Assembly (NCBI GenBank): GCA_963792365.1 | Contig: CAWBVW010000001.1 | Location: forward strand, 359,312 to 423,311 | Source of the DNA: an uncultured bacterium | GTDB lineage: Bacteria; Actinomycetota; Acidimicrobiia; Spongiisociales; ZC4RG35 | DNA: 64,000 nucleotides | Direction: 5' to 3' | In this document: in pieces, positions 1-64,000 of the stretch | How positions within the stretch are numbered: position 1 is the stretch's first letter | How the letters are laid out: each line of letters opens with the position of its first letter | Notes under the pieces: generated by a model | Database searches by the model: none | Told to the model about the DNA's origin: nothing | Seen by the model: only the letters and a program-made list of their open reading frames with translations | Made by a program: the position numbers and the translations under genes

Positions 1-361
1 AGCGACCTTCGCCGAAGCCACACACCCCGTGCAGACGCTCGCAATGCGGTTCACGGCCGGCGGTCACAGCATCGCTTACACAGGTGACACCGGCCCCGCC
101 GGCGACTGGACGACCGTCGCCGGCGACGCCGACCTCTTCCTATGTGAGGCGACCTTCGTGGGCACCCGAGACGACCACCCCTATCCTTATCATCTCAACG
201 CTTTCGAAGCCGGGCAGATCGCGGCGGCAAACGGCGTCGACCGCTTGGTTCTGACCCACATTCCGATCCACTGGGACCCGGCCCGATCGCTGAGCGAGGC
301 CGAAACCCACTTCGACGGTGATCTGGGGCTCGCCGAGCCCGGTGCCTCCTTCTCGATCTGA
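1..361 (+). CDS. MBL-fold metallo-hydrolase (RNase Z/ElaC-like), C-terminal fragment. The gene starts upstream of the window.
   Basis: The reading frame is open from position 2 with no upstream stop in the window. The C-terminal motif ...VDRLVLTHIPIHW matches the conserved LvLTHxS region of MBL-fold hydrolases. Confidence 0.45.
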   Translation, partial: ATFAEATHPVQTLAMRFTAGGHSIAYTGDTGPAGDWTTVAGDADLFLCEATFVGTRDDHPYPYHLNAFEAGQIAAANGVDRLVLTHIPIHWDPARSLSEAETHFDGDLGLAEPGASFSI

Positions 362-464
362 CTCCTACGACTTACGCGATCGGTCCCCAGGCCGACGGGA
401 ATCCCGATCAAGGACGACAGAACGACGCCCACGGACGTGGCGGTCACCCTCTCTTTGGGATGCC

Positions 465-1514
465 GTGAGCGAAGACAAGTCCCAGAAAACTGAAAAGGCG
501 ACGTCGAAGCGCCGCCGTGACGCCCGCCGCAAGGGTCAGATCCCCAAGTCGACGGAGATCGGGGTCGCCGCGTCGTTCGTCACTGCTCTGATCGCCCTGC
601 GGGCATTCGGTCCGGCCACCGTCCGGATCTTGTTCGAGGACGCCCGTCACATCATCGGCTCGGCCGGCTCGAATCCCAGTCTCGGCACGGTTGCAGGGGT
701 GGCGGGCACCATGTTTCTCGTGGGGGTCGCGCCGTTTGTCGGGATCGCAGCGATCGCCGGAACCGCCGGCGCCGTCGCCCAGGTCGGCTTCGTCCTCACG
801 CCGGAAGCCGCCAAGCCGAAACTGTCCAACCTCAACCCCAAACGCGGGCTCGACAAGCTCAAGCCGGCGACCGCAACCTGGGAACTCGCTCGCACCACCT
901 TGAAGCTGGGGCTCTTCATCGCACTCGCCTGGGGCCCGGTTGTCGACGGCATCACCGAGCTCGCCGCCGTCAGGACCCTCGACCGCGCGATCTCCGACGT
1001 GTCGGCGGTCACCTGGGACGTTCTCGTGAGAGCGGCCCTGCTGGCGCTGCTCATCGGGCTCTCCGACTACGCCTTCAATCGTTGGAAGATGACGAAGGGG
1101 ATGCGCATGTCGAAAGAGGAGATCAAGCAGGAGTACAAGACCAGCGAAGGCGACCCCCTCGTCAAGGGCCAGCGGCGTCGCCGAGCCGCCGAGATGAACC
1201 GGAATCGGCTCATCAACGTTGCATCCGCCGACGTGGTGGTGACCAACCCGACACATTTTGCCGTGGCGCTGAAGTACGACCGCACGGAGCCCGCTCCACG
1301 TGTGGTTGCCAAGGGCACGGATCGACATGCCAAGAAGATCCGGAGGATGGCGGCGAGGCACGGCGTACCGATGGTCGAGAACCGACCCCTTGCGCGCAGC
1401 CTGTTCCGGCGCGTGAAGGTGGGCGGGTACGTTCCCACCGCGCTGTTCGAAGCCACCGCCGTCGTCCTGGCCGAGGGGTACCGCCGCCGGGGTAGAAGGC
1501 CGAGCGCAGCATGA
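465..1514 (+). CDS. flhB: Flagellar export apparatus protein FlhB
   Basis: N-terminus from the GTG at 465 reads (M)SEDKSQKTEKATSKRRRDARRKGQIPKS, the classic FlhB start. The C-terminal domain carries the NPTH autocleavage motif (VVVTNPTHFAVALKY). The stop overlaps the flhA start (ATGA). The ORF track's start at 318 is probably too far upstream. Confidence 0.85.
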   Translation: MSEDKSQKTEKATSKRRRDARRKGQIPKSTEIGVAASFVTALIALRAFGPATVRILFEDARHIIGSAGSNPSLGTVAGVAGTMFLVGVAPFVGIAAIAGTAGAVAQVGFVLTPEAAKPKLSNLNPKRGLDKLKPATATWELARTTLKLGLFIALAWGPVVDGITELAAVRTLDRAISDVSAVTWDVLVRAALLALLIGLSDYAFNRWKMTKGMRMSKEEIKQEYKTSEGDPLVKGQRRRRAAEMNRNRLINVASADVVVTNPTHFAVALKYDRTEPAPRVVAKGTDRHAKKIRRMAARHGVPMVENRPLARSLFRRVKVGGYVPTALFEATAVVLAEGYRRRGRRPSAA

Positions 1515-3562
1515 GGCGCGGAGCGGGAGCCCAGATGTTGACCCCATTGCTGCTCGTGGGCGTGGTCCTGATGATGGTGGTGCCGATGCCACCAGTGATG
1601 CTCGACGTGATGCTGGCAGCGAACTTCACGCTGGCCATCCTTGCGCTCCTTGCCGCCATGCTGCTGAAGGATTCGCTCGAACTGTCGGTGTTCCCGTCGT
1701 TCCTTCTCGTCGCCACCCTCACACGGCTTGCACTCAACGTGTCGTCGACGCGGCTCATACTGCTCAACGGATACGCCGGAAAGGTGATCGACGCATTCGG
1801 AACCTTCGTCATCGGTGGATCCGTGGTGGTCGGCCTGGTCGTGTTCCTGATCCTGGTGATCATCCAATTCGTCGTCATCACGAATGGCGCCGGCCGGGTG
1901 GCTGAGGTCGCAGCTCGATTCACTCTCGACGCCATGCCCGGCAAGCAGATGGCGATCGACGCCGATCTCGGGTCGGGTCTGATCAACGAAGCCCAGGCGC
2001 GGGAGATGCGGGCCAAGATCGCCAAGGAGGCCGATTTCTACGGCGCCATGGACGGTGCGTCCAAGTTCGTCAAGGGTGACGCCATCGCCGGCGTCATCAT
2101 CACGTCGATCAACCTGATCGGTGGGATGGCGATCGGGCTCGGATCGGCCGGGCTGAGTTTTGGCGAAGCGGTCGACACGTACTCACGCCTCTCGGTCGGC
2201 GATGGCCTCGTCTCGCAGATCCCGGCGTTGCTGATCTCGATCGCCACCGGTCTTCTCGTGACCAGGGTCGGCTCGGACAACGCCATGGGTTCCGATCTCG
2301 CCCGTCAGGTGTTCGGAAACCCCGACGCCCTCAGGATCGGCTCCATCGTCGTAACCGGGATGGGCCTGTTGCCCGGGCTACCAAAGCTTCCCTTCTTCGG
2401 GATCGCTGCGCTGCTGTTCTTCCTCTCCACACGCGCCGGCACCAACCCCGACGACGAGATTCCTCTCGACGGCGAGCCCGAGATCCGCACCAGTCCCGAC
2501 GACCCCGAAGCTCTCATCGAACGGATGCGCCTCGAGCCCCTGGAGCTCCACCTCTCCCACGAAATCCTCGATCTGGTGGACCCCGAGCGCGGTGGCGACC
2601 TCATGGAACGCGTCAGATCGCTCCGCCGGCAGATCGCCGACGAGCTCGGAGTGGTCATCCCATTGCTGCGCGTGCGAGACGACGCCACGCTCCCCGAATC
2701 GGCCTACAACATCCTCCTGCGCGGGATCGAGGTCGGCTCCGGTGTCGCACCCCGCGACCAACTCCTGGCTCTTCCGATGGGCGACGGGTCGGACTTGCGG
2801 GCGATGGGCGGGTCACCGACCACTGAACCGGTCTTTGGACTGGAGGCGTTCTGGGTCCCGGACTCTGCCCGCAGCGCAGCCGCCGCCACCGGCGCCACCG
2901 TCGTCGATCGCTCATCGGCCGTGGTGACCCACCTCGCCGAGGTGGTGCGAACCAACGCCTCCCAGCTCCTGAGCCGGCAGGACGTGTCGATGCTGCTCGA
3001 GGGGCTTCGATATGACGAGCCCATCCTCGCCAACGAGGTCGGAACCGACCAGCTTCCGCTCCAGACCCTGCATGCGGTACTCCGGGCGCTCCTCGACGAA
3101 CGGGTGTCCATTCGTGACATCGGCCGGATCATCGAGGCCGTGGCGTCCAAGGCGACCGAAACGCGGTCGGTCGAGGCGCTCGTGGCTGCGGCGAGGGTGT
3201 CCCTGGGATCGGCCATCGTCGGCAAGATCGCACCGGGGGGCCGCCTCAAGCTCATCACGCTCGAACCCGCCCTCGAAGCTGCATATCACGAGGCAATCCG
3301 CGAAGTCGACGGGACATCGCATCTGGTGCTCGATCCGGGCAAGCTCGAACGCCTCAGAGCCGACACGACGGCCGCGTTGTCGGCGGTGTCCGGCGAGCCG
3401 TTGGCGCTGGTCTGCAGCCTGGCCCTGCGCAAGCCCCTCCACAGAACCCTCACATCACTCGGCGTGGACCTCCCCGTGGTGGCCTACCCCGAGCTTCCCG
3501 CGCACCTGGAACTGATCCCGATCGGAGTGATCGAACATGGCGAACCAACCCACGCTGTCTGA
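1511..3562 (+). CDS. flhA: Flagellar export apparatus protein FlhA
   Basis: 683 aa with an N-terminal multi-TM domain and the conserved FlhA stretch ...FTLDAMPGKQMAIDADL...KFVKGDAIAG..., plus a large cytoplasmic C-domain. Translationally coupled to flhB. Confidence 0.9.
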   Translation: MRRGAGAQMLTPLLLVGVVLMMVVPMPPVMLDVMLAANFTLAILALLAAMLLKDSLELSVFPSFLLVATLTRLALNVSSTRLILLNGYAGKVIDAFGTFVIGGSVVVGLVVFLILVIIQFVVITNGAGRVAEVAARFTLDAMPGKQMAIDADLGSGLINEAQAREMRAKIAKEADFYGAMDGASKFVKGDAIAGVIITSINLIGGMAIGLGSAGLSFGEAVDTYSRLSVGDGLVSQIPALLISIATGLLVTRVGSDNAMGSDLARQVFGNPDALRIGSIVVTGMGLLPGLPKLPFFGIAALLFFLSTRAGTNPDDEIPLDGEPEIRTSPDDPEALIERMRLEPLELHLSHEILDLVDPERGGDLMERVRSLRRQIADELGVVIPLLRVRDDATLPESAYNILLRGIEVGSGVAPRDQLLALPMGDGSDLRAMGGSPTTEPVFGLEAFWVPDSARSAAAATGATVVDRSSAVVTHLAEVVRTNASQLLSRQDVSMLLEGLRYDEPILANEVGTDQLPLQTLHAVLRALLDERVSIRDIGRIIEAVASKATETRSVEALVAAARVSLGSAIVGKIAPGGRLKLITLEPALEAAYHEAIREVDGTSHLVLDPGKLERLRADTTAALSAVSGEPLALVCSLALRKPLHRTLTSLGVDLPVVAYPELPAHLELIPIGVIEHGEPTHAV

Positions 3563-4328
3563 CACACCAACCGTCACCATCGAGGCCGCCACGGTCGAAG
3601 AGGCACTTGGTCGCCTGACCGAGGAAGTCGGCCCCGGAGCCCGGATACTGCGAGCCGACCGAGTGCGGCGCGGCGGCATCGCCGGGTTCTTCGCCCGCGA
3701 GATGGTCGAGATCGAAGCGGAGGCCCCCGGCGGCGAGGGTGTCGACGGCGCGTTCGATCGGATGCTGGAAGCCGCCGAGAGCGCCGACGAGCGCCCTGTG
3801 CTCAACGACTCTCTCACCCGCCCCACCCTCGACTCGGGACCGCCGCCGGCGCTCACTTCACAGGCCCGACCGGTGACCACCACTGCGTGGGACAGCGCCA
3901 GGATGCTCGAACTGGGCCTCCCAGGTGCGTTGGTGCAAGCCGTGGCCTCCCTCGACCCCTCCGACGACCTCGGCCACCTCACGGCGCTCGTAGAGGTTCT
4001 CACGCCCGTTTGCGGGTCGCTGCCCGCCGAGCCGATGCGGCTGGTCGGCGAACGCGCCGAGCGCCTCCGCTCGGCGATCGCCATCGATGAGAGCGATACC
4101 GGTCTCATCCATCTCGTCGTAGGTGACGAGCTCCCGGCAACGCTGCCCGGGGTGCCGGCCGTGGTGTCGTGGGTCAGCGACGGCGGCGTCGCTCGAGCGA
4201 TCAGCCTGGCGCTGGGCACAGGAGCCTTGCTGGGCTACGGCATCGGAAGCTCCTTCGGCGCACCGGTTCGTCGAATCGCTCCCCTCGACGCCGCAATCGC
4301 GATTCGCGAGCTCATGGACCGGACATGA
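3537..4328 (+). CDS. Hypothetical protein with an FlhF N-terminal (B-domain)-like region and no SRP-GTPase domain
   Basis: The N-terminus TVTIEAATVEEALGRLTEEVGPGARILRADRVRRGGIAGFFAREMVEIEA resembles the start of FlhF. No G1-G5 GTPase motifs follow. Overlaps the flhA 3' end by 26 nt. Confidence 0.5.
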   Translation: MANQPTLSDTPTVTIEAATVEEALGRLTEEVGPGARILRADRVRRGGIAGFFAREMVEIEAEAPGGEGVDGAFDRMLEAAESADERPVLNDSLTRPTLDSGPPPALTSQARPVTTTAWDSARMLELGLPGALVQAVASLDPSDDLGHLTALVEVLTPVCGSLPAEPMRLVGERAERLRSAIAIDESDTGLIHLVVGDELPATLPGVPAVVSWVSDGGVARAISLALGTGALLGYGIGSSFGAPVRRIAPLDAAIAIRELMDRT

Positions 4329-4564
4329 ACGGACCTCAATACCTCAAGCGGCTCGTCGCCATCATCGGGCTCTTGCTGATGATGCCCATCGGGTACCAGC
4401 TGATCATGGGGACGGTGACACCGACGGATGCGGCCATCCGGGCAGGCGCGCTGTTCGCCGGCGTTGTCATGGCGCGCAAGGTGGCCGACCTCGCCCCAGG
4501 CGGCCGGACCGTGCTGATTCCCGTCCAGGAGGAACGCCCGGTCGAGACTCCGGTCGAGGGCTGA
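4325..4564 (+). CDS. Small hydrophobic protein (~79 aa, one or two TM)
   Basis: ATG at 4325 overlaps the stop of the preceding gene. MNGPQYLKRLVAIIGLLLMMPIGYQLIMG... has a strong hydrophobic helix. GC3-rich codons. Confidence 0.35.
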   Translation: MNGPQYLKRLVAIIGLLLMMPIGYQLIMGTVTPTDAAIRAGALFAGVVMARKVADLAPGGRTVLIPVQEERPVETPVEG

Positions 4565-4927
4565 CCGCGCACCGCCCACACTCCGAGGAGAGTCCGTACG
4601 CCGGCCCGGTCAGGCCGACCTCAGGTTCTCCCACTTGCCATCGCTGAAGCGTCTCGAGGAGGTCGAGGATCGACCGAGCGCCGCACACGGCGACGACCGA
4701 AACACCCGCTCACCTCTCGAGGCCGCGGCACTTCCGTTGGTAGGCATTGCCCCTGGTCCAAGAACGAGCACGCCCGCCAGAGGCGTCTCAGTGGTCTCTC
4801 ATCGCATCGCAGTCCATCGCCGGGCGTCCTCGATGGGGATGAGCTCTGCTGACTCGCTGGAGCCCGGCTACCCACCGAGATCCGACAGGTTCACCCGGCG
4901 AGGTACGACAGGCTCGGCGTGATGTCT

Positions 4928-5734
4928 TCAGCCCGCGAGCGGGTCGGCTTGGAGTTCCGACTCCGGCAGACTCGCGAACACCTGCGCCGTGGCTTCGGCG
5001 AAGAGGCGGGACTCCGTTTCGACGAACCCAACATGACCGTCGAGGCCGAGGCGTTTCATTGCGATCCGGAGCGGCATGTCCAGACATCGTGTCGGGGACT
5101 CGTCTTCGACAGCGCACATCGCTGCGGCGAGCGCCCGCTCCATCTCGGTGACGGGCTCGTGATGAGCTGCGACGGCCGCCACGATGTCGGTGGGGAGATT
5201 CCACTCGGCGAGCATCTTGGTGCCCATCTCGAGATGATCGGTTTCGTACGCCATTCGTTCACGACGCAACATCTGCTGGTCCTGGTACCCCCGCATCCAC
5301 TGCTTCCGACGCCACGCCAGGAAGCCCTCGTCTGTAGTGAGCAGCCCGGCCGTACCGGCAGCGGAGAAAAGCCCCGCCACGAACAACTGCTCGTTCTCGG
5401 CCCGTGAGAAGCCGAGGAGGCGTCCGATCAACTTGGCTGCACGGCCCACGACGAGAGACTCCTCCCACAGCTCGGGCGCACCCCAGGTATCGACGAGATC
5501 GCGGTTCAACGACGCCATGGCCAGAGCACCCACCGAGCGGCAGCCGACTCGGATGACAGCCTCCATCACCGTTCCCACGGGATACACCGCGCCGACGTAC
5601 GCAGAGTTGGCGTACCGCACGACCGCCGCTGCCGTGTCGGGGATCGTGGCCACGCGTGCAGCTACCTCATACAGGTCCGGATCGTTGGCCATAGCCGCCG
5701 TCCAGAGCTCTACTTTTCGCGAGCCGAGGTCCAT
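4928..5734 (-). CDS. HDOD domain-containing signalling protein
   Basis: 268 aa. The HDOD-like core ...IPDTAAAVVRYANSAYVGAVYPVGTVMEAVIRVG...LNRDL... has the HD motif degenerate (AGLFSAAG). Paralog of the next gene. Confidence 0.65.
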   Translation of the reverse strand: MDLGSRKVELWTAAMANDPDLYEVAARVATIPDTAAAVVRYANSAYVGAVYPVGTVMEAVIRVGCRSVGALAMASLNRDLVDTWGAPELWEESLVVGRAAKLIGRLLGFSRAENEQLFVAGLFSAAGTAGLLTTDEGFLAWRRKQWMRGYQDQQMLRRERMAYETDHLEMGTKMLAEWNLPTDIVAAVAAHHEPVTEMERALAAAMCAVEDESPTRCLDMPLRIAMKRLGLDGHVGFVETESRLFAEATAQVFASLPESELQADPLAG

Positions 5735-5848
5735 GATGCTTCAGTATCTCCTTGGAGGACCGGTCGGCCGTTTCGGACGCTGGAAAAGACCTCTGGGGGC
5801 CTTGATCGGGCCTGTAGGCCGAATCCGGCGCCCAGGCGTTGATCTATG

Positions 5849-6664
5849 TCAACCGACTCGCTCAGCTACCCGCTTCGACGCAACTGCGGGTCTTGGTGAC
5901 TCGCCCTCACCGAACACGGCCTCCACGTACCGAAGCGCCGCGACGCGCACGGAATCCACGTGCTTCGACAGTCCGATCTCGTCCATCGCTGCGCTGAACG
6001 AAGTGTCATGACACCTCGCTGCCGACGCCGAATCAGGGATGGTCATCCCCGCCCACAAGGCGAGATCGAACCGGTTCCGTGGCTCGTGATGAGACGCGAC
6101 CACGTCGATGATCGAAGTGGGCATGTTCCACTCGTCGAGCAGGCGAGACGCGGCGACCACGTGGTCGAGCTCAAATGCCATCCGCTCACGACGAAGCATC
6201 TGATCCTCGCTGTGCCCCTTCACCCATTGGCTCGCCCTCCACGAGAGGTAGCCGGCGTCCTGGGCCGTCAAGGCAGCGGCGCCGGCACTCGAGAAGAGAC
6301 CAGCGACGAACAGTGTCTCCGAATCGCGGCGGGGAAAGCCGTAGAGCCGACCGATCATTCGGGCTGCTCGGCCCACTGCGAGAGCGTCCGCTGCCAACTC
6401 GGGGATATCCCACCGATCGGCCAACTCACGATTCAGCGAAGCAAGCGCTATCGCTCCGACCTGACGACCACCGATCCGCACGACTGCGTCCAGCACACTC
6501 GCAACGGGGTATACCGCACCGACGTAGGAGGAGTTGGCGAAACGGATGACTGCACTCACCGTGTCCGGGATCGTGCCCAGCAGCGCTGCGATCCCGAACA
6601 CATCAGGCTCGTCATCCGAGGCCAACCGCCACAGTTCGAGTTTGCGCTGAACGACATCCATCAC
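5849..6664 (-). CDS. HDOD domain-containing signalling protein (tandem paralog)
   Basis: 271 aa, clearly homologous to 4928-5734 (LELW..A.D.PD...A...GTIPDT..AV.R.ANS.YVGAVYPV..V..AV.R.G.R.VGA.A.ASLNR). Confidence 0.65.
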   Translation of the reverse strand: MMDVVQRKLELWRLASDDEPDVFGIAALLGTIPDTVSAVIRFANSSYVGAVYPVASVLDAVVRIGGRQVGAIALASLNRELADRWDIPELAADALAVGRAARMIGRLYGFPRRDSETLFVAGLFSSAGAAALTAQDAGYLSWRASQWVKGHSEDQMLRRERMAFELDHVVAASRLLDEWNMPTSIIDVVASHHEPRNRFDLALWAGMTIPDSASAARCHDTSFSAAMDEIGLSKHVDSVRVAALRYVEAVFGEGESPRPAVASKRVAERVG

Positions 6665-6718
6665 GTCACGCTCCCCCGTCGACCAGGTCGACCGGGGCGA
6701 TAAGCGCTTTGCGGCAGC

Positions 6719-7606
6719 TCAGCCTGCTTCGTACAGACGGGTGTTGCCGGTGGTGGCGGACTCGAGCAGCGACTCCGCGTCGAGTCGGGTGCGCCAGTTC
6801 GATTGATCGGCCATGCGAGCCACGTACGCAGCTCGTGCGCGCTTACCGGGCGCTGAATCCGGGGAAGGCTCGACGCCCTCGTACTGAGTCGAGAAGAACG
6901 AGCGCATGGCCATCAGCGCCTCCGACCGGATCTGACTGACCCGGGCCTCTGTGAGACCGAGATCGTCGGCGATGTCCTGAAGGAGCTCGCCTTCGAGGTA
7001 GTACCGGGAGATCACCTCGGCTTGTACGGTCGGAAGATGGCGAACGGCGTCCACGAGCGAACCCCGCAGCTCACGCTGCTCCAGCGCCACCTCGGGGAGC
7101 GTCTCCACCCGCTCTTCTTCGACGCGGTCGGCAAGCGAGGTTTCGTCAGTCTCACTCGGCTGGTCGAGGTGGAGCAGTGTGCTGGTGGCGGCGTGGGCCT
7201 GCCGGCTGTTGAGCTCGTCGACGGAGATGCCCAGGAAGGCGGCGATCTCGTTGGTGGTGGGAGGCCGTCCATGCTGCTCTTCGAGGCCGGTCTGGGTCTC
7301 CTGGATCTCGCGGAGCCGGCGGCGGACTGATCGGCTCGCCCAGTCCCGGGTCCGGGTTGAGTCGATGATCGCGCCGCGAATGCGGATCGCGGCGTAGCGG
7401 GCGAACGGAATCCCGGATTCGGGATCGTACCGCCGGCTGGCTTCCACGAGGCCGAGTGCGCCTGCGTTCCAGAGTTCAGAACGGTCTACGTGACGCGGAT
7501 ACCGCGCCGACACCTCGCTGACGATGTGGCCTACGAGGTCAAGGGTTTCTGAGACGAGCTCGTTCTGCTCCTCTGCCGTCAACGCTGCCATGATGTGGAC
7601 CCCCAA
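6719..7606 (-). CDS. fliA: Flagellar sigma factor FliA/WhiG (sigma-28) with a ~60-aa C-terminal extension
   Basis: Sigma-70 regions 2 to 4 are recognisable (...ELWNAGALGLVEASRRYDPESGIPFARYAAIRIRGAIID..., region 4 ...LQDIADDLGLTEARVSQIRSEAL...). The start may be the TTG/ATG alternatives around 7590-7606. Confidence 0.8.
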   Translation of the reverse strand: MGVHIMAALTAEEQNELVSETLDLVGHIVSEVSARYPRHVDRSELWNAGALGLVEASRRYDPESGIPFARYAAIRIRGAIIDSTRTRDWASRSVRRRLREIQETQTGLEEQHGRPPTTNEIAAFLGISVDELNSRQAHAATSTLLHLDQPSETDETSLADRVEEERVETLPEVALEQRELRGSLVDAVRHLPTVQAEVISRYYLEGELLQDIADDLGLTEARVSQIRSEALMAMRSFFSTQYEGVEPSPDSAPGKRARAAYVARMADQSNWRTRLDAESLLESATTGNTRLYEAG

Positions 7607-7730
7607 ATGCGTGCCGAGTGCCTTACGTTTCAGGGATCGGACAATCGGGGGCTAATCCTTGAGGGTCATATTTCCATAGTCACTCGCCCGAACCACGAAA
7701 CCTCGGCGCGATCGGCCGACAGGTCCCTCG

Positions 7731-8180
7731 ATGACAACGGCACTGGCCTCTCCCACGTACTACGACCTGATCGGTCTCCTCGCCAACGAACGCCGACTCC
7801 TCGAGCGGCTTCTGTTCCGTCACGCCGAGATCTCGATGCTGATCGCCGCAGGCGAGCATCGATTCGTCGGCCGAGCCGTCGACGAGGCCCTCGAGGTCGA
7901 GGCCGAGCTCGCCGCATGTGATCTCACCAGGGCAATGATGCTCGTGGGGCTCACGCCTCGCGGTGACGACATGTCGATGGCCGAGCTCATCTCCGAGGCA
8001 CCCGCCGAGTTCCAGGCGCCCCTCGGCGATCTGACCCGCGACATGAAGCGAATCATGGCCCAGGTGGACAAATATCGTCGCGAGGCGGCAGCTTGGGCCG
8101 GCGAACGAGCCGAGCAGGTTCGCCAGGCCATCCAACGTTTTGGCGCCGATACCTACTTGGACGGTCGATTGGGGTCCTGA
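7731..8180 (+). CDS. FlgN-like flagellar chaperone family protein (paralog of flgN at 11184-11705)
   Basis: 149 aa. The block ERRLLERLLFRHAEISMLIAAGEHRFVGRAVDEALEVEAEL aligns with ERQLLEHLLFKLIEARLVLAADEARFLPQAMREVEAIVDRV of the flgN product. Convergent with csrA; the two 3' ends overlap by 28 nt. Confidence 0.5.
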   Translation: MTTALASPTYYDLIGLLANERRLLERLLFRHAEISMLIAAGEHRFVGRAVDEALEVEAELAACDLTRAMMLVGLTPRGDDMSMAELISEAPAEFQAPLGDLTRDMKRIMAQVDKYRREAAAWAGERAEQVRQAIQRFGADTYLDGRLGS

Positions 8181-8413
8181 AGCTTGAGTCCGGTCGCCTT
8201 CGTGGACAGCAAGCTCGACTTGAGGTCGGTGGAAGCGGCGGCCGCACGGTTCTCAGCAAGCACCTGCTCGTAGATCTCCGCACGATGGACCGCGAGACTG
8301 CGCGGGGCATCGACACCCACTCGTATCTGACCGCCTCGAACCTCGAGAATGGTGATCACCACATCGTTTCCGATGACGATGGACTCGCCGGCTCTTCTGC
8401 TCAGCACCAGCAT
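8153..8413 (-). CDS. csrA: Carbon storage regulator CsrA
   Basis: MLVLSRRAGESIVIGNDVVITILEVRGGQIRVGVDAPRSLAVHRAEIY is the canonical CsrA fold sequence. The internal ATG at 8413 overlaps the fliW stop. The 167-aa ORF-track version carries a spurious N-terminal extension. Confidence 0.85.
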   Translation of the reverse strand: MLVLSRRAGESIVIGNDVVITILEVRGGQIRVGVDAPRSLAVHRAEIYEQVLAENRAAAASTDLKSSLLSTKATGLKLQDPNRPSK

Positions 8414-8805
8414 CAGCCGGCACTCACAGGCAGCAGCGCCCGGATCGGGTAGTCCTGGTCGGTCAGTACGACCTGACGTCCCATCCGGGTCTTCACGTTG
8501 ACGATGAACGGTCCCAACAGATTCATGTGTGCACTCTTGCGGTCGGCGTCCAGCGTAACGGCGCAGAACACGACCGCATCCTGTTCCTGTTCGATACCCA
8601 GCCCTGCCTGGTCGACGTCGGTGAGCTCGGGGGCATAGTCGGGAAAGAACAGCCACGGCACGCCAACGACGATCGCCAAGTCGGGATCATCGACGTTCTG
8701 GAGCAGCTGGAAAGCTCCGTCATCGACGAGTTCGACGAGTTGGAAGCGATGGGCATCCGGGAACCCGGGAATCCCATCGTCGAACTCCAGATACTGCTCA
8801 TCCAT
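8413..8805 (-). CDS. fliW: Flagellar assembly factor FliW
   Basis: 130 aa, acidic, FliW-like (…FQLVELVDDGAFQLLQNVDDPDLAIVVGVPWLFFPDY…FIVNVKTRMGRQVVL). Sits in the conserved flgL-fliW-csrA arrangement. Confidence 0.8.
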   Translation of the reverse strand: MDEQYLEFDDGIPGFPDAHRFQLVELVDDGAFQLLQNVDDPDLAIVVGVPWLFFPDYAPELTDVDQAGLGIEQEQDAVVFCAVTLDADRKSAHMNLLGPFIVNVKTRMGRQVVLTDQDYPIRALLPVSAG

Positions 8806-8913
8806 CGTCGGCTACTTCCTCGATCGGCACGTGCAGGGAATGAGGGTAGTGGCCCGGGCCCTCGGTAGCCGGTAGGGACGGTGTTTCGCTCAGTCGGACG
8901 GGTCGAAGTGGGC

Positions 8914-9807
8914 TCAGCTGAGGAACGACGCCAGCGAGGGCTGTAGGGACTTGGCAAGGGCGCTCTGTGCCGCCTGATAGGCCGTCTCCTGAATCTGAAG
9001 CTCCATGATGGCCCTGGCCATGTCTGTGTCCTCGGTCTCGGACAGCGCGGTTCTCAAGCTGACCTCGTCCGCCTGTGCACGGAACGCCGCCTTCTCGATT
9101 CGATTGGCCGCTGCGCCAACCGTGGCACGGGCGGTGAGCATACGGTTCATCGACCGATCGACCTGATCGATGGCCGCTCCGATGCCCGCTCGGTCCTGGC
9201 TCCTGAACGCAGTCTCCAGGTTGTCGAGCAACGTGAAGACGTCCTCACCGGCACTGAAGCCGAACACCACGTCACCAGTCACGTTCACCTTGACCACGTC
9301 GTTCTCCGACACCCGACGTGTCACCTCACCAGTGTCGCCCTGGTAGGTCCAGGCGCCGGCGACCTTGGCGACGGCATCGCCGGGACGGAAGCCCGAGAAC
9401 AGGGGGCGGCCGTTGATCTTGGCGTTGGCGAGGGACTGCACCGACTCTCGGATTTCGGCGATCTCGACGGCCATTGCTTCCATCTCGACTGATCCAGCGG
9501 TGCCGTTACCTCCGAGGACTGCAAGCTCACGCACGCGCTGGAGCTGTTCGACCATGGTCCCCATGCGGGAGTCCGCCAGTTCGGTCCAGAGCATCCCGTC
9601 ATCGGCGTTGCGCTGCGCCTGGGCGTTCGCCGCGAGCGCTGCGCGCATGCCGAGCGCCGTGTTCATACCTGCTACATCGTCACTGGCGACGTGGATGCGA
9701 CGCCCGGTGGCAAGATCGCGCTGCGATCGTTCGAACTCCCCGATGCGAGTGTTCATTCGCTGGACAGCGAGGTCGACCATCATTCGGTTGGTGATCCTCA
9801 TGTTCAT
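8914..9807 (-). CDS. flgL: Flagellar hook-associated protein 3 FlgL
   Basis: 297 aa. The flagellin-family N-terminus MNMRITNRMM...SDDVAGMNTALGMRA...LQRVRELAVLGGNGT and a C-terminal flagellin-like helix. Directly downstream of flgK. Confidence 0.85.
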   Translation of the reverse strand: MNMRITNRMMVDLAVQRMNTRIGEFERSQRDLATGRRIHVASDDVAGMNTALGMRAALAANAQAQRNADDGMLWTELADSRMGTMVEQLQRVRELAVLGGNGTAGSVEMEAMAVEIAEIRESVQSLANAKINGRPLFSGFRPGDAVAKVAGAWTYQGDTGEVTRRVSENDVVKVNVTGDVVFGFSAGEDVFTLLDNLETAFRSQDRAGIGAAIDQVDRSMNRMLTARATVGAAANRIEKAAFRAQADEVSLRTALSETEDTDMARAIMELQIQETAYQAAQSALAKSLQPSLASFLS

Positions 9808-9813
9808 CTCCCA

Positions 9814-11184
9814 TTACCTCCCAACGATGCCCATTCGATTGATCACAGTGTCGAGCGCCTGGTCGACGGTCGTGATGACCCTCGCCGCCGCCTCGTACAT
9901 CCGCTGGAACTCGATGAGACTCACCATTTCTTCATCAACTGACACGGCATGACTCGAGGACCTGGCGAGGTCGGCAGCCGACGAGAGACCGGCCTGCGTC
10001 TCCGACGACATGCGGGCGGTCGCCGATTCCTGTCCCAGGGCCGTCACAAACGTTCGATATGAATCCAGCAACGACTGCGTGCCACCGGATGCCGAAAGCG
10101 TCGATCGAAGATCGGACAGGCGTTGGGCGTTGGAGCCGTCGAAGGTGGGATACGGGGGTCCGGCCGACGATGCCGTCGCCACGTCGGCGGGCGCAGTGAT
10201 GACCACCCTGAAGGTGGTGGCGGGCGAACCGGCGTCGAACGTCACGAGCGGACCACCTGGAGCGCCGGCAGCCGTGAACCCGGCGGCGTGCGTGGTGTTC
10301 AAGGCATCGGTGAGATCTCTCACGAAGTCGTCGAGCCGCGTGATCATGGCCGGGACGTCCTCCGTGACCGAGAGCTGCAATCCGCGCAACTCACCGCCGG
10401 GGACCAGTGCAACGCCACTGGCATGAAGCACCTGCCCCGTGCCCTCATCGTAGGAGAGCGGACGGGAGGTGGACCCGTTCACGAGCGAGATACCGCCGAT
10501 CATCACCCTGGCGTTGCCATTGTCTTCGATAGCCACGCTGACACCTGCGAGCTCCGACAGACGGTCGAGCAGAATGTCACGTTGATCCATCAGATCGTTC
10601 GGCGAGCCGGGGGCGGTGGACGCGTCGAGGATCGCAACGTTCAGCTTCGCCACCTGATCCAAGGCGTTGTTGATCTCTTGGATGGTCGAACGAATCGAGA
10701 CCACGCCGTCCTGTCGAAGGGAGTTCAGTCCAGTACCCACAGCGGCTACTCGCCCGGTGAGCGCACCCAGTTGTTCGATGACGGCGACGCGGGAGGCTTC
10801 ATCGGACGGGTTCAGGGCCAGATCCTCGAAGGCGTCGAACACCGATCCGAGTTCTGCTGTGACGCCCATCTCAGGCTCGGCCAAGATCTGTTCGGCCCGG
10901 TCGAAGAACGACGCACGCGCTTCGATGTTGTTCCTCGCTGAGACACTCGACCGATACCGGGCGTCGAGAAAGGTGTCGCGCACCCGGTTGATGTCAGTCA
11001 CCTTCACTCCCAACCCGACCTGACCGTTGGGGGTCATACGGGGATACCGCGACGCCATGTCGACCCGCTGGCGCGTGTATCCGGCGGTGTTGGCGTTCGA
11101 CACATTGTGGCTGGCGGTGTCCATCGCGAGCTGGGCCGCTCGCAGTCCGCTGAGCGCAACATGCAGCGCCGAAAAATCCGCCAT
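9814..11184 (-). CDS. flgK: Flagellar hook-associated protein 1 FlgK
   Basis: 456 aa. N-terminus MADFSALHVALSGLRAAQLAMDTASHNVSNANTAGYTRQRV matches FlgK. The C-terminal flg rod/hook helix ...MVSLIEFQRMYEAAARVITTVDQALDTVI is present. Confidence 0.9.
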   Translation of the reverse strand: MADFSALHVALSGLRAAQLAMDTASHNVSNANTAGYTRQRVDMASRYPRMTPNGQVGLGVKVTDINRVRDTFLDARYRSSVSARNNIEARASFFDRAEQILAEPEMGVTAELGSVFDAFEDLALNPSDEASRVAVIEQLGALTGRVAAVGTGLNSLRQDGVVSIRSTIQEINNALDQVAKLNVAILDASTAPGSPNDLMDQRDILLDRLSELAGVSVAIEDNGNARVMIGGISLVNGSTSRPLSYDEGTGQVLHASGVALVPGGELRGLQLSVTEDVPAMITRLDDFVRDLTDALNTTHAAGFTAAGAPGGPLVTFDAGSPATTFRVVITAPADVATASSAGPPYPTFDGSNAQRLSDLRSTLSASGGTQSLLDSYRTFVTALGQESATARMSSETQAGLSSAADLARSSSHAVSVDEEMVSLIEFQRMYEAAARVITTVDQALDTVINRMGIVGR

Positions 11185-11705
11185 CAGAGCACCTCATCGA
11201 TGTGGGTGGGAAGAACGGCAGTCTGGCGACCACGAGTTCCGCTTGGTGTGTACGTACCGGCGTCCTGACTCCCCAGCAACGTTCCGAGCGTGTCTGAGAG
11301 GCTCTGCACTGCGAGCCCGGCAAGACGTCGATTGTCGAGCGAGGCCTGTTCGATCTCGGTGGTGAGCCGTCGGAAGTGATCCTGATGCTCCTGGAACATG
11401 GTTCGAAAGGGCTCGGGTGACCAACCGACGAGGAACTTCATGGTGATCCGGTCTTCTGGCTCGCCGATGGCATCCGCCAGTCGTTGCACCGCAACCCGGC
11501 GATGACCCTCTCCGAACCGGACGCGGTCCACGATCGCTTCCACCTCGCGCATCGCCTGCGGAAGGAAACGCGCCTCGTCAGCCGCAAGTACGAGGCGCGC
11601 CTCGATGAGCTTGAAGAGGAGGTGCTCGAGCAGCTGACGCTCGGCGTGAAGCGTCTCAGCGAGCTCGGCCAGCTGTTTGCGGTAGGCGATGCTCATCGTC
11701 AGCAT
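11184..11705 (-). CDS. flgN: Flagellar export chaperone FlgN-like
   Basis: 173 aa helical protein immediately upstream of and coupled to flgK (stop/start at 11184). Occupies the flgN position of the flgN-flgK-flgL operon. Confidence 0.6.
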   Translation of the reverse strand: MLTMSIAYRKQLAELAETLHAERQLLEHLLFKLIEARLVLAADEARFLPQAMREVEAIVDRVRFGEGHRRVAVQRLADAIGEPEDRITMKFLVGWSPEPFRTMFQEHQDHFRRLTTEIEQASLDNRRLAGLAVQSLSDTLGTLLGSQDAGTYTPSGTRGRQTAVLPTHIDEVL

Positions 11706-11807
11706 CCTGTCGGCTCTCGATTTGGTGAATAAAGGCTTCCGGACGGTTTCTGTGAGCCTCGAGGATGGTCACTTCCCCTCGCCGACTGCACAGCTATCGT
11801 CGGGGGG

Positions 11808-12377
11808 GTGACACGCGTTCTTCCCGATGACCCGGCGGAGCTCAAGAACCTCTTGGATGCGGCTCTCGACGAGCTCGAACGACTGAAACTCACCTTGGAG
11901 GTTGTCGGCACCACCGATCTCGACGCAGGGATCCTCAATCGGACCGGTGTCCTGGAGTCACTGGAACGCGGTCGCAGATGGATGGCCCGCCGCGGTGACA
12001 TATACGGGCTGGTGGTCGTGCGGTTCCCGCTGCTCCGGCGGCTGGACCCCACCGACTCCGGCGACCTCGATCTGATCCAGCATCTCGCTGCGACGATCGG
12101 GGCGGGCGTCCGCGAGGTCGACGAAGTGGGACGCATCGACGACCTCACCTATGCGGCGACCCTGCAAGACCTCAAGCCGGGAACTATTCGGGTCGTGGTC
12201 GATCGCGTTCAGACGCTTCTCTCCAAGACGCTCATGTCGATGCCCGATCTCGGTCACTTCAAGCTGGGTGCAGTCGAAGTGCTCAATGCCGGTCACACAT
12301 CGGGCACGGTCCTCGAGGCAGCGATTCGGATATCCGACCAGGCATCCATCGACAACCACCGAGTCGGTCAGCTGTAG
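11808..12377 (+). CDS. Degenerate GGDEF-domain protein (likely catalytically inactive; candidate c-di-GMP-binding regulator)
   Basis: 189 aa. GGDEF-like scaffold D.LTGL.NR (DLDAGILNRTGVLESLE). The GGDEF/RYGGEEF site is replaced by GRIDDLTY and the DxDxFK metal site is absent. Divergent from the flgN operon. Confidence 0.5.
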   Translation: MTRVLPDDPAELKNLLDAALDELERLKLTLEVVGTTDLDAGILNRTGVLESLERGRRWMARRGDIYGLVVVRFPLLRRLDPTDSGDLDLIQHLAATIGAGVREVDEVGRIDDLTYAATLQDLKPGTIRVVVDRVQTLLSKTLMSMPDLGHFKLGAVEVLNAGHTSGTVLEAAIRISDQASIDNHRVGQL

Positions 12378-12465
12378 GTCTCGGACCGGTCGGCGCCCTT
12401 GGTCGGTGCCGGCACGAAGATGCAGCCACTTGAGGATCGGCGGCCGCGGCCGACAGGATGCCTCG

Positions 12466-12711
12466 ATGATCAGATTGCACCGCATCCGTGGCGAGGAGTT
12501 CTTCCTCAATGCCGACCTGGTCGAGAGCGTGGAGAACACGCCCGACACGGTCCTCACGCTCTTCGACGGGCGCAAGATCGTGGTTCACGAGAGCGCCGAA
12601 GAGGTGGCTGAGCTCATCACCACGTACCGAGCATCGGTGTTGCGTCTCGCCGACGCCGTTCGAGGTGGCGAGAGGAACCTGGTTGCGTTCCCCGGCGGAC
12701 GCGAAGACTGA
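12466..12711 (+). CDS. flbD: Flagellar protein FlbD
   Basis: 81 aa from the ATG at 12466. MIRLHRIRGEEFFLNADLVESVENTPDTVLTLFDGRKIVVHESAEEVAELI closely matches FlbD (MIKLTRLNGEEFYLNAELIE..TPDTVITL.NGKKY.V.ES.EEV). Confidence 0.75.
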   Translation: MIRLHRIRGEEFFLNADLVESVENTPDTVLTLFDGRKIVVHESAEEVAELITTYRASVLRLADAVRGGERNLVAFPGGRED

Positions 12712-12768
12712 CCCTCGGAGATCCGACTCTCCCACCGTCGGACGAGGAGGCCGGTCGTGGGCCGGGTG

Positions 12769-14280
12769 TCAGTGCTCTTCAGGCCGCATGGTCGGAAACA
12801 GGATCACGTCGCGAATGTGCGACTGGTCGGTGAGGAGCATCACCACCCGGTCGATTCCGATCCCCAGGCCACCTGAGGGCGGCATCCCGTACTCGAGAGC
12901 CCGCAGAAAGGCCTCATCCACCACGTGCGCCTCTTCGTCGCCGGCGTCCTTGGCTGCCGCTTGAGCAATGAATCGCTCCCGCTGGTCGATGGGATCGTTG
13001 AGCTCGGAATAGGCGTTGCCGTACTCCGATCCTGCGATGAACAACTCGAAACGCTCGGTCAGCAATGGGTCGTTCCGATGCCGTCGCGCCAGTGGCGAGA
13101 CCTCGACCGGATGGTCCAGCACGAAAACCGGATCCCAGATCTTGTGCTCCACCAGGTGATCGAACATGGCCTCGACGATCTTGCCAGCACCCCAGGCCGG
13201 GTCGACCTCGACACCGTGACGTTCGGCCAGATCGGCCAGCCCGTCACCGGGCGGCCAGACCGGCTCCCCGATCACCTCGGACACCAGGTCGACGAGACGA
13301 GCCCGCCGGAACGGCGGCGTGAGGTCGATCGTCCGGCCCTGATACTCGAAAGCGGTGGAACCGTGGATGGTGGTGGCGATCGCAGCAAAGATCTCCTCGA
13401 CCATCGTCATGATGTCGTGGTAATCGGCGTAGGCCTCGTACGACTCGAGCATCGTGAACTCCGGATTGTGCGTGCCGTCGACACCTTCGTTGCGAAAGAT
13501 CCTGCCGATCTCGAACACCTTCTCGAGGCCGCCGACGATCAGCATCTTGAGCGGGAGTTCGGTGGCGATTCGGAGGTACATGTCGAGATCGAGTGCGTTG
13601 TGATGGGTTTCGAAGGGCTTGGCGAGCGCTCCCCCCGCCTCGGCGAGCAACACCGGGGTTTCGACTTCCATGTACCCCCTCGACTCGAACTGCCGCCTCA
13701 TCTCCGAGACGATCAGGGACCGGGCGACAGCAACATCCCGCGACTGCGGGTTGACGATGAGATCCAGATATCGACGCCGCGACCGCGCCTCGATGTCCGC
13801 CAGGCCGTGCCACTTCTCGGGTAGCGGGCGCAGCCCTTTGGCAAGCAGGAGGAAGTCCGTCACGCGCACGCTGAGCTCGCCCTTGCGAGTGGTCACAACC
13901 TCCCCGGTCGCACCGATTGTGTCGCCGACGTCGAGGGCATCGAACTCATCGAGGCGGTCGAACAGCGTGTCTCGCTGGGCCATCAGCTGGATGCGACCCG
14001 ACCCGTCCTGGATCGTGGCGAACACGAGCTTTCCGAAGCTCCGGTGGAGCATGATCCGCCCGGCGACCGTGACCTCCACGCCGGTAGAGGCACCCGCATC
14101 CAGGCCCGCGAATTGATCGCGCACATCGGCAGCCAGGTGGGTTCGCTGGAACCCGACGGGATATGGGTCGACACCCGATGCCTCGAGCTCCTTCACCTTC
14201 TCGAGCCGCCGGGCGGTGAGGATGTGCTCTTCGAGGCCTGAGCCTTCGTGGTCGGATTCTGACGCTTCGATGTCTGTCAT
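12769..14280 (-). CDS. lysS: Lysine--tRNA ligase (class II)
   Basis: 503 aa. N-terminal OB anticodon-binding domain and class II core motifs (...FRNEGVDGTHNPEFTMLESYEAY..., ...GGLGIGIDRVVMLLT...). Confidence 0.95.
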   Translation of the reverse strand: MTDIEASESDHEGSGLEEHILTARRLEKVKELEASGVDPYPVGFQRTHLAADVRDQFAGLDAGASTGVEVTVAGRIMLHRSFGKLVFATIQDGSGRIQLMAQRDTLFDRLDEFDALDVGDTIGATGEVVTTRKGELSVRVTDFLLLAKGLRPLPEKWHGLADIEARSRRRYLDLIVNPQSRDVAVARSLIVSEMRRQFESRGYMEVETPVLLAEAGGALAKPFETHHNALDLDMYLRIATELPLKMLIVGGLEKVFEIGRIFRNEGVDGTHNPEFTMLESYEAYADYHDIMTMVEEIFAAIATTIHGSTAFEYQGRTIDLTPPFRRARLVDLVSEVIGEPVWPPGDGLADLAERHGVEVDPAWGAGKIVEAMFDHLVEHKIWDPVFVLDHPVEVSPLARRHRNDPLLTERFELFIAGSEYGNAYSELNDPIDQRERFIAQAAAKDAGDEEAHVVDEAFLRALEYGMPPSGGLGIGIDRVVMLLTDQSHIRDVILFPTMRPEEH

Positions 14281-14316
14281 GCGTGGCTGGCACTTTGGAC
14301 GGTCGGCCGCCCCGGT

Positions 14317-15078
14317 TCAAGTCGAATTGCGTTCGTAGATGAGTCGCAGACCTCTCAGTGTCAGATCCTCGTCGACCTCGGTCACCGTCTCGACGAGCGG
14401 AGCGATGACATTCGCGAGCCCACCGGTCGCAACGATCGGTGTATCCGGCGGCAGCGTGTGTTCGGTGCAGAAGCGCCTCACGAGCCCGTCGACCAGGCCG
14501 GCGAATCCGTACGTGAGACCAGCCTGCATCGCCTCGACCGTGCTCCGGCCGACCGCGTGACGCGGGACCGCGAGCTCTACGCGTCTGAGCGCCGAGGTTG
14601 CCTCGACCAACGCCTCGGCGGCGACCCGAACCCCGGGAGCGATTGCGCCACCGTGGTACGCGCCGGCGGACCCGACGAGGTCCACCGTGGTGGCCGTCCC
14701 GAAGTCCACCGTTATCACCGGCGCGCCATACCGGTCGATGGCGCCGACGGCGTTGGCGATTCGATCTGCCCCGACCTCGCGTGGATTGTCGACCGAGATC
14801 TGCAGACCCGTCTTCGTGCCCGGCCCCACCACCACGACTTCGTCGTCGATCATGCGCCTCAGGGTGGCACGCAACACCTCGGTCGTGGCAGGGACCACAC
14901 TTGCGACGGCGGCGCCCGTCACCGCCGGCGCGTCACCAGCGACCAAGCCGTCGAGCATCAACTCGAACTCGTCGGTGGTGCGATCGACAGTTGTGATCCT
15001 CCAACGACGAATCAGGCGATGGTCGTCGAACAGCCCGAACACGGAGGTGCTGTTCCCGATGTCGGCGACCAGCAGCAT
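14317..15078 (-). CDS. coaX: Type III pantothenate kinase
   Basis: 253 aa. MLLVADIGNSTSVFGLF... and the ASKHA-fold motifs of CoaX. Overlaps the panC stop by 1 nt. Confidence 0.9.
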   Translation of the reverse strand: MLLVADIGNSTSVFGLFDDHRLIRRWRITTVDRTTDEFELMLDGLVAGDAPAVTGAAVASVVPATTEVLRATLRRMIDDEVVVVGPGTKTGLQISVDNPREVGADRIANAVGAIDRYGAPVITVDFGTATTVDLVGSAGAYHGGAIAPGVRVAAEALVEATSALRRVELAVPRHAVGRSTVEAMQAGLTYGFAGLVDGLVRRFCTEHTLPPDTPIVATGGLANVIAPLVETVTEVDEDLTLRGLRLIYERNST

Positions 15079-15950
15079 CAGTTCGCGTCCTCGCGATGGA
15101 TGCCGCGATCGGGCCGGAAGTGCCCCTCGACGACGTCGAAGGCCACGTTGTCGATCAGTCTCGTCGCGCCGACCCGGGCCGCGACGGCCAGGAAGGCGGG
15201 GCGATCGAGATGGTCGAGTTTCGAGGCGTCCGACTGTGCTGCCAGCTCGACATAATCGATCGCATCCACGTCGAGCAGGTGGTCACGAGCTGCCGATTCG
15301 AGCACGCTCGCCGTCCGCTCGCCGGCATCGACCAGGTCGGCGGCCACCATCAGGCCGCTCGACAGACCCAGTGCACGTCGGCGTTCCTCATCCGACAGGA
15401 AGACGTTGCGGCTGCTGAGCGCCAATCCGTCGGCATCACGAACCGTCGAGCATGGAACCACCGCGACCGGAAAGTCGAGATCGGCGGCCATCGTCGAGAT
15501 CACCGCCACCTGTTGGGCGTCCTTCCGGCCGAAGAAGGCCAGGTCGGGCTGCAGCCCTGCAAACAGCTTCGCCACCACGGTAGCCACGCCGTCGAAGTGC
15601 CCTGGCCGCTGGGGCCCTTCCATGCGATCCACGACCTCGCTCACCGAGACCGTCGTTCTGGAGGGTCGCGGATACATGACCTCGACCGAGGGCACGAACG
15701 CCACGTCCGCCCCCGCCTGCCGCGAGATCTCCAGATCGGCTTCGATGGGCCGGGGGTATCGGTCGAGGTCGCCCGGGTCATCGAACTGGAGTGGATTGAC
15801 GAAAATCGACACGATCAGAGTGTCGACCCGTGCTCTCGCGGCGTCGAGTAGCGATCGGTGTCCGGCGTGAAGGGCACCCATCGTCGCCACCAGGCCCACC
15901 GTGCCCCGGTGCTGGGCCCGGGCTTCGTCGAAGGTCCGGACCTGTTTCAC
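15078..15950 (-). CDS. panC: Pantoate--beta-alanine ligase
   Basis: 290 aa. The motif GLVATMGALHAGHRSLL... (HIGH-like) and the PanC core. Confidence 0.95.
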   Translation of the reverse strand: MKQVRTFDEARAQHRGTVGLVATMGALHAGHRSLLDAARARVDTLIVSIFVNPLQFDDPGDLDRYPRPIEADLEISRQAGADVAFVPSVEVMYPRPSRTTVSVSEVVDRMEGPQRPGHFDGVATVVAKLFAGLQPDLAFFGRKDAQQVAVISTMAADLDFPVAVVPCSTVRDADGLALSSRNVFLSDEERRRALGLSSGLMVAADLVDAGERTASVLESAARDHLLDVDAIDYVELAAQSDASKLDHLDRPAFLAVAARVGATRLIDNVAFDVVEGHFRPDRGIHREDAN

Positions 15951-16768
15951 GATCGAGACCTGAGCAACCGGTCGAACACCTCGTAGTGGCGCGTGAGGCG
16001 GGCTGTGGCGTCCACCATCGACGCATAGACAGGTGCCAGCGCCGGCGATGCTGCCTCGACGGCATCGAGCTGGCCCGCAACCGTGCCCACGTCCCCCCGC
16101 GCGATCGGGCCGGTCAGCGCGTCCATGGCGCCCAGCTCGTAGCCGTTGGCAACCGACGTGTTCGTGAGGGCACGATATGCCTCCGGTGGCACCCCCGCCA
16201 AGGAGCCGAGCTTCGAGGCGAGAACGAGCGACGCGTTCACGAAGTTGGAAGCGGCCGCGGCAGCAGCGTGATGCAGCGGTTTCAGGCTGTCTTCGAGATC
16301 GAGCGGGGTCATACCGATCGACGCGGCCAGACCTCGAAGGACCTCCAGGGTCGATGGATCACCGGTGAGCGCGGCGAACGAACCAGCCAGTGACGACGAA
16401 CCCGGGTCCGGATCCGGCAGACTCTGCACCGGATGAAACGATCCGATGCCGAGGTCCGCCGATCGAAGCGGTGACAGCGCTTCAACCGTGGTGAAACCGC
16501 TGAGATGACAAACGTGCCTCACCGACGCGACCCGCCCGACGAGCTCGTGGGCAACCGACTCGATGGCGTCGTCACGGACGGCCACGAGGACCAGGTCCGC
16601 AGCGGGCAACGGCCCGCTCACCAGCGGAATCCCCACGAGCGGCGCAGGAACGAAGCCCGACGGCCCGGCCACGATCCCGACGATTTGGTGTCCCGCTCGC
16701 TGGGCGGCGAGCGCCATCGACCCTCCAGCCCGCCCGGGCCCGACTACCACTATCCGCAGCGCTCTCAT
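15947..16768 (-). CDS. Rossmann-fold NAD(P)-binding protein, DUF2520-like
   Basis: From the internal ATG at 16768 it reads MRALRIVVVGPGRAGGSMALAAQRAGHQIVGIV... (GxGxxG). Position upstream of panC matches the Rv3603c-type gene in mycobacteria. The longer 350-aa ORF-track version has a Ser/Arg/Pro-rich N-terminus and is unlikely. Confidence 0.55.
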   Translation of the reverse strand: MRALRIVVVGPGRAGGSMALAAQRAGHQIVGIVAGPSGFVPAPLVGIPLVSGPLPAADLVLVAVRDDAIESVAHELVGRVASVRHVCHLSGFTTVEALSPLRSADLGIGSFHPVQSLPDPDPGSSSLAGSFAALTGDPSTLEVLRGLAASIGMTPLDLEDSLKPLHHAAAAAASNFVNASLVLASKLGSLAGVPPEAYRALTNTSVANGYELGAMDALTGPIARGDVGTVAGQLDAVEAASPALAPVYASMVDATARLTRHYEVFDRLLRSRS

Positions 16769-16811
16769 ATCTTCGCACGAGCGTAGTGAGCGCAGTGGAA
16801 CCGGAGGTATC

Positions 16812-17486
16812 GTGGACATCGAGGGCAGGAGTTTCCTCATCGCCGGCGCATCAGGCGGGCTCGGTGGTGCCATCGCAACGGAGCTCGATGGGCGAGGCGC
16901 CAACCTTGTACTCACTGGTCGCGATCGTGAACGGCTGGCAAGGGTCCCGGTCGAGGCAGAGCGGTTCACCATCGATCTACGGCTCCCGGAAGCGGCCACT
17001 CAGGCAGTGGAGCGGGCACACGCCGTCCACGGGCGCCTCGATGGCGTGATCAACGCAGCGGGAGTGGTCGCCTTCGGGTGGTCCGCGGCTACGGACCCAG
17101 ACACCGTCGAGGAGCTGTTCCTCACGAACACGTTCCTCCCCATCTTCCTGTTCGACGCGGCGGCGCGGGCGATGTCAGAGGGCGGGGTGCTCGTGAACCT
17201 CAGTGGCCTCGTCGCAGAGCGTCCGACTGCCGGCATGGCGGCCTATTCCGCGTCGAAGGCGGCGATCGCCGCCCACCTGGTGGCGCTGCGCAAGGAACTC
17301 AGACGACAACGGATTGCCGTGATCGATGCTCGTCCCGGGCACACCGAAACGGACCTGTCACATCACCCGCTCGCCGGATCCGCTCCCCGGCTGAGCGACG
17401 GCATCGATCCTGCCGCGGTGGCCCGTCGCATCGGCGACGCCATCGCGGCGGACGAGGAAGACCTGGGTCCAGACGCCTTCGAGTGA
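16812..17486 (+). CDS. SDR family oxidoreductase
   Basis: GTG at 16812. FLIAGASGGLGGAIATEL (TGxxxGxG), the catalytic YSASKAA, and NAAG. Confidence 0.8.
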   Translation: MDIEGRSFLIAGASGGLGGAIATELDGRGANLVLTGRDRERLARVPVEAERFTIDLRLPEAATQAVERAHAVHGRLDGVINAAGVVAFGWSAATDPDTVEELFLTNTFLPIFLFDAAARAMSEGGVLVNLSGLVAERPTAGMAAYSASKAAIAAHLVALRKELRRQRIAVIDARPGHTETDLSHHPLAGSAPRLSDGIDPAAVARRIGDAIAADEEDLGPDAFE

Positions 17487-17506
17487 ACGACGCCGTCAGC
17501 CGGCCG

Positions 17507-17836
17507 TCACCACTCCTCGACTGGCTCCTGCTGCTCCAGCCACTGCGCATCCATGCGAGCACGCATGTCGCGGTAGGAGTCGCGTCGCTTCCAGAACTTC
17601 GTCTTCCAGACCTTGAAGCGCCTGCTCTGAACGGGCAGCTGTTCGAGCGGCTCGTGTTCGTGGGTCCGCTTCACCTGCGGCAATGGGTCTAGCTCATCGG
17701 GATCCGAAAGAGTGTGCAACATCTGGTTTGCGGTGTGGCGAGCACGACGGTGCTCGAGCCTGCGCTCTTCACGGCTTGGACGGACGTCGTCGTAGCCGCG
17801 GTTGACGGTGCGGTTTTCACGGGATCGGCGGGCCAT
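17507..17836 (-). CDS. Hypothetical basic protein (~110 aa)
   Basis: ORF from ATG at 17836 (MARRSRENRTVN...). Highly charged (KVWKTKFWKRRDSYRDMRARMDAQW); no recognisable domain. Confidence 0.3.
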   Translation of the reverse strand: MARRSRENRTVNRGYDDVRPSREERRLEHRRARHTANQMLHTLSDPDELDPLPQVKRTHEHEPLEQLPVQSRRFKVWKTKFWKRRDSYRDMRARMDAQWLEQQEPVEEW

Positions 17837-17958
17837 GGACACTCCTGGGATCGACGTTGGTGGACCTGGTCGACGGTCACTCGATCGGAGGAGCTCGCTC
17901 CATCTCTGACAACGTACCACTTCCGCTCACCGTATGAAGGGTCCATCGTCACCGGCTG

Positions 17959-18010
17959 CCCCCGGACCGGTTTTCGCGCACAAAAGGTGCGTGAATACGC
18001 ACCTTTTGTG
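17959..18010. repeat. Perfect 24-bp inverted repeat with a 4-nt loop (GGTTTTCGCGCACAAAAGGTGCGT-gaat-ACGCACCTTTTGTGCGCGAAAACC)
   Basis: Read directly from the sequence. The right arm is the exact reverse complement of the left arm. Lies in the 110-bp gap between two minus-strand genes. Confidence 0.9.
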
Positions 18011-18030
18011 CGCGAAAACCCGTGTCTGGG

Positions 18031-26820: not shown

Positions 26821-27861
26821 AGTGGCGAGGTCCGCGAACAGGTCGGCCAACAGGAGTTGGGGGCGGAGATTGGCCTCGAGGTCGATGACCGCCCCCATGA
26901 CGCGCTCGGCGCGTTCCACTGCGAGCCGGGGCGTCACCGTGGTGAGCGTGGCCACGGGGATGTCTCGGTTGCGCATTGGACCACCTAGCTGCACGGCCGC
27001 TGCGTCCAGATACCAGGACGCGATCAGCTCCAGCCCCGTGGAGAGCAGAGACTGGCGCGCCCGGCGGCGAGCCCGGTCAGCCTCCTCCTTGGAGAGGTCG
27101 CCGCCGACGCCCTCGAGCAACGGGTCGACCGACTCGATCATCTCGGCGGCGAGGCGGAACGCTTCCCCCGGACGGGCCGAGGCTCTCAGCGGCACCGACA
27201 ACCACGCCCTTCTGAACCCCGAGATCTCAGGGCTGGCCAGCACGGAGAAGGCCAGTCCTGGCCGACCACCGGCGAGCCCGGCGAGAACCTCGGCGTGTGT
27301 CCCATCGACGCCCCGTTCGGTGAGCGCCGCCGTGAGCACGTGGTCGGCCACTCGCCCGAAATGGACGGTACGGCAACGGCTCGCAACGGTTGACGGAAGC
27401 TGGTCCTCGAACTCGACGACGAGAATGAACACTGTGCTGACAGTCGGCTCTTCCAGCGTCTTCAGCAGGGCGTTCGCCGCCTGATCGGTCATCGAGCCCG
27501 CATCCTCGATCAAGAACACCTTGCGTGAGGCCTCGACCGGGCTCATCGAAGCCTGATGGATCGTGGCACGCGCCTGATCGACACCGAGACTCTGGCGGCC
27601 TTCGGGCTCCACCAGGATGATGTCCGGATGGGCGCCGGAGAGCACCCGACGACAGGATCGACACTCGTCCTCGTGCGCTCCGCCCGCGGGACACAGCAGC
27701 ATCGCCGCAAACCGCCTGGCAACCACGGCCTTGCCCACACCTGCCGCCCCTGTGAAGAGGTAGGCGTTTGCGGGTGCCGGAGCCTCTCTGACCAGCAACT
27801 CCAGAACGCGCTCGTGACCGACGACGTCCCCGAACAGCTTCAGCTGCGCAGACTCGGTCAT
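26812..27861 (-). CDS. holB: DNA polymerase III subunit delta-prime
   Basis: 349 aa. AAA+ clamp-loader motifs (...YLFTGAAGVGKAVVARRFAAMLLC..., the Zn module CRSCRRV, SRC-like ...TVASRCRTVHF). Confidence 0.85.
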   Translation of the reverse strand: MTESAQLKLFGDVVGHERVLELLVREAPAPANAYLFTGAAGVGKAVVARRFAAMLLCPAGGAHEDECRSCRRVLSGAHPDIILVEPEGRQSLGVDQARATIHQASMSPVEASRKVFLIEDAGSMTDQAANALLKTLEEPTVSTVFILVVEFEDQLPSTVASRCRTVHFGRVADHVLTAALTERGVDGTHAEVLAGLAGGRPGLAFSVLASPEISGFRRAWLSVPLRASARPGEAFRLAAEMIESVDPLLEGVGGDLSKEEADRARRRARQSLLSTGLELIASWYLDAAAVQLGGPMRNRDIPVATLTTVTPRLAVERAERVMGAVIDLEANLRPQLLLADLFADLATNT

Positions 27862-28457
27862 CGTTGCACCACCGCCAGCTCCAACACCCTTCGAGCGGTC
27901 TCGTCGACCGACCCGTCCGCCTCCACGAGCTTCACCCGGTCCGGCTCAGACACCGCCAGAGACCGATATGCATCCGCCACCCGCTTCTGAAACTGCACTC
28001 CGGTCGAGCCGATACGGTCGGGATCCATCTGGCGGGCCAATGCGACTTCCGGTTCCAGTTCCAGAACGGCGACGAGATCGGGAACCACGCCGTCGAGAAC
28101 CACCTCGTTGAGGGCGCGAACTGCCTCGACGCCGAGCCCACGGGCGGCGCCCTGATAGGCGAGTGACGAGTAGTACGTACGGTCGGAGATGACGAAAGCT
28201 CCCCGCTCGAGAGCCGGGCCGACCACCTCGGACGCCAGCTGGGCTCGCTGCGCCGCGAACAGTGCCGCCTCGGCCCAAGGTGTCATCTCGTCCGAATGCA
28301 ACAGGAGCCGACGCACCTCCTCGCCGAGCTTCGTCCCGCCGGGCTCACGAACAACAACCACTTCGTGCCCATCGGATTCGAGCCGGCGCGCCATCGCACG
28401 TGCAACTGTGGTCTTCCCCGATCCGTCGACTCCTTCGAGAGCGATGTACCGACTCAC
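27858..28457 (-). CDS. tmk: Thymidylate kinase
   Basis: MSRYIALEGVDGSGKTT P-loop. ...VVVREPGGT... Overlaps holB by 4 nt. Confidence 0.9.
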   Translation of the reverse strand: MSRYIALEGVDGSGKTTVARAMARRLESDGHEVVVVREPGGTKLGEEVRRLLLHSDEMTPWAEAALFAAQRAQLASEVVGPALERGAFVISDRTYYSSLAYQGAARGLGVEAVRALNEVVLDGVVPDLVAVLELEPEVALARQMDPDRIGSTGVQFQKRVADAYRSLAVSEPDRVKLVEADGSVDETARRVLELAVVQR

Positions 28458-29851
28458 TCTCCGTGCCGATCACCGCGAACCCATCCGGCGGCGCGACTGG
28501 CATCCTTCAGTGTCCGATAGGCGGACTCATCCATCGGCTCACCGCGCAGCTGGTGACGAACCGACCACATCGTCCCTCCACCTGAAGCGAAGATGACCGC
28601 CCCGCTCAACACGATGACCACACGAACGCCACTCCCGAGGAAGCCCGGGAGCACCCCGTCGAGCGCAGCGGCACCCACGCCCGCCAAGCCGAAGGAGATG
28701 AGCAACGCAAGCCGAGCAGACGCGAACAGGGCGGCGAACGTCCTCCCTCGAATCTCGTCGGTGACCACCGCATGGAGGTGAGTGAAACCGGTGACATACG
28801 CGATGCCCGTGCACAACCCTGCAGTCAGAACCCAACCGGCTGCCCCCCACACCGTCGACGTGAGACCGGCGAAGACGATGGAAAGACCGGCGAACACGAG
28901 CGCCAGGGCAAACACCGGTTCTCGCCGTTCTATGTGTTGACCGAGGAATGTCACGGCTCCCATACCCAGCCCTGCCCCCACACCGAGGGCCGTCACCACG
29001 ATGCCGTAGCCCGAGTTGCTCCCCTGCAAGACCTGTTCCGAGAAGGGCTGACCGAGCACGAACAATGCTCCTCCGCCGAACAACCCGGCTGCCATCCCGG
29101 ACACGAGGCGCCGAACCGATGGATAGGAGCCGACGAACCTGAAACCCTCGAGCATGTCCCGGAGCGGAGCTTTCATGTCCAGCTTGCCCCGAGCTTTGCG
29201 CTCGCGACTCAACACGGTCGCCGGGATCGCAATGGTGAGCATCATCACCCCCGACGCCACGAACGTGAAAGCATCGAACACGAAGGCCGCTGCGACGCCC
29301 GGGTTCGACACCGAGTCGGGTAGCAACCGCTCTCCGGACACGGCAAAAAGAGCGAAGAGGGCGGAGCCGACCGGCGCCGTGCCGTAACTGGCGATGAGAT
29401 TCAGGCCGTTGGCCGCCATGAGATGACGGCTGGGAATGAGCTGAGGGACAACCGACTCCCGAGCCGGCTGACGGATCAGCGAGAGCACCTCGATGAAGAA
29501 CGTCACGACGAACAGGTCCCGGTAGTTCCCCACGAAGACGAGCACGAGCACGAGAAGGGCTCGCCCGAAGTCCGCAACGACCATTGTTTTCTTGCGGTCG
29601 AGACGATCGGCGAGCACGCCACCGATGACACCGATCAACAACCCCGGAAGAATGCGCGCCACGAGCGCGACCAGAATCCCAATCGGGGCTGCGCGACCGC
29701 CGCCCGAGATGCGGGCGGCCAACGAGAAGGTCGCGAAAAGGGTGACCCAGTCGCCGAGGCTCGAGATGAGCTGTGACCACCACAACCGGGCAAACGGACC
29801 GCGCCGGATCAGTTCGCGGCCGGTGATGCGTTCGATCGATACGTCCACCAT
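28454..29851 (-). CDS. MFS transporter
   Basis: ~12 predicted TM helices; MFS-like loop motifs. Start taken at ATG 29851 (MVDVSIERITGRELIRRGPFARLWW...). The ORF-track N-terminal extension is Arg/Ser-rich. Confidence 0.75.
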   Translation of the reverse strand: MVDVSIERITGRELIRRGPFARLWWSQLISSLGDWVTLFATFSLAARISGGGRAAPIGILVALVARILPGLLIGVIGGVLADRLDRKKTMVVADFGRALLVLVLVFVGNYRDLFVVTFFIEVLSLIRQPARESVVPQLIPSRHLMAANGLNLIASYGTAPVGSALFALFAVSGERLLPDSVSNPGVAAAFVFDAFTFVASGVMMLTIAIPATVLSRERKARGKLDMKAPLRDMLEGFRFVGSYPSVRRLVSGMAAGLFGGGALFVLGQPFSEQVLQGSNSGYGIVVTALGVGAGLGMGAVTFLGQHIERREPVFALALVFAGLSIVFAGLTSTVWGAAGWVLTAGLCTGIAYVTGFTHLHAVVTDEIRGRTFAALFASARLALLISFGLAGVGAAALDGVLPGFLGSGVRVVIVLSGAVIFASGGGTMWSVRHQLRGEPMDESAYRTLKDASRAAGWVRGDRHGE

Positions 29852-29858
29852 GGCAAGG

Positions 29859-31499
29859 CTACCCGTGACTCCGACCGACGTCGGTGTTCGACGCGAACTC
29901 GACGGGAGCCGCACCATCCGGCGCCGGCAATGTGAGCACAGCTGCGGTTCCGGTGCCACGGCCCGCGCTCTCGAGCGTCAATGTCCCGCCCATAGCCTCG
30001 GCGAGCCGGCGGCTGATGACCAACCCGAGCCCGGTTCCGGTTCGCTCGCCAGAAGAAGACCGACCGGTGAAGGGTTGGAACAGCTCGCCCATCTCCTCTT
30101 TGTCGATACCTTCCCCTTCGTCTCGCACGGTCAGCACGACCTCGCCTCCCGAACATTCCGCCGTGACCAGTACCGCGGCGTCGGCGGTGAACTTGACCGC
30201 GTTCGACAACAGGTTGATCAGTATCTGGCGAACCCGCACGGCGTCTCCGAGCGCCGCGACCCCGCTCGAGACGGAGGATGTGACCTCGACCCGGCGTGCC
30301 GCGGCCTGAGGCCCGACCGAACCGAGCACTTCATTGACGATGGGTGCAAGGTCGACCCGTTGATCGGTGGCGACGGTGAGCCGGCCGGCATCAGACCGAG
30401 CAACGTCGAGCACATCCCCGATCAGTTCCAGGACGTGACGCGCGCTGTCGCGAATCGACGTTGCGAATTCGATGCGCTCGTCCGTTCCCAGCTCTGCGTC
30501 GTTCTCCATCAGGATCTCCGCATAGCCGGCGATTGCCGTCATCGGGGTTCGAAGCTCGTGACTCAGCGACGAGATGAACTCGCCTCTCGCACGGTGAGCA
30601 TCGATGACCGACCGTTCCAGCGCCGTCCGCTGCAGACATGCCACCGTGTGCGCAGCGATCGCCACCAACGCCGCGGTTCGGGAGTTGGCGGTGTCGACGG
30701 CCGATGCCGCCCCCACCACACCTCCCGTCGCATGGCCACCGACCGGAAGAGGCACAACGAGCAGATCGGCTCCGGTCGGGTCGGGTACGACCGCGGTGGA
30801 GAACCCCTCGTACCGCCCGGCGTATTCCAACACCTCGGCGACCTCCGGTGGCGAACCGGTGCCCGATTGCCTCAATGCGACGGTGATCGGTTCTGCGTCT
30901 TGCTGCGGCACGACGATCCGGCCGGCGGTCAGGCCGGCCACCCTTGCCACCAGCCTCAAGGCGTACTCGGCGACCAGCTCCGAGTCGGTGAGCGTCACCA
31001 TTGTCACGAGCGACCGGGCGACGTCTCCGCTCGGATTGACCATCGCCGACGTTCTGATCTTCCGAACCACGCGTTTGGCGAAGTGCTCGAGCGCGCCTAC
31101 CAGGTCGTCGTCTGGCGCATCTTCCAGCTCCACACTGAGCACGTGGTCGCCCACCGGGATCGCCACCTGAGCGGGCAACTCGGCCACCACGGGGACCCAG
31201 TCCCGGTCGTCGGGCCCATGCACGACCCGTTGCACTTCCCCCGTGCGGAAAGCCCGCCCGATCACGCCGAACTCGGCCACCATGCCGTCGAAGACCGTCT
31301 CGTAACCGGCTTGGGCGATCAGCCACAACCGACCTTCCCAATGCCGATACACCGAGGCCGCCAACGCCCCTCCGCTCAGCTCGCGCAACCGACTCATCGC
31401 CACTTGCGCGGCTTCTGGACCGGACTCATCGTCCAGAGCGCCTTCGACCCGCGCTATCGCCTCGGCCACAGGGGCACTTTCGGTCTTCACAGCACCCAT
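29859..31499 (-). CDS. Sensor histidine kinase with tandem GAF domains (soluble; no cognate response regulator adjacent)
   Basis: HisKA H-box SHELRTPMTAIAGYAEIL; HATPase_c N/G boxes (LINLLSNAVKF..., GTGLGLVISRRLAEAMGG). Two N-terminal GAF-like segments. Start at ATG 31499. Confidence 0.8.
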   Translation of the reverse strand: MGAVKTESAPVAEAIARVEGALDDESGPEAAQVAMSRLRELSGGALAASVYRHWEGRLWLIAQAGYETVFDGMVAEFGVIGRAFRTGEVQRVVHGPDDRDWVPVVAELPAQVAIPVGDHVLSVELEDAPDDDLVGALEHFAKRVVRKIRTSAMVNPSGDVARSLVTMVTLTDSELVAEYALRLVARVAGLTAGRIVVPQQDAEPITVALRQSGTGSPPEVAEVLEYAGRYEGFSTAVVPDPTGADLLVVPLPVGGHATGGVVGAASAVDTANSRTAALVAIAAHTVACLQRTALERSVIDAHRARGEFISSLSHELRTPMTAIAGYAEILMENDAELGTDERIEFATSIRDSARHVLELIGDVLDVARSDAGRLTVATDQRVDLAPIVNEVLGSVGPQAAARRVEVTSSVSSGVAALGDAVRVRQILINLLSNAVKFTADAAVLVTAECSGGEVVLTVRDEGEGIDKEEMGELFQPFTGRSSSGERTGTGLGLVISRRLAEAMGGTLTLESAGRGTGTAAVLTLPAPDGAAPVEFASNTDVGRSHG

Positions 31500-31537
31500 A
31501 TTGCCTTCTCGGGAGGCATTAGCCCACCTGTGCTCCC

Positions 31538-31567
31538 TTGACACCAGGTCGATCCCTGGCGTAGCTT
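31538..31567 (+). promoter_or_regulatory. Candidate sigma-70-type promoter for topA (TTGACA -35, 17-18 bp spacer, TAGCTT -10). It predicts a leaderless or near-leaderless mRNA.
   Basis: TTGACA at 31538-31543 and TAGCTT at 31562-31567 lie 9 nt before the GTG start at 31576. Pattern match only. Confidence 0.3.
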
Positions 31568-31575
31568 GCCCATCC

Positions 31576-34149
31576 GTGTCCGGCCCCCTCGTCATCGTCG
31601 AGTCCCCCACCAAGGCCAAATCCATTGGTCAGTTTCTGCGCGCCCTGGACCCCGACATAAAGGTCGAGGCGTCGATCGGCCACATCCGGGACCTGCCTGA
31701 GGGCGCCAAGGCCCTGCCCGAGCGGTACAAGAAGGAGAAGTGGGCGTATCTCGGCGTCAAGGTGGACGAGGGTTTCGAACCGGTCTACGTGATCTCGACG
31801 CGTTCCAAGTCGCAGATCAAGAAGCTGAAAGAGCTGCTGGCCGACGCCGACGAGCTCTATCTCGCGACCGACGAGGACCGCGAGGGTGAGGCGATCGCCT
31901 GGCACCTGGCCGAAGTGCTGAAGCCCAAGGTGCCGGTCAAACGGATGGTGTTCCACGAGATCACCGAGCAGGCGATCCGAGAGGCATTTGCGTCACCACG
32001 CGACATCGACGAAAACCTGGTGGATGCACAGGAGACTCGCCGGATACTCGATCGGATCGTCGGGTATGACATCTCCCCGGTGGCCTGGAAGAAAGTCCGT
32101 CCTCGTCTTTCGGTCGGTCGGGTGCAATCGGTGGCCGTTCGCATCGTGGTCGAACGTGAGCGTGAGCGAATGGCATTCCGCTCCGCGTACTACTGGGACA
32201 TCGAGGGCGAGTTCGCCACCGACGACGGCGAGTTCACGGGGTCGCTCGTGGCAGTCGACGGTGTCCGGGTCGCGGCCGGCCGCGACTTCTCTTCGCTGGG
32301 CGAGCTCACGACCTCGGATGTCGTGGCTCTCGGTCAAGCCGACGCTGAAGCGCTGGTCGGAGCACTCGATGGCGCCGACTTCAAGGTCCGGTCGACCGAG
32401 ACGAAGCCATACACACGCCGGCCATATCCGCCATTCCGCACCTCGACCCTCCAGCAGGAGTCCGGCCGCAAGCTGAAGTACTCGTCGACTCGCACCATGA
32501 GTGTCGCTCAACGCCTGTACGAGAACGGCTTCATCACCTACATGCGTACCGATTCCACGTCGCTCTCCGAGGCTGCGATCACCGCGGCCCGTGGTGAGAT
32601 CCACAAGCTGTACGGCGATGACTATCTGCCCGACAAGCCGCGCGCCTATTCCGGCAAGGCAAAGAACGCCCAGGAAGCGCACGAGGCGATCCGCCCGGCA
32701 GGAGAAGCCTGGAGGACGCCGGCTCAGGTCAGCAGGGAGCTGGGTGCGTCGAGCGACGAAGCCAGGCTGTACGACCTGATCTGGAAGCGGACCCTGGCTT
32801 CGCAGATGCCGGACGCCAAGGGAGAGTCGCTGTCCGTGAGGCTCGGAGCGATCGCCTCGGACAATCGGGACGCCGAGTTCTCGACTTCCGGGCGTGTCAT
32901 CCAGTTTCCCGGCTTCCTCAAGGTCTACGTCGAATCGATCGACGACCCCGACGCCGACACCGACGACACCGAGCGCCGACTCCCGCCACTGGCCGTGGAT
33001 GACCCTCTCGAGGTCAGGTCTCTCGAAGCATCCGGCCACGAGACGAAACCACCCCGTCGCTATACCGAGGCTTCCTTGGTGCAGAAACTGGAGGAGCTCG
33101 GAGTCGGGCGACCGTCGACGTACGCATCGATCATCGAGAAGATCCTCGACCGCCACTACGTGTGGAAGAAGAGCGGAGCGCTCGTCCCCTCATTCACCGC
33201 GTTCGCCGTCGTCGCGCTGCTCGAACAGCACTTCCCCGACCTCGTGGACTACGCCTTCACAGCACGGATGGAAGAGGACCTCGACCTCATCGCATCTGGC
33301 GAAGAGCAGCGAGTCGACTGGCTGAGCAGCTTCTACTTGGGCGAGACCGGGCTCCGACAGCGGATCGCCGACAACCTCGAGCATATCGACGCCCGCGAGA
33401 TCAACTCGATTCCGATCGGGACCGACGAACAAGGACGCGAGATCGTCGCCAGGGTCGGGCGATATGGCCCCTACCTGGAGAGGGACGAAGATCGCGCTTC
33501 GATCCCCGACGACCTCCCGCCCGATGAACTCGACGTGGCGAGGGCGACCGAGTTGATCGACGACCAGTCGAAGGGCGACAAGATCCTCGGAACCGACCCG
33601 GACTCGGGGCTGGTGGTGTTGGCGCGTACCGGCCGGTTCGGCCCCTACGTGCAGTTGGGCGAGCAGGAAGAGGGCAGCAAGGAGAAGCCGAAACGAGCGA
33701 GCCTCCTCAAAGGTATGGAACTCGACGAGTTGGGTCTCGACGGGGCCCTGAGACTGCTGTCGCTTCCTCGCCTCGTAGGAACCGACCCCGATGGCACCGA
33801 GATTCGCGCCTTCAACGGGAAGTACGGGCCCTACATCAAACGCGGGGACGACTCGAGAAGCCTCGAGTCCGAGGACCAGCTGTTCAGCGTCACCGTGGAA
33901 GAGGCGATGGTGCTGCTCGCCGAACCCCCTCGGCGACGTGGTCAGCAAGCGGCGTCCGGCCCACTGCGCGAACTGGGTGAAGACCCCGTGTCGAAGAAGC
34001 CTGTCACCGTTCGCAAGGGCCGCTACGGGCCCTACGTGACCGACGGCGACGTGAACGCATCTCTTCGCAAGGGCGACGACCCGGAGAAGATCACCCTCGA
34101 ACGCGCTGCCGAGCTGCTGGCCGACCGCCGATCCCGCCTCGGCAAATGA
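31576..34149 (+). CDS. topA: DNA topoisomerase I
   Basis: From GTG 31576 it reads (M)SGPLVIVESPTKAKSIGQFL..., the Toprim start of TopA. The 857-aa body matches type IA topoisomerase, with a long basic C-terminal tail with repeated GRYGPY motifs typical of actinobacterial TopA. Confidence 0.95.
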   Translation: MSGPLVIVESPTKAKSIGQFLRALDPDIKVEASIGHIRDLPEGAKALPERYKKEKWAYLGVKVDEGFEPVYVISTRSKSQIKKLKELLADADELYLATDEDREGEAIAWHLAEVLKPKVPVKRMVFHEITEQAIREAFASPRDIDENLVDAQETRRILDRIVGYDISPVAWKKVRPRLSVGRVQSVAVRIVVERERERMAFRSAYYWDIEGEFATDDGEFTGSLVAVDGVRVAAGRDFSSLGELTTSDVVALGQADAEALVGALDGADFKVRSTETKPYTRRPYPPFRTSTLQQESGRKLKYSSTRTMSVAQRLYENGFITYMRTDSTSLSEAAITAARGEIHKLYGDDYLPDKPRAYSGKAKNAQEAHEAIRPAGEAWRTPAQVSRELGASSDEARLYDLIWKRTLASQMPDAKGESLSVRLGAIASDNRDAEFSTSGRVIQFPGFLKVYVESIDDPDADTDDTERRLPPLAVDDPLEVRSLEASGHETKPPRRYTEASLVQKLEELGVGRPSTYASIIEKILDRHYVWKKSGALVPSFTAFAVVALLEQHFPDLVDYAFTARMEEDLDLIASGEEQRVDWLSSFYLGETGLRQRIADNLEHIDAREINSIPIGTDEQGREIVARVGRYGPYLERDEDRASIPDDLPPDELDVARATELIDDQSKGDKILGTDPDSGLVVLARTGRFGPYVQLGEQEEGSKEKPKRASLLKGMELDELGLDGALRLLSLPRLVGTDPDGTEIRAFNGKYGPYIKRGDDSRSLESEDQLFSVTVEEAMVLLAEPPRRRGQQAASGPLRELGEDPVSKKPVTVRKGRYGPYVTDGDVNASLRKGDDPEKITLERAAELLADRRSRLGK

Positions 34150-34325
34150 GCTCGGCGCCTGGGGCGCCTACGTAGAGCGTATTACGCAATACGTCGGCCA
34201 GTGGCGTCCGCTACCCGGCCAGGCATGGCTCTCCCGGTCGACGCTCAAGTTTCGACGCTGTTGGGGCCGATGCACCTCCCAGAGGTACTCGTCTCACAGA
34301 AGGTGCGCTTGACGTGTTCGGGGGA

Positions 34326-36002
34326 ATGCGATTGACCGATCGGAACCGAACCTGGAGCCGGCTGGCACCGATCGTCGCTGTCATCGGGTTGCTCCTCGCC
34401 GTGATTCCCGCCTCCACGCCGAGGGACAGCGCCATGGAGCAGGTCATCGTGCGTGCCGATTCGACGATGCTCGACATGGTCCGTCGCAATGTCGAGTCGA
34501 TCGGCGGCGTGATCGTCCGAGACCTCTCGATCATCGACGGGTTCGCTGCACAGGTGCCGGCCGGGCTCGATACGGCGTCGCTGCCGGGCGTCACCGAGGT
34601 CACGGTCGACGGTCGCATCGGGTTGTCATCGACCCGGACCGGCGGAGGCCACACCTCGATGCGGACGCTGACCGATCGCGTCCTCGACGTGGATCGGCTC
34701 TGGGCCCGTGGGATCACGGGAGCCGGCGTGGGAGTCGCTCTCATCGATACGGGCGTCACTCCCGTGGGCGGACTCGACGGAGACGGCAAGATCGTCAACG
34801 GCCCTGACCTGTCCTTCGACGCCGAATACGAGAACCTCAGATGGCTCGACATGTATGGGCACGGAACCCACCTGGCCGGCATCATCGCCGGCGAGGATCC
34901 CTCATTCTCACCGCGCAGCAGCCGCCGTAACGCGTTCGCGGGGGTCGCACCGGGGGCCCAGATCGTCAATGTCAAAGTGGCAGACGCCACGGGGACCGCC
35001 GACGTCTCTCAGGTCATCGCCGGAATCCAGTGGGTGGTGGATCACAAGGACGACGGTCCGGTCGACATCAGAGTGTTGGCACTGGCGTTCGGAACCGATG
35101 GCACACAGGCATACACACTCGATCCACTCGCCTACGCCGCCGAGGTGGCGTGGCATGAAGGCATCGTCGTGGTGGTCGCCGCCGGCAACGATGCAGCCGC
35201 ACGGCCACTGCGCAATCCGGCCACGGACCCCTATGTGATCGCAGTGGGAGCGCTGGACCCCGGCAACAGCTCGAAGGTGTCGGATGATCGGCTGTTGGCT
35301 TTCTCGAACTGCGGCACCGCAGAACGCTCCGTGGATGTCTTTGCACCGGGCAAGTCCATCGCCAGTCTCCGAGTTGGAGGCTCCTTCATCGACGATCAGT
35401 ACCGGGAGGCACGCACAGGTCGCCGGTACTTCCGAGGCACGGGAACATCACAGGCCGCGGCGGTCGTGTCTGGAGCCGCAGCATTGTTGATCGACCAACG
35501 ACCCGATCTGACTCCAGATCAGGTCAAGGAGTTGCTGACCGGATCGGCGCGCACCTTGCAGACCGCCGGCGGAACCTGCGCGGGAGCCGGATCTCTCGAC
35601 GTTCGCCGAGCGTCAGCGAGCGCCACGCCCACCATGGTGCAGGACTTCGACCGGTCTGACGGATCGGGATCGCTGGAAGCCGCTCGCGGGTCGTACCACG
35701 TGTCACACGACGGCACCATTCTCGAGGGTGAGATCGACGTCACCGGCGGCACGTGGTCCGGAGGCACCTGGTCAGGCGGCACCTGGTCCGGAGGCACCTG
35801 GTCAGGCGGCACCTGGTCCGGAGGCACCTGGTCCGGAGGCACCTGGTCCGGAGGCACCTGGTCCGGAGGCACCTGGTCCGGAGGCACCTGGTCCGGAGGC
35901 ACCTGGTCCGGAGGCACCTGGTCCGGAGGCACCTGGTCAGGCGGCACCTGGAGCGGAGGCACCTGGTCAGGGAGCACCTGGTCCGGTGCCCGATGGCGGT
36001 GA
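34326..36002 (+). CDS. Secreted S8 (subtilisin-like) serine peptidase with a C-terminal (GGTWS)n pentapeptide repeat tail
   Basis: Signal peptide MRLTDRNRTWSRLAPIVAVIGLLLAVIPASTP. Catalytic triad context D (VALIDTGV), H (HGTHLAGII), S (GTSQAAAVVSGAAALL). The last ~90 aa are about 17 tandem GGTWS units. The ORF-track start at 34314 (GTG) is an alternative. Confidence 0.85.
   Translation: MRLTDRNRTWSRLAPIVAVIGLLLAVIPASTPRDSAMEQVIVRADSTMLDMVRRNVESIGGVIVRDLSIIDGFAAQVPAGLDTASLPGVTEVTVDGRIGLSSTRTGGGHTSMRTLTDRVLDVDRLWARGITGAGVGVALIDTGVTPVGGLDGDGKIVNGPDLSFDAEYENLRWLDMYGHGTHLAGIIAGEDPSFSPRSSRRNAFAGVAPGAQIVNVKVADATGTADVSQVIAGIQWVVDHKDDGPVDIRVLALAFGTDGTQAYTLDPLAYAAEVAWHEGIVVVVAAGNDAAARPLRNPATDPYVIAVGALDPGNSSKVSDDRLLAFSNCGTAERSVDVFAPGKSIASLRVGGSFIDDQYREARTGRRYFRGTGTSQAAAVVSGAAALLIDQRPDLTPDQVKELLTGSARTLQTAGGTCAGAGSLDVRRASASATPTMVQDFDRSDGSGSLEAARGSYHVSHDGTILEGEIDVTGGTWSGGTWSGGTWSGGTWSGGTWSGGTWSGGTWSGGTWSGGTWSGGTWSGGTWSGGTWSGGTWSGGTWSGGTWSGSTWSGARWR
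35740..35990 (+). repeat. Tandem 15-bp DNA repeat (ggcacctggtccgga / ggcacctggtcaggc), ~17 copies, coding for the GGTWS repeats
   Basis: Read directly. Near-identical units with third-position variants only. Other reading frames give the artefactual PDQVP and RRHLV repeat ORFs. Confidence 0.95.
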
Positions 36003-36022
36003 GTCGAGTCTCACTGCGGAGG

Positions 36023-38506
36023 ATGACCAGCGGTAACAACCGCGTGTGGTGGCTCACGTCCGCCATCATCTTCGCGACAGCGCCGCTGGTCCTGCTCGCA
36101 GTCGATCTGCCTGCCCCCGACAGCCCGATCCGGATGCCGTTGTGGCTCTTGGCCGTCTTCTACTACGTGGCCGAGATCACCGTGGTGCACGTGCGTTTCC
36201 GGCGGGACGCCCATTCCTTCTCGATGAGCGAGTTCCCCCTGGTCATGTCGCTCTTCTTTGCATCTCCGATCACGATCATCGCTGCTCAGATGATCGGATC
36301 CGCAGCCGCGCTCGGGTTCACCAGACGGCAGCGACCGGTGAAACTCATCTTCAACCTCGCACAGCTGAGCCTGCAGACTGCTGTAATGACTTCAGTGTTC
36401 TGGGCGATCACGGGGAGCGGCGATCCCCTCGGACCTCGCGGCTGGTACGCGGTTGGGAGCGGCATCGCCTGCACCCTGGTCATATCGAACGCTCTGATCT
36501 CAGGCGCGATCGTCCTGTCGGGCGGCTCCATCAGCCGTTCCGAACGAACGACCATGTACATGCTGACGGGCGGTGCGGGTCTCATGAACGCCACCCTTGG
36601 GCTCGTCGCAGCCACGATCTTGTGGGCTCGGCCCCAGTCCTCGTGGATCGCCGCCGCTCCCCCGCTCGTGCTGTTCTTTGCATACCGGGCCTACCTGTCC
36701 CAACGGCTGGAACGTGAGCGGGTGCAAGCCCTGTACGAGGTCAGTGAGGAGCTGCATCGACTTCCGCACATCGAAGACGCGCTGGAGGCCGCCGTCGACC
36801 GCGCCCGCGTGATGTTCGATGCGGAGACCGCCGAGATCCTCCTGTACCCCGAGGGCCTCGACTCCGAGGGGATATCGACGACAGCACGAATCGACGAAGA
36901 GATCGACGTCATGGGTGTGGCTCCGCCGGCGACCGATGATGAGGAACTGGTGGAGATCGCGCGGTCGGGCACCGGGCGACTGATCTCCGACACGGGCAGG
37001 GTGGTCGGGATGATCGTTCCCATTCCCGGGACCGGTGGCGTGTTGCGGGTCACCATCCCGAGGAGCGACATCGGAGGCTTCGGCGAACGCGATCTCCAGT
37101 TGCTCAGCACTCTGGCCGGTCACGTGGGGATCTCGCTCGAGAACGGTCGCCTCGAGGATTCTCTCACCAAGCTCACCGAGCTCAAGGACCAGTTGCGGCA
37201 TCAGGCCCTGCACGACGGGCTGACCGGCCTCGCAAACCGCAGCCTCCTCCTCGACCGATTGGTCGACGCGACGTCCCTGCCTTCAGGGTCGACGGCCGTG
37301 CTCTTCCTCGACCTCGATGACTTCAAGGGTGTGAACGACGGTCATGGTCACGAGGCCGGTGACGCTCTGCTCGTCCAGGTGGCACGGCGTCTCGAGGCAT
37401 GTTGCCGGCCGACCGACACGGTGGCGAGATTGGGGGGTGACGAGTTTGCCCTGTTGGTGACCGAACTCGCCAACCCTGACCACGTTGTGACCGTCGCCCG
37501 CCGAGTGATCGAAGAGCTCAGCAAACCATTCCATGTCGCGGGCACCGCGCTCGAGATCCATGCCTCCATCGGCGTGGCGGTCATCGACCGCGGGACACCG
37601 CCAGACGAGGTCCTCAAGGCTGCCGACGAGGCCATGTATGTGGCGAAGGGCGAGGGCAAAGGAACCTACCGGGTGTACAGCCCGGGCCTGCGTTCGACAC
37701 ACAGCATGGAATTGAGCGCACTGGCCGAGCTTCGCGCTGCGATCCGAGAAGAGCGCCTCGTGCTGCACTACCAACCGATCTTCAATCTGTCGACCGGACG
37801 CATCGAAGGCGTCGAAGCCCTGGTGCGATGGGATCATCCAGAGCGCGGTCTCATCTCGCCGGACGAATTCGTCCCGTTGGCCGAGCGTCGCGGTGTCGTC
37901 GAGGAGATCGGCGACTGGGTCCTGAGGAAGGCTGCGGATGCCCTCCGAACCTGGCGGGTCGGCTTCGGTGCAGACGCCCCCTACATGTCGGTCAACTTCT
38001 CGGCGGCGGAGATCGCCGAACCCGCACTCCTCAGGACGGTGCTCGACGTGCTGGCCGTCCGCGACCTCGATCCCGCCTCCCTCCAGATCGAGATCACCGA
38101 GGGTGCGATGATGGACAGCGGGACGTCCGTGCTCGACGGGCTCCGCAGATCAGGCGTACGTGTGGCTCTCGACGACTTCGGGACCGGATACTCATCACTC
38201 GCCTACCTCGATCAGCTGCCGGTCGACACCATCAAGCTCGCCCGAGGATTCGTCGACCGCATCGGTGACCCTCGGGTCCGCACGATCATCGAGATGATGG
38301 TGGGTGTGGGCGAGACGCTGGGTTTCTCGACCATCGCCGAAGGGGTCGAGCGCCAGGATCAACTCGACACACTGCGGGCGATCGGCTGCGAGCAGGCACA
38401 GGGCTACCACCTGGCTCGACCGATGCCCGAGGCCGAGCTCATGGAGATCCTGGCAGCCCACACGGAGCCGAACGCACGGGGACATCTGCGCATCGCCACG
38501 GCGTGA
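36023..38506 (+). CDS. Membrane-anchored GAF-GGDEF-EAL signalling protein (c-di-GMP turnover)
   Basis: An N-terminal ~8-TM domain, then GAF. The GGDEF domain looks intact (...LTGLANRSLLLDRL...LFLDLDDFKGVNDGHGHEAGDALL...RLGGDEFALL). EAL domain (...LVLHYQPIFNLSTGRIEGVEALVRW..., EITEG, DDFGTGYSSLAYL). Start at ATG 36023 (alternative ATG 35993). Confidence 0.85.
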   Translation: MTSGNNRVWWLTSAIIFATAPLVLLAVDLPAPDSPIRMPLWLLAVFYYVAEITVVHVRFRRDAHSFSMSEFPLVMSLFFASPITIIAAQMIGSAAALGFTRRQRPVKLIFNLAQLSLQTAVMTSVFWAITGSGDPLGPRGWYAVGSGIACTLVISNALISGAIVLSGGSISRSERTTMYMLTGGAGLMNATLGLVAATILWARPQSSWIAAAPPLVLFFAYRAYLSQRLERERVQALYEVSEELHRLPHIEDALEAAVDRARVMFDAETAEILLYPEGLDSEGISTTARIDEEIDVMGVAPPATDDEELVEIARSGTGRLISDTGRVVGMIVPIPGTGGVLRVTIPRSDIGGFGERDLQLLSTLAGHVGISLENGRLEDSLTKLTELKDQLRHQALHDGLTGLANRSLLLDRLVDATSLPSGSTAVLFLDLDDFKGVNDGHGHEAGDALLVQVARRLEACCRPTDTVARLGGDEFALLVTELANPDHVVTVARRVIEELSKPFHVAGTALEIHASIGVAVIDRGTPPDEVLKAADEAMYVAKGEGKGTYRVYSPGLRSTHSMELSALAELRAAIREERLVLHYQPIFNLSTGRIEGVEALVRWDHPERGLISPDEFVPLAERRGVVEEIGDWVLRKAADALRTWRVGFGADAPYMSVNFSAAEIAEPALLRTVLDVLAVRDLDPASLQIEITEGAMMDSGTSVLDGLRRSGVRVALDDFGTGYSSLAYLDQLPVDTIKLARGFVDRIGDPRVRTIIEMMVGVGETLGFSTIAEGVERQDQLDTLRAIGCEQAQGYHLARPMPEAELMEILAAHTEPNARGHLRIATA

Positions 38507-38547
38507 GCGTTTCCAGCGCTCTGGGCTGCCTCGACGACGTACCGGCG

Positions 38548-40068
38548 TCACCCTCCTGCGGCCCGGCCCGAATTCGGGTCGATGATCAGCCCTGACACAT
38601 CGACCGCCTCGAAGGACGAGCCCGGAATCGTCTTCAGCTCATCGAGGATGCCATTGTCCCAACGGTCGTCGGGTGCGCCGGAGATGTACCAGGCCGAACC
38701 GTTGTCAGCCAGGATGATCCCGTACTCCTGGAAGGCGCGGAGAATCACCTGCACATCATCAGAGAATCCCGAGATGTCGAAAGACTCGGACAGCCGGAAT
38801 CGTTGCCCCATCGGGGGAACGTCCAGGTCGGTGTTCGAGGATGCGAAATGACGGGCGGGCCAGACGTATGCCTGCTGGGTGACAGGTGCAGTGAAGCGAA
38901 TGGCGTGATCGATCTCCCCCGCCGCGACCTCGTCGTAGCGCACCAGGCCCGGGTAGATGGGCAGACCGGCGGCGTCGGCCGAAGTCCACCCGGCCGGTCG
39001 GAGCTCGTTCGAGGTGAGGTCATATCGGGCGGCTGAATCGGCGGACCACAAGGCACCCCCATTCATCGGGAACGCTCGATACAGCTCGTAGAGCACGCAA
39101 TCTTCCGCATCGAGCACCAGGACGTGGCGATCCCCGTCTGAGCTCGGCCCTCCTTCGATCGGTGCATCGGACGGCACCGGATAGGGACCAGGGTCGCTCT
39201 CGTCCCCGTAGGCGGTGAACACGATGGGCACGTCGGGCTGATCTGCGTCCACCTCGACGTACGGGATCCCTATCGGCGCGCCCTCCCAGAGGCCCGAACC
39301 AAAGTCGGGATGGAGGTTCGACGATCCGATCGAAGCCACGTATGCGGCCGACCGGGGGTGCAGGGGCAGGCCGTCCACGCGAGTGTTCCAGATGTTGTCG
39401 TCGGGTAGGACCGGGCAGCGCTCGGCTACGACGATGGGTGTGAGACCCTCCGCACGACCGAGGAATGACGCCATCTGATCTCGACGGACGGGGTCGTTTG
39501 GGCAGAACCGATCGTTGTCCGGCGGGTTGCACCCAAGCGTGACCCCCGCCACGGCGAGTCGTTCGATGTCGTCCTCGAAGACCGAGTCGTCATCGTCTTC
39601 GAAGAGGTCTCCAGTTGCGGGCGGATACGTGTACGCCCTCACCAGGAACGCCGCCATCTGACCCCGCGAGACCGGGTCGTCCGGACAGAATCGTGTGTTC
39701 TGCGGAGGATCGCACCCCCGGGTCACACCGGCTTCGGCCAGCGATTCGATGTCGGCCTCGAACACCGACCCATCATCGTCTCCGAAACTGTCGACGCCCG
39801 ATGAGGCCGGGAGGTCGAGCGCCCGGACGAGGAACGCCGCCATCTGCCCACGTGTGACCACGTCACCGGGGCAGTACCGATCGTTGGCCGGTGGATTGCA
39901 TCCTCTTGTGATCCCCGCAGCGGCGACCGCCTCGATCATCCCTTCATGCACGTTGCCGTCGTCATCGACGAACGTGCCGCCGGGCTCGGCGGCCCACGAT
40001 GGGCTCACGAGGAAGATCGAGGCGACCAGCGCGACGACGAGCGCGAAAGGACCACGACTCTTGTCCAC
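38548..40068 (-). CDS. Secreted protein with three SLH-like (S-layer homology) repeats and a ~290-aa C-terminal domain of unknown function
   Basis: Signal peptide (M)DKSRGPFALVVALVASIFLVSPSWA. Three ~60-aa repeats F.DDDG.V.E..IE..A.AG.TRGC.PP.N.R.CP.D.V.RGQMAAFLVRA match the SLH pattern (F.D...AG.T.G..F.P...TR.E.A..L.RA). GTG start at 40068 with GGGAGAG 7 nt upstream. Confidence 0.65.
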   Translation of the reverse strand: MDKSRGPFALVVALVASIFLVSPSWAAEPGGTFVDDDGNVHEGMIEAVAAAGITRGCNPPANDRYCPGDVVTRGQMAAFLVRALDLPASSGVDSFGDDDGSVFEADIESLAEAGVTRGCDPPQNTRFCPDDPVSRGQMAAFLVRAYTYPPATGDLFEDDDDSVFEDDIERLAVAGVTLGCNPPDNDRFCPNDPVRRDQMASFLGRAEGLTPIVVAERCPVLPDDNIWNTRVDGLPLHPRSAAYVASIGSSNLHPDFGSGLWEGAPIGIPYVEVDADQPDVPIVFTAYGDESDPGPYPVPSDAPIEGGPSSDGDRHVLVLDAEDCVLYELYRAFPMNGGALWSADSAARYDLTSNELRPAGWTSADAAGLPIYPGLVRYDEVAAGEIDHAIRFTAPVTQQAYVWPARHFASSNTDLDVPPMGQRFRLSESFDISGFSDDVQVILRAFQEYGIILADNGSAWYISGAPDDRWDNGILDELKTIPGSSFEAVDVSGLIIDPNSGRAAGG

Positions 40069-40070
40069 GA

Positions 40071-40559
40071 TCACACTCTCCCGATCATGGCGCTGAGGCG
40101 CCCGAGAATCTGCGTCATGACGTCGATGGACCCCATGGGATCGCCCGGGAGCTCGAAGTACCGATCGACACGGGCGAGGTGCAGCACCTCGAACTGGCGG
40201 AGCCGCGCCGCCGAGGCCCGATCCCACCCCTCGTCGGAGAGGCTCCCCACGATCAGGCCTGGGCCCTTGGCGTTGGAGAGCGCGGTGGCGGTGTCCGGAT
40301 CGGCGAAGTTGGGTGAAAGCCATACGCCCAGATCGACATCGGCGGCACGTCTGCAGCCGGAACCGAATGCCACCACAAACCCGACATCGTGCAAGGAATC
40401 ATCCACTTCGGCCACTATGCAGTCATACCCAGCCACGGCGATCAACGCACGGACGTAATGAAAGAGCGGCAGACCTGCCGCTTCCTCCGTGGGGATGACG
40501 ACACACTTTGTCACAGACCTCCGACGATCGACCTGCTCACGGTACCGGTCGGATCGCAC
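40071..40559 (-). CDS. Hypothetical protein (162 aa)
   Basis: ORF immediately downstream of phoH2 with GC3-rich codon usage. No domain recognised by eye. Confidence 0.35.
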   Translation of the reverse strand: MRSDRYREQVDRRRSVTKCVVIPTEEAAGLPLFHYVRALIAVAGYDCIVAEVDDSLHDVGFVVAFGSGCRRAADVDLGVWLSPNFADPDTATALSNAKGPGLIVGSLSDEGWDRASAARLRQFEVLHLARVDRYFELPGDPMGSIDVMTQILGRLSAMIGRV

Positions 40560-40589
40560 AGGCGTTGGCCCAGGCCGTTCCCTTGGCGT

Positions 40590-41933
40590 TCAGAGGATCC
40601 GCGCCGCCATCTCGGCCAGCGGGCTCCGGATCGACTTCTCGAGGATCACGTGCCCGAACAGCGGAGAGTCCTTGAACTTCTCGATCAACGCCGCCATGCC
40701 ACCGTATGGCGAGACATACGGATTGTCGACCTGGGAGAGATCGCCGCAGAAGACCACTTTCGAGTCCTTGCCCAACCGGGTGAGGATGACCTTCAGCGTC
40801 GGGAGCTCGAGGTTCTGGGCTTCGTCGATGATCACGAACTCGCCCGTGATAGACCGGCCGCGGAGATACGTGACGGCGGCCATCTCGAGCTCACCGCGCT
40901 CCAGGAGCTCGGTGACGGCAGCGTTGGCCCCCTCGGCCCCGCTGTCGTGGAACAGGGCGTGGAGGTTGTCGTGGACGGCGGCCATCCAGGGCGCCAGCTT
41001 CTCGTCGAGATCGCCAGGCAGATAGCCAACCTCCTGACGCCCCACCGCCACCAACGGTCGGTACACGGACACCTTCCGGTACCGCTGTTGCTCGACCACC
41101 TGTTCGAGGCCGGCGGCGAGCGCGAGAAACGTCTTGCCCGAACCGGCGGTTCCCATCATCGAGACGGCAGGGATGTCCGGATCGAGCAGATGGGTCATGG
41201 CCACGGTTTGCCGGAGGTTCTTGGGTTCGACGCCGAACGCCCTCGGGTGGTTGGTGACTCGTTCGACGGTCACGTGTGGATTCGACTCGATGACGCGAGC
41301 AAGACCCGACCGTGAGATGTCGGCTTTCAAGGTCACGAAGTCGTTCACGTCGGCCTCGACGCCTTCCAATACGATCTTGCCCTCTTCGAAGAGCCTGTCG
41401 ATCGTGTCACCTGTCGTACTGACCTCGATCACCCCGGTGCGCAGTTCGGAGGCCTGCACCGTATCGGCGCGATAGTCCTCGACCTCGACACCGAGCTGCG
41501 CACCTTTGATCCGTAGCGAGGCGTCCTTGGTGACGAGGACTGGATCGCCGCCGACATCGGCGAGATTGAGGCAGGTGGCAAGGATCCTGTGATCCGGACT
41601 GTGCGGGTCGAGCACCTGCGGGAGCCGCTGCGACACGATGCCGTTCAGCTCGATCCGAAGGCTTCCACCCCCCGGAAGCGCAACAGGGTCTCGTAAACCT
41701 CCCGATCGCGAGGCGCCGAGCTCCTCCAAGGAGCGTATGGCCATGCGGGCATTCGCCCCCACCTCGTCCATACGGGTCTTCTTGCGATCCAGCTCCTCGA
41801 TCACCACCAGTGGTAGGACCACCTGATGCTCGTCGAACCGCAACGTGGCATGCGGATCGGCGAGCAGAACGCACGTGTCGAGGACGTAGGTGCGTGACAC
41901 CTGATCGACTCCTTCAATTGGCCAGCGGTGCAT
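40590..41933 (-). CDS. phoH2: PhoH2-type protein: N-terminal PIN domain fused to a PhoH-like ATPase
   Basis: PIN acidic residues (...TYVLDTCVLLADPH..., ...LVVIEELDRKK...). PhoH Walker A MMGTAGSGKTFLALAAG and a Walker B-like block. Start at ATG 41931-41933. Confidence 0.85.
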   Translation of the reverse strand: MHRWPIEGVDQVSRTYVLDTCVLLADPHATLRFDEHQVVLPLVVIEELDRKKTRMDEVGANARMAIRSLEELGASRSGGLRDPVALPGGGSLRIELNGIVSQRLPQVLDPHSPDHRILATCLNLADVGGDPVLVTKDASLRIKGAQLGVEVEDYRADTVQASELRTGVIEVSTTGDTIDRLFEEGKIVLEGVEADVNDFVTLKADISRSGLARVIESNPHVTVERVTNHPRAFGVEPKNLRQTVAMTHLLDPDIPAVSMMGTAGSGKTFLALAAGLEQVVEQQRYRKVSVYRPLVAVGRQEVGYLPGDLDEKLAPWMAAVHDNLHALFHDSGAEGANAAVTELLERGELEMAAVTYLRGRSITGEFVIIDEAQNLELPTLKVILTRLGKDSKVVFCGDLSQVDNPYVSPYGGMAALIEKFKDSPLFGHVILEKSIRSPLAEMAARIL

Positions 41934-42100
41934 CAGTATCCCCGACCCTTGGGCGAAAAACGAGGACCAAATCGGTTGCCGCAATGTGAATGAACCAGAG
42001 GACCTATGTGCGGAGTCGCGCTACACCAGGCGCGCGGTCCGGGCGCTCTGTGAGTGTCTGCGCCTTGCCGGCGCCGGCCCATTGATCCAGAATCCGTGCG

Positions 42101-42709
42101 GTGCCCGCCAACGTCGCCCTCGATCACCTCACCGCTGTGTTGCCCTTGGCCGACCGTCAGGCGGCGCTCGACTCACGCCTCCGGTCGGTGCATCGGGCGA
42201 TCCTTCGAGGATTCCTCGAACAGGGCGTGCCGCCGGAGGCGGACCCCCATGATGCCATGGCGCTCGCCGACGTCGACCTCGTTGTGACCGGCGCCGACGG
42301 AGCGGTCACCGGGGCGTACCCGTTCACTCTGGAGCACACGCCGCACGCCGTCCAGACGGAAGCCACCCACGTCCACGCCATGTGCTCGCTCGATGCCCTC
42401 GCGGTCGCTCCGATGTACGGGGTGACCACGCGGGTGATCTCGAAATGCGCCGTGTCCGGCGGCGCCATCGAAATCCGCCAGAGAGACAACGACCTGGTAT
42501 CGAGCCGACCACCCGCACCGTGGATTGGCATCCGCTGGCAAGCGCCATCCGAACATGCCGCCACATCCCTGTGTCGGGACATGGTGTTGCTGCGCGATGA
42601 GCGGACTGCAGTGCGATGGCGGGGCGCCGACCCTGACTCGGCCGCGATCCTGCCGCTGCCCGAAGCGATCGAGCTCGCAGCCGCGTTCTTCGGTCCTCTC
42701 GCCGGTTGA
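42101..42709 (+). CDS. Alkylmercury lyase (MerB) family protein
   Basis: 202 aa. The MerB-like core ...HAMCSLDALAVAPMYGVTTRVISKCAVSGG... has candidate catalytic Cys and Asp. No mer operon partners nearby. Confidence 0.55.
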   Translation: MPANVALDHLTAVLPLADRQAALDSRLRSVHRAILRGFLEQGVPPEADPHDAMALADVDLVVTGADGAVTGAYPFTLEHTPHAVQTEATHVHAMCSLDALAVAPMYGVTTRVISKCAVSGGAIEIRQRDNDLVSSRPPAPWIGIRWQAPSEHAATSLCRDMVLLRDERTAVRWRGADPDSAAILPLPEAIELAAAFFGPLAG

Positions 42710-42736
42710 GCCACTGCGCCGGGGACCTCCAGGCCA

Positions 42737-43321
42737 TCACACCCGTTCGACGAGCGTCACGAACTGGGGGCTCGAAAGCAGATTGAACTCGGAGTGGAGA
42801 TGCCGAAATCCGCGGTGCTCCGTCATTCGCCGAACCTTCGACGGCCACAACCACTGGCAGTGCACCTGACGGGCCTTCAGGGGGTTCTTGTGGAGGATCA
42901 GGGCCGTCGGCACCGCCCAGATCCCCTGGATGGGTTCCGCCGGGTATATGAACATCGCGCGGGCCGAAGGCTTGAGAACACGCGCCATCTCATCGAACGC
43001 TTCCCCCAGCGCCGGTATGTGCTCGATGGCATGAACCGAGACGATCTTGTCGAAGGTCGAGTCGGGGAAATCGAGCCGTTCGGCATACATGTGACTGACC
43101 TTTTCGGACACCGCAACCTCTCCCGCCCGGGGATTGGCATCGATGCCTGTGACATCGACACCCCAGTCGTCGAGCACTCTGGTGAGATGCCCTCTGCCGC
43201 AACCGACCTCGAGAACCCGCTCCCCCGGTCGAGGATCCAGCACGCGTCGGACCGTCGCCTCGTGCCGTTGGTCCCAGCGATTGACGAGCGCATATCTGGT
43301 CGAGTCGTAGTCGGTTCCCAC
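42737..43321 (-). CDS. Class I SAM-dependent methyltransferase
   Basis: Motif I VLEVGCGRGHLTRVL, the post-I acidic residue, and motif II. Confidence 0.8.
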   Translation of the reverse strand: MGTDYDSTRYALVNRWDQRHEATVRRVLDPRPGERVLEVGCGRGHLTRVLDDWGVDVTGIDANPRAGEVAVSEKVSHMYAERLDFPDSTFDKIVSVHAIEHIPALGEAFDEMARVLKPSARAMFIYPAEPIQGIWAVPTALILHKNPLKARQVHCQWLWPSKVRRMTEHRGFRHLHSEFNLLSSPQFVTLVERV

Positions 43322-43322
43322 G

Positions 43323-44549
43323 TCAAGCCCTTTCGAGGTGAGGCGCGAGCGAATAGTCGGCGAGCATCGGTCCGGTCGGCGGTAGTGCGATGTGGGTGAC
43401 CGAGCTGTTCAGCGCCACTCCGAGATCGCGATTGATGTCATTTCCCCTGCGTTGGAACCCGGCGATGGTGGCACGGATCGCCGCTCCGTGCGACACCACG
43501 ATCGTTCGGTCGGCGGCCTCGAACTGAAGCGCCTGGAGGAACCGGGTCATTCGCTCCGCCACCTCGGCAAAGGACTCCCCAGTGTGTCCGCGACGGAGGT
43601 CTTCGCCGTCCCGGTAGATCCTGACTGCTTCTTCCTGATCGGAGAACTCCGATCCCCTGAGGCCCTCCCACTCACCAAAGGCCATCTCCATGACCTCGGG
43701 ATCGGGCTCGATATGACGACCGAAGGCTGCCGCCGTCTCCATCGCCCGCTGAAGCGGTGACGATATGAGCCGGTCGGGTCTTGGGTACCACGCGGCCAGG
43801 CCGACGGCTTGAGCGTGGCCTTCCTCGTCGAGGCCCCAGCAACTCTGCCCTTGGACCCGGCCCTCCTTGTTCGCTGTCGTGACCCCGTGCCGAACGAAGG
43901 CCACCACCGGGATGCCGTCGGAACGCATGCGACCCAGGAACCCGACATCCAAACCGAGATGGGTGGCGTCGTTGAAGACCGCAAGTCGCATCGCGTCCCG
44001 TGTGCCTTCGAGCACCGTGAGGGATGTGTTCGTGACGATGGGAAAGGTCCTGCGGTCGGGCAATCGGCCGAGAAACCGGCCGACGATCGAATCGATCACA
44101 CCCCCATGGGTGGCGACCAGCGCGCTCTGCCCGTCACCAAGCCGATCGACCAGGGCGTCGAACGCATCGAGCGAGCGACGCTCGAAATCGGCGATCGTCT
44201 CGCCCGAGGCGCCAAATGCCACAGCCTCGCCAGTCCGGATGGCCTGCAGCAGATCGGGGTGCTTGGCCACCACTTGTTCGAAACGTTGCCCCTCCCACTC
44301 GCCGAGATTCATCTCCCGCCATGCGTGATCTACCTCAGGGTCTCCACCGATGGCCTGTGCCGTCTCGAGGGCCCGATCGAGATCGGATGACAACACCAGG
44401 TCGAACCTCCGACCATCCAGACGCGCGCCGACGGCCCCGGCCTGCCTTCGACCCTCCGCGGACAGTGGAGCGTTGCCTTGCCCCTGCCATATGTTGGCCT
44501 CGTTGGCTTCTGAGCGCCCGTGACGGACGAGCGTGATCCGGATCGACAT
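43323..44549 (-). CDS. Histidine phosphatase superfamily protein with two tandem PGM-like domains
   Basis: Two RHG motifs (ITLVRHGRSEAN... and VAFVRHGVTTAN...) about 200 aa apart. Start at ATG 44549. The upstream extension in the ORF track is unlikely. Confidence 0.75.
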   Translation of the reverse strand: MSIRITLVRHGRSEANEANIWQGQGNAPLSAEGRRQAGAVGARLDGRRFDLVLSSDLDRALETAQAIGGDPEVDHAWREMNLGEWEGQRFEQVVAKHPDLLQAIRTGEAVAFGASGETIADFERRSLDAFDALVDRLGDGQSALVATHGGVIDSIVGRFLGRLPDRRTFPIVTNTSLTVLEGTRDAMRLAVFNDATHLGLDVGFLGRMRSDGIPVVAFVRHGVTTANKEGRVQGQSCWGLDEEGHAQAVGLAAWYPRPDRLISSPLQRAMETAAAFGRHIEPDPEVMEMAFGEWEGLRGSEFSDQEEAVRIYRDGEDLRRGHTGESFAEVAERMTRFLQALQFEAADRTIVVSHGAAIRATIAGFQRRGNDINRDLGVALNSSVTHIALPPTGPMLADYSLAPHLERA

Positions 44550-44745
44550 GAGGGAAAGAGGATATGACCTTTGCGAGGGTGCGCAGCGCACAGTCGCCGG
44601 ACGGCTGAGACGGGGCCTTTCGGCCCCGGTCCCAAGCAACAAGCCGGACAAAGCAGTCAGCGGCGAACCAGACATGTCCGACGTCCGGATCACCCCACCC
44701 ACGTCCGTCCAACGCCTGCCGCCCGACCCCGGGTCCGACCTCCGC

Positions 44746-44773
44746 ACGGACATCGGACCTCGGACTTCGGACC
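44746..44773. repeat. Heptanucleotide tandem array ACGGACA-TCGGACC-TCGGACT-TCGGACC. Inverted copy of the array at 48323-48357.
   Basis: Read directly, in the intergenic region downstream of hppA. Confidence 0.85.
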
Positions 44774-44810
44774 CGAGACCAGCGAAGCGATGCCCTTCGA
44801 GACCAGGTCG

Positions 44811-46904
44811 TCAGCCGATGAAAGCCGAGGCGAAGATCAGCGACACGATGGTCATCACCTTGATGACGATGTTCATCGATGGACCGGAAGTGTCCTTGAA
44901 GGGGTCGCCGACGGTGTCGCCGATCACGGCGGCCTTGTGCGGTTCCGAGCCTTTGCCGCCGTGATGTCCGCTCTCGATGTACTTCTTGGCGTTGTCCCAT
45001 GCGCCACCGGCGTTGGCCATGTAGATGGCCAGAAGGAAACCCGTGACGAGGGCACCGGCCAGGAACCCTCCGAGGGCTTCCACGTCGATGAATCCGATGA
45101 CGAGCGGGAACACGATGGCCAGAAGCCCGGGGACGACCATCTCCCTGAGGGCCCCGGCCGTGGCGATGTCGACGCACTTGGCGTACTCGGGCTTGACGCC
45201 CTCGCGGCCCTCGCGCAGACCCGGGATGTCCCGGAACTGGCGGCGGACTTCTTCGATCATCGTGAACGCCGCCCGACCGACGGCCTTCATCGTGAGTGCT
45301 GCAAACAGGAAGGGGAACGCTGCACCGAGGAACAGGCCGATCGTCACCCGGACGTCGGCGATGTTGATGCCGGCGGCCAGCGGGTTCTCCACGCCCTTCA
45401 ATTCTGCGGCGCTTCCAATTGCCTGGATGAATGTCGAGAACAGTGCGAGGGCGGTCACGGCCGCCGACCCGATGGCGAATCCCTTGGCGATCGCAGCGGT
45501 GGTGTTGCCGAGCGAGTCGAGCGCATCGGTGGTCTCGCGCACCTCAGGCGGCAGATGGGCCATTTCGGCGATGCCGCCGGCATTGTCGGCGATCGGCCCG
45601 TAGGCATCCACCGAGATGGTGATGCCAAGCGTTGCCAACACTCCGATGGCGGCAATGGCAACTCCGTAGATGCCACCGCTCTCGCCCAGCGCCCAGTCAC
45701 CGGCCCAATAGGCAGCGCCGATGCCAATCACGGTCACGAGGACCGAATACGCGGCCGACACCTTTCCGAGCGCGATGCCGGCGATGATCACCGTGGCGGG
45801 ACCGGTCTCGGCCTGGTCGGCCAGACCTTTCACGGACTTGTAGTGGTCAGACGTGTAGATCTCCGAGATCTTCCCGATCACGAAGCCGACGAGCAGTCCT
45901 ACCACCACTGAAATCCAGACGCCGATGGGGTTCTCGGCGACGTCGCCGAAGATCCAATAGGCGAGTCCGAGCACGGCCAATGCCGCCAGCACCATCGCGG
46001 AGTTGGTTCCCCTGTGGAGCGCCGCGGCAAGATCGTTCTCGTCCTTGGGCTTGACCAGGAAAGAACCGACGATCGACGCCAGCATGCCGAACGCCCCGAC
46101 GGCCAGCGGGAACAGGATCGCCGACACCTGGAGCTCACCCGAGAAGGCAAACGCCGCGAATGCGATGGGCGCCACGAGGGAGCCGACGTACGACTCGAAC
46201 AGGTCGGCGCCCATGCCGGCGACGTCGCCCACGTTGTCTCCCACGTTGTCGGCGATCGTTGCCGGGTTCCGGGGATCGTCCTCGGGAATCCCTGCCTCGA
46301 CCTTGCCGACCAGATCGGCGCCGACATCGGCAGCCTTCGTGTAGATGCCTCCACCCACGCGAGCGAACAGGGCGATCGACGAACCACCGAGTCCGATGGC
46401 AGCCACGATCTCGGCACCCCGGATCAATTCTGCGCCGGTCTTTCCGTCCACGAACACCAGGTATCCGAGAGTCACACCAAGCAGACCGAGTCCGGCGACG
46501 GTGAAGCCCATGACGGCGCCGCCTCTGAACGCGAGTGGAAGCGCCTTCTGAACGCCGCCTTCGCGCGCAGCTTCGGCGGTCCGGGCGTTGGCGGCCGTGG
46601 CGATGCGCATTCCCACGAATCCGGCGCCGGCGCTCAAGAGCGCACCGAGCACATAGGCGAGTGCTCGCAACGGCCCGTCTTCCAGCAGCGAGGCGATGAG
46701 CAGGGCCATCGCAACGACGAACACGGAAACCCATGTGTACTCACGCCGAAGGAAGGCCATGGCCCCTTCGCGAATGGCGGCCGCCAATTCGACCATGCGC
46801 TCGTTGCCTTGGCTGGCGGCGTTGACGGTGCGCGTGAAGAGCATCGCCAGCACGATCGCCGCTGCCCCGGACCCGAGCGCGAGTGTCAACACGGTGTTGG
46901 ACAT
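44811..46904 (-). CDS. hppA: Membrane-bound proton-translocating pyrophosphatase
   Basis: ~16 TM. Conserved H+-PPase motifs (...GGIYTKAADVGADLVGKVE..., DNVGDNVGDVAGMGADLFESY, ...AIGDTVGDPFKDTSGPS...). Start at ATG 46904 (GGGAGAG SD). The ORF-track extension to 47102 is unsupported. Confidence 0.95.
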   Translation of the reverse strand: MSNTVLTLALGSGAAAIVLAMLFTRTVNAASQGNERMVELAAAIREGAMAFLRREYTWVSVFVVAMALLIASLLEDGPLRALAYVLGALLSAGAGFVGMRIATAANARTAEAAREGGVQKALPLAFRGGAVMGFTVAGLGLLGVTLGYLVFVDGKTGAELIRGAEIVAAIGLGGSSIALFARVGGGIYTKAADVGADLVGKVEAGIPEDDPRNPATIADNVGDNVGDVAGMGADLFESYVGSLVAPIAFAAFAFSGELQVSAILFPLAVGAFGMLASIVGSFLVKPKDENDLAAALHRGTNSAMVLAALAVLGLAYWIFGDVAENPIGVWISVVVGLLVGFVIGKISEIYTSDHYKSVKGLADQAETGPATVIIAGIALGKVSAAYSVLVTVIGIGAAYWAGDWALGESGGIYGVAIAAIGVLATLGITISVDAYGPIADNAGGIAEMAHLPPEVRETTDALDSLGNTTAAIAKGFAIGSAAVTALALFSTFIQAIGSAAELKGVENPLAAGINIADVRVTIGLFLGAAFPFLFAALTMKAVGRAAFTMIEEVRRQFRDIPGLREGREGVKPEYAKCVDIATAGALREMVVPGLLAIVFPLVIGFIDVEALGGFLAGALVTGFLLAIYMANAGGAWDNAKKYIESGHHGGKGSEPHKAAVIGDTVGDPFKDTSGPSMNIVIKVMTIVSLIFASAFIG

Positions 46905-47104
46905 CGCGGTATCTCTCCCAGGAGTTGGTGTGGGCGGGAGTATATGCCGACGGCGGCTCCGGTTTCGAAACGGCGTCGCCAGGTCGTCGACATCGATTGC
47001 ATATTCGACTGTCGGGGCCACGTGTTCGGCCCGTTGGTGCGCCCCGGCAATGAGCGGTAGCCTGTCGGCCGGCTGGGGATGCAGTCGTTTCAGGGGGATC
47101 ACCT

Positions 47105-48301
47105 ATGTCGAAGATGTATTCGTGCGTGCTGGCCTTCGTGCTCGTCGCGTGCACCACCGCCGGTGCCGCCGACGTCACCAGCTCGACCACGACCACTGCG
47201 CCGTCCACGACCACCACAACCGCACCCACCACGACCACCACCCATCCTCCGGTCGTGTCGCTGGAAGGCGGCGGTGACGCCATCACTCGATACATGAGCC
47301 GGTACTACGGCTACGCCTCAGGGCGCTCGGAGGCCGAACCGGAGCGGGTGCCTGCGGCGTTGCTCCCCGAGGCCGGCTCCCATCCGGATCTCGGAACCGT
47401 CGAAGGCGAAGTTGCGATCGCTACGTACCGGGGGACGCGAATCGCCGTGTTCAAGTCCGATCGTGATGTCATCGGCCTGGTGTACGGCGACGAAGGCTGG
47501 CGGATGGTCGGCGGACGAGCCCCGTCGATCGGGGTCCGCCGGTGGTACGGCAACGATCCGATCTTGGTGGCGGTAGTCGGATCGGATGCCCGTCCCGGAG
47601 AGGATGTGGCGGCCAGCCGGGCCGACTCGATCCACATCCTCGGAATCGACGGGAAGGGTGGCGCCGCGCTCGTGGGGATCCCGAGAGACTCGTGGGTTCC
47701 GATCCCTGGATATGGGACGTCCAAGATCAACGCCTCATTGTCGGCTGGCGGCCCCGAGATGATGATGGCGACCTTCGAAGACCTCTCGGGCCTGGAGTTG
47801 GACGGCTACGTCCTCACCGGTTTCGAAGGATTCGGGCATCTGGTCGACGACGTCCTGCTCCCATTCGAGCTCGACGTGCCGTTCGGGTTCAGCGATCGGG
47901 CGGCAAAAGCCAACTTCGCCGCGGGACCACAGTCGGTCGACGGAACACAAGCTCTGGCCTTCTCGCGCACACGGAAGGCGTTCGCAAGCGGAGATTTCCA
48001 GCGTCAGCTCAATGGAGGGCTGCTCCTCATCGCCGCGCTGGGTGGTGCCAAAGTGCGCGGACCACTTGCGTTCCCTGAGATCATCGCCGGAACGGAAGAT
48101 TGGATGCTGACGGACCTGACGCCTGGAGAGATGCTCCGATTCGCGCTCGCCGCAAATGACGTCAAACTGACCGAGATCGACAATCTCGTGCTGGAAGGAT
48201 CGAACGCCACCACGTCGGGTGGGGCGGCGATCGTGCGACTCAACAGTTCGTTCGCATCCGCCACGTTCGCGGACTTGGCCGACGGCACCCTCGACCAGTG
48301 A
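47105..48301 (+). CDS. LCP (LytR-CpsA-Psr) family cell-envelope phosphotransferase
   Basis: N-terminal TM/signal followed by a Thr-rich linker (TTTTAPSTTTTTAPTTTTT). LCP core ...ILVAVVGSDARPG...RADSIHILGID...ALVGIPRDSWV... Confidence 0.85.
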   Translation: MSKMYSCVLAFVLVACTTAGAADVTSSTTTTAPSTTTTTAPTTTTTHPPVVSLEGGGDAITRYMSRYYGYASGRSEAEPERVPAALLPEAGSHPDLGTVEGEVAIATYRGTRIAVFKSDRDVIGLVYGDEGWRMVGGRAPSIGVRRWYGNDPILVAVVGSDARPGEDVAASRADSIHILGIDGKGGAALVGIPRDSWVPIPGYGTSKINASLSAGGPEMMMATFEDLSGLELDGYVLTGFEGFGHLVDDVLLPFELDVPFGFSDRAAKANFAAGPQSVDGTQALAFSRTRKAFASGDFQRQLNGGLLLIAALGGAKVRGPLAFPEIIAGTEDWMLTDLTPGEMLRFALAANDVKLTEIDNLVLEGSNATTSGGAAIVRLNSSFASATFADLADGTLDQ

Positions 48302-48322
48302 ACTCGACCCGCCGCAGCTGAT

Positions 48323-48357
48323 AGTCCGAGGTCCGAGATCCGAGGTCCGAAGTCCGG
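48323..48357. repeat. Heptanucleotide tandem array AGTCCGA-GGTCCGA-GATCCGA-GGTCCGA-AGTCCGG (reverse complement of the TCGGACN units at 44746-44773)
   Basis: Read directly, immediately after the LCP stop codon. Confidence 0.85.
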
Positions 48358-48381
48358 TGTCTCGCCTATCAGGCGTTCACG

Positions 48382-48969
48382 TCAGAACAGGGTCCGATCG
48401 AGCCTCTTGCGCCGCCGCCGGCGAATGAATGCGACCAAACCGATCACCGTCGCCACGATCAAACCTGTCAGCTCGAAACCCCACATGCGGATCACGGCCA
48501 TGATGCGGTCGACGGACGAAGTCTCGAACGTCTCTGGCGTTCCGAAACGCGACTCCAACAGCAACGCCTCCGCCGACGTCAGCCCGTCCCGGCGCTTGAT
48601 GGCGCTCCGCTGGTCCCCCCAATCGGCTTCGGCGCCACGGAAGTCGTATTCGAGGTCGCCGACGGAGGACGCCGGGTCGCGGGGGCAAGCCTCGAACTGT
48701 CGATCACTCACCTTCCAACGGTCGGTTCGAATACCTCCCCATATCCTCGTGACCACCGAAATCGAAGCGCCCCACGGCAGCGGGTTCGTGGCGAGCGTCT
48801 TGCGTTCGACGACTCCCACGACCCCTTCGTTGGCGGCTGCTCTGCTGAACGCGGGTTCTTCGGGGGCCTCGCACGACGCGGCCATGGCCGACGACGGGCT
48901 GAGCGCCACCGCCAACAGCATCGAGATGATGAGAGCCGATCGCGTCGGGGCACCACGCATGACGCTCAT
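48382..48969 (-). CDS. Hypothetical exported protein with a C-terminal membrane anchor
   Basis: Signal peptide MSVMRGAPTRSALIISMLLAVALSPSSAMAAS. C-terminal TM GLIVATVIGLVAFI followed by RRRRRKR (stop-transfer). Confidence 0.45.
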   Translation of the reverse strand: MSVMRGAPTRSALIISMLLAVALSPSSAMAASCEAPEEPAFSRAAANEGVVGVVERKTLATNPLPWGASISVVTRIWGGIRTDRWKVSDRQFEACPRDPASSVGDLEYDFRGAEADWGDQRSAIKRRDGLTSAEALLLESRFGTPETFETSSVDRIMAVIRMWGFELTGLIVATVIGLVAFIRRRRRKRLDRTLF

Positions 48970-49020
48970 TCTCCACGATCACCCGCGCAAAGCCGGTGAT
49001 TGACCGTCTGCCGGAAACGG

Positions 49021-50754
49021 TCAATGACGACGACCGAGCCATGACAGGAAGTCCTCGCCCGGCATGGTGTTCACCACCCGATCTTTGGGGGTCCATCCAC
49101 GTTGGGCGTTGAGAACGCCGTAACGCATCCTGCCCAGTTCGGAGGTGTGGTGGCTGTCGGTCGAGATCGCCAGGCTGACGCCGTGCGCAAGTGCCCGGCG
49201 GATCACGTCGGACGATGCGTCGAGACGTTCGAGCGCGCCGTTGACCTCTAGCGCAACCCCTGATGTCGCCAGGCCCTCGAGTACCGCTTCGAGGTCCAAC
49301 TCGATACCAGGCCGCCTCCCGATGTACCGACCCGTCAGGTGCCCGATGACGTCGACCGAGGGGTCCGCCATCGCCCTGAGGAGACGTTCGGTCTGACGTT
49401 CGGCAGGAAGATCGAAGTGCGAATGCACGGAGGCCACTGTGAAGTCGAACTCTCGACGGAAGTCCTCGTCGTAGTCCAGCCCGCCGTCGGCACCGATGTT
49501 CAACTCACAGCCGAAGAAGAGCTTGATGTCGGGCACGCTGTCCTGGACGCGCCGAATCGCGTCCCGGTGCTTCAGCATCTGCTCACGGGACGATCCGTTG
49601 ATCGCCAGATCCTCGCCGTGGTCCGTGATCGCGACGTACTCGTGGCCACGTTCCACGGCGGCCCGGACCATTTCCTCCAGGGAGGAACGGCCGTCACCGG
49701 AACGCGTCGTGTGATAGTGGAGGTCGCCTCGAATGTCATCGAGGGTCACGAGGTCGGGCAGCGTGCCGGACCCCGCGGCCTCGATCTCGCCGGTGGACTC
49801 CCGGAGCGGGGGCGGGATGAACTCGAGCCCCAGCGCGTCGTAGATGGCCTCTTCGGTCTCCGACGCAACGACGGACCCCGTCTCCTTGTCGTTCAGGCCG
49901 TACTCGTTGAGCAGCCAACCACGGTCGATCGCTCGCTGCCGAAGCGCAATGTTGTGGCTCTTGGACCCCGTGAAGTACAGAATCGCCGCCCCGAACTGGT
50001 CCGGTGTGACCACGCGCACGTCCACCTGCAGACCGTCACGAGTGACGATGGAGGTCTTCGTATCGCCATGTCCGATCACCTCGGAGGCCTGGGCGTGGCC
50101 CGCCACGAAGTCCATGACGGGGAGAGGGTCGGTCGATGCCACTGTGATGTCGACGTCGCCGATCGTCTCCGAGAACCGACGCAGGCTTCCGCAGTACTGG
50201 ACCGCCGTGACGCCTTTCAGGGCGCTCATCTCCGTCGACAGTCGCTCGGCCAGCGGCATCGCCTCAGAGATGGGTGTTCTGCGGTCCTTGCCGTGCAACC
50301 CCAGCCGCTCGATCGCCTTGCCGATCTTCTCCTCACTGGTTGCCCCCAGACCTGGAAGCCCCCTGAGTGTCTGGGAAGCTATCGCAGCGCGAAGGTCATC
50401 GAGGTTCTCCACACCGAGTTCACGTCGGATGAGCTTCAAGGTCTTCGGCCCGAGGCCCGGGATCTTCGAGAGCTCCACAAAGGCAGGCGGGTACTTTGTC
50501 CTGAGGTCTTCCAGCTTCTGTACCGACCCAGAGTCGACGAACTCACGGATCTTCTCGGCGATCGACTTGCCGACACCCTTCATCTTCACGAGCTCGGACA
50601 CCGACCTGACGGTGACATCGTCGGTCACACCTTCCAGGGCGTGATAGGCGTTCTCATAGGCCCGCACCTTGAAGCTCTGATTGCTCTCCTCATCGAGGAT
50701 CGTGAGCTTGGCGAGCTCGGACAGCATGTCGAGAACGTCACGGTTGGTGGGCAT
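49021..50754 (-). CDS. polX: DNA polymerase X family protein with a C-terminal PHP (3'-5' exonuclease/phosphoesterase) domain
   Basis: PolX HhH and palm segments (...VKMKGVGKSIAEKI..., GSLRRFSETIGDVDITV). PHP motif LHYHTTRSGDG...ITDHG. Start at ATG 50754 (MPTNRDVLDML...). Confidence 0.9.
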   Translation of the reverse strand: MPTNRDVLDMLSELAKLTILDEESNQSFKVRAYENAYHALEGVTDDVTVRSVSELVKMKGVGKSIAEKIREFVDSGSVQKLEDLRTKYPPAFVELSKIPGLGPKTLKLIRRELGVENLDDLRAAIASQTLRGLPGLGATSEEKIGKAIERLGLHGKDRRTPISEAMPLAERLSTEMSALKGVTAVQYCGSLRRFSETIGDVDITVASTDPLPVMDFVAGHAQASEVIGHGDTKTSIVTRDGLQVDVRVVTPDQFGAAILYFTGSKSHNIALRQRAIDRGWLLNEYGLNDKETGSVVASETEEAIYDALGLEFIPPPLRESTGEIEAAGSGTLPDLVTLDDIRGDLHYHTTRSGDGRSSLEEMVRAAVERGHEYVAITDHGEDLAINGSSREQMLKHRDAIRRVQDSVPDIKLFFGCELNIGADGGLDYDEDFRREFDFTVASVHSHFDLPAERQTERLLRAMADPSVDVIGHLTGRYIGRRPGIELDLEAVLEGLATSGVALEVNGALERLDASSDVIRRALAHGVSLAISTDSHHTSELGRMRYGVLNAQRGWTPKDRVVNTMPGEDFLSWLGRRH

Positions 50755-51796
50755 GAGGCGCAGGATACGCGTCAGTCGTCGGCCACCGGTCATAGGCTGC
50801 CGCTCGTCGGTCACCCGAGGTCGCGGGACCAAAACCCAACCCCCCGTTCGGCGTTGATGCCGGGGTCTGGGGTCGCGTCCCTAGACATCACTGGCCGTAC
50901 GCTGGACCGATGCCTTCATTGCACCGCCTCGGGTGGGTCTTGTTCATCGTCAGCTCGGCCCTCTTCACCTGGTCCGGATACCGGGCGCGGGACTGGATCG
51001 CGGTGGCGGGCAGCGTGGTGTTCGGCCTCGCATGCATCTTGTTCCTGCTTCCCGACCGGGAGTGATTCTCTTCACGCATTCCGAAGGTTGCCTTGACCCC
51101 GGCTTTAACGGAGCTCTCGTAGGTTGGAATCAAGCCCAGGCGTCAGGGACGGGTTCTTTTCTCTCTCCCTCCTCGCGTCCCGATGCCTGGACTCTCAAGT
51201 GGATGGTGCGGCGCCTCGGATCCTCCCCCGGGGCGTCGACTCCACCTCCTCCCCAGACCAACCGCGCCATGGTGCGACACGGGGTGCCTTCCCTCCATTG
51301 TCCCCATGGATGTGAAATCCCCCCTGCTTCGCCTCCGGCGAATCAGTCCGCCGGTCGCCTGCGGCGACCTGAGCGAGTTTGCTCCGCAAACTCGACCCGA
51401 CACCGCATGACCAGCAGGGCGCAATCTGCGCTCCACGTGTCAACGGTGAGGTGAGTCCAGCGAGGCAGCCAGGGGGTTTCGAAGTACACGTGTCGCACCA
51501 AGACGGACAGGACACCTTTTGAGGGACGCGGTCAGTGGACCGCGGTCAAATGCCTCTTTGATCTCGGCGCCCATCCAGATCACGGTGGTATCGCCCTCGT
51601 TGTGTCCCCCGTACAGGTGGGACTGGCTGCCGCAGGCAGCCAGGGGGGATTCCGTAATTGCCGTGTCGCCTCGAGACGCGACGGGACACTATCGGTAGCC
51701 GAGCTCCGATCGGTACCATGTTCTCATCGCATGACCACACGAAACCAACAGTCACCCGACAGACAGTCCTCACCGCCAGGATGGCGGGTGGAAGGT

Positions 51797-53755
51797 ATGC
51801 CCGAGGACCAACAGAAGAAGGATCAACCTACTGGTCGCGGGCGCTTCCCCACCCCGCCCGGGGCGAGGTGGCTCTGGATCGTTCTCGCCGGCCTGCTGGT
51901 GGTCAACATTCTCGTGTCGAACGCCCTGCTCCAGCCCGAAGAGCCGATCCGAATCTCATACACCGTGTTCGTCGAGCAGGTGAGGAACGGCAACGTGGAG
52001 TCGGTGACCTCCACCGATCAGACCATCACCGCCCGTCTGATCGAGGCGATCACCGATCCGAACGCCGAAGATGTCACGAGCTCTCGAATCGAGACCGAGC
52101 GCCCGTCCTTTGCCGAAGACGACCTTCTCTCGCTGCTCGAAGAACAGAACGTGGACGTCAACGCCGAAGATCCGGACGCGCCACTGCCCACGTGGCAACT
52201 CATCCTGTTCAATTTCGGACCGTGGTTGTTGATCGCCTGGTTCTTTTTCTACATCTACCGGCGCGCCGGGTCGGCCATGGGCGGGCTCGGCGGGCTGGGA
52301 CGCAGCAAGGCCAAACGCTATGAGGCGACGGAGCATCGGACCACCTTCGACGACGTCGCGGGGATCGAAGACGCCGAGGAAGAGCTGATCGAGATCGTCG
52401 ACTTCTTGAAGAACCCGAAGAAGTACACACAACTGGGCGGGAAGATCCCGAAAGGTGTGCTGCTGTCGGGACAGCCCGGTACCGGAAAGACCTTGCTCGC
52501 ACGGGCCGTTGCCGGGGAGGCCGATGTTCCGTTCTTCTCGATGTCGGCATCCGAGTTCATCGAGATGGTCGTTGGTGTGGGGGCCAGCCGGGTGAGGGAC
52601 CTGTTCAACCAGGCAAAACAGGTGGCCCCGGCCATCATCTTCATCGACGAGCTCGATGCGATCGGCCGCTCCCGAGGCGGCAGCATGAGTATGGGCGGAC
52701 ATGACGAGCGCGAGCAGACGCTCAACCAGATCCTCACCGAGATGGACGGGTTCACAGGCAACGAAGGCGTCATCGTCATCGCCGCCACCAACCGACCCGA
52801 GATTCTCGACTCGGCGCTCCTGCGTCCTGGACGATTCGACCGTCAGGTCCCGGTGAGCCCCCCCGATCAGAACGGACGGCGGGCGATTCTCGAGGTCCAT
52901 ACGCGCGAAGTGCCGCTGGGCCACGACGTCGACCTGAACGCCATCGCCTCCACGACGCCGGGAATGGTGGGCGCAGATCTCATGAACCTCGTCAACGAGG
53001 CAGCGCTGATGGCTGCCCGGCGCAACCACGCCCGAGTGATGCTGGGTGACTTCACGGACGCGCTCGAGAAGATCGTTCTCGGAACCGAACGCCGCATCAT
53101 GATGAGCCAGGAGGAGAAGGAGCGGACGGCGTTCCACGAGTCCGGTCACGCCCTCCTCGGCATGCTCCAAGAAGGTGCGGATCCGGTCCGGAAGATCTCC
53201 ATCGTTCCCAGGGGACGGGCCCTTGGCGTCACGCTCCAGTCTCCCGACGCCGACAAGTACTCATATCGAGTCGATTACCTGCGCGGCAAGATCATCGGCA
53301 TGCTCGGTGGCCGGGCCGCCGAAGAGGTCGTGTTCGGCAACGTCTCGACCGGGGCCGAGAACGACATGGTCCAGGCGACCACGCTGGCCCGCAACATGGT
53401 GGGCCGTTGGGGAATGTCAGACGCGATCGGGCCGGTGACCGTCTTCGATGATCGCACCGTGGACGCCTTCGGGCGCCCTCAGGTGTCGGAAGCGACCATG
53501 GAACTGGTCGACTCCGAGGTTCGCCGGATCATCGAGGAGTGCTACGTCGCGGCCGTCGAGCAACTCAATCAATATCGGGACAAACTCGACTCCCTCACCG
53601 AAGCGTTGCTCGTCAAAGAGACGCTCGAAGAGCAGGAGGCATACGAGGTGGCCGGTATCGCCCGCACCGTCAATCCCGATCGCCCGATTGCGGAGACGGT
53701 CGAGCCCCCGGTGGAAGACTTGCCGGTGGAGCCGGTTTCCGGGATGCCGTCGTAG
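51797..53755 (+). CDS. ftsH: ATP-dependent zinc metalloprotease FtsH (second paralog)
   Basis: TMs, Walker [32 protein letters not shown] zinc site. Start chosen at ATG 51797 (GGTGGAAGG SD-like). ATG 51731 or the track's 51602 are alternatives. Confidence 0.9.
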
Positions 53756-53788
53756 GCAGGCCCTCGCCGGCATCGGGCATCCGGGTCG

Positions 53789-54697
53789 TCAACGAATCCG
53801 TTCGTGTTCGCCGATGCCGGCCCACCCTTCGGTGATCGACCACAGACGGGCGGCTACGTCCGCATCGACGGCCTCCGCGCTCGGCTCGGATTCGGCGCAC
53901 TCATCGAAGTAGCGCCCGCCGATCCCATCCAACTCGGGAGCAGTGGCAACGTAGCAACTGGTGGCGGCGCCCTGCGCCACCGATCTGGTGAATGGCCGCA
54001 TCGCCAGCATCGCGATGCGCGCAAGCAGCCAGCCGCGTCCGATGCCTGTGGGGATCATCGTGCCCGGATGGAGCGAGTTCGACGTGACACCACGAGAGGC
54101 GACTCGACGATTCAACTCGTTGGCGAACAGGACGTTGCAGAGCTTCGCCTGTCCGTAGGCGATCATCGGCCGGTATTTCTCCTCGGTGAGCGGCAAACGA
54201 TCGAAGTCGAGTGTGGCCGGCGATCGGTGCGATTCGGACGCCACCACGACCACCCTGCCGCCACCCGACGCCTCCAGCTTTGGCAGCACGAGATGGGTCA
54301 GCAGGAAATGACCGACGTGACACACCCCGACGGTGCGCTCGAACCCCTCCTCCGTCGTGAGATACCGGTCACTGATGAGACCGGCGTTGCAGATCAGAAC
54401 ATCGAGCGAGGCGTCCTGGAGCATCTCGGCACCCTGTCTGATGCTGTCGAGGGATGCGAGGTCCACGGGCAGGGGATCGACGAGGACTCCGGGATGCATT
54501 TCGGTGATCCGATCGCACGCACGTTCGGTTCGAGTGGCGTCACGGCCGGCGATCGTGACCCGGGCCCCGCCCGCGGCGAGAGCTCGGGCGGTCTCGAAAC
54601 CGATCCCGCTCGTAGCACCGGTGATCAGAATCCGGCGGCCCATCGGATTGGAGATCTCAACGACCTCATCGGCGGTCGTGCGGCGGTCGAAAGACAT
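53789..54697 (-). CDS. SDR family oxidoreductase (retinol-dehydrogenase-like)
   Basis: ILITGATSGIGFETARAL (TGxxxGxG), NAG, and catalytic YGQAKLCN. Confidence 0.85.
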   Translation of the reverse strand: MSFDRRTTADEVVEISNPMGRRILITGATSGIGFETARALAAGGARVTIAGRDATRTERACDRITEMHPGVLVDPLPVDLASLDSIRQGAEMLQDASLDVLICNAGLISDRYLTTEEGFERTVGVCHVGHFLLTHLVLPKLEASGGGRVVVVASESHRSPATLDFDRLPLTEEKYRPMIAYGQAKLCNVLFANELNRRVASRGVTSNSLHPGTMIPTGIGRGWLLARIAMLAMRPFTRSVAQGAATSCYVATAPELDGIGGRYFDECAESEPSAEAVDADVAARLWSITEGWAGIGEHERIR

Positions 54698-54754
54698 TGC
54701 TGGGACGCTAGTTGAGCATGGGGTGCTCGCGGCGGATCCGTATCATCGGCATCG

Positions 54755-55510
54755 ATGCCCGACATCCATCCCATCGCCCGCGCCGGCTTCGCCAGCGATG
54801 CTGGGCGGTACGAGCACGGGCGACCCGGGTACCCGCCCGATGCGGTGGCATGGTTGATCGATCGTCTCGAGCTCGATTCGACTTCGACTGTGCTGGACGT
54901 GGCCGCCGGCACCGGGAAGCTCACCCGGCTCCTGCGGGCGGCCGATCTCGACGTGACCGCCGTCGAACCGGTGGCCGAGATGTCGGCGGTCCTGCGCCAC
55001 ATGACTCCGGATGTCCCGATCGTCAACGCAACCGCCGAACATCTGCCTATACGCAGTGAATCGGTGGACGCAATCACCGTTGCCCAGGCGTTGCACTGGT
55101 TCGACACAGAAAGGACCTGGACCGAGTTTGCGCGCGTGATCCGACCCACCGGGGGCGTCGGCCTCATCTGGAATGTCCGGGATCGCTCGGTGGAGTGGGT
55201 CGACGAGGTGTGGGCGATCATGGATGGCGTCGAGAAACAGGCACCGTGGCGGGACCACGATCAACCTGTCGAATTTGCCCTTGGTGCTGCGGCTGCTGCA
55301 TACGGCACGATCGAATGCGAAGAGTTCGTCCACGAGGTCACGGTGTCGCCCGATGCGATGGTCGACCGGGTTGCCTCGGTCAGTCACGTGGCGGTGCTCC
55401 CCGATCGTGCACGTCGCGAGGTGCTCGACGCCGTGCAGGCCGCGCTGCCCGAGGGTGACGAGCTGGTCGTTCCCTATCGGGTCGACGTCTATGTCGTGCG
55501 TCGCACGTGA
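54755..55510 (+). CDS. Class I SAM-dependent methyltransferase
   Basis: Motif I VLDVAAGTGKLTRLL. Stop overlaps the downstream helicase start (GTGA). Confidence 0.8.
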   Translation: MPDIHPIARAGFASDAGRYEHGRPGYPPDAVAWLIDRLELDSTSTVLDVAAGTGKLTRLLRAADLDVTAVEPVAEMSAVLRHMTPDVPIVNATAEHLPIRSESVDAITVAQALHWFDTERTWTEFARVIRPTGGVGLIWNVRDRSVEWVDEVWAIMDGVEKQAPWRDHDQPVEFALGAAAAAYGTIECEEFVHEVTVSPDAMVDRVASVSHVAVLPDRARREVLDAVQAALPEGDELVVPYRVDVYVVRRT

Positions 55511-57762
55511 GCGCCATCGACGAAGTGCTGGCGCGGTGGTACGACGACGAGGAGGGTTCATTGGTCCACGTCGAGCACCTGCCCGAACGCGGCGCGATGT
55601 ACCAGAAACTCGACCCGCCGCTGCATCCTCTGCTGGCGGCACGGCTCGCCGAGCGGGGCGTCGAGCGGCTCTACCGCCATCAGGTGAAGGCAATCACACG
55701 CCTCCGTGAGGGCATCAACACCGTCGTGGTGGCGGGCACGGCCGCCGGCAAGACCCTGTGCTACCAGGCACCCATCGCCGAGATGCTGCTCGCCGAGCCG
55801 AAGACGAGCGCCCTGCTGCTCTACCCCACCAAGGCGCTGGCCCAGGATCAGTTGCGCAGCTTCGCCGACCTGCGCATTCCTGAGGTCAAATCAGCCACCT
55901 ACGACGGCGACACACCCCCACACGAGCGCACGAGGATCCGCCGTCAGGCCAACGTGATCCTCACGAACCCCGACATGCTCCACGTCGGAATCCTCCCCTC
56001 CCATGGTCCGTGGGCCGACTTCTTCCACCGACTCCGATTCGTCGTCGTCGACGAGATGCACAGCTTCAAGGGCATCTTCGGTACGCATGTGTCGATGGTC
56101 CTGCGCAGGCTGAGACGGATCTGCCTGCACTACGGGTCGGACCCGACGTTCGTGTTCGGGTCGGCCACCATCGGCAATCCCGGAGAGCTGGCCGAGGCGC
56201 TGTGCGGAAAGCCGGTCGAGGTCGTCGCCGACGATGCGTCGCCACGAGGCGAGCAGTGGGTGGCGATGTGGAACCCACCCGTCGTGGACGAGGATTTGAA
56301 CAAGCGGCGTTCGCCGATCGCCGACTCCGTCGATCTGTTCCTCGACCTCGTGGGAGCCGATCTCAACACCATCGCGTTCGCAAGGAGTCGGCGAACCACG
56401 GAGTTGATGTACCGGATGGCGGCAGACCGGATGCCGTCGGGCCGGCGAGATCGAATCGCTCCGTACCGCTCCGGGTATCTGCCGGGACAACGCCGTGAGA
56501 TCGAGGCAAGGCTGTTCTCGGGGCAACTGGCCGGCGTGATCGCCACCAACGCGCTGGAGTTGGGCATCGACGTCGGCGGACTCGACGCAGCCGTGTTGAC
56601 GACATTCCCGGGAACCATCTCGTCGTTCCGTCAACAGTCGGGTCGCGCGGGTCGCCGCCGTGAGTCCTCACTCGTGGCTCTGGTGGCCGGCGAAGACGCG
56701 CTCGATCAGTACTTCATGACCCATCCCGACGAGCTGTTCACACGGACGCCGGAGTCGGCGGTCGTCAATCCGTCGAACCCATTGATCGCCGAGGCGCACG
56801 CGGCATGCGCCGCCCACGAGCTGCCGCTCGACCTGAACGATCGGGCGGTGCTGGGCGAGGCGATGGAGGAGGCTGCCAATAGGCTGGTCCAACAAGGTCA
56901 TCTGGTGCTCAAGAACGGTGCTTTGTACTGGGCTCGTCGACAGCGCCCGGCCGGCCAAATCGACATCCGTTCCTCGGGCGGGCCCACGTACGTGATCGTG
57001 AGCGAGGGAGAGTCGCTCGGGACCGTCGATGAGGAGCGAGGATTCCGCGACGGGCATCCGGGTGCCATTTACCTCCATCAAGGGGACACCTACGTAGTCG
57101 ATAAGCTCGACCTCGATCGGCACGAGATTCGCGTGGCGCCGAGCAAGGTGGACTACTACACGCAACCCAAGACCGAGAAGGACCTCGAGATCGTGGATCT
57201 GATCGCAAAGGACCGGATCGGGGTGGTCGGCCATCACCATGGGGTCGTCAGGGTCGAGACCGCCGTGGTCGGGTATCAGAAGCGAAAGCTGGGGTCACGG
57301 GAAGTGATCGACACGATCTACCTGGACCTGCCGTCGACCGTCTTCGAGACGGAGGGAATCTGGTTCACGATCCCCGATCACGTGCTCGACGCCGCCGACC
57401 TGGGCGAGAAGGCGATCCCGGGTGCGCTCCACGCAGCCGAGCATGCCGGGATCGGGATGATGCCGCTGATGGCCATCTGCGACCGATGGGACATCGGCGG
57501 GCTCTCCACCAATTGGCACCCGCAGACGGGCGTCGCCACGATCTTCATCTACGAGGCATTCCCGGGTGGTGCGGGAATCTCTCCCGTGGCGTATCAAGCC
57601 GGCACCGATCACCTACGGGCGACGGTCGAAGCGATTCGGGCATGTCCATGCGTGGCCGGGTGCCCGAGCTGTGTGCAATCGCCGAAGTGCGGCAACTACA
57701 ACGACCCGCTCGACAAGGACGGAGCGGTTCGGCTGCTCGATGTGGTTCTTTCTCAGTACTGA
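55507..57762 (+). CDS. DEAD/DEAH-box helicase with a C-terminal DUF1998 zinc-ribbon domain (MrfA/YprA-like)
   Basis: Helicase motif I VVAGTAAGKTL, motif II VVVDEMH, motif VI QQSGRAGRR. C-terminal four-Cys cluster CPCVAGCPSCVQSPKCGNYN (DUF1998). Confidence 0.85.
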   Translation: MSAIDEVLARWYDDEEGSLVHVEHLPERGAMYQKLDPPLHPLLAARLAERGVERLYRHQVKAITRLREGINTVVVAGTAAGKTLCYQAPIAEMLLAEPKTSALLLYPTKALAQDQLRSFADLRIPEVKSATYDGDTPPHERTRIRRQANVILTNPDMLHVGILPSHGPWADFFHRLRFVVVDEMHSFKGIFGTHVSMVLRRLRRICLHYGSDPTFVFGSATIGNPGELAEALCGKPVEVVADDASPRGEQWVAMWNPPVVDEDLNKRRSPIADSVDLFLDLVGADLNTIAFARSRRTTELMYRMAADRMPSGRRDRIAPYRSGYLPGQRREIEARLFSGQLAGVIATNALELGIDVGGLDAAVLTTFPGTISSFRQQSGRAGRRRESSLVALVAGEDALDQYFMTHPDELFTRTPESAVVNPSNPLIAEAHAACAAHELPLDLNDRAVLGEAMEEAANRLVQQGHLVLKNGALYWARRQRPAGQIDIRSSGGPTYVIVSEGESLGTVDEERGFRDGHPGAIYLHQGDTYVVDKLDLDRHEIRVAPSKVDYYTQPKTEKDLEIVDLIAKDRIGVVGHHHGVVRVETAVVGYQKRKLGSREVIDTIYLDLPSTVFETEGIWFTIPDHVLDAADLGEKAIPGALHAAEHAGIGMMPLMAICDRWDIGGLSTNWHPQTGVATIFIYEAFPGGAGISPVAYQAGTDHLRATVEAIRACPCVAGCPSCVQSPKCGNYNDPLDKDGAVRLLDVVLSQY

Positions 57763-57812
57763 GTACTGGGGTACTGAGAACTGAGTACAAGGTATTGAGT
57801 ACAAGGTCCTGA
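57763..57812. repeat. Degenerate GTACTGAG / TGAGTACAAGGT tandem repeats starting at the helicase stop codon
   Basis: Read directly: ...cagtactgagtactggggtactgagaactgagtacaaggtattgagtacaaggtcctgag. It is a locally AT-richer element between convergent genes. Confidence 0.8.
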
Positions 57813-57895
57813 GACCAAGCTCCGCCTTCGCCTGACTGGCGGCCGTGGGCCCCCTTGAGCTTTGGATCCATCCGTGCCGAGTACCTCGGCTCGAA

Positions 57896-58504
57896 CTACT
57901 CGATCTGGCTTGGGGTCTCGCCGTTCCAGTCGGCGAGGGGTTTGCAGTGCCAGACCCAGCGGCTGAGGCGGGGTCGATCGTCGAAGGCGATGCGGCCGTT
58001 GGCCCACAGGAGTGCCTTCCAGGGGTCTTCCGATTCGACCCAGGGGAACAGTCGCCCGAGCACCGCTTCGGCGAGGTCGGCGGGTACCTCGAAGCTCCGG
58101 CTGAGACCCCGGGCGGCGTCGTCGGTGTGGATGAGTAGTTCGTCGCACGCCATACCGGCGAACCCCGACGGATCGGCCGGGCCGACCGGGTGGAAGCCGA
58201 GCGTGGCGGGGTCGGCGCAGTCGATGGTCGATGCGACCACCTCGGCGTAGGCAACCATGGTGCCGAGGAGCTGGCTCGGCCGAGCTGTCGCCAGCACCTC
58301 GTGCTTGACCGCCTCATCGAGCTCCGCTCCCGCGGCGGCGAGATCGATGGCGTACCAGAGGCACCCTTCGGCGGCGTGGGCGACGGTCTTGGCAACGTTC
58401 CAATCCATTTCCGGGACCGGGCGAGCCCAGTCGTCATCGATGGCAGACGTGAGGAAGGATGCACAGACCCCGGCGGCACGCCTCACGTGGGATCCATCGA
58501 GCAT
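57896..58504 (-). CDS. DinB_2 / mycothiol-dependent maleylpyruvate-isomerase N-terminal domain family protein
   Basis: 202 aa. N-terminal helix bundle with ...WNVAKTVAHAAEG...AYAEVVAS... and His-containing motifs typical of the TIGR03083 (actinobacterial DinB-like) family. Confidence 0.55.
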   Translation of the reverse strand: MLDGSHVRRAAGVCASFLTSAIDDDWARPVPEMDWNVAKTVAHAAEGCLWYAIDLAAAGAELDEAVKHEVLATARPSQLLGTMVAYAEVVASTIDCADPATLGFHPVGPADPSGFAGMACDELLIHTDDAARGLSRSFEVPADLAEAVLGRLFPWVESEDPWKALLWANGRIAFDDRPRLSRWVWHCKPLADWNGETPSQIE

Positions 58505-58692
58505 GGTTCAACCCTACCGAGAACCGGCTCCGGCGTTCGCGACCAGCGACGCTGCGAGATCGACGACGCCGTTCATCCTTCACGTAGCCGGCGAGGTCGA
58601 GCTCGAACGGCTCGATCTCGGCCGACTCGTGTGCAGCACGCTCGGTCAGAGCCCCGCCAATCCCCCACCTCCTCGAGCTAGACCACGGTGAT

Positions 58693-59864
58693 GTGAGGCG
58701 GAACGACCCGAGCGACGGTCGGATCTCGGTCCATCCTCAACGCCTTGATCTCAGCCGCCAGAGGCTCGGCGGCCCGTGGAGAATCTGCCCGCCTCGACGT
58801 GTCGCACGACACGGCTTGGGCGCTGGTGACCACCGCGCGATCGATCCCCGCCTGGATCCACTCGATCTGTCGGACGGTGTCATCGGGTGGGAACGCCGTG
58901 TCGAGGAAACCCGCCTGCACGTCCTGGGCCTCAGCGACGAGAGGGTACGCACATCACGCGGCCTCGACCTTGCCGGAGTCCGCAGGCTCGCAGCTCGCCA
59001 TCGCCGGATGTCACGCCGGGATGAGGCAGAGGCGTTCGCCGGTCAACACGTCGTCATCCAACCCTCGCTCGCCGAGTCGTCGTGGCGACTGCACGGGATG
59101 CTCGCCGGTCTCGAGGGCCGCATGGTCGAGAAGGCACTTCAAAAGCGGGGCGACGACGTGACCATCGCAGACGAAGGCCATCTCCCGACCGGACTCCGCT
59201 CCGCCATGGCGCTCGTGTCCGTGTCCCAGGACTCCCTCGACCCCACATCCGAATCGGGGAGCGTGGGAGGTGAACCCATCGTGACGGTCACGGTCGACGC
59301 AGAAGCGATGACCGGCACCAACGGGGAAGCCGGAGCCACGACCACCGCCGGTCCCGGCATCGGACCCAACACCCTCGATCGGCTGCTCTGCGGCGGTTCG
59401 GTCGAGCTCGCGATCACCTCAGACGACGGCGCGATCCTCGGAATCGGGGCCACCACCAGGGTCATCCCGCCAAGACTCACGCGAGCCGTGCTCGCACGGG
59501 ACGACGGCTGCGTGGTCGACGGATGCTCCAGCCGAAACCACCTCGAGGTCCACAAGTCGTGGAACGATCACGAGGCGGTGGCCACGAATCCGACAACCTC
59601 GCCACCCTGTGCCGGACTCATCACCACGTGACGGCCCATGGGCTGGGGTACTCGATCGACATCGTCTCCCCACCCGGACGCCGAAGACTCAGTGGCTCCT
59701 GGCGAATCTACAGGCTGACAACCCAGCCCCAGATCAGTCCGGGTCGTCCGCGGTTCTCCAGGCCTGGGCGGCGATGTGTTCGATCAGCCCATACGGCATT
59801 GGCTCGTGCAGTGGCAACTTCAGCGTGCCCTGACCCGACCGATAGCGGGCGAGCTCGCTCGTGA
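58693..59864 (+). pseudogene. DUF222 / HNH endonuclease gene remnant, frameshifted
   Basis: The DUF222 C-region (...IPPRLTRAVLARDDGCVVDGC...) is in the frame of ORF 58693-59631. The HNH motif (...ERSRGGGHESDNLATLCRTHHHVTAHG) is in the +2 frame of ORF 59523-59864. About 1 nt appears missing near 59545-59560. The N-terminal region is also atypical. Confidence 0.55.
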
Positions 59865-60093
59865 GCTCGCCGTCGCCCGAGGGAATGGGGTACATGCCGA
59901 CATGCTTCTTCCAGCCGCTGAAGTGCAAGATGCTCCTGCCATCCCTCTTGAAGGTCGGCATCTCATAGGCGATGGCCTCGACGGCCTCGGGCGCGCCTCT
60001 GCGGATAGCCTGTCTGACCTGCTCGAGGACCATCCGGACCTCCATTGGGAACGACGCGATGTAATCGTCGACAGCGTCGAACCGGGTCGCCAC
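59734..60093 (-). CDS. DUF1801 (YdhG-like) domain protein
   Basis: 119 aa. MATRFDAVDDYIASFPMEVRMVLEQVRQAIRRGAPEAVEAIAYEMPTFKRDGRSILHFSGWKKHVGMYP is characteristic of DUF1801. Confidence 0.7.
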   Translation of the reverse strand: MATRFDAVDDYIASFPMEVRMVLEQVRQAIRRGAPEAVEAIAYEMPTFKRDGRSILHFSGWKKHVGMYPIPSGDGELTSELARYRSGQGTLKLPLHEPMPYGLIEHIAAQAWRTADDPD

Positions 60094-60094
60094 C

Positions 60095-60736
60095 TCAGAC
60101 TCCGTAGTTGTCGTCGTAGTCGGTGAGCGCAGCCTCGACCACCTTGCGGGCGTGGTCGACCCCGTACACCTGCTCGATCGAGACGCTCACCTCCTTGCCG
60201 CGGATCAGCTTGTAGGTCGAGAAGTAATGATGGAGCCGCTCGACCATCGCTGTGGGGATGTCGCCGATGTCGCGCGCATGACCCCACACATCGTCATTGG
60301 CGAGAACCGCAACGATCTTGTCGTCGGCCTCGGAGTCGTCGACCATCTGGAGCCCGCCGACGACGCGGGCGGTTATCAGGATCTCCGACTTCTGAATCGG
60401 TCGTTCCGAGATGACACAGATGTCGAGCGGGTCACCATCCCCCCCGGTCGCCGCCGGAGAAAGGTCGGCGACCCGCTCTGCGCAGTAGGTCTGGGGTATG
60501 AATCCGTAGAGAGCCGGGAGGACGGCGGAGCTTCGCTGCGGTCGGTCGATTCGCAGGTATCCGTTCGCTTTGTCGATCTCGTACTTGACGAGGTCGAAAG
60601 GCGTCATCTCGATGAAACATGTGACCAGATCGGGAGCGTGGTCGCCCGGTTCGAGTCCGTGCCAAGGGTGGGCACGCCACTGATGGAGAGGGTTCAGTCG
60701 TTTCATCAGGTATCGCAGGCCAGCGTACCGTGGCAT
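60095..60736 (-). CDS. ppa: Inorganic pyrophosphatase, family I (soluble)
   Basis: ...YGFIPQTYCA...DGDPLDICVIS... are the family I PPase metal-binding motifs. Has an N-terminal extension; the start may be the internal ATG near 60706. Confidence 0.85.
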   Translation of the reverse strand: MPRYAGLRYLMKRLNPLHQWRAHPWHGLEPGDHAPDLVTCFIEMTPFDLVKYEIDKANGYLRIDRPQRSSAVLPALYGFIPQTYCAERVADLSPAATGGDGDPLDICVISERPIQKSEILITARVVGGLQMVDDSEADDKIVAVLANDDVWGHARDIGDIPTAMVERLHHYFSTYKLIRGKEVSVSIEQVYGVDHARKVVEAALTDYDDNYGV

Positions 60737-61358
60737 GCTCCCTCACATGACGACACGAATCGGCATTCTCCTCTTCGACGACGTCGACCTCCTGGACGCG
60801 GGTGGCCCCTACGAGGTGTTTCTGACCGCCGGCCGGTTGTGTGAACGACGAGACGAGCCCAACCCCTTCGAGGTCATCACGATCGGTACATCCCTCGCTC
60901 CGGTCCGCTCGTACGGTGGCATGGGACTGACCCCGACCCACACGGTGGCCGACGCCGAGAGCCTTGCTGTCACCATCGTCCCGGGGGCGATTGCGATCGA
61001 CGAGGTTGCCGACCGACCTGCTGTGCGGGACGCCGTCCGAACACTGAGCTCCACGTCCGGAATCACGGCGAGCATCTGCACGGGAGCATTCCTCCTCGGC
61101 GATGCCGGGTTGTTGGGCGACGTGCCTTGGACGACACATTGGGAAGACATCGAGAGCCTCGAGGCCAGGATCGGGTCGGATCGAGGGATCGTCGCGCCAT
61201 GGGTCGACGCAGGGCTCGTGGTGACGGGTGGCGGCTTGAGCAACGGCATCGCCATGGCGCTGCATCTCGTGGCACGCCTAGCCGACAGAGAACTTGCGAT
61301 CGAGACTGCACGGCAAATCGACTACGTCTGGGATCCGAATTCCGGGCTGGTCGTGTGA
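60735..61358 (+). CDS. DJ-1/PfpI family protein
   Basis: RIGILLFDDVDLLDAGGPYEVF. Nucleophile-elbow Cys in ...ITASICTGAFLLGDAG.... Confidence 0.85.
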   Translation: MLPHMTTRIGILLFDDVDLLDAGGPYEVFLTAGRLCERRDEPNPFEVITIGTSLAPVRSYGGMGLTPTHTVADAESLAVTIVPGAIAIDEVADRPAVRDAVRTLSSTSGITASICTGAFLLGDAGLLGDVPWTTHWEDIESLEARIGSDRGIVAPWVDAGLVVTGGGLSNGIAMALHLVARLADRELAIETARQIDYVWDPNSGLVV

Positions 61359-61378
61359 AGAGAGTGCAGTGGCCGTTG

Positions 61379-61918
61379 CTACCACTGCATTCGGGGCGCC
61401 CCCATGGCATGCTCCCCCGGTATGCCAAGCGCCATCACCGTGAAGGCGAGCAGTACCGCCCCAAGCGGGACGGGACGTTGGGTTGCGATGACCTCCGGTT
61501 GTCTGCCGAGCTCGGCCACGGGCTCGCCCCATGAGGTCAACTCCCACCTGGTCGGCTTCGAGCGCCACGTGTGCGGCGTGTCCGCGATCAGCCGAAACCC
61601 TTCATCGATGGTGTCGATCATGTAGCTGCCGTGGGGACCGGGAGTCGCCCTGGCGACGGTGTTGCGCCGGTCGTCGGTGACCACCGGAATGATCCAGTTG
61701 CGCATGCCGGTACCCACGATTCGTCCACCGCTGCCGTCCGGAAGCGTGACCCGCTGACCAGGTCCCATGTAGATCCACAGCCAGCTGCGAGGCCCCAGGG
61801 CGGCCACCGTTGCCGATCGATCCCTCAGCTCCCACCGCCGTATCGGTGGACTTCCAAGCGGGTGCATTTCGAGCCGACCTTCAACGATGCGTTGTTCGAC
61901 GCGGGCGACCATGCACAT
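61379..61918 (-). CDS. Hypothetical protein (179 aa)
   Basis: An ORF with coding-like composition. No recognisable motifs. Confidence 0.35.
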   Translation of the reverse strand: MCMVARVEQRIVEGRLEMHPLGSPPIRRWELRDRSATVAALGPRSWLWIYMGPGQRVTLPDGSGGRIVGTGMRNWIIPVVTDDRRNTVARATPGPHGSYMIDTIDEGFRLIADTPHTWRSKPTRWELTSWGEPVAELGRQPEVIATQRPVPLGAVLLAFTVMALGIPGEHAMGAPRMQW

Positions 61919-62058
61919 GCTCCTCCACCCGCGAGGCTAACCGATGCCGTTGGCGCGTAGCTCAGGCTTGGCGCGGCGGTCGAGCTGTGGTGAGGAGTCG
62001 AGAATCGCGCCCGATACACTCGCTCCTGTATTGCGAGTTGGCGAGTGAAGGGTTCGAC

Positions 62059-62676
62059 ATGGAGGTACTCGACGCCGCCGAGGCGCGCATCCTCGGCTGC
62101 CTCATCGAGAAACAGATGACAACACCCGAGTACTACCCGATGACGGTCAACGCCCTCGTCGCGGCATCCAGCCAGAAGACCAACCGCGACCCGGTGCAGA
62201 ACTACGACGAGGAGATGGTCGACCGGGCGCTCTCCTCGCTCAACGACAAGGGCCTTTCCCGCTTCACCCGCATGTCCGGAGCCCGCACACTCAAATACGT
62301 CCACAAGGCCGACGAGGTGCTGGAGGTCGACTCCCAGCAATTGGCGGTTCTCGCAGTACTGCTTCTCCGCGGCCCGCAGACACCCGGAGAGCTGCGTACG
62401 CGCACGGATCGCTACGTCCACTTCAGCGGCACCGAGGCGGTCGAGGAGGTTCTGGACGACCTCATGACTCGCGATGTCCCCCTGGTGGCTCGTCTCGAGC
62501 GGGAGGCCGGCCAGAAGGAACATCGGTATCGAACCTTGCTCACCGGTTACGACCCGGCATCGCTCCAGCGGCCGGCGGCAAGCCGGAGTGGCGAGGATCC
62601 AGTGGCCCGAATCGAGGCGCTCGAGCGACGTTTGGATCGAATCGAGCGGGAACTCGGCATCACGGGTGAGGAGTGA
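62059..62676 (+). CDS. DUF480 (YceH-like) family protein
   Basis: From ATG 62059: MEVLDAAEARILGCLIEKQMTTPEYYPMTVNALVAASSQKTNRDPVQNYDE... is typical of DUF480, with a C-terminal coiled coil (RIEALERRLDRIEREL). Confidence 0.75.
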   Translation: MEVLDAAEARILGCLIEKQMTTPEYYPMTVNALVAASSQKTNRDPVQNYDEEMVDRALSSLNDKGLSRFTRMSGARTLKYVHKADEVLEVDSQQLAVLAVLLLRGPQTPGELRTRTDRYVHFSGTEAVEEVLDDLMTRDVPLVARLEREAGQKEHRYRTLLTGYDPASLQRPAASRSGEDPVARIEALERRLDRIERELGITGEE

Positions 62677-62693
62677 TCGGTCTTTCCTTCTCG

Positions 62694-62719
62694 AAACACG
62701 GTGTTTACATTCGGATAAT
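62694..62719 (+). promoter_or_regulatory. Candidate operator/promoter element upstream of glnII: palindrome AAACAcggTGTTT, followed by GATAAT (-10-like)
   Basis: Read directly. The 5-3-5 palindrome at 62694-62706 and GATAAT at 62714-62719 lie ~80-100 nt upstream of the glnII start. Confidence 0.25.
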
Positions 62720-62796
62720 GGGAGCGAAATCGGTCGGTGGTTGCGTTCCGCCACGACACCGTTCGCTCGTGACCATCCCCAAGGTCACTCATCGAC

Positions 62797-63816
62797 ATGA
62801 GGAGAGCCGTGCCTTACCGAGCTGAATACATCTGGATCGATGGATCCGAGCCGACGCAGCGACTGCGATCGAAGACCAAAATCGTTCCCGACCAGGCCGA
62901 ACCACCCATCTGGGGCTTCGACGGTTCGTCCACGAACCAAGCCCCGGGCAACCAGTCGGACTGTGTGCTGCAACCCGTGAGGGTGGTGCCAGACCCGATA
63001 CGTGGCAACGACGACGTCCTCGTTCTCTGCGAAGTGCTGACCGTCGACATGGAGGTCCATCCATCGAACACCCGGGCCTCGTGTCGCGCGGTGGCGGAGA
63101 AGTACGCCAGCTACGAGTCGTGGTTCGGCATCGAGCAGGAATACACGTTCTTCAAGGACGGACGCCCGTACGGGTTCCCGATGGGAGGCTATCCCGCACC
63201 ACAGGGTGGCTACTACTGCGGTGTGGGCTGGGACGAGATCTTCGGGCGTGAGGTCGTGGAGAACCACACGGCGTATTGCCTGGAGGCAGGGCTCTCGATC
63301 TCCGGCACCAATGCCGAAGTGATGATCGGACAGTGGGAGTTCCAGATCGGACCCGCCGGCCCGGTCGAGGCGTCGGACGAAATCTGGCTGGCCCGGTGGC
63401 TCTTGTATCGAGCTGCCGAGGACTACGGCATCTCTGCCCATCTCGATCCGAAGCCTGTGAAGGGCGACTGGAACGGGGCCGGGGCCCACACCAACTACTC
63501 GACCAACGAGATGCGGGAGAGCTACGACCCGATCGTGGCGGCTTGCGAGGCCCTCGGGAAGCGCCATGACGTCCACATCACCAACTATGGCGCCGAGATC
63601 GAGCATCGGCTGACCGGTCTCCACGAGACTGCGCCCTGGACGCACTACTCATACGGCGTGTCGGACCGAGGCGCTTCGGTCCGGATTCCGTGGCAGTGCG
63701 CCAAAGACGGAAAGGGCTACCTCGAGGATCGTCGCCCCAACGCCAACATGGATCCGTATGTCGTGACCAAGCTCATCACCGAGACGGTGTGTGGTTCTGC
63801 CGCCGGCGACCTCTGA
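62797..63816 (+). CDS. glnII: Glutamine synthetase type II (eukaryote-like GSII)
   Basis: 339 aa. ...YIWIDGSEP...WGFDGSSTNQAPG...WFGIEQEYTFF...GGYYCGVG...GTNAEVMIGQWEFQIGP...KGDWNGAGAHTNYST...YLEDRRPNANMDPY are GSII signatures. Confidence 0.9.
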   Translation: MRRAVPYRAEYIWIDGSEPTQRLRSKTKIVPDQAEPPIWGFDGSSTNQAPGNQSDCVLQPVRVVPDPIRGNDDVLVLCEVLTVDMEVHPSNTRASCRAVAEKYASYESWFGIEQEYTFFKDGRPYGFPMGGYPAPQGGYYCGVGWDEIFGREVVENHTAYCLEAGLSISGTNAEVMIGQWEFQIGPAGPVEASDEIWLARWLLYRAAEDYGISAHLDPKPVKGDWNGAGAHTNYSTNEMRESYDPIVAACEALGKRHDVHITNYGAEIEHRLTGLHETAPWTHYSYGVSDRGASVRIPWQCAKDGKGYLEDRRPNANMDPYVVTKLITETVCGSAAGDL

Positions 63817-63841
63817 CTCTCGAGCGACCCAGGTATCGGTT

Positions 63842-63873
63842 GAAGTGGCCCCGCCTGCCGGCGGGGCCACTTC
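63842..63873. terminator. GC-rich hairpin (14-bp perfect stem GAAGTGGCCCCGCC/GGCGGGGCCACTTC, loop TGCC) between glnII and a convergent downstream gene. Likely a bidirectional intrinsic terminator.
   Basis: Read directly. 26 nt after the glnII stop. Followed by AGTTGTC, a weak U-tract, as is common in high-GC actinobacteria. Confidence 0.55.
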
Positions 63874-63878
63874 AGTTG

Positions 63879-64000: not shown

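Follow-up and report, generated by a model that had tools for sequence, protein, structure and literature searches.

The window that we analyzed is a 64-kb stretch of DNA (64,000 nt) from an uncultured Acidimicrobiia bacterium, and we located relatives of this organism among GTDB genomes. Two divergent genes frame the region of interest. polX (49021-50754, minus strand) encodes a family X DNA polymerase with a PHP domain, and ftsH (51731-53755, plus strand) encodes a protein with the FtsH_ext, AAA, and Peptidase_M41 domains of Pfam. (ftsH is a stress gene.) The features that were flagged in a first-pass annotation, which described a ~1-kb non-coding leader of ftsH, all fall in the spacer between these genes. 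Exact-product look-ups of ftsH gave no record for either of its potential starts (51731 or 51797). The window also encodes a first ftsH paralogue (20840-22621, minus strand), which is 45% identical to the second ftsH that we discuss here.

Judging by the alignment of orthologous loci, the true start codon of ftsH is shown to be ATG 51731, rather than 51797. The N-terminus MTTR...PP(G/A)WRVEGMP is common to the orthologous loci, with variation at third codon positions, and the sequence 5' of 51797 is conserved with codon periodicity, with ATGAC and GGTAnnnT invariant. Three relatives (L005, L009, and L011) have in-frame stops 1-5 codons 5' of the MTTR ATG. In another four (L018-L021), gene callers give a 646-aa FtsH, which corresponds to a start at 51731. 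The supposedly non-coding stretch thus includes the first 22 codons of ftsH as well as a 51-aa open reading frame (50910-51065). A conserved GARGG-N4-5-ATG lies inside ftsH at 51797, and this internal Shine-Dalgarno-ATG pair could be a second start.

Just upstream of the corrected start is a -10-like TANNNT box (TACCAT, 51714-51719, plus strand). The surrounding GGTAnnnT is invariant in 10/10 aligned loci, where it lies 9-14 nt 5' of the conserved ATG. We did not find a purine-rich Shine-Dalgarno sequence ahead of ATG 51731, either in the window or in the alignment of the conserved ATG. We propose that this -10-like box is part of a conserved promoter that drives ftsH. Because the box is just 11 nt before ATG 51731, the ftsH mRNA would have almost no leader, and we infer from the putative promoter and the predicted transcription start that it is near-leaderless. 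The flagged features, which were thought to be in a ~1-kb leader, instead lie upstream of both the start codon and the conserved -10-like box. A longer ftsH transcript, made by read-through from a promoter-like motif further upstream (described below), is possible.

The polX-ftsH spacer varies greatly in length. Counting from the start of polX to the downstream ATG (51797, or Met23 of FtsH), it is 151-176 nt in L004-L011, 303 nt in L003, 389 nt in L002, 755 nt in L001, and 1042 nt in the window. In the compact relatives, the start codons of polX and ftsH are only 82-113 nt apart. For scale, L017 is a near-clonal genome, with 651/652 identical residues in FtsH, and the FtsH proteins of L001 and L002 are 98% and 85% identical to that of the window. 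The series of lengths, from 151-176 to 303, 389, 755, and 1042 nt, implies growth by accretion. The ancestral spacer would have been a divergent promoter region of ~90 nt, to which later pieces were added stepwise.

Two of these pieces are near polX. The 51-aa open reading frame (50910-51065, plus strand; GC3 of 0.93) probably encodes a small membrane protein that is specific to this lineage: only the window, L017, and L001 have it, with 90% amino-acid identity in L001. Pfam has no match for it, and a Logan contig has a recorded product identical to it. (The gene call in L017 is for a frame that is antisense to it.) A 36-nt palindromic unit occurs once in the window, as a degenerate copy at 50855-50890. 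In L001, this unit forms a tandem array (3373-3505; period 36 and 3.7 copies according to TRF).

A third piece, at 51133-51252 on the plus strand, is a conserved two-hairpin RNA and a candidate sRNA, as judged from folding, covariance model (CM) matches, and covariation. Hairpin 1 (51136-51190) has a CU-rich apical loop at 51154-51173, and hairpin 2 (51201-51249) has the loop AUCCUCCC at 51220-51227. The pyrimidine-rich tract that had been noticed in the first pass is real (51154-51176), and it forms the apical loop in hairpin 1. The loops of the window's RNA carry CUCCCUCCUC and AUCCUCCC, which are CU-rich and resemble the anti-Shine-Dalgarno sequence, and the tail of the RNA ends in CACCUCCUCCCC.

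We examined eight orthologous loci for this RNA: the window (W), L001, L002, L003, L022, L024, L027, and L028. When each sequence was folded by itself, the conserved tract UCUCUCUCCCUCC was in an apical loop of 20-28 nt in 7/8 loci. The stem of hairpin 1 is 11-23 bp long and its arms differ in sequence between loci. The exception is L022, which folds differently, with the tract within a more complex structure. A second hairpin, with a CCUCC-type loop, is also present in most of the loci. The minimum free energy of 51133-51252 has a z-score of -3.2 on the plus strand versus -0.4 on the minus strand; taken together, our z-scores were -3.2 and -4.4 for the plus strand and -0.4 and -2.2 for the minus strand. 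Given these z-scores and the many G-U pairs, the plus strand is favored.

We built covariance models of the RNA. The first model (R1), whose seed was W, L001, and L017 only, detects the RNA in L002 (48 bits), L018 and L003 (33 and 28 bits), L028 (27 bits), and L024 (19 bits, hairpin 1 only). The second model (R2) also recovers L027, which was outside its seed. Matches to the two models reach up to 87 bits. L024 and L027 retain hairpin 1 only, and L022 was not detected by the models. R2 found nothing in the loci with FtsH identities of 78% or below, and it found no second copy in the window. Across the clade with FtsH identities of at least 81%, the RNA is syntenic with ftsH. Since the arms of hairpin 1 could not be aligned by sequence (MAFFT and RNAalifold), we used a CM-guided alignment to look for covariation. 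In the resulting alignment of seven sequences, whose fit was guided by the structure, pairing holds in 93.5% of cells, versus 37-50% if the partners are slid. Of the 34 pairs, 21 change on both sides; none of 500 shuffles reached this, with the caveat that a model-fitted alignment favors the structure somewhat.

Upstream of the RNA is a promoter-like motif, CTTGAs-N5-sYTTTA-N11-sGTAnnnT (51092-51125, plus strand), with TTGACC at 51093-51098 and TAGGTT at 51120-51125. The motif is kept in the same eight loci as the RNA. Its spacing of 21 nt is non-canonical, and the motif was not picked up by a simple sigma-70 scan. We also considered sigma-factor and operator consensus sequences (SigH/E/L, sigma-54, HAIR, and sigma-32; by eye only), and set them aside as the spacing did not fit. 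There is no U-rich terminator after hairpin 2. We propose that the RNA is an older element than the insertion that follows it, and that it would be transcribed independently, from a predicted start downstream of the motif. The CCUCC-type anti-Shine-Dalgarno sequences in its loops and tail would pair in trans with purine-rich ribosome-binding sites. By analogy, the RNA is most likely a trans-acting sRNA like 6C and cuckoo/CcsR, with putative mRNA targets. ftsH itself does not look like a target: the energies of duplexes between the CU-rich RNA and the 5' region of ftsH, as computed with duplexfold, were no better than those of shuffles. This result, and the missing Shine-Dalgarno sequence before 51731, also speak against the idea that the spacer sequesters the Shine-Dalgarno sequence or start of ftsH.

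Searches of RNA families support the first-pass annotation's view that no known family is present at the locus. When we compared the window to Rfam 15, only a tRNA elsewhere reached its gathering threshold. The best matches within 50600-52000 were to Scr3202 (23 bits, with a gathering threshold of 52) and CcsR1 (18 bits, with a gathering threshold of 65.3). In a scan of four relatives, these sub-threshold matches recurred in L001 only. ARAGORN reported one unrelated tRNA-Thr in the window.

Between the RNA and ftsH lies a strain-specific, non-coding insertion of ~435 nt (51254-51690, with edges that are uncertain by ±10 nt). A repeat unit is present in it three times, and it also has five short hairpins with perfect stems. 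L001 aligns with the window at 91-96% identity on both flanks, yet it lacks ~51254-51690. The insertion is also missing from L002 and from every other orthologous site that we compared. L017 does carry it, and since its sequence is identical to that of the window, it gives no covariation information. The insertion is thus polymorphic between close relatives: it is present in the window and L017 and absent from L001, L002, and others. We infer that it arrived once this lineage had separated from its closest distinct relative. At its junctions, we saw no target-site duplication relative to the empty site in L001, whose own junction has diverged. The right end of the insertion directly abuts the -35 region of ftsH on its upstream side, and the simple sigma-70 scan found no promoter-like site inside the insertion.

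Comparison with relatives therefore divides the features that had been flagged. The RNA at 51133-51252 is conserved and covarying, so the proposal of a small RNA holds up for the pyrimidine tract; the segment with the ~55-nt repeats is absent from L001 and L002, and for these repeats the proposal is not supported.

The repeats themselves are real. Copy A is internal and direct (51448-51515, plus strand; core 51463-51515), and copy B is at the right end of the insertion (51614-51689, plus strand; core 51634-51689). As first reported, these are two related copies: they are 77% identical over ~57 nt and have an exact 14-mer in common, AGGCAGCCAGGGGG. Their local alignment scores 54.5, versus 17.7±3.7 for shuffles, and 0/500 shuffles score as high. 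Both units start further 5' than was first noted (at ~51448 for A and ~51614 for B). Copies A and B are more diverged from each other (77% identity) than the flanks of the window are from L001 (91-96%), which implies that the duplication is older than its arrival at this site.

The count of two copies was too low, as a third, inverted copy had been missed. It forms the left terminal inverted repeat (51258-51349, minus strand) and includes the hairpin TTCGCC-TCC-GGCGAA as well as AATCCCCCCTG and GCGACACGG, with ~30 extra nt. The reverse complement of the left end (51245-51350) aligns to copy B with a score of 37.7, versus 19.0±3.7 for shuffles, and none of 500 shuffles reach it. Against copy A, its score is reached by 4/500 shuffles. 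The inverted copy has a 30-nt indel, and its core is only ~75% identical. Also, 51315-51325 is perfectly complementary to 51641-51651 (11 nt). From left to right, the insertion is composed of the inverted unit, a central hairpin cluster, copy A, a hairpin-bearing spacer, and copy B at the right edge. The terminal unit, at 60-90 nt, is a small hairpin, then CAGGGGGGATT, then CGTGTCGC...GACRGGACAC.

The insertion is also rich in hairpins. The hairpin that had been placed at ~51625-51643 is real, and it extends to 9 perfect base pairs (51623-51643, CTGGCTGCC-GCA-GGCAGCCAG); it is part of copy B. Enumeration of hairpins identified a central cluster at 51353-51431, with GGTCGCC-TGC-GGCGACC (51353-51369), CGAGTTTGC-TCC-GCAAACTCG (51374-51394), and GCGCA-ATC-TGCGC (51419-51431). 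The last of these is the second hairpin from the first pass, which we confirm. Another hairpin, CGCGGTC-AGTG-GACCGCG (51527-51544), lies between copies A and B. The 330 nt from 51320 to 51650 contain 4 perfect stems of 7 bp or more, compared to ~0.6 per kb across the window; by this enumeration, perfect hairpins are ~20-fold enriched in the insertion. The stretch from 51254 to 51730 folds with z-scores of -4.9 on the plus strand and -4.4 on the minus strand. Strong folding of both strands is expected from a palindromic architecture at the DNA level. Single copies of the repeat, folded alone, are no more stable than shuffles on the plus strand. We rejected REP/BIME-type palindromes, as none of the insertion's hairpins recurs elsewhere in the 64 kb.

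We searched for genes in the insertion and for further copies of it. Its six-frame translations had no match in Pfam or NCBIfam. Comparison to PHROG gave only two weak matches, to families of unknown function (E = 0.045 and 0.11), and neither is credible. We considered a coding remnant in an open minus-strand frame (51443-51688), but an exhaustive phmmer search gave three matches, all to repetitive low-complexity proteins. We judged these to be spurious because the scores were summed over 7-21 weak stretches. For the repeat unit, blastn and nhmmer found no further copy in the 64-kb window or in ~240 kb of related loci. Pattern scans that required exact motifs gave 2 matches in metagenomes, which is the chance level, and 0 matches and 1 chance match in IMG/VR. 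There was no copy of the repeat in plasmid and phage records (blastn). The insertion's similarities to L001, L002, L003, and L022 are short and at chance level. We also rejected local duplication of flanking DNA as its origin: only the alignment of copy A to copy B was significant, and there was no donor nearby.

Given this architecture, the insertion is probably a MITE-like non-autonomous element, or the remnant of one, with a putative history of mobility. A transposase that recognizes the repeated unit would move it in trans. The element, which is gene-free and has a third copy of the unit inside, would have landed just 5' of the -35 region of ftsH.

Other explanations are conceivable. If the whole stretch were a long structured 5' UTR of ftsH (a thermosensor, attenuator, or riboswitch), as the first-pass annotation proposed, then the repeats would be duplicated regulatory RNA modules. 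The segment does fold much better than shuffles, ftsH is a stress gene, and a promoter-like motif (51093-51125) is upstream of all of the features. But the repeat segment is missing from L001, despite its 98% identical FtsH, and from all of the others save L017, and the conserved -10-like box and start codon are both downstream of it. The 82-113 nt spacers of the compact orthologues have no room for a structured leader, and without a Shine-Dalgarno sequence ahead of 51731, there is nothing for a structure to sequester. Furthermore, both strands fold equally well, a lone repeat is no stabler than shuffles on the plus strand, and there is no Rfam match. We consider this explanation barely credible. 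The good folding (z-scores of about -4.5 to -4.9) could instead reflect a structured non-coding RNA within the insertion, or the insertion might encode a small orphan protein, such as a 47-aa open reading frame at 51440-51583 on the minus strand; there is a weak GC3-like signal of 0.78 over 51510-51690, where both minus and plus frames are open. This is highly improbable given that the insertion has neither an Rfam match nor a promoter-like site, that family scans found no protein homologue, that the phmmer matches of the minus frame were low-complexity artefacts, and that the gene caller placed no gene there in L017.

The location of the insertion, right next to the -35 region of ftsH, would also suit a new cis-regulatory DNA module. 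Under this explanation, the three 57-nt units would form an array of transcription factor sites with GTGTC/GACAC half-sites, which would bring ftsH under new control in this strain. There are 8 occurrences of GTGTC/GACAC in the 435 nt, versus 1.15 expected, a density unmatched by any other such segment of the 64 kb, and copies A and B contain GTGTC-N17/19-GACAC palindromes. However, 5/8 of these sites are simply due to the three copies of the repeat, the 57-nt units far exceed the length of an operator, no candidate regulator was identified, and the perfect triloop hairpins would be left unexplained. We view such an array as distinctly unlikely. Finally, the insertion might be inert filler that was taken up in a single event of illegitimate recombination or end-joining, or the immobile remnant of one end of a larger, since deleted element. 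In its favor, no target duplication was seen and no second copy was found in the collections that we searched, and the spacer gained other lineage-specific DNA as well (the small open reading frame, and the 36-nt tandem repeat in L001). On the other hand, random DNA would not be expected to have a significant inverted-repeat layout, full-length units at its ends, and intact perfect hairpins, and the donor sequence is not nearby. Inert filler is unlikely as well, and we prefer to view the insertion as a MITE-like element.

Putting the pieces together, we lean towards the view that the polX-ftsH spacer is a stepwise patchwork, comprising a MITE-like insertion and an sRNA gene on a ~90-nt ancestral promoter region, without a leader for ftsH. 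Besides correcting the annotation of ftsH to a start at 51731 and removing a false candidate for a riboregulator, this would illustrate intergenic accretion in uncultured Acidimicrobiia, in which successive lineage-specific insertions enlarged a divergent promoter spacer from ~90 nt to ~1 kb. It also amounts to a natural experiment: the insertion holds the sRNA gene and the ftsH promoter apart in this strain, and not in the relatives that lack it. To our knowledge, essentially no sRNAs have been described from the Acidimicrobiia. If the RNA is real, then chaperone-independent regulation by loops, of the 6C or cuckoo type, arose again in a deep actinobacterial lineage. A more ambitious joint reading, to which we give a little less than even credence, is that the RNA founds an undescribed family of Acidimicrobiia sRNAs whose long CU-rich loop and CCUCC loop would mimic the anti-Shine-Dalgarno sequence of 16S rRNA, as an actinobacterial counterpart to cuckoo/CcsR, and that it is perhaps co-regulated with the syntenic ftsH. 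The insertion would then be a new type of element with terminal inverted repeats that uncouples the RNA and ftsH in this strain.

Each part of the spacer can be compared to known systems. Actinobacterial mRNAs include a leaderless or short-leader class. The ftsH of the window resembles these in having a TANNNT box 9-14 nt 5' of the ATG and no Shine-Dalgarno sequence, but the distance from the box to the ATG is slightly longer than in strictly leaderless genes.

MITEs and other small non-autonomous repeats that are bounded by terminal inverted repeats are known from bacteria; examples are the Correia, ERIC, and RUP-type elements. Like these, the insertion is under 600 bp (~435 nt), has no open reading frame or transposase gene, is intergenic, and adjoins a promoter. 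It also has inverted repeats at both ends, folds back strongly, and is present or absent in close strains. It differs in that its terminal repeats are unusually long (60-90 nt), with a hairpin of their own in each, and in the third, internal copy. It also differs in that it shows no target-site duplication, is seen as one copy in the collections searched, and has no known cognate IS.

The two-hairpin RNA is closest in design to two families of sRNAs. Members of the actinobacterial 6C family bind their mRNA targets directly through C-rich loops and need no chaperone to do so (PMC6486639). The RNA in the window is from the same phylum as 6C (B11, RF01066) and is predicted to form stem-loops with C-rich loops. 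But it has no match to RF01066 even at E ≤ 10, its loops are mixed C/U instead of runs of C, and its genomic context differs.

The cuckoo/CcsR RNAs are built from two to four neighboring hairpins, in which the stems vary and the loops carry C/U-rich anti-Shine-Dalgarno motifs, and among 2,680 genomes they were confined to the alphaproteobacteria (PMC4615179). Like cuckoo/CcsR1-4 (RSs0680, RF02791), our RNA has two adjacent hairpins whose stems vary yet stay paired, and exact CCUCCUCCC is present both in the window's RNA, within its 3' tail, and in that of L003, within the loop of hairpin 2. In contrast, the covariance model for RF02791 gives only 18.2 and 20.6 bits, versus a gathering threshold of 65.3, and the loop of hairpin 1 is 20-28 nt here (UCUCUCUCCCUCC), instead of the short CCUCCUCCC of cuckoo. 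The host is an actinobacterium of the Acidimicrobiia, whereas the cuckoo family is alphaproteobacterial, and a single copy of the RNA is found beside ftsH, whereas cuckoo RNAs are clustered behind a DUF1127 gene. As judged from these comparisons, the RNA has an architecture like those of 6C and cuckoo/CcsR and is not a member of either family. The insertion is of an ordinary kind; the neighboring sRNA candidate is the more interesting object, as a new version of a known sRNA design.

The conserved RNA, a two-hairpin candidate sRNA at 51133-51252 (+) in the polX-ftsH spacer, has orthologues in two related polX-ftsH loci that contain hairpin 1 only (L024, 1319-1384, and L027, 1044-1120). At the expected site of hairpin 2, both loci have unrelated sequence. 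Because hairpin 1 occurs alone in these loci, the family may have a modular build in which members carry one or two hairpins.

Upstream of the conserved RNA, in the window (51092-51125) and in the orthologues, there is a conserved motif, CTTGAs-N5-sYTTTA-N11-sGTAnnnT. The distance from TTGAnn to TAnnnT is fixed at 21 nt. This spacing is at odds with a standard sigma-70 type promoter.

Another conserved motif, GARGG-N4-5-ATG, lies within ftsH at Met23 (51788-51799). Judging from the sequence, it looks like a Shine-Dalgarno sequence followed by a start codon, which makes it conceivable that there are two isoforms of FtsH: a long form whose translation would be near-leaderless and a short form that would be driven by the Shine-Dalgarno sequence. 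Alternatively, the motif may be a mere by-product of the conserved E-G-M codons at this site.

The spacer also contains a 51-amino-acid ORF (50910-51065), which has very high GC3 and encodes a hydrophobic sequence with two segments. We found it only in the window, in the near-clonal genome (L017), and in L001, a relative whose FtsH is 98% identical. In L017, the gene caller selected a 49-amino-acid ORF on the opposite strand instead; the two ORFs have their wobble positions in common.

Elsewhere in the window, hairpin enumeration identified a 24-bp perfect stem with a 4-nt loop at 17969-18020 (GGTTTTCGCGCACAAAAGGTGCGT-gaat-ACGCACCTTTTGTGCGCGAAAACC), which is the longest hairpin in the window by a wide margin. 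It lies in a short gap with long candidate ORFs on either side. Close to the end of the window (63841-63874) is a 15-bp perfect hairpin, TGAAGTGGCCCCGCC-tgcc-GGCGGGGCCACTTCA.

Finally, a palindromic 36-nt unit, CCGCGGGGGTCTGGGGGTCGCCCCCAGATGTCGAAA, scores below threshold against Guanidine-II on the minus strand (26.4 bits, versus a gathering score of 32). L001 has 3.7 tandem copies of the unit (3373-3505), while the window has just one degenerate copy (50855-50890), so the unit behaves as a VNTR-like polymorphism.
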